From an uncultured virus (IMG/VR IMGVR_UViG_3300032070_000004) (taxonomy: Duplodnaviria; Heunggongvirae; Uroviricota; Caudoviricetes): a stretch of DNA of 20,000 bases. Shown here one piece after another: positions 1 through 20,000 of the stretch (position 1 is its first letter; each line of letters starts with the position of its first letter). Under the pieces are notes generated by a model. The model did not search any database, was not told the DNA's origin, and saw only the letters and a program-made list of their open reading frames with translations. The stretch lies in the IMG/VR virus record IMGVR_UViG_3300032070_000004; one strand, 5' to 3'. The translations under genes were made by a program, and so were the position numbers.

Positions 1-810
1 TGCGTTGATGGTCAGTGCTTATCGCACACCTGCCCACGCATTCCGTGCGGCGAGGATCAGACTTGCAATGGTGGTCAGTGCAATACCTGCCCAGACAACT
101 CGCATGTCGTAGACAACGAGTGCGTATGCAACACCGGATTCCATGACGAGAACGGTGTCTGCGCAGCAGACACCGTTGGTGGATACCCCCCGACCAACCA
201 GAACGGACTCATTGAGCGGGTCAATTCGGACCGGCTCTCCAATGCGGGTCTCGCTGCAATGCTCTCGATGGGAACAAACCCCGAGATGCTCGGCGCCGGA
301 ACGGGAGTCAACATGGGATTCGAGGCAAGCGTTGACAACGGTGTGAGCGGTTCCCGGTACGTCCGGCTCCATGACACATGCAACGTGCCCGCCCTGTACA
401 TCGCAGTCGAATCAATGACTCTGATGCACGACTACCAGATCTACTACTACTCCGCGGGTGACGAGGGATATTTCATCAAGAATGGGCAGATTGAGCCCTA
501 CACGAACATCCCCGGACGAGGTAGAATAGCTGGGAACGGTCGGCTTGTCCTGACCGCGCGCAACCCGAACACGGCAATCCATGCCTATGCCATGATGAAC
601 ACACTTGACGTGAACACCCACGTGGGTCTCGGGTTCAAGATGATGGTCTTCGATGACAAGGGCAAGATGCTGTGGCAGGGCGACAACAGAGGAAAGCGCG
701 ACATGAGCGTGATCTTCCTGCTCGACCCCTACGGCAAGTGCATTCCCGGATCGCAGGTCGAAAATGCCTATCTCGGCAGCGACGTGTGGTTCGGGCTGCC
801 CAAGATTTAA
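1..810 (+). CDS. Cys-rich (EGF-like repeat) protein, 5'-truncated by window
   Basis: Frame of the 259..810 ORF is open from base 1: CVDGQCLSHTCPRIPCGEDQTCNGGQCNTCPDNSHVVDNECVCNTGFHDENGVC (10 Cys in 54 aa), then a non-repetitive C-terminal domain. Confidence 0.75.
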   Translation, partial: CVDGQCLSHTCPRIPCGEDQTCNGGQCNTCPDNSHVVDNECVCNTGFHDENGVCAADTVGGYPPTNQNGLIERVNSDRLSNAGLAAMLSMGTNPEMLGAGTGVNMGFEASVDNGVSGSRYVRLHDTCNVPALYIAVESMTLMHDYQIYYYSAGDEGYFIKNGQIEPYTNIPGRGRIAGNGRLVLTARNPNTAIHAYAMMNTLDVNTHVGLGFKMMVFDDKGKMLWQGDNRGKRDMSVIFLLDPYGKCIPGSQVENAYLGSDVWFGLPKI

Positions 811-844
811 TCCCAACCAATTTTTGTGATAACATGGTGAGAAC

Positions 845-1099
845 ATGACAAGGAAAATCGAGTTCTCAAGTATCAGGCGATACGAAGGGAAGGAGTTCGA
901 GTTCACTACCGACGGAACGGAGACATTCGCTCAGTCTGTCGCCCTGATAATCCGCGGTCGCCGTGGACGCGCACGCATCGTAAAGTCGCGCGGGGGGAAA
1001 CCTATATTCGCAGTGTTCGCCCACGATGCGGGTCGTCCGCGCGCACGCGACGCAATTGAAAAGTTCAAGGAACAACATGCCATTCCGGTAGCGGAGTAA
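845..1099 (+). CDS. hypothetical basic protein
   Basis: 84-aa ORF with GGTGA SD at 836-840. Confidence 0.65.
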   Translation: MTRKIEFSSIRRYEGKEFEFTTDGTETFAQSVALIIRGRRGRARIVKSRGGKPIFAVFAHDAGRPRARDAIEKFKEQHAIPVAE

Positions 1100-1130
1100 C
1101 TTTTATATACGGCGAGCACCGAATGACTGT

Positions 1131-1289
1131 GTGAACGCCGACAAGTTGATGGAATGGATCGACACCGAGATTATGAAGATCAAGCAGCATGTGGAATACG
1201 GAGTACACACCGAGAAAATGATCTATTACGGTTCCCTCGTGCAGATGGAGACCTTGAAAAACCTTATCGAAAGTGGCGCATTTGATTAA
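1131..1289 (+). CDS. small hypothetical protein (52 aa, GTG start)
   Basis: MNADKLMEWIDTEIMKIKQHVEYG...; TTTTATATA box at 1101-1109 upstream; below the ORF-track cutoff. Confidence 0.55.
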   Translation: MNADKLMEWIDTEIMKIKQHVEYGVHTEKMIYYGSLVQMETLKNLIESGAFD

Positions 1290-1351
1290 GACCGCTTTTC
1301 GATAGCTTAATAACTTTGCACACCCAACCAACTGAGTGAAGTGGGGACAAG

Positions 1352-1843
1352 ATGAACGCAAACAAACAGTTAAGCAAGGATGCTTTAGAGGTCGTTGGCG
1401 AGCTCAAGCGGCTCCTCAAAGAAGCAGGGAACCGTGTCGAAGTGAGCGCTCTCACGCAGAGCGGGGGATATGTGTGGGGATGTGACTTCCAGTACATCGA
1501 CGATGAAGGACACCCCATTGCCGAAGAAACGTTCTTCACGATGAAAGGAGCCACCCGCCGCGTGTCTGCATTTATTGTTCTCTTTGAGAACGGGCGCGCG
1601 ATTGACGGGGAAATGCAGAATTTCTTCCTTCCCGAATCGTCAAAGACCCTCTCCGAGTTCATTATCAGCGTTATAGGTGAGGAGCTCACACCCAGCCTCA
1701 TCTCCCTGTGGCACGCTGACCTCGAAGAGAGCTCGGTATGTGACATTGGTGATGATGATGATGATGAGGACGATGAAGACGACGACCGTGCGGAAGACCT
1801 CATAGACGAAGACAGACTCGTAGATGAAGACGACGAGGAATAA
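1352..1843 (+). CDS. hypothetical protein with D/E-rich tail
   Basis: 163-aa ORF, co-directional with neighbours, acidic C-terminus. Confidence 0.75.
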   Translation: MNANKQLSKDALEVVGELKRLLKEAGNRVEVSALTQSGGYVWGCDFQYIDDEGHPIAEETFFTMKGATRRVSAFIVLFENGRAIDGEMQNFFLPESSKTLSEFIISVIGEELTPSLISLWHADLEESSVCDIGDDDDDEDDEDDDRAEDLIDEDRLVDEDDEE

Positions 1844-1878
1844 CGCGGGGCACCCTCGCCCCGCAGGCGGAGTCTCAC

Positions 1879-2181
1879 ATGGATGATCACGAAGAACTGG
1901 AGGTCGAAGAGGAGATAATACAGGCTCTCAATGGGATCGACCCAACCGGGGAGCTTGCGGAGAGATGGGGAAAGGGCGAGGCACTCGCGCAAATCCTCCA
2001 CAATGCTGATGAATTTGTCGCTGGTATGTTCCACGCTGGGCATAGCGGTATGGAGATCGCTACGTTCGGTCTTCGGATCTTCATGCTTGGGCAACTCGTT
2101 CATACCAAGAACGTCATCAAGGCATTGAAGTACATCCCACCACAAGACGATCTCTGTGGGGATCTGCGGTCGTACCAGTAA
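1879..2181 (+). CDS. hypothetical protein
   Basis: 100-aa ORF in compact co-directional run. Confidence 0.65.
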   Translation: MDDHEELEVEEEIIQALNGIDPTGELAERWGKGEALAQILHNADEFVAGMFHAGHSGMEIATFGLRIFMLGQLVHTKNVIKALKYIPPQDDLCGDLRSYQ

Positions 2182-2197
2182 GTGCGAGAGGCGAAGT

Positions 2198-2557
2198 ATG
2201 AAAAACGAGAAACCAAAACTTGAAAAAATGCAAATCAAAGTTACGCGGATGCTGAACAAGAATGGCGACGAGATGTACTACATCGACTCGATCGAGGGAA
2301 TCGCAACGCGCGAAGAACTCCCGAACGAGTACCTCGATGGAGACTGCGCGTATCTCTCGGAGTTCCCCGGGAAGCGCGTCGGTATCTACCTGTCACCGCG
2401 TGGCAAGAGTATTGTTGTAGGAACGAAGATGACACGCGTGGACTTCGAGAAGTCCCTGATGTTCATCAATGCGTGCGGAACCCGCCTCACGGCAATCAAC
2501 GCGAAGATCGAGGAGAAGCGCAAGAAGTGGATGGGCTCTGAGACGTACGAAATCTGA
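2198..2557 (+). CDS. hypothetical protein
   Basis: ATG at 2198 after GAGG; 119 aa. Confidence 0.7.
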   Translation: MKNEKPKLEKMQIKVTRMLNKNGDEMYYIDSIEGIATREELPNEYLDGDCAYLSEFPGKRVGIYLSPRGKSIVVGTKMTRVDFEKSLMFINACGTRLTAINAKIEEKRKKWMGSETYEI

Positions 2558-2564
2558 GGTAACT

Positions 2565-2759
2565 ATGGTCGGAAAGAAAGAATGTGTGATAGCCACCGGC
2601 GCAGCCGCAGGATCAACTGCGTGGCTTCTCATCGCACAGGTAGTGTTGCTGGTTCTCTACTATGGGTTCCATGTGATCCTTCCGTGGTGGGTACTGTTCC
2701 TGCCGCTGCTGTACTTTGTGTGGGGAGCTGTAACTGGATTCCTGTCGCATGTAGTGTGA
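2565..2759 (+). CDS. small membrane protein
   Basis: GAGGT SD; two hydrophobic segments (LPWWVLFLPL). Confidence 0.7.
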   Translation: MVGKKECVIATGAAAGSTAWLLIAQVVLLVLYYGFHVILPWWVLFLPLLYFVWGAVTGFLSHVV

Positions 2760-2766
2760 GGCAATC

Positions 2767-2931
2767 ATGGGTCGAATTGTGGATGCATTAGTAACCACAG
2801 TCCTCGGCATCGTCGGGATGATAATTGCATTCCTGATCGTGGTTGTCGTTATCATCGGACCATTCATCGCAGTGGGAGCTGGTCTTGCCTTCGGGGTATG
2901 GATCGTGCTCAAGCTACTGGGGGTGTGGTAA
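2767..2931 (+). CDS. small membrane protein (54 aa)
   Basis: MGRIVDALVTTVLGIVGMIIAFLIVVVVIIGPFIAVGAGLAFGVWIVLKLLGVW; GAGG SD. Confidence 0.65.
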   Translation: MGRIVDALVTTVLGIVGMIIAFLIVVVVIIGPFIAVGAGLAFGVWIVLKLLGVW

Positions 2932-3087
2932 TGGCAACCACCATCCACCATCCAGTGCCCATATTGTAGCGATGGTGGTACTCCTTGTTTAGTTATCGAA
3001 ATCCCGGTTGGTGAATATAGATTCAAGGAACTTTACCAATGCAGGGTTTGTAAATCTATATGGATAGAAAATGAGGATTATACATGA
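2931..3087 (+). pseudogene. zinc-ribbon protein frameshifted by a 7-bp tandem duplication
   Basis: ATG overlaps the upstream TAA. Removing one CCACCAT copy (2938-2951) gives MATTIQCPYC...CRVC...YT*, whose stop overlaps the next ATG (ATGA). Confidence 0.6.
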
Positions 3088-3677
3088 AGTATAAAACATT
3101 AGTCGCGGACCCACCGTATAGATACCGGAACAAGACCACGGGTGGCTCCATGAACTCTGGCAGCAAGGACAAGTATTCCACGATGTCCCTTGAGGACATC
3201 ATAGACATGCCCGTTTGGGACATCGCAGACCCAAAGGGATCTATCCTGTTCCTGTGGGCAACTACCCCGCTTCTTGACGACTGCATGATGGTGATGCATG
3301 AGTGGGGATTCCGGTACTTCACGTCTCTCTACTGGGACAAGCAGAAGTACGGGCTTGGGTACTGGTGGCGCGGGACGATGGAACAGTGTCTCGTTGGGAT
3401 GCGCGGTCATGTGAAAGCATACCGCTGCCAGAAGGTGAACTGCATCCGGGTCAAGGCGCGCGCGCACAGTCAGAAACCCGATGAATTCTGGTCTCTTATA
3501 GAGCCTTACTGCGAGAGCCCACGCATCGAACTCTTCTGCCGCGGGGAACCGCGCCCGGGGTGGGATGGATGGGGCAAAGAATGCACCAACCCAATCAAGA
3601 TCGACACCCTAGCCCCGCAGAGCGAGTCACCTTTCTGCGTCTTCATGCAATGGCAGCATTTCATCCCTCCGAGTTGA
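3084..3677 (+). CDS. MT-A70 family N6-adenine methyltransferase
   Basis: ADPPY catalytic motif, Y.TMS, LFLWAT, WGF.Y, HSQKP, IELF.R. Confidence 0.9.
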   Translation: MKYKTLVADPPYRYRNKTTGGSMNSGSKDKYSTMSLEDIIDMPVWDIADPKGSILFLWATTPLLDDCMMVMHEWGFRYFTSLYWDKQKYGLGYWWRGTMEQCLVGMRGHVKAYRCQKVNCIRVKARAHSQKPDEFWSLIEPYCESPRIELFCRGEPRPGWDGWGKECTNPIKIDTLAPQSESPFCVFMQWQHFIPPS

Positions 3678-3706
3678 CGATGAGGGTTCGACTCCCTCCC
3701 GCCGCA
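3637..3706 (+). pseudogene. degenerate tRNA-Gly(TCC) overlapping the MT-A70 3' end
   Basis: Intact D-arm and T-arm (GAGGG TTCGACT CCCTC); anticodon loop CCTCCGA; acceptor stem has 3 mismatches. Confidence 0.55.
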
Positions 3707-3711
3707 CGTTT

Positions 3712-3783
3712 GGGATTGTGGGGTAGTGGTTAGCCTCCGTGCCTTGGGAGCACGGGTCGCATGTTCGATCCATGCCAATCCCA
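3712..3783 (+). tRNA. trnP: tRNA-Pro(TGG)
   Basis: Cloverleaf GGGATTG/CAATCCC; anticodon arm CGTGC CTTGGGA GCACG. Confidence 0.92.
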
Positions 3784-3786
3784 TGC

Positions 3787-3859
3787 ACTCCCGTGGGGTA
3801 GTGGTCAAGCCCGCTCGCCCTTGAAGCGAGCAACGACAGTTCGAATCTGTCCGGGAGTT
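3787..3859 (+). tRNA. trnQ: tRNA-Gln(TTG), C33 variant
   Basis: ACTCCCG/CGGGAGT; CTCGC CCTTGAA GCGAG; T-loop TTCGAAT. Confidence 0.85.
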
Positions 3860-3860
3860 T

Positions 3861-4109
3861 CCCGCCTGCATTCGGCGGTATAGAAATGGAATGCCGAGTA
3901 AGTCCCTTCCGAAAAGGATGAGGATGCCTTTGGGTGGTGTGACGAAGTAGGAAGGGGTTCGAAAACTCCTTGCCTAACTGGGCTAAACCGCCTGTATCGG
4001 CGGTATAAACAAGTAGAACTGGTGCCGTGGATAGACAACCGGTTGAAGGATACGTCGTCCGCACGACATGAGCGGTGGGGTGCGCCAAACACCCCGCCCA
4101 TAATAGTGA
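3861..4109 (+). ncRNA. two tandem ~125-nt structured RNA candidates (units 1 and 2)
   Basis: Each starts with CCGCC-loop-GGCGGTATA followed by several hairpins; no credible ORF. Confidence 0.55.
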
Positions 4110-4183
4110 GTCCCCGTAGTTACAATTGGAAGAACGGCTGCTTTGCAAGCAGATGGCTGCGGATTCGAGTTCCGCCGGGGACA
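4110..4183 (+). tRNA. tRNA with TGC (Ala) anticodon lacking G3:U70
   Basis: GTCCCCG/CGGGGAC; GCTGC TTTGCAA GCAGA; T-arm GCGGA TTCGAGT TCCGC. Confidence 0.75.
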
Positions 4184-4184
4184 T

Positions 4185-4316
4185 AACCGCTTTGATCGGC
4201 GGTATAGAAATAGATCACCAACTGTGGCGACGCCCGGTTCGGCATTGCAGAGTCAGGTGCGGCGATGCCACGCGCGGCGCAGTCTTGCAATGCCCGGCGC
4301 TGCGAGGCAAGGAAAG
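4185..4316 (+). ncRNA. structured RNA candidate (unit 3)
   Basis: Same 5' motif ACCGCT TTGATC GGCGGT ATAGAAA; long stem GGCATTGCA/TGCAATGCC. Confidence 0.55.
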
Positions 4317-4317
4317 C

Positions 4318-4389
4318 GGACCCGTAGGAGAGCGGAAATCCTCCGGACTCTTAATCCGGCAATCGTGCGTTCGAATCGCACCGGGTCCG
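4318..4389 (+). tRNA. trnK: tRNA-Lys(CTT)
   Basis: GGACCCG/CGGGTCC; CCGGA CTCTTAA TCCGG. Confidence 0.9.
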
Positions 4390-4392
4390 CTC

Positions 4393-4465
4393 AGCTCCCT
4401 CGTCTAGCGGTCAAGGATGCGCGCCTCTGGAGCGCGCGGCGGAGGTTCGAATCCTCCGGGAGCTA
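4393..4465 (+). tRNA. trnQ: tRNA-Gln(CTG)
   Basis: AGCTCCC/GGGAGCT; CGCGC CTCTGGA GCGCG. Confidence 0.92.
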
Positions 4466-4505
4466 TTACCGCGAAATCCCGCGCGGGATAAAAAGTACGG
4501 TGTGT

Positions 4506-4605
4506 GGTAAGGTTAGGTGTGGTGTGGTGGGGTATGGTGTGGTGTGGTGTGGTGTGGTAAGGTATGGTTTGGTAGGGTGAGGTGTGGTTCGGTAAGGTAA
4601 GGCAT
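4506..4605 (+). repeat. GGYNN pentamer tract A (20 in-phase units)
   Basis: GGTAA GGTTA GGTGT GGTGT GGTGG GGTAT ... GGCAT. Confidence 0.95.
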
Positions 4606-4745
4606 TCGCGAGGCGGTTCGCCCCGCCTCGCGAGTCTCCCGGGATATCCGGGGTTATGGTACGGTGAGGTGTGACGCGGAGTCGATGAAGATTGAGGCAT
4701 CATAATAAATCGAAACACTTTTATTCTCAAAGAGCATACGCAGAT

Positions 4746-4819
4746 GGGCATTTAGCTTAACCGGCAGAGTCCGTGGCTCCAAACTATGGGGATGTACGTT
4801 CAATTTCGTACAATGCCCA
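4746..4819 (+). tRNA. trnW: tRNA-Trp(CCA), intronless
   Basis: GGGCATT/AATGCCC; CGTGG CTCCAAA CTATG; 8-nt T-loop; CGAAA..TTTTATT promoter-like site upstream. Confidence 0.8.
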
Positions 4820-4920
4820 TGCAGTGGTAGTGGTGTAATGGACGCGCGCTTTGTCATAATTGCCATGTACATGTCCACTGGTGTATGAAAACATTAAATA
4901 TGACATGGGAAGATATTATT

Positions 4921-4995
4921 GGGCGCGTGGCGTAGTCAGGACAGCGCGCTTGCTTGCGGAGCAAGAAGCCGGGGGTTCAAATCCCCTCGCGCCCG
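4921..4995 (+). tRNA. trnR: tRNA-Arg(GCG)
   Basis: GGGCGCG/CGCGCCC; CTTGC TTGCGGA GCAAG; GCG is the archaeal-type anticodon; GAAAACATTAAATA promoter-like site upstream. Confidence 0.92.
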
Positions 4996-4997
4996 TA

Positions 4998-5070
4998 GAT
5001 CCCGTAGTCTAGCGGACAATGATGGTGGATTCTCGATCCACCAGCGTGGGTTCAAATCCCACCGGGATCG
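4998..5070 (+). tRNA. trnE: tRNA-Glu(CTC)
   Basis: GATCCCG/CGGGATC; GTGGA TTCTCGA TCCAC. Confidence 0.92.
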
Positions 5071-5073
5071 TGT

Positions 5074-5148
5074 GCGCGTGTAGTGCAGCACGGATAGCAT
5101 ACTTGACTTCGGATCAAGTGGTCGGGGGTTCGAATCCTCCCACGCGCG
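5074..5148 (+). tRNA. trnR: tRNA-Arg(TCG)
   Basis: GCGCGTG/CACGCGC; CTTGA CTTCGGA TCAAG. Confidence 0.92.
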
Positions 5149-5151
5149 TTG

Positions 5152-5224
5152 GCTCCTGTCGTCTAGCGGACAAGGATGGTGGACTTTCAATCCATCGGCA
5201 AGGGTTCAAATCCCTTCGGGAGCA
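5152..5224 (+). tRNA. trnE: tRNA-Glu(TTC)
   Basis: GCTCCTG/CGGGAGC; GTGGA CTTTCAA TCCAT. Confidence 0.92.
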
Positions 5225-5227
5225 TTA

Positions 5228-5310
5228 ACGCAACTTAACACAACATTACCACACAAGAATCTACGACGGAGAAATCTCTTGTTCTGTGGTAATGTTGTGT
5301 TAAGTTGCGT
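5228..5310. repeat. 26-bp perfect inverted repeat
   Basis: 5228-5253 ACGCAACTTAACACAACATTACCACA is the reverse complement of 5285-5310. Confidence 0.92.
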
Positions 5311-5422
5311 CAAATCCCAATGTAAATTCCCAACGCGGGGCAATTTGCGCGCGCTCGCTCATGGTGTGTTAATGTGTTCATAATTGAAAAATATTATATA
5401 TTCACAAACCAAATCACATTGT

Positions 5423-5519
5423 GCGCTCGTGGCGCAGGGGTGGCGCAGTCTCCTTATATTCGGAATTACCCCCGAAGAGGACAAGGGAAAGGTCGGAGGT
5501 TCGATCCCTCCCGGGCGCA
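5423..5519 (+). tRNA. trnI: tRNA-Ile(TAT) with 25-nt BHB intron (~5458-5482)
   Basis: GCGCTCG/CGGGCGC; BHB with helix CCTT/GAGG, bulges ATA and ACA, intron stem TTCGG/CCGAA; spliced loop CTTATAA; TTATATA box upstream. Confidence 0.85.
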
Positions 5520-5563
5520 TATTTTGTAAAGATTATATACTTGGAAAACACATAGTTATAAGC

Positions 5564-5635
5564 GGACGTGTGGCGTAGAGGTGGCGCTGCGGGCTTTTAA
5601 CCCGACGGGCAAGGGTTCGATCCCCTTCACGTCCA
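5564..5635 (+). tRNA. trnK: tRNA-Lys(TTT)
   Basis: GGACGTG/CACGTCC; GCGGG CTTTTAA CCCGA; own TTATATA box at ~5533. Confidence 0.88.
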
Positions 5636-5636
5636 T

Positions 5637-6080
5637 ATGAATCATAAGAAATGCGGTGAAATTGGAGAAGGAATTGCCATTGGGGAATTATCGAAAATTG
5701 AGGTCGATGTAGCTATCCCACTCAGCGATAACTACCCATACGATCTCATCTTAATCTATAAAAACAGATTTTATAGAGCACAGATCAAGAGTAGTAGTAC
5801 TGTATCCCCAAGCAAAAGTGATTCCATTGCGTTTAGTTTAAGGAAGAATAACTGGTACAACCGAACCATTAAAAAGTACACGTCCTTTGACATAGATATT
5901 ATGCTTTTGTGCGACATTGGCAGAGGTGCGATCTATGCTCTTGGAAAAGAAGACTTTGAGAATCGAAGGGGATTTACCATACGATATGACAAACCACTAA
6001 ATAATGTAAAGGGGTATCACTACGCACATGACTATGTTCTATCTACAAGCCGACTGGATAAGATTTTGATAGGTTTATAA
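5637..6080 (+). CDS. PD-(D/E)XK endonuclease (PDDEXK_5, group I intron-associated type)
   Basis: GEIGE..A, P..DN.PYDLI, RAQIKS motifs; AT-rich; abuts tRNA-Lys. Confidence 0.85.
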   Translation: MNHKKCGEIGEGIAIGELSKIEVDVAIPLSDNYPYDLILIYKNRFYRAQIKSSSTVSPSKSDSIAFSLRKNNWYNRTIKKYTSFDIDIMLLCDIGRGAIYALGKEDFENRRGFTIRYDKPLNNVKGYHYAHDYVLSTSRLDKILIGL

Positions 6081-6115
6081 GTGATGAAAACAACAGGTAC
6101 ACAGCGAGGTTTAAT

Positions 6116-6931
6116 ATGGACATGAATGAACATTTCAGACTCGGAAAAGAGTCAAGTATGTTGATCTGGTATCCCAAGGTCAAGGATATTTTAAATACCC
6201 CACGGACGGAACTCCTCCCGCTTACGGATAAGGAAATCCAGTCCATCCACCGGGGTGTCAACATGGATGACACAACGAAACCTAAGAAGATGCCAGATGC
6301 ACTTCTCAAAAAGATAAAGAAACACGCGGGTGTCATCGGGTATCCTCTCTTCTTGCGGTCAGATCAGGGATCGGGCAAGCATAATTGGGAAGACACCTGC
6401 TATGTAGAGAAGGAAGAGGATCTCATCGGGCATGTTCTCAACCTCCACGCATGGCATTTGGAAGCTGGCATTATGGGACTGGAATACAATGCCCTTGTCT
6501 TCCGCGAGTTCATTCCACTTCGATCGTGCTTCAAGGCGTTCAATGGTATGCCTGTGGCGCGCGAGAGACGGTACTTCGTTCGTGACGGGGAAGTAGTATG
6601 TCACCACCCCTACTGGGTTGAAGATGCAATCCATTCCTACACTGACCCGCTCCCCGCGGACTGGAAGCGTGTGCTCGCGGGTCTCAACGCAGAGTCCGAA
6701 CACGAGTTCAAGATACTCGCGCCGCTTGCGATTACGTTCAGCAATGCGGTTCCCGGGTACTGGTCAGTTGACTTCGCGCAAGGAATGGATGGCAAGTGGT
6801 GGCTCATTGATGCCGCGCGGGGCGAAGTCTCGTGGCATCCCGACGATTGCCCGCAGAATCCGCACCCGAAGGAGCCGAAAAAGAAGGTTGATTTATCTGC
6901 ATATCTCGTCGAGATTGACAAGGAGGAGTAA
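6116..6931 (+). CDS. ATP-grasp protein (R2K-like)
   Basis: FLRSD..SGKH.W, FREFI, ERRYFV..G, WSVDF...W.LID motifs. Confidence 0.75.
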   Translation: MDMNEHFRLGKESSMLIWYPKVKDILNTPRTELLPLTDKEIQSIHRGVNMDDTTKPKKMPDALLKKIKKHAGVIGYPLFLRSDQGSGKHNWEDTCYVEKEEDLIGHVLNLHAWHLEAGIMGLEYNALVFREFIPLRSCFKAFNGMPVARERRYFVRDGEVVCHHPYWVEDAIHSYTDPLPADWKRVLAGLNAESEHEFKILAPLAITFSNAVPGYWSVDFAQGMDGKWWLIDAARGEVSWHPDDCPQNPHPKEPKKKVDLSAYLVEIDKEE

Positions 6932-6934
6932 GTT

Positions 6935-7663
6935 ATGGAACGACAGTTTACAATCAAGAAGACACCGGAACTAATGGCAAAGCTTGCACCGTTCTGGAAA
7001 GAGGCAGCAGAAGCGGCTGATGCATACCGCATGAAGCTAAGCGATCTCATGCGGCGCGCCAAGCTCCGGTTCCCCAAGATGACTGCTGAGTATCTCTACC
7101 ATAATGTGCGCGCGGTTGATGGAGAAATCCTGTTAGATATGTCGCGTGACGATATTGTGGCAGAATGCTGGGGATTTGGGTATAAACTCGCCTCTATGTT
7201 CTGCAACCGGTGTAAAGGGACGCAATACGCTATCATCGACACCCACATTGACCGGTATCTGAAAGACTGCGGATGTACCGCGAAAACGTACCCAGAGAAA
7301 GAGAAATTCTTCGTAGAAATCGCGCGAACGATGGGTAAAACCCCCGGATCAACTGGATTGGGAAATTTGGGATGCAAACCGGATTGGAAACAGAGAGAAA
7401 AAATGACACTTGATCACGATATTGTCAGATCAGTTATTAAAGTATTCCCAACGATACCCGCAAAGGAATACACGTCCCTTCCCGAGCTGAGCAGGGACAT
7501 AGAAACACTGCGAGAATGCCACGCGTTCTTCCAAAAGATGGCAAATGGAGACCCGAAGCTCGCGGGCGAGGTAGACGAGTTGATACTCGCGTGGCGGCGC
7601 GACTTAAACGCACGGCTCGTCCAAATGATGACAGATCGGGGGCAGAAAAGACTGAATATATAA
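6935..7663 (+). CDS. hypothetical protein
   Basis: 242-aa ORF, GAGGAG SD, CxxC motif. Confidence 0.7.
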   Translation: MERQFTIKKTPELMAKLAPFWKEAAEAADAYRMKLSDLMRRAKLRFPKMTAEYLYHNVRAVDGEILLDMSRDDIVAECWGFGYKLASMFCNRCKGTQYAIIDTHIDRYLKDCGCTAKTYPEKEKFFVEIARTMGKTPGSTGLGNLGCKPDWKQREKMTLDHDIVRSVIKVFPTIPAKEYTSLPELSRDIETLRECHAFFQKMANGDPKLAGEVDELILAWRRDLNARLVQMMTDRGQKRLNI

Positions 7664-7726
7664 ATCGAAATCTATTTAAGGATTCGCGTCCCACAATTAT
7701 ATGCACCGCGTATTGCGGTGTATTGT

Positions 7727-7816
7727 GGTGTGGTACGGTCTGGTATGGTTGGGTGCGGTTAGGTAGGGTGTGGTAAGGTACGGTTTGGTGCGGTATGGTT
7801 GAATTCGGTAAGGTCG
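7727..7816 (+). repeat. GGYNN pentamer tract B
   Basis: 15 in-phase units (7727-7801), then AATTC and 2 more units. Confidence 0.93.
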
Positions 7817-7887
7817 ATCGCGGCATGGGTCAAACCACGCCGCGATCTTTCCCCGGGTAACCCGGGGGTGGACAAAAGTGAAGTTTA

Positions 7888-8163
7888 ATGATCGGTGGAC
7901 GGTTCGAAGAACTCCTCTGCTGGGTCGGATCAGCGACCGGCTTGGGTTCGATGGCGCTGAACGCAGCGCTCTCGGATCTCAAAATGCAGTTCTTCGTGTT
8001 TGTCGTAATGTCGGTATCGTGCGTAGCCACGCTCGGGTGGGCATTCCAAGTGCGGAACAAGGTCGGATCGTCGATCAAGCCGCTCTTTATCGAAGAAACA
8101 ATATACCTTGGAATCGCCTGTATCGGAATGGCAACGCACGCTGGTGCTTTGGGAATGGGATAA
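7888..8163 (+). CDS. small membrane protein
   Basis: 91 aa, about three hydrophobic segments. Confidence 0.6.
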   Translation: MIGGRFEELLCWVGSATGLGSMALNAALSDLKMQFFVFVVMSVSCVATLGWAFQVRNKVGSSIKPLFIEETIYLGIACIGMATHAGALGMG

Positions 8164-8243
8164 GCGTAAATGAACCATAGTCCGATTTATCGGATTATAA
8201 TCCCCTGAACTCCCGTCTACTGGATAGTTTCAACGAGGTAAAA

Positions 8244-8516
8244 ATGTTAGAGAAGTTTCCGTCTTTTAGTGCGATGTCAAATGAGATCCTGTGCGCCGTC
8301 GGTACGTGCATCGGTATGGCAGGAACCATTGGCAATGCCCTGACTACAAACCTCACAATTAAGTTCTGGATATTCACAGTGTGGGCTGTGTCAAGTGTGA
8401 TCCTTATCGGTTGGGCATCGTCAGTGAAGAACCGGTGGTTCCTGATCATGGAAGTCGTGTACCTCGGTCTTGCATTCATAGGTCTCTTCACGCACTCTCC
8501 GTACATGTGGGGGTAA
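8244..8516 (+). CDS. small membrane protein
   Basis: GAGGT SD; 90 aa, about three TM segments. Confidence 0.7.
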   Translation: MLEKFPSFSAMSNEILCAVGTCIGMAGTIGNALTTNLTIKFWIFTVWAVSSVILIGWASSVKNRWFLIMEVVYLGLAFIGLFTHSPYMWG

Positions 8517-8518
8517 CT

Positions 8519-8881
8519 ATGCCACTTCTTATCGAGGGAAAAGAAAACGAAGACGAAGGACTCCCCACCCCTGCCGCACCCGCGGGCAACAAAGATTGGT
8601 TGGACACGGACACCGTGTATTACCACGAGATGTTTCAAGACAAGCTAAAGTGCCCGACGTGTGGATACCCACAATATTGTGGGTGCTGCGATTACTGCCT
8701 CAGTAAGATTCCCCCCGGAATAAAACCATACACTACATATCCAGATGGATACAGTTGCCCACAGTGCGGATTCAAAGGTTCGTGCGACTGGTGGCTGGAC
8801 GAAGGAACACGCCAGCTTGATGAAAGGCTGCAGAGCGTCTACCAAGGGCGAGTCGATCGTCCTCTCGAATATCCCCGCTAG
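8519..8881 (+). CDS. Cys-rich Zn-binding protein
   Basis: CPTCG, CGCCDYC and CPQCG motifs; ATG at 8519. Confidence 0.7.
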   Translation: MPLLIEGKENEDEGLPTPAAPAGNKDWLDTDTVYYHEMFQDKLKCPTCGYPQYCGCCDYCLSKIPPGIKPYTTYPDGYSCPQCGFKGSCDWWLDEGTRQLDERLQSVYQGRVDRPLEYPR

Positions 8882-9101
8882 TAACATCTGTCTCGCGGCG
8901 CGACCCCAGTAGAGACTACGCGAGGCGGGGTGATTTACGTCGGAGGATTGAGATCGCCCTCGCGCGCCTGTTTTTTCACCGTATAGTACGATACCAAACC
9001 AAGCCCCTTACTCGCCCCGTATCGCGAGTCTCCGCACGATCACGGGATGGGTATCGTTATGTTTATACGGAGGAAAACCCAACGTGAGTTGGTGATTCCC
9101 A

Positions 9102-9317
9102 TTGGTAGTATTTTGGAACATTGTCCGAGTCAATGATGGCGCTCCTTCGCGAGTGTTGGAGCATGGTATCGAGGATCTTGAACACGCGTCCCGGCGGAGA
9201 CGGGAACTATGTAGAATGTATGGTTTAGACACCACCGAGATAAGGCTGGACAAAGTATTTCACGATGATTCTGTTCTCATGGATGTTCGTGCGAGAGCAC
9301 TTGACTTCCCACGGTAA
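9102..9317 (+). CDS. hypothetical protein
   Basis: 71-aa ORF with GGTGA SD and TTG start. Confidence 0.45.
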   Translation: MVVFWNIVRVNDGAPSRVLEHGIEDLEHASRRRRELCRMYGLDTTEIRLDKVFHDDSVLMDVRARALDFPR

Positions 9318-9383
9318 AGGAAAAAATACCTTTATCTACTTTTACAACCCACGCATAATTACCCCACATGGGGTTGCGGTTCT

Positions 9384-9443
9384 GGTAAGGTTTGGCAAGG
9401 TGTGGTGAGGTAAGGTGGGGCATGGTTTGGCAATGCGAGGTGA
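9384..9443 (+). repeat. GGYNN pentamer tract C
   Basis: 10 in-phase units (9384-9433) plus TGCGA GGTGA. Confidence 0.9.
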
Positions 9444-9494
9444 ATTCGGAACCGGAAACCCCCATTCCGAATTATGATATTCAAAGGAGGTAAA

Positions 9495-9887
9495 ATGTCA
9501 GAAACAGATGGTCGAAACACAGACGTTACTATTGATGGACTTCTCAGACAATTTGGGCTGGTGCCCAACCAACCCGCAAAGGAGCCCGAGAAGCCGAACC
9601 GACTCATGTTCGGAGCTTCAATCGTCGCAGAGTTTGTCGCGTGGGTCTTACTCTTCGTGGGTATGATCTCCCTCGGTGTTGCAGTAGTCGGGATCGTCAG
9701 CATGGCGTCCCTCGGATCGTTCCTGAACCTCGGAGTGCTGAACGCAGCAGCTCTTGCAATCGGTGGGAGTATCGCTGCAAGCACTCTCACCAGTACGGCA
9801 ACGTCAGTGAGAAAGCTCGCACAGAATACACGGTTCCCGATGGGTTTGAAACGGTATCTATCCGCGGCTGGTATCCCCGGGTTATGA
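9495..9887 (+). CDS. membrane protein
   Basis: GGAGGT SD; two long hydrophobic stretches. Confidence 0.7.
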   Translation: MSETDGRNTDVTIDGLLRQFGLVPNQPAKEPEKPNRLMFGASIVAEFVAWVLLFVGMISLGVAVVGIVSMASLGSFLNLGVLNAAALAIGGSIAASTLTSTATSVRKLAQNTRFPMGLKRYLSAAGIPGL

Positions 9888-10498
9888 AGTTCACACCAAC
9901 CCAATTGAGCAACATCAGCAGATGCGCTGCGTTCGCATCTCTTGCTCATAAGGGACAGACGCGGTACATGAACCGCAATGGTGACAACCCCGGGCGCATT
10001 CCATACATTGTCCACCCCGCGCGCGTTGCCACGCTCGTTGCCTACTACGGAGGAAGCCACCTCGCGGTGATGGCATCGTGGCTCCATGACGTGCTGGAAG
10101 ATTGCCCGGAATTCAGAGGGAGTGTATTCAGATCATTCGTGGACTCACTCAAACTGCCCGGTAAGGAACCTCGAATACTCATAGTGTACGTAGGTGCGCT
10201 GACCAAAGATGACAGCATTAAAAACCGCATGGAGCGACTCAACGAACAATTAGATGCCGTAGAGGATCTCAACGAAACCGTTCTCATCAAGATATGCGAC
10301 CGGATTGACAACCTTACGATTACAGAGTACGAGAATAACCAGAAGCGAATCGAGGGAATGAGTGGAGAGGAGTTCGTAAAGATGTACCTCAAAGAATCTG
10401 CGCATCTCCTCGAAAGGCTTAAGTCGAGTGCGATCGAACTTGGATACAAGGACGCGTGGAAAGTCCTCAAGGAGATCATTGATGGGTGGGGCAAATGA
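9884..10498 (+). CDS. HD-domain hydrolase, SpoT/Mesh1-like
   Basis: AHKGQTR, PYIVHP, WLHDVLED, LTKD, IKICDRIDNL; ATGA overlap with upstream gene. Confidence 0.88.
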   Translation: MKFTPTQLSNISRCAAFASLAHKGQTRYMNRNGDNPGRIPYIVHPARVATLVAYYGGSHLAVMASWLHDVLEDCPEFRGSVFRSFVDSLKLPGKEPRILIVYVGALTKDDSIKNRMERLNEQLDAVEDLNETVLIKICDRIDNLTITEYENNQKRIEGMSGEEFVKMYLKESAHLLERLKSSAIELGYKDAWKVLKEIIDGWGK

Positions 10499-10704
10499 GC
10501 TTGTGGCAATGCAAGATTATATCTCGTAGATTCGGTCGCATTACAGAGAGAACTGAGATCATCGACAGCAACGAGCTTCTGACTCCATATGTACAGGGAG
10601 ATATACCGAACCCGGGCGACGAAGTAGTGATCGTTATCCAACACAAGATACCCCAGCCCCGCAGTAGCGAGTCTCCAAAGAAACCATGGTGGAAGTTCTG
10701 GTAG
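10495..10704 (+). CDS. small protein with KKPWWKFW C-terminal motif
   Basis: ATGA overlap; amphipathic membrane-targeting-type tail. Confidence 0.6.
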   Translation: MSLWQCKIISRRFGRITERTEIIDSNELLTPYVQGDIPNPGDEVVIVIQHKIPQPRSSESPKKPWWKFW

Positions 10705-10710
10705 GTAACT

Positions 10711-10896
10711 ATGAACGGATTTATCCTCATCAACAGAGAAGACCTTGCCGAAGTACTCAAGCAAGTAAATGGCAGCGAAACAACCGACGATCAAATCAAC
10801 GAATTCGTTGTAGTGTTCAGTAATCGCATCGATGCAATCATTGAAGAAGAAGCACGAAAGTTTACGGGTGCCGAACCCCCGTTGGGATTTGCATGA
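10711..10896 (+). CDS. hypothetical protein
   Basis: 61 aa; stop overlaps the next start. Confidence 0.6.
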   Translation: MNGFILINREDLAEVLKQVNGSETTDDQINEFVVVFSNRIDAIIEEEARKFTGAEPPLGFA

Positions 10897-12047
10897 AAAG
10901 AAGCATATTCATAGGTGATTCGTTTCCAGTCCCAGAAGGGCACGGTGGTGGTGTTGTGTCGTATCATGAGATAAAATCACTTGCCACTGTTTTCCCCTCT
11001 CCGGAGGTCTATACGCGACCAAAGGAAACACCACTTCTCGTAGATGTGACATACCCCGGGAACCCGTACATGTTTGATTACTGCATTGCAGCAGCGATCA
11101 AGAATCCCGAAACAGTGACGCTCGCGAAGATTTACGGTGCTGGGCTTCCCCTTACCATGAAATCCCTCCACGGTGCGAAGGTTATCCCCACGGTTCCCGT
11201 TCACAACCTGAAAATCAGTGTCGAGGAGTGGTGGAACCTGCATAACGACGCCTCGTGCTACGGGGCGGGTATCCGTTTCAAGGAGCCAGAACCCCATGTC
11301 ACGAACGAACAGTTGTTTCGGCTCATCATGCTTGGCATCCGCAAGTATGCGACCACTATTGTCTGCCCGGGAACTAACAGCGTTAACTTTCTGAAAGATT
11401 ACTTCAAGGATGCCCCACCTAAAGGAGAGATAGTCATCATCCCCCATGGAACTGACATCCCAGAAAAGGTTGCAACCAAGGAGACCCGCGGGGACATCTT
11501 CACGGTACTCCATGTCGGATCGGTAGGAAGTGACAAGGGCGATCGATATCTTCAACACGCATGGGCATCTGCATTTCCCCACCTGAAGAATGCACGCCTC
11601 GTGTTCATGGGAAACAACGCGAGCTGGTTTGGCATCGGGTTTAAATCGTCCGGATTAGGAGACTTCGGATCTCTAAATGTGAGCTGCCTGAGCGGACCCG
11701 CAGCCAATGCTGCAGCTAAGGAGAATGCGTACTTCGGGGCATCTGTGTATGTGCAGTCTTCCGTGACCGAGGGGTGGGGAATTCCAGTTGGGGAAGCCAT
11801 GGCTCATGGGATTCCTGCAATTGTAACTGACCGTACCGGTGCAGTTGACATGATAACAGATGGGTCCGACGGATTCATCGTACCAATACGTGATCCTGCG
11901 GCAATTGCCGAGAAGATCCGGTACTTCTATGACAATCCCATCGAAGTAATTCGCATGGGTGCAAATGCTCGGCACAAAGCATGGGCATATAGCTGGGAGA
12001 GGGTCGAAAAGATGTATGCTGACCTTATCCGCCGGGAATCAGAGTAA
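10893..12047 (+). CDS. GT-B fold glycosyltransferase (GT4 family)
   Basis: VG.V...KG and S.TEGWGIPVGEAMAHGIPAI (EX7E) motifs. Confidence 0.92.
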   Translation: MKRSIFIGDSFPVPEGHGGGVVSYHEIKSLATVFPSPEVYTRPKETPLLVDVTYPGNPYMFDYCIAAAIKNPETVTLAKIYGAGLPLTMKSLHGAKVIPTVPVHNLKISVEEWWNLHNDASCYGAGIRFKEPEPHVTNEQLFRLIMLGIRKYATTIVCPGTNSVNFLKDYFKDAPPKGEIVIIPHGTDIPEKVATKETRGDIFTVLHVGSVGSDKGDRYLQHAWASAFPHLKNARLVFMGNNASWFGIGFKSSGLGDFGSLNVSCLSGPAANAAAKENAYFGASVYVQSSVTEGWGIPVGEAMAHGIPAIVTDRTGAVDMITDGSDGFIVPIRDPAAIAEKIRYFYDNPIEVIRMGANARHKAWAYSWERVEKMYADLIRRESE

Positions 12048-12093
12048 GGTTTTTATATGATAAGATATAAACATAAGCTCTATATTAGGAGAA

Positions 12094-12318
12094 GTGGTTG
12101 ATTTGGATAGAGGAGAGAACGAAGCTCGATCTGCCTGTGTTGTTGCAGGTCGCACTCTCTCCGCCGTCGAAGACCAACTGAAGATTGCTGAGAGGTATCT
12201 CAATGAACTTCAGAAAATCATAATAGATAATTGCGGGGATATACCCTGCATCGAAGAAAACGGGAGAAATAGAAATGGTGAAAATCATAAATCTGGCAGC
12301 TCACCCCATTCGGGTTGA
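12094..12318 (+). CDS. hypothetical protein
   Basis: GTG start after AGGAG, TTTTTATAT box at ~12049; overlaps the next ORF by 44 nt. Confidence 0.4.
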   Translation: MVDLDRGENEARSACVVAGRTLSAVEDQLKIAERYLNELQKIIIDNCGDIPCIEENGRNRNGENHKSGSSPHSG

Positions 12319-12646
12319 GACTTCGCAAGGCGTCCACGAGTACCCATCGTCGGGTAGAGTATTAAAGCTCGACACGCTTGATGAAACAGTTGACCTTATC
12401 GGCGATGAGATTCCGATTATCCGGAAAGTCTTCTTTGAACCCGTGGCAAGTGAAATGCCTCCGATTGTTGAAGGTGTGTATTACATTGTTCCCAATCAGG
12501 TGATGTCTGTCATCCGAAGACCAGACTTCATTTCCCCGGATACAAAGATTTCCCACGGAGCGAAGCGTATGGATAATGGGATGGTGTCATCTGTTAGGCG
12601 GTTCCGCGTCTTCGATGATCTCCGTCGAGAGGTAGAATTTGGATAA
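12275..12646 (+). CDS. viral-type hypothetical protein
   Basis: IINL..HPI, PSSG.V, PP..EGVYYIV, RPDF..PD pattern, recalled from small viral proteins (not searched). Confidence 0.7.
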   Translation: MVKIINLAAHPIRVETSQGVHEYPSSGRVLKLDTLDETVDLIGDEIPIIRKVFFEPVASEMPPIVEGVYYIVPNQVMSVIRRPDFISPDTKISHGAKRMDNGMVSSVRRFRVFDDLRREVEFG

Positions 12647-12655
12647 GACGATCCC

Positions 12656-12844
12656 TCCTATCCTTACGTAATCTATCCTAATCATATTGGCATATGTGGG
12701 CACATACCAAAATGGGGAGAATGAAAACGGATGAATTAAAATCAGTTTCGTGCCTTTCTGACAATTTAAACGACGCGCAGTACTCGCCCCATTTATGTGC
12801 CCACATATGCCAATATGATTAGGATAGATTACGTAAGGATAGGA
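12656..12844. repeat. 51-bp perfect inverted repeat with 87-bp spacer
   Basis: 12656-12706 is the reverse complement of 12794-12844. Confidence 0.95.
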
Positions 12845-12866
12845 CGAATCTACGTCGAGAGGAAAT

Positions 12867-13112
12867 ATGGAAGAAAACGTGTTAAAGAATGACGACCGGG
12901 AGATAAAGTTCTCCGAGTGGTTTGATCCCAAGAACGTCGATCATATCCGCATATACAATAACTACCTGAATAGTCTCCCTAGCTCTGCGCGTTGCATTGA
13001 AATGATCCATAAATTACCGCGCGGGATCTTTTTTGACGTTGAATGGCAATCCAAGGTTGAGAAGAAGATGATACAAGAATATATCAGGATAATGATAAAT
13101 AAAGAAGATTAA
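12867..13112 (+). CDS. hypothetical protein
   Basis: 81 aa, GAGG SD; last gene before the strand switch. Confidence 0.6.
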   Translation: MEENVLKNDDREIKFSEWFDPKNVDHIRIYNNYLNSLPSSARCIEMIHKLPRGIFFDVEWQSKVEKKMIQEYIRIMINKED

Positions 13113-13124
13113 AGAGAAGGTAGC

Positions 13125-13493
13125 TTATCGCCGTTTCCTTCCCCTTCCCATCGTGGAGAACATTCCAAACTCACCCGGTTGGATACCACCAAATGCCTTC
13201 CGTGTCCACGGTGGGAGCCTGTATCCGCGGCGGCTTGCCCATCTTCGACGGCTTGCCTTGCGTTTGCGTCTGCGGCTCGCCTTTCGGCGCGGCTTGCAGA
13301 CCATTCTGCATCGGCGGCTTGCCCGTCTTCGGGTTGCACCCTTGAGGAACTTCTTCCAGCACCGCTTTGCCGCACGAGAGAATGCCTTCCGTGCTGCTTT
13401 TGGCGTGTGGAACTTAGTTCCTTTCAGAGCAGAGATGAGACATTTCTTGTATCCCCGCTTGCCCCTTGCAGCCCGATGTCGTCTGCGTACCAT
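13125..13493 (-). CDS. Arg/Lys-rich protamine-like protein 2
   Basis: MVRRR...GKRGYKKC...KFHTPKAARKAF; GGGGTG SD. Confidence 0.8.
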   Translation of the reverse strand: MVRRRHRAARGKRGYKKCLISALKGTKFHTPKAARKAFSRAAKRCWKKFLKGATRRRASRRCRMVCKPRRKASRRRKRKASRRRWASRRGYRLPPWTRKAFGGIQPGEFGMFSTMGRGRKRR

Positions 13494-13527
13494 ATCCGTT
13501 CACCCCGGCTACCTCAACGCAATTGCG

Positions 13528-13791
13528 TTAGTAGCGTCGGCGTCGGCGGCTTCCGCGTCGTCTGCGTCTGCGGCTCGCCTTTCGGCGTCGTCGTCTGTGT
13601 GCCTTGCGTCTGCGTGGCATCTTCGAGAGCTTCTTACGGCAATTCTTTGCCGCGCGCCCGAATGCCTTGCGTGCTGCCTTTGGCGTGTGGAACTTGATGC
13701 GCTTCATCATTCCGACGATACATTTCTTGTATCCCCGCTTTCCACCAACGCGCTTGTGGGCACGCTTGTGTGCTCGTCTGCGTCTAACCAT
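13528..13791 (-). CDS. Arg/Lys-rich protamine-like protein 1
   Basis: Paralog of the adjacent gene; GGTGA SD; GAAACAGGTATATATA promoter-like site at ~13843-13858. Confidence 0.8.
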   Translation of the reverse strand: MVRRRRAHKRAHKRVGGKRGYKKCIVGMMKRIKFHTPKAARKAFGRAAKNCRKKLSKMPRRRKAHRRRRRKASRRRRRRGSRRRRRY

Positions 13792-13886
13792 TGTCTTTTC
13801 ACCGGGTGATACTTCACCCGAGATGTGTATTGAACCCTAAGCTATATATACCTGTTTCAAAAAAATTTTTTAGGAATTTCACAAAT

Positions 13887-13902
13887 CGAAAGTTTTAATA
13901 TA
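13887..13902 (+). promoter_or_regulatory. archaeal BRE-TATA promoter
   Basis: CGAAAG TTTTAATATA, like CGAAAGGTTTAAAT at 18387 and other promoter-like sites in the window; no ORF follows. Confidence 0.65.
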
Positions 13903-13921
13903 TCACAAGTCTAAACGCATA

Positions 13922-14306
13922 TTGCCTCTGAGGGCGAGTGAGTTCCGAGAACTTGTCCATGGCGTAACCGCTCTGCGACCTATGAAGGGGTGCTGGACGT
14001 GGGTGCAAAGCGCCCCGGTAAAGGTGCCGACGGGTACGCCAGCAAAAAGCCCCACGCGTGGCTTTATGACCACCTGCGTTGAGATTAGGCAGCAGTAAGC
14101 GCGCGGTCCGAGAGACCCCCACCCGTAAAAGTCGGCTGTAAGACTGCCACTCGACGCAGCACCTCAATTCGAGAGTGCGGAGAGATTTGACCCGCCCCGT
14201 AAAGTCTCCGGGGCACGCCCGACGTTAACTCAACTTCGTCAGGGCAAACATAATAGAGACGGGCTGACCGGTAATGCCTATGACCTCCGCACTCAACCCG
14301 GGTTTT
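13922..14306 (+). ncRNA. ~380-nt highly structured ncRNA candidate
   Basis: Multiple long-range helices with G-U pairs on the + strand, an upstream promoter and no convincing ORF. Confidence 0.65.
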
Positions 14307-14313
14307 CAAGTGT

Positions 14314-14733
14314 TTACGGGAAGATGATTTTTATGATCCATGGAGTTGCCAGAGATACTACGAATGCGACTCCCGCTGCAAATCCAATGATCTTCCAAGT
14401 AATCTGGCTGATTGAAGACACCTGTGTGACAAGACCATCGCATGTGGTCTTAGCGTAATCCGCCTTGGTTTCGAGAATAGCAACCTGCCGTTGCAGGTAC
14501 ACAATCCGGTCACTATTATCCTTTCGGATGATAGATGCAGCCCCCGACTCAGTTTTGAGGGATGCGAGTTTTTCTTTGATTTCTGCAATCTCACCTTCTA
14601 TGTGTTTTCTATCTTCACACAAGGAAGTAATGTCACGCGTTACGAACTCGGATTTTGAAATGAGCGTCGCTAGCTGGGTAGTGAGTGTCTGAATCTGACC
14701 AAGCAGGTCTCCAAATTCATCTCCCGGTGCCAT
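14314..14733 (-). CDS. coiled-coil protein with C-terminal TM helix (XhlA/lysis-accessory-like architecture)
   Basis: Heptad-rich body; hydrophobic tail IIGFAAGVAFVVSLATPWII. Confidence 0.7.
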   Translation of the reverse strand: MAPGDEFGDLLGQIQTLTTQLATLISKSEFVTRDITSLCEDRKHIEGEIAEIKEKLASLKTESGAASIIRKDNSDRIVYLQRQVAILETKADYAKTTCDGLVTQVSSISQITWKIIGFAAGVAFVVSLATPWIIKIIFP

Positions 14734-14900
14734 GTAACTCTGCCTTGCAGTTATAGAGTCGAAGTAGTTAAAATAAGTTTCCCCGATGAAAGGTCATCGG
14801 GGCGGTTAGTCCATCAGCGGGAAAACTACAACAGGCGAATCTCGCTTGATATCAAGCGGAGTTCGCCATTCTTCCCGAGTTCAACATACATACGCGCGTC

Positions 14901-15203
14901 TTAGGCTGATGGTGCAGGAGGATTGATCTTGCGCCAGATTGCCTTTATGACGTTCTCGACGATAGCGGTAGCACCAGCGTAGATTACGAGATCGCTCTCG
15001 ATTCCACCTTGCGTGGGGAGAATTCCTCCGAACACGAAGTTGGCAAACCCAATGGCACCACCTACGACCAGCGTGCCAAAGAACTTACCCCAATCGAAAT
15101 CCTGTGGGTCGGTTGAGTTGTTCTTCGCATAGAACACGACAGCGTAGATAGCAGCACCGATGACCGCTACGAAGATTTGTGAAATGATTGTGGCATCTAC
15201 CAT
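14901..15203 (-). CDS. holin-like membrane protein
   Basis: ~100 aa, about 3 TM segments, FDWGKF..T and ENVIKAIWRK; GAGGT SD. Confidence 0.65.
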   Translation of the reverse strand: MVDATIISQIFVAVIGAAIYAVVFYAKNNSTDPQDFDWGKFFGTLVVGGAIGFANFVFGGILPTQGGIESDLVIYAGATAIVENVIKAIWRKINPPAPSA

Positions 15204-15265
15204 AGGATACCTCACGAACTATTGACACTGATACAATAAAAAGGTTTCGTGTCTCCGGGTCTAAT

Positions 15266-16795
15266 TTACCCGAATACCACGTGCCACACTGCGATTATCC
15301 ACGCCACAAACTTCTCCCACGGAGTCGATGTTGGGGTTGGGATTGGGGGTGGAGGTGGAGGTGGAGGTGGAGGTGGAGGTGGAGGTGGAGGTGGAGGTGG
15401 AGGTGGAGGTGGAGGTGGAGGTGGAGGTGGAGGTGGAGGTGGCGCAGTCGTGGTAATACTCGCTCGCGCGAAAGTTGCCCCACCTACATTACTTACATCA
15501 AGTTGAACTGTAAATTGTCCTACCGATTGGTAGTTGTGCGACGGAGCGATGAGAAAGGATAAATCGGACCCATCCCCAAAGTTCCATGTTCGTTTATCTA
15601 CAGTTCCATCTGACCTGTCGAAGAATTGCACCAGCAGAGGCACCTGCCCCGCAGTTGGAATCGCCTCAATCTTTGCAACCGGGGGTTCGACCGGAGGAGT
15701 TGGAGGTGCAGGTGGCACGATGATAATCTTGCTCTCTTCCGCGTCGAGAATGGTAAAGAACTCGATTGCCCCGACGTTGAAGTAGCTCCACGAGATACCT
15801 CCGATCTTCGCAGGCAGCTCGTCGCGCCACGAGTGGAGACAGTATAAATAGTTCGCATCGTACCCTACAAAACACAGGGCGTGCCCTCCCACCGTGTCAC
15901 CTTTGGGATCGGGAATGATTCCGGTTTTAGGATCTACCGACAGGTAATTCTCATATACCTCGATTGCACCGAGAACAAACCCATATTTTGCGATTGCGTC
16001 ACGTACGCCTTGCGCAGATGTAATTGATGCATATCCTGAAATCTTGTGTTTAAGAGCGAATTCAAATGCGCGCTCCTTGGTAATGGGGTGTTCGTCGGGG
16101 TATGGAGTTCGCCACGCTGTGATACCATCCTTCGAGAGATACCACTGGTCGTTGAGGCATATTCCTTCGTCTTTCCACGATGCCACGGAGCACGATACAT
16201 AGCTACCCGAGGGTTCGGTTACATTGCACTTGACACGTGATCGCCAATATGCGAACGCGGCTGCAAATGATTTTGGAAGGAGAATGTCGTAGTACGTGGT
16301 GCTGTTTGGATTCGCGGGATCAAACTTGACATTGAACTTGACATGCTGCCAGTCTGCATCGGTCGGAATATCTCCGGTGAGTTGAATATAGTTTATGTTA
16401 GCGCCGTATGCTTCTGCCTGACCCACGCACGTCCCCGTTTTTCCCTGTCCTTGGTGAACCACATGCTTGATGTGCGAGTTCATGTATGCTGGTGGGGTAA
16501 CGCTCGCCCCCTGCGCTCCTTGCGGTTTTCGATCCGATTTCTTTTTCTGGATGTCCTCGTACCTAATAGCTTTTCGTGATGCTTCTGGGAGTTTTGACTT
16601 CTTGGTATAGTGCAGAAGAAGGAATCGAGCTCGGTATACACCATTCTCCTCGATGATAAATCCTTTGAGTTTGTGTTCAATGAGTGTTTTCTTAAGGTCT
16701 TCTGGTGTCTCGTCGAGTATTCTTAATTTGATTTCCTCGAACGTTAATCCGTTCTGCTTTTCGAGTTCACGATAAATCTTCGTGGCAATTGTCAT
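15266..16795 (-). CDS. papain-like (C1) cysteine peptidase with N-terminal wHTH-like region, PKD domain and poly-Pro tail
   Basis: QG..GTCVG (Cys), GHALCFVGY (His), LHSW; PKD motif G.VPL.VQF.D.S...WNFGDG...H.Y...G.FTV.L.V.N. Confidence 0.85.
   Translation of the reverse strand: MTIATKIYRELEKQNGLTFEEIKLRILDETPEDLKKTLIEHKLKGFIIEENGVYRARFLLLHYTKKSKLPEASRKAIRYEDIQKKKSDRKPQGAQGASVTPPAYMNSHIKHVVHQGQGKTGTCVGQAEAYGANINYIQLTGDIPTDADWQHVKFNVKFDPANPNSTTYYDILLPKSFAAAFAYWRSRVKCNVTEPSGSYVSCSVASWKDEGICLNDQWYLSKDGITAWRTPYPDEHPITKERAFEFALKHKISGYASITSAQGVRDAIAKYGFVLGAIEVYENYLSVDPKTGIIPDPKGDTVGGHALCFVGYDANYLYCLHSWRDELPAKIGGISWSYFNVGAIEFFTILDAEESKIIIVPPAPPTPPVEPPVAKIEAIPTAGQVPLLVQFFDRSDGTVDKRTWNFGDGSDLSFLIAPSHNYQSVGQFTVQLDVSNVGGATFARASITTTAPPPPPPPPPPPPPPPPPPPPPPPPPPPPPPPPPIPTPTSTPWEKFVAWIIAVWHVVFG
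15344..15442 (-). repeat. (CCACCT)n microsatellite encoding 33 prolines
   Basis: GGTGGA repeats on the + strand, in frame within the peptidase. Confidence 0.95.
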
Positions 16796-16827
16796 GGACT
16801 AAAATAAGGAGAAATTTGTATATAAGG

Positions 16828-17526
16828 TTATCTGCCGGTTCCGCTGTTATAGACGTAATCACGTTCGTCGGTTGTGAGGACACGGCTCCAGACACGGAAC
16901 TGATCGATCATTCCTGCCCAGTGATAATAGTGGTTAGGGCTTTCTCCAAAAAAAAGTGTTCCATTTGAGAAGCTTGTGGAGACTGTAAAAGTAATTGGAG
17001 CACCACGATTTATAGTCATAAACCCTTGACCAGATCCGGTCCCAGTTCTTCCAATTTCGATATATTGCCAAGTGTTTGCTAAACTTGTGTACCATATCAC
17101 ACCACTATCCCCCACGGTTATCTGCCCAGTGTACGGGGGATTGTTATGATTAGTCCACATATAAAATTCATTAGATGCGAGATCGTCCATCAATATGGGT
17201 TCGTTGTGCCCCAGAACCGTATCATTCAACCAGAACGAATACATGAACGCTCCTGTACCAAACGCAAACGATGCGGGTTCAGCAACATAGGGATAATCGC
17301 CAGCCCCGGGAGAACCCCCGGTTCCCGGGATACTTACACAATTGCCTACTTTGCCCGCTGGATATGTAACCGTTCCATTTACTGAATAATTCGCGGAGTC
17401 TGCACTGTCGAGTAGAGGAGTTTCAAACGCATATTCGAGAATCATATTATTCCTCCACGTAGACGAGGGATCAGCAGCTCCCGATTTTATTCCCATCGTC
17501 CCCCGGCGTCTTCGAATTGTCGTCAT
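16828..17526 (-). CDS. LamG/ConA-like domain protein (probable virion/receptor-binding)
   Basis: F..SFW, NTWQYI, G.IDQFRVWSRVLT..E motifs. Confidence 0.8.
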   Translation of the reverse strand: MTTIRRRRGTMGIKSGAADPSSTWRNNMILEYAFETPLLDSADSANYSVNGTVTYPAGKVGNCVSIPGTGGSPGAGDYPYVAEPASFAFGTGAFMYSFWLNDTVLGHNEPILMDDLASNEFYMWTNHNNPPYTGQITVGDSGVIWYTSLANTWQYIEIGRTGTGSGQGFMTINRGAPITFTVSTSFSNGTLFFGESPNHYYHWAGMIDQFRVWSRVLTTDERDYVYNSGTGR

Positions 17527-18218
17527 TTGAATGTCAACTGGTAATCTGCAACATAAGTCAGCCCCGAGATACTTGTTGCTGCGGTTTGCCGCGCGATCTC
17601 AAATTGGTTAAATGCTCCTGCGATCACGGGAAGATTTGTCAGTGCACTTGATGTAAGTGCATCGACGTACGTAAGTGAACCGCTTGCGTAGTTTGCAGTC
17701 GTAGTTATGATACCAGACCACGCTCCACCAAGATTGCGGTGGAAGAGTGTATATGTTCCCACTTCTCCGCTTGTTGCAACCATCGGATGAGACCGTGATA
17801 TGATGCGATGCGCAATAGTTTCTACACCAATCGGTACAAAGATACCGAATCCAACACCTTGCCCCGACGCCATCGCAACTACGGAAATCGAGGGAGCCGA
17901 TGTATCGATTGCACTTGATGCAGTTGCCGTTGCACCAGCTTTCCAATCTGCCCCACTCACCAAATCAAAAGACGATGGGTTGAATTCAAAAATGGTCTGA
18001 ACGGAGCTTAAGGTCATGTAACTGGTAAGAGCAGTTGATACATCGTCGTGGGTTGCATAATCTCCGGATGCAGTTGCTTCGGCACCGATCAAGCTAATAC
18101 CGTCGTACTGGATAAACTGACCGGACGTTGCACTGTCTATATTCGCAAAGAACGCCGTTTCCCCGGAGGTGAAACCCGGTGGTGGGGATACGAGTTTACC
18201 ATCCCTGTATGTTGTCAT
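17523..18218 (-). CDS. Ser/Thr/Ala-rich probable virion protein
   Basis: Likely start MTTYRDG with GGAG SD; stop overlaps the LamG start. Confidence 0.6.
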   Translation of the reverse strand: MTTYRDGKLVSPPPGFTSGETAFFANIDSATSGQFIQYDGISLIGAEATASGDYATHDDVSTALTSYMTLSSVQTIFEFNPSSFDLVSGADWKAGATATASSAIDTSAPSISVVAMASGQGVGFGIFVPIGVETIAHRIISRSHPMVATSGEVGTYTLFHRNLGGAWSGIITTTANYASGSLTYVDALTSSALTNLPVIAGAFNQFEIARQTAATSISGLTYVADYQLTFK

Positions 18219-18278
18219 ATTTAACTCCGCATAGTAAATCGGCACTCGTGGATATAATGTTTTCGCCTGCGGCACCAT

Positions 18279-18316
18279 GACTCGCGAGGCGGGGCAATCC
18301 CCGCCTCGCGAGTCTC
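18279..18316. promoter_or_regulatory. palindromic pair of the GCCCCGC-N5-GAGTC(TC) motif between divergent genes
   Basis: GACTCGCGAGGCGGGG CAAT CCCCGCCTCGCGAGTC. Confidence 0.6.
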
Positions 18317-18438
18317 TACGCGCATCGGAGTATTTATATGTCCGCAAAGACCGAACAACGGAGTCCAATCCGAACGTATTTAAATCGAAAGGTTTAAATC
18401 TTCATAAAACAAACCTTATTACGGAATCCGAGGTTGAA

Positions 18439-18756
18439 ATGTGGGTTGTTGAAATGATCGGCATGAAACGCCGATCCGACACTACTTATTATGCGGGGTA
18501 TTCGTCATCCGGTGAGCTGGTTGAGTTCACGCTGCGCGCGGATGCCTTACCATCGGTTGTGGGCAAGATTCGCAAGGCTGTTGAAAACCGAAAATCGGTT
18601 GGTATCGATGTCAACGATGTCGAGAAACACCGCGCGATTCGATGGGCAATGAATCAGAGGGCATTGGAGCTCCTGTGGGCAAACGAGCCGGAGTTTCTAT
18701 CGGAGCCCGAATCAAAACCAGAGAAGCCAAAGAGAAAACGGCGGGTTAAAAAGTAA
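18439..18756 (+). CDS. hypothetical protein with basic tail
   Basis: GAGGT SD; BRE-TATA at 18387-18399. Confidence 0.65.
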   Translation: MWVVEMIGMKRRSDTTYYAGYSSSGELVEFTLRADALPSVVGKIRKAVENRKSVGIDVNDVEKHRAIRWAMNQRALELLWANEPEFLSEPESKPEKPKRKRRVKK

Positions 18757-18972
18757 TTATCCCCCGCCCGGGCACCGCTTGCACATCTTCTTCCCCATGC
18801 GGGAGGGGCAACGCGGATTAAGGTGAATGTTGGGCGTGATGATCTTCGATACTGCAAACAGACCTACCCCGAAGAGAATTCCATATACAACCGCGCGGAC
18901 CCCATTCTGCACGTTGAGTTCTGGAAGTACCATAGCTTGACCCGGAGCTGTCAACGTGATTATTTCTGCCAT
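18757..18972 (-). CDS. small TM protein with Cys cluster
   Basis: One TM segment; H...C.......C..C tail. Confidence 0.55.
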   Translation of the reverse strand: MAEIITLTAPGQAMVLPELNVQNGVRAVVYGILFGVGLFAVSKIITPNIHLNPRCPSRMGKKMCKRCPGGG

Positions 18973-19012
18973 GAAAAAGAATGTTATAAAACCTTGCCCC
19001 GCTGCGCGAGTC

Positions 19013-19390
19013 TCAATACAGCTTCAGGTGACCAACAATCTTGTTGATGTCCTCTACGCGCGCAGGTCCAATTCCCACGGCTGTCTTTGTCCCGGGTTCA
19101 AGCTGGGTGAGCCCGAAGTCTTCGATAATGCTGCAAGGAAGATGAACATGCACGGCGTTCAAAAAGATGCGTTCGAGTTCTTCCTTGCTGTTTACCGCGA
19201 GGACTACCTTGTGATACCCGGCGTCATCCCATTCATCAACTATCTGCGTTGGACAGTGTTTGGCTGCTAAGTTCGAAGCGTGGGCTGACTGCGCGCACGC
19301 TTTGCCGCATCCCATTTTCAGGTCTTTCCGAAGTATGATTGCCTGCTTGTACTTCGGTTTTTTCTCGTCTTCCACAATGTATCCCTTCAT
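19013..19390 (-). CDS. pth2: peptidyl-tRNA hydrolase Pth2
   Basis: KQAIILRKDLKMG.GKA.AQ.AHA, KVVL, D.GLTQL.PGT.TA.GIGP, L.LY. Confidence 0.95.
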   Translation of the reverse strand: MKGYIVEDEKKPKYKQAIILRKDLKMGCGKACAQSAHASNLAAKHCPTQIVDEWDDAGYHKVVLAVNSKEELERIFLNAVHVHLPCSIIEDFGLTQLEPGTKTAVGIGPARVEDINKIVGHLKLY

Positions 19391-19659
19391 TTCTTTCGCT
19401 CCTCGCGTTCAGCTCGCATCATGCACTCTACCTGCGCTTCCTGATATCTTGAGTAGAGGTGGAGACATATCATAGCTCCCACAAATCCAACCATGGCAAT
19501 TACCATGATACCTATCCATATCGTTTCGATGATTGGGAACATCATGAGGATTCCCGTACCGACGATTGCCAATGCGAGAACTATTGCAATGAGAATTACC
19601 ACCGTGAGTACGTCAATAGCAATCTTCTTTAATGTTACTTTTACTACACATAATTTCAT
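19387..19659 (-). CDS. membrane protein
   Basis: Two TM segments; ATGA overlaps at both ends. Confidence 0.65.
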   Translation of the reverse strand: MKLCVVKVTLKKIAIDVLTVVILIAIVLALAIVGTGILMMFPIIETIWIGIMVIAMVGFVGAMICLHLYSRYQEAQVECMMRAEREERKK

Positions 19660-20000
19660 AACTTCGACCTCTTGAAGAGATGGCACTTGCAGTGTCCATC
19701 TTTTTCTATATCTTCTACGTGCATTTCACATGGACAAATAATCGATTTGTCTTTCTCGGGGTCTCCGGTTCGCACGCGGCACGGGCAGTACCGGGCTCCG
19801 TATTCTAACTCGTTCGCATAAAGACCTTGCGCGACAAGTTTGGCTCGCTTAAGATCGACAGTGAACCCATGCTCCTTAGCATAGTTCTTTGCGTGTTCAA
19901 TTATAACTCGCTCCTCCGCGTATCTGCAATAGTTTGGAGAGAGTTCAAATCCTATATAGTTCCGCCCAGTTTCCACGGCGGCTACTGCGGTGGAGCCGCT
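19656..20000 (-). CDS. DNA N4/N6 methyltransferase C-terminus fused to a ferredoxin-thioredoxin reductase catalytic-like domain (5'-truncated by window)
   Basis: Frame open to the edge: SGSTAVAAVETGRNYIGFELSPNYC (SAM-binding region), then YCPCR, IICPC, GHCKCHLF. Confidence 0.8.
   Translation of the reverse strand, partial: SGSTAVAAVETGRNYIGFELSPNYCRYAEERVIIEHAKNYAKEHGFTVDLKRAKLVAQGLYANELEYGARYCPCRVRTGDPEKDKSIICPCEMHVEDIEKDGHCKCHLFKRSKL

Follow-up and report, generated by a model that had tools for sequence, protein, structure and literature searches.

A candidate gene for a structured non-coding RNA with recurring GUAAA elements in an uncultured archaeal-type virus

Genomic setting

The window analysed here is a stretch of 20,000 nt (G+C 0.506) from the record of an uncultured sediment virus, for which gene content and promoters make an archaeal-type virus a plausible source. 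No annotated relative was found. Near-identical copies are present in three sediment DNA metagenome runs (X1-X3), with zero differences over the parts of the region of interest that they cover; a fourth such run, X4, does not cover it. Rfam models and ARAGORN identify 12 tRNA genes and one DUF3800-X RNA in the window, whose tRNA array (3711-5635) lies about 8 kb from the candidate RNA gene discussed below (13920-14306). Several of the tRNA genes are separated by 1-3 nt only.

The gene map is compact, and the candidate occupies the largest gap besides the tRNA array and 8517-9276. It sits between two leftward transcription units, at an interruption of gene direction. To its right, a 139-aa gene on the minus strand ends with a stop codon at 14314; two T runs of the same strand, T5 at 14044-48 and T4 at 14127-30, fall inside the region and downstream of this stop. 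To its left, a very basic protein of 87 aa is encoded on the minus strand (13528-13791), transcribed divergently from TATATATA at 13843-13850, followed by a 122-aa gene on the same strand (13125-13493) that sequence comparison identifies as its paralogue.

Both basic proteins have long arginine-rich tails. Their family comprises 14 metagenomic homologues with the invariant residues Y21, K22, C24, T36, K38, R41, A43, F44, A47 and C51, and belongs to no Pfam or PHROG family. Contigs of 129-138 kb in ENA and JGI carry the homologues P0002 and P0009. The AlphaFold model of the 87-aa protein has a helical-hairpin core with pLDDT >90, for which Foldseek returned no match at E<=0.001; Atlas matches of the basic protein score <=0.83, and its best PDB sequence match, to eukaryotic L29, has an E-value of 0.2.

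Promoter-like site, transcript ends and base composition

A BRE/TATA-like sequence, CGAAAG followed by TTTTAATATA, is present at 13887-13902 on the plus strand and points rightwards into the region, as the original prediction had it. A promoter function is suggested by its build, a purine-rich element plus an A/T octamer, which matches that of three tRNA promoters in the window; these lie 27, 30 and 32 nt upstream of the tRNA genes at 4920, 5423 and 5564, a spacing that the candidate would share. TATA-like octamers are found within genes too, e.g. at 17167, 5768 and 6190.

A non-coding transcript of ~380-387 nt is proposed on the plus strand (13920-14306). By analogy with the tRNA genes of the window, it would start at 13920-13927 and end at TTTT (14303-14306), the T-tract that had been reported to close the region. 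The self-complementary ACCCGGGU (14296-14303) runs into this TTTT, so that the proposed 3′ end with its putative termination signal spans 14296-14306. The tRNA ending at 5519 is likewise followed at once by TTTT. TTTT is a weak terminator, and the T5 of the minus strand at 14044-48 could end the transcript of the upstream operon within the region.

Base composition changes sharply at the left edge: the region has a G+C content of 0.59, compared to 0.318 in the 132-nt left spacer and 0.506 in the window as a whole. In this respect, it resembles 11 tRNA genes (0.49-0.68). The left spacer contains an A7T6 run, and 13855-13910 is A+T-rich.

Coding potential and known RNA families

Codon-usage log-odds are negative for the four listed ORFs and the six frames of the region, ranging from -0.07 to -0.32 per codon as opposed to +0.07 to +0.27 for the 14 training genes, in keeping with the earlier view that no credible ORF exists here. 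For the 90-, 74- and 58-aa ORFs, neither 1.84 billion representatives nor a 5.8-billion-protein collection, which was searched twice, yielded a homologue. The one match among the representatives, P0015 (E 1.1e-6 summed over four stretches), was read as an artefact of a five-fold tandem-repeat frame, of which ~19-26 residues are matched per copy.

The region was scanned with cmscan against Rfam 15 (4227 families), both at gathering scores and with permissive filters at E<=10 over 13750-14400. No true match to a known family was obtained at E<=10, which agrees with the description of the RNA as unassigned; the only row, a pestivirus element on the minus strand, reaches 14.9 bits where the gathering score is 85, and is read as chance. 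RNase P, SRP and group I cores, already missed on first inspection, did not appear at E<=10, and archaeal SRP RNA, group I/II introns, small self-cleaving ribozymes and riboswitches were likewise absent at this threshold in 13750-14400. Nor did the models of ROOL, GOLLD and other large Rfam RNAs match in the region.

A collection of homologues had been envisaged for covariation analysis, but IMG/VR, GenBank phages, one metagenome scan and one genome scan yielded none. In GenBank phages, blastn detected no relative of the region. Searches of IMG/VR via two neighbour proteins, an alignment of the basic protein and four DNA patterns gave no homologue; 10 IMG/VR loci retrieved with two of the DNA patterns align only across the seeded 17-24 nt. 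A two-motif pattern matched GTDB genomes at seven bacterial sites, with ~8 estimated by chance, and these too aligned at the seeds only. In JGI metagenomes, nine loci carry the basic-protein gene with no similar RNA alongside (blastn, nhmmer), a result that lends no support to the suggested ribonucleoprotein particle (RNP) with the adjacent basic proteins; the closest relative, L002, starts just left of the expected promoter position.

Secondary structure

All five helices of the original prediction are found on the plus strand. H1 (13987-94/14009-16) is a hairpin of 8 bp including one G-U pair, with a 14-nt loop; H3 (14074-83/14150-59) is 10 bp long and likewise includes one G-U pair; and H4 (14088-92/14144-48) has 5 bp, H3 and H4 together enclosing a hairpin at 14105-14117. 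These three are part of the minimum-energy fold, whereas the 6-bp H2 (14022-27/14159-64) can be read from the sequence but is absent from that fold. H5 (14173-82/14285-94), with 10 perfect pairs, closes a domain at 14173-14294, hereafter domain II. Minimum-energy folds further contain a plus-strand hairpin at 14217-14246, formed by GCCCGACG and CGUC(A)GGGC around a 12-nt loop.

The complementary pairs proposed as pseudoknots also exist, i.e. 13998-14003/14051-56, 14026-31/14131-36, 14030-35/14121-26 and GTCTC/GAGAC at 14204-08/14256-60. The complementarities behind the pseudoknotted fold stand, but the specific fold is not supported, since helix counts are those of chance and H2 lies outside the minimum-energy fold. 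Of 200 shuffles, 11 contained a Watson-Crick stem at least as long as the longest one here (10 bp). Stems of at least 6 bp number 18 compared with 14.2+/-3.5 in shuffles (35 of 200 reach 18), and G-U-allowed stems of at least 8 bp number 12 compared with 13.4+/-4.0 (129 of 200 reach 12). As a set, the listed helices and pseudoknots are mostly at chance level.

Folding energy gives the whole plus strand a modest advantage over shuffles, with z-scores of -2.24 (3/100 shuffles) and -2.01 (6/200); the minus strand scores -1.32 (11/100 shuffles; range -0.9 to -1.3). The domains at 13925-14021 (z -0.17) and 14022-14164 (z -0.45) fold no better than shuffles. Domain II is the sole part that does (z -3.39, 0/400 shuffles), with its minus strand at -2.96 (1/400). 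A preference of G-U pairs for the plus strand had been pointed out, and indeed those in H1 and H3 would become A-C on the minus strand. The pairs in H5 and in both bulged helices described below are all Watson-Crick, and thus discriminate neither between the strands nor between RNA and single-stranded DNA.

GTAA and GAGA motifs and the bulged helices

The recurrence of GTAA, noted early on, holds: the motif occurs seven times and its complement TTAC not once. Seven copies were reached by 0/2000 and 0/3000 dinucleotide shuffles; family-wise over 256 tetramers, 89/3000 shuffles attain the maximal z of GTAA. GAGA is present eight times in the region (1/3000 shuffles).

Three of the GTAA motifs stand out on the plus strand as GUAAA copies next to or within G-C-rich helices. 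The first is a GGUAAA linker (14017-14022) that joins the 3′ strand of H1 to the 5′ strand of H2; it is included in a repeat, 14011-14040 / 14193-14219, whose score was reached by 5/500 shuffles. The second belongs to module 2, in which the continuous strand GCCGACGGGU (14026-14035) forms 10 Watson-Crick pairs with the segments 14121-24 and 14131-36, leaving the bulge at 14125-14130 in the strand ACCC [GUAAAA] GUCGGC (14121-14136). The third belongs to module 3, in which GCCC [CGUAAA] GUCUC (14194-14208, bulge at 14198-14203) forms nine Watson-Crick pairs with the continuous strand GAGACGGGC (14256-14264). Every sequence difference between modules 2 and 3, three in total, is compensated (A-U to G-C, G-C to U-A and G-C to C-G), which is the sole stand-in for covariation among homologues.

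Two distinct helices with 6-nt bulges sharing a 5-mer arose in 1/6000 shuffles, a figure that overstates significance given that the bulged-helix geometry was picked post hoc. A shared 4-mer was seen in 24/6000 and any two distinct bulged helices in 606/6000. Both bulged helices are missing from the minimum-energy fold. Module 2 crosses H3/H4, with which it could coexist only as a pseudoknot, and enforcing it in place of H3/H4 costs ~20 kcal/mol; the hairpin 14194-99/14209-14, which the minimum-energy fold uses, is incompatible with module 3, whose enforcement carries a penalty of 6 kcal/mol.

Several familiar explanations for such motifs were discarded. A K-turn was rejected as the non-bulged strands are fully complementary, and inspection by eye argued against both a box C/D RNA (no UGAUGA box was seen) and classical GNRA loops (no hairpin was seen to close GUAA or GAGA as a tetraloop). 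Tandem duplication of whole domains was rejected given alignments limited to 20-30 nt repeats. No paralogous copies of the region were found elsewhere in the window.

A candidate non-coding RNA gene

Taken together, the best reading is still that of an unassigned non-coding RNA with its own promoter, given the lack of a family match and of a coding signal, the tRNA-type promoter and the tRNA-like G+C content. More precisely, we favour, with somewhat less than even confidence, an independent gene at ~13920-14306 on the plus strand that encodes a stable structured non-coding RNA of an undescribed family in an uncultured archaeal-type virus. What is observed at the locus is an absence of coding signal, a promoter-like site, an abrupt shift in composition, enriched motifs and a pair of bulged helices whose differences are compensated; transcription itself, along with its strand and ends, the fold and all functional steps, we infer. 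That the virus already has other small-RNA genes, 12 tRNAs and a DUF3800-X RNA, is in keeping with this reading. Against it count the lack of any homologue in the searches above, helix numbers and lengths at shuffle level, two domains with shuffle-like folding, the absence of the bulged helices from the minimum-energy fold, the weak terminator and the nine basic-protein loci with nothing similar alongside.

Under this hypothesis, the host RNA polymerase would start ~25-30 nt past the BRE/TATA element and stop at the T-run after the self-complementary ACCCGGGU. The RNA would fold into several domains. Its recurring element, present in three copies, may be a G-C-rich helix that GUAAA, as a bulge or linker 5-6 nt long, interrupts; two of the copies would be helices of 9-10 bp with a 6-nt bulge. 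These A-rich bulges would be the likeliest functional sites. They might serve as repeated protein docks, with the arginine-rich tails of the two neighbouring basic proteins as candidate partner, or alternatively mediate RNA–RNA tertiary or quaternary contacts. The RNA would then presumably have a scaffolding role in infection, not that of a message.

Alternative explanations

A rather unlikely alternative is that the region holds no discrete structured RNA at all, being spacer or decayed sequence, possibly the long 3′ UTR and termination zone of the minus-strand operon of the 139-aa gene, in which case the helices would be chance complementarity in G+C-rich DNA. Helix counts and lengths at shuffle level are what one would expect from such sequence, as is the shuffle-like folding of two of the three domains; the two minus-strand T runs downstream of the stop at 14314 fit a termination zone, and the failure to find a homologue and the intragenic occurrence of TATA-like octamers point in the same direction. 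However, this explanation does not account for a block of 0.59 G+C adjoining a spacer of 0.318, for the strand-specific excess of GTAA and GAGA, or for the two GUAAA-bulged helices with compensated differences and the z-score of domain II, and the remaining genome is compact.

Alternatively, the direct repeats may act at the DNA level, as iteron-like sites for a viral DNA-binding protein in a replication origin, regulatory or packaging site. The repeats in question read CCC(N)CCCGTAAA(A)GTC and CGCCCC(G)GTAAAG; direct repeats D1 and D3 were detected, only 5/500 shuffles match the 14011-40 / 14193-219 repeat, the A+T-rich spacer with its A7T6 run adjoins, gene direction is interrupted here and the adjacent genes encode very basic, possibly nucleic-acid-binding proteins. 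Yet, the copies are imperfect, number no more than 2-3 and are unevenly spaced (~107 and 73 nt), the region shows no skew switch, and four other GTAA motifs, the GAGA excess and exact complements of the repeat flanks would not be expected of iterons. We consider a DNA-level element quite improbable.

In a virus with 12 tRNA genes, several of them 1-3 nt apart, a highly diverged RNA of RNase P type, or one that binds the tRNA elbow, also comes to mind as serving the tRNA array. The candidate is of similar size to RNase P RNA and has many GUAA-type motifs. GUAAAGUCUCC (14199-14209) and AUAGAGACGGGCUGA (14253-14267) resemble what we take to be the P4 strands of RNase P, and UAUGAA-hairpin-GGUAAA ... 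AGCAA (13980-14045) what we take to be its J11/12-P12-J12/13 double T-loop module. The core of the latter is given as AG..A and UG..A in a passage of PMC3664808. None of the models RF00373, RF00010, RF00011 and RF02357 matched at E<=10 on 13750-14400; in control scans, a bacterial RNase P RNA receives 106.1 bits from RF00373, and RF00010 detects 61 of 61 genomes. An S-domain sub-model, R1 (88 positions, 24 pairs, 30 sequences), was derived from 31 bacterial RNase P RNAs after removal of one with missing landmarks. With filters off, it gave 21 matches at E<=10 in the 20 kb, none of them in 13924-14306. The best (20.4 bits, 11901-11993) lies inside a glycosyltransferase gene and the one nearest the candidate (13786-13823, minus strand) in the promoter spacer. 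Moreover, the motif order is not collinear, as S-like motifs lie 5′ of P4-like ones; GUCUC and GAGAC (14204-08/14256-60), of presumed CR-I/CR-V likeness, can pair, but the order of neighbouring elements is unlike RNase P. Unlike RNase P RNA, the candidate also appears to lack a terminal P1 pairing of its 5′ and 3′ ends. Going by the model tests, this reading appears largely refuted and is very improbable.

It is likewise highly unlikely that the region encodes one or more small proteins, be it in a 38-aa ATG frame (13982-14098) inside the 58-aa frame or in the 90- and 74-aa frames of the minus strand. Open frames of 58, 90, 56 and 74 codons do exist, but no frame begins with ATG at full length, the ATG at 13982 is not preceded by a Shine-Dalgarno-like GGTGA, every codon score is negative and the 58-, 90- and 74-aa frames have zero homologues.

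Finally, a tRNA gene with multiple introns, or a set of tRNA-shaped RNAs arranged as a cassette, is extremely improbable and largely refuted: the 10-bp H5 could resemble an acceptor-like stem, but ARAGORN reports nothing in the region, the Rfam tRNA model gives no match at E<=10 in 13750-14400, no T-arm is visible by eye before the 3′ strand of H5, and a 21-nt likeness to a tRNA-Glu T-arm (E 3.2) does not fold as an arm.

Comparison with known RNAs

Recognition of bulged helices by arginine-rich peptides is known from HIV Tat-TAR, Rev-RRE and lambda N-boxB. As in these systems, G-C-rich bulged helices of the candidate non-coding RNA would meet arginine-rich proteins, whose genes it adjoins. 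In contrast to them, its bulges are 6 nt long and A-rich, and relatives carry the protein gene without the RNA beside it; the parallel is one of principle only.

A packaging RNA, an earlier suggestion, would, like the phi29-type pRNA, be a viral structured RNA with loop-loop contacts; such pRNAs measure ~120-170 nt. The Rfam scan of the candidate yielded only the chance pestivirus row, a comparison in which the presence of a pRNA model in the release is not assumed, and none of the 18 ORFs scanned in the window could be recognised as a portal or packaging ATPase gene.

Further parallels are ROOL and GOLLD, large structured RNAs of bacteriophages and prophages that are among the least understood RNAs. 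The candidate would share with them a viral origin, a length of several hundred nt, the lack of a coding function and an unassigned role. However, many GOLLD members exceed 800 nt and ROOL RNAs are ~580 nt long, whereas the candidate is shorter (~385 nt) and matches neither Rfam model; its structure is a prediction from a single sequence, and its host is archaeal-type. ROOL and GOLLD lie in phage genomes at or near tRNA islands; the candidate shares its window with a tRNA array that is ~8 kb away. ROOL and GOLLD self-associate, and the candidate ends in the self-complementary ACCCGGGU, but its multimerisation is pure conjecture. Going further, one might envisage that archaeal viruses possess a class of large structured RNA of their own, new to science and defined by repeated GUAAA-bulged G-C helices and a palindromic 3′ end, which would self-assemble or join the adjacent arginine-rich proteins into an RNP scaffold, as a counterpart of ROOL and GOLLD; we regard this extension as speculative and probably incorrect.

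For now, the region is a single-sequence candidate, useful chiefly for directing transcript mapping to a defined locus and, once relatives of the virus have been sequenced, as a query. To our knowledge, all well-supported classes of large structured viral RNAs come from bacteria and their phages. If the interpretation as an RNA gene is true, an independent RNA gene this large, in a virus of archaeal type with a tRNA array, would extend the phenomenon to another domain, and an RNA of ~385 nt would offer a compact object for structural work.

A candidate gene for a stable RNA

The + strand at about 13920-14306 is read here, tentatively and at a little short of an even chance, as a gene in its own right that makes a stable, structured RNA from a new family, a case that rests on one sequence. 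In promoter build, G+C content, gap size and terminal TTTT, the region looks like a stable-RNA gene. The predicted BRE/TATA-like site, CGAAAG followed by TTTTAATATA, is present at 13887-13902, and sites upstream of tRNA genes in the window are built alike, with a purine-rich GAAA element and then an A/T octamer (4893 before 4920, 5393 before 5423 and 5532 before 5564; spacings of 27, 30 and 32 nt). Applying this promoter-to-gene spacing, the candidate RNA would start at 13920-27. The predicted T-tract corresponds to TTTT at 14303-06, immediately after the self-complementary ACCCGGGU; the tRNA ending at 5519 is likewise followed by TTTT. G+C content is 0.59 in the region versus 0.318 in the 132-nt spacer to its left and 0.506 in the window, and is comparable to that of 11 tRNA genes in the window (0.49-0.68). 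The gap containing the candidate is the largest in a rough gene map, excluding the tRNA array and 8517-9276.

Folding and motif content

The five helices of the original prediction all exist, namely H1 (13987-94/14009-16; 8 bp, one G-U), H2 (14022-27/14159-64; 6 bp), H3 (14074-83/14150-59; 10 bp, one G-U), H4 (14088-92/14144-48; 5 bp) and H5 (14173-82/14285-94; 10 perfect bp), as do the three complementarities that it called pseudoknots, but as a set such pairings do not go beyond chance as judged by dinucleotide shuffles. A 10-bp perfect stem arises in 11 of 200 shuffles; Watson-Crick stems of at least 6 bp number 18, compared to 14.2±3.5 (18 being reached in 35/200), and G-U-allowed stems of at least 8 bp number 12, compared to 13.4±4.0 (reached in 129/200). 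This match to shuffles in stem counts and lengths speaks for the main rival reading—that nothing discrete is made here and the helices are chance—which we consider unlikely, if well above negligible.

Folding energy on the + strand is modestly below that of shuffles (z -2.24, 3/100; z -2.01, 6/200), and the signal is weaker on the - strand (z -1.32). While 13925-14021 (z -0.17) and 14022-14164 (z -0.45) are unremarkable, 14173-14294, the domain closed by H5, is the sole part folding clearly better than shuffles (z -3.39, 0/400), and it stands out on both strands because a perfect inverted repeat must.

The excess of short motifs is real. GTAA occurs seven times, just as first counted, against 1.55 expected (reached by 0/3000 shuffles), its complement TTAC is absent from the region, and GAGA occurs eight times against 2.04 expected (1/3000). 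Over all 256 tetramers, a value as extreme arises in 89 of 3000 shuffles, and of 981 sliding windows across the 20 kb, just five reach seven GTAA.

GUAAA copies and bulged helices

Three GUAAA copies have flanks in common, with the repeat of 14011-40 at 14193-219 being reached by 5/500 shuffles and that of 14114-33 at 14189-206 by 11/1000. Two of these copies are 6-nt bulges in helices that are perfect in every other respect: the unbroken strand GCCGACGGGU (14026-35) pairs with ACCC[GUAAAA]GUCGGC (14121-36), and GAGACGGGC (14256-64), also unbroken, with GCCC[CGUAAA]GUCUC (14194-208). The bulged strands differ at three positions, each of which is compensated in the partner strand. Of 6000 shuffles, 606 contain two distinct helices with such a geometry, 24 have bulges sharing a 4-mer and only one has bulges sharing a 5-mer, although the geometry was picked post hoc and the true significance is therefore lower, by perhaps a factor of ten. 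The remaining copy (14017-22) forms the linker between H1 (3′ strand) and H2 (5′ strand).

The bulged helices are the best-supported structural feature of the candidate RNA and its likeliest functional sites; by analogy, a protein might dock on them, or they might mediate RNA–RNA contacts. The minimum-energy fold contains neither of them: enforcing 14194-208/14256-64 costs 6 kcal/mol, and 14026-35/14121-36 crosses H3 and H4, with which it could coexist only as a pseudoknot. Since every pair is Watson-Crick, the bulged helices give no strand information, and assignment to the + strand draws on the promoter, the better + strand z-score and, as argued originally, the single G-U pairs of H1 and H3. 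That the region is instead an element working at the DNA level seems improbable.

Known RNA families and coding potential

Rfam 15 identifies 11 tRNAs and a DUF3800-X RNA (3892-3964) in the window, all outside the candidate region, where nothing reaches the gathering score. With permissive filters, 13750-14400 gives a single row at E≤10, for a pestivirus element (- strand; 14.9 bits versus a gathering score of 85), meaning that this check, foreseen in the original prediction, returned no known family at either setting. Closest in kind are the phage RNAs ROOL and GOLLD, portrayed in one account as large, non-coding, of unknown function and found in viruses with tRNA islands (10.1101/2024.12.08.627333). 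The candidate would likewise be large and non-coding, with a tRNA array some 8 kb away, but it is a member of neither family, as their Rfam 15 models have no match in the region. Among the matches listed, the literature held no large non-coding RNA or RNase P RNA from an archaeal virus, although this absence is not proven.

The dozen tRNA genes of the window made a likeness to RNase P RNA worth testing. Several stretches look like parts of that RNA: P4-like strands at 14199-14209 and 14253-14267, and a hairpin between UAUGAA and GGUAAA, with AGCAA after it. The archaeal RNase P model, which gives 106 bits to a bacterial RNase P RNA used as a sensitivity control, has no match in the candidate region. 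RNase P RNAs were also obtained from 61 genomes; of the 31 loci extracted, 30 yielded an S-domain core for a covariance model, one row without landmarks being left out. In an unfiltered search across the entire window, 21 matches to this model reached E≤10, none of which fell within 13924-14306. Its best match (20.4 bits at 11901-11993) lies inside a glycosyltransferase gene and is taken as chance, the E-value being roughly calibrated. The double T-loop core AG..A / UG..A, in the description by Lehmann et al. (PMC3664808), is a pattern too short for diagnosis by eye. Having failed both models, an RNase P-like RNA is very improbable, in keeping with the original assessment.

The region is non-coding. 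Log-odds of codon usage, with 14 long genes of the window as the training set, are positive for all 14 (+0.07 to +0.27 per codon) and negative for every ORF and frame of the region (-0.07 to -0.32 per codon), which agrees with the earlier view that it holds no credible ORF and makes small ORFs a far-fetched explanation. A 90-aa frame had one match among 1.84 billion representatives, to a frame that is itself a five-fold tandem repeat (~19-26 residues matched per copy) and is taken as an artefact, and protein searches with the 74-aa and 58-aa frames returned nothing. A broken tRNA is the least credible reading, as neither ARAGORN nor the tRNA model finds a multi-intron tRNA or tRNA-shaped RNA in the region.

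Relatives and neighbouring genes

Near-identical DNA is present in contigs from three or four sediment metagenome runs, with no sequence differences inside the region. No similar sequence was found in GenBank phage records or IMG/VR, nor any annotated relative of the window; a motif scan of GTDB genomes gave seven seed-only matches, with about eight estimated by chance (our own arithmetic).

To the left of the candidate lie genes for two basic proteins of 87 aa (13528..13791, -) and 122 aa (13125..13493, -), tandem paralogues that are likewise paired in the closest relative, metagenome locus L002. This family of small, extremely basic proteins (window 13125-13791, -; L002 96-720) conserves an N-terminal MVRRR, GYKKC and KF.TPKAARKAF..A.K.CRKK. 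For the 87-aa protein, 14 homologues were found, all metagenomic. Both basic proteins have arginine-rich tails and a confidently modelled helical hairpin (residues 18-56), and family and fold searches gave no match for them. Adjacency is the sole link of these proteins to the candidate RNA.

Scanning metagenomes with the basic-protein alignment yielded nine loci, two with tRNA arrays, and neither blastn nor nhmmer detected an RNA similar to the candidate in them. In L001, the corresponding place holds only an A+T-rich promoter spacer. The JGI contig of L002 starts ~10 nt beyond the base that aligns to position 13878 of the window, slightly to the left of where the RNA promoter would lie, and two Logan contigs of this relative end at the same place, ~10 nt past the last aligned base; this common end may reflect a repeat, a variable junction or the end of a genome. 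Downstream of its basic-protein pair, L002 carries a long inverted repeat (742-985; arms of ~45 nt around ~100 nt) that resembles a MITE-like element or a large hairpin; its sequence shows no relation to that of the candidate RNA.

Virus context and other features of the window

The window has the look of a fragment from a large virus whose host is an uncultured archaeon. It has 12 tRNA genes with archaeal-type promoters and encodes an MT-A70 methyltransferase, a PD-(D/E)XK nuclease, an ATP-grasp protein, an HD hydrolase, a glycosyltransferase, a LamG-like protein and a C1-peptidase/PKD protein with a long proline linker. ARAGORN and Rfam each report 11 tRNAs in the array (3711-5635, +), several genes of which are separated by just 1-3 nt: tRNA-Trp (4745-4820) comes from ARAGORN alone, and a 97-nt tRNA (5423-5519), probably intron-bearing, matches Rfam and was missed by ARAGORN. 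A small hairpin (CCGCC...GGCGG), then TATAGAAAT or TATAAA, is repeated at 3863-3890, 3990-4012 and 4188-4210, each copy preceding a ~75-120-nt non-tRNA stretch (3892-3964, 4010-4109 and 4200-4317) that may be another small-RNA gene or a structured tRNA leader. Directly after tRNA-Glu lies a long near-perfect inverted repeat (5229-5310; arms of ~35 nt).

A degenerate pentamer, GGTNN (GGTGT, GGTAA, GGTAT and others), forms intergenic arrays on the + strand at 4502-4602, 7724-7800 and 9376-9440, two detected by Tandem Repeats Finder and the third by eye. A second ORF-poor stretch of ~600 nt (8882-9490) lies after a Cys-rich ORF (8520-8881); it includes hairpin-like segments rich in G+C as well as one GGTNN array, and no Rfam family matches it. 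Finally, TGGAGG is repeated 16.5 times at 15344-15442 (+), which on the - strand codes for a run of ~33 prolines within the 509-aa C1-peptidase/PKD protein.
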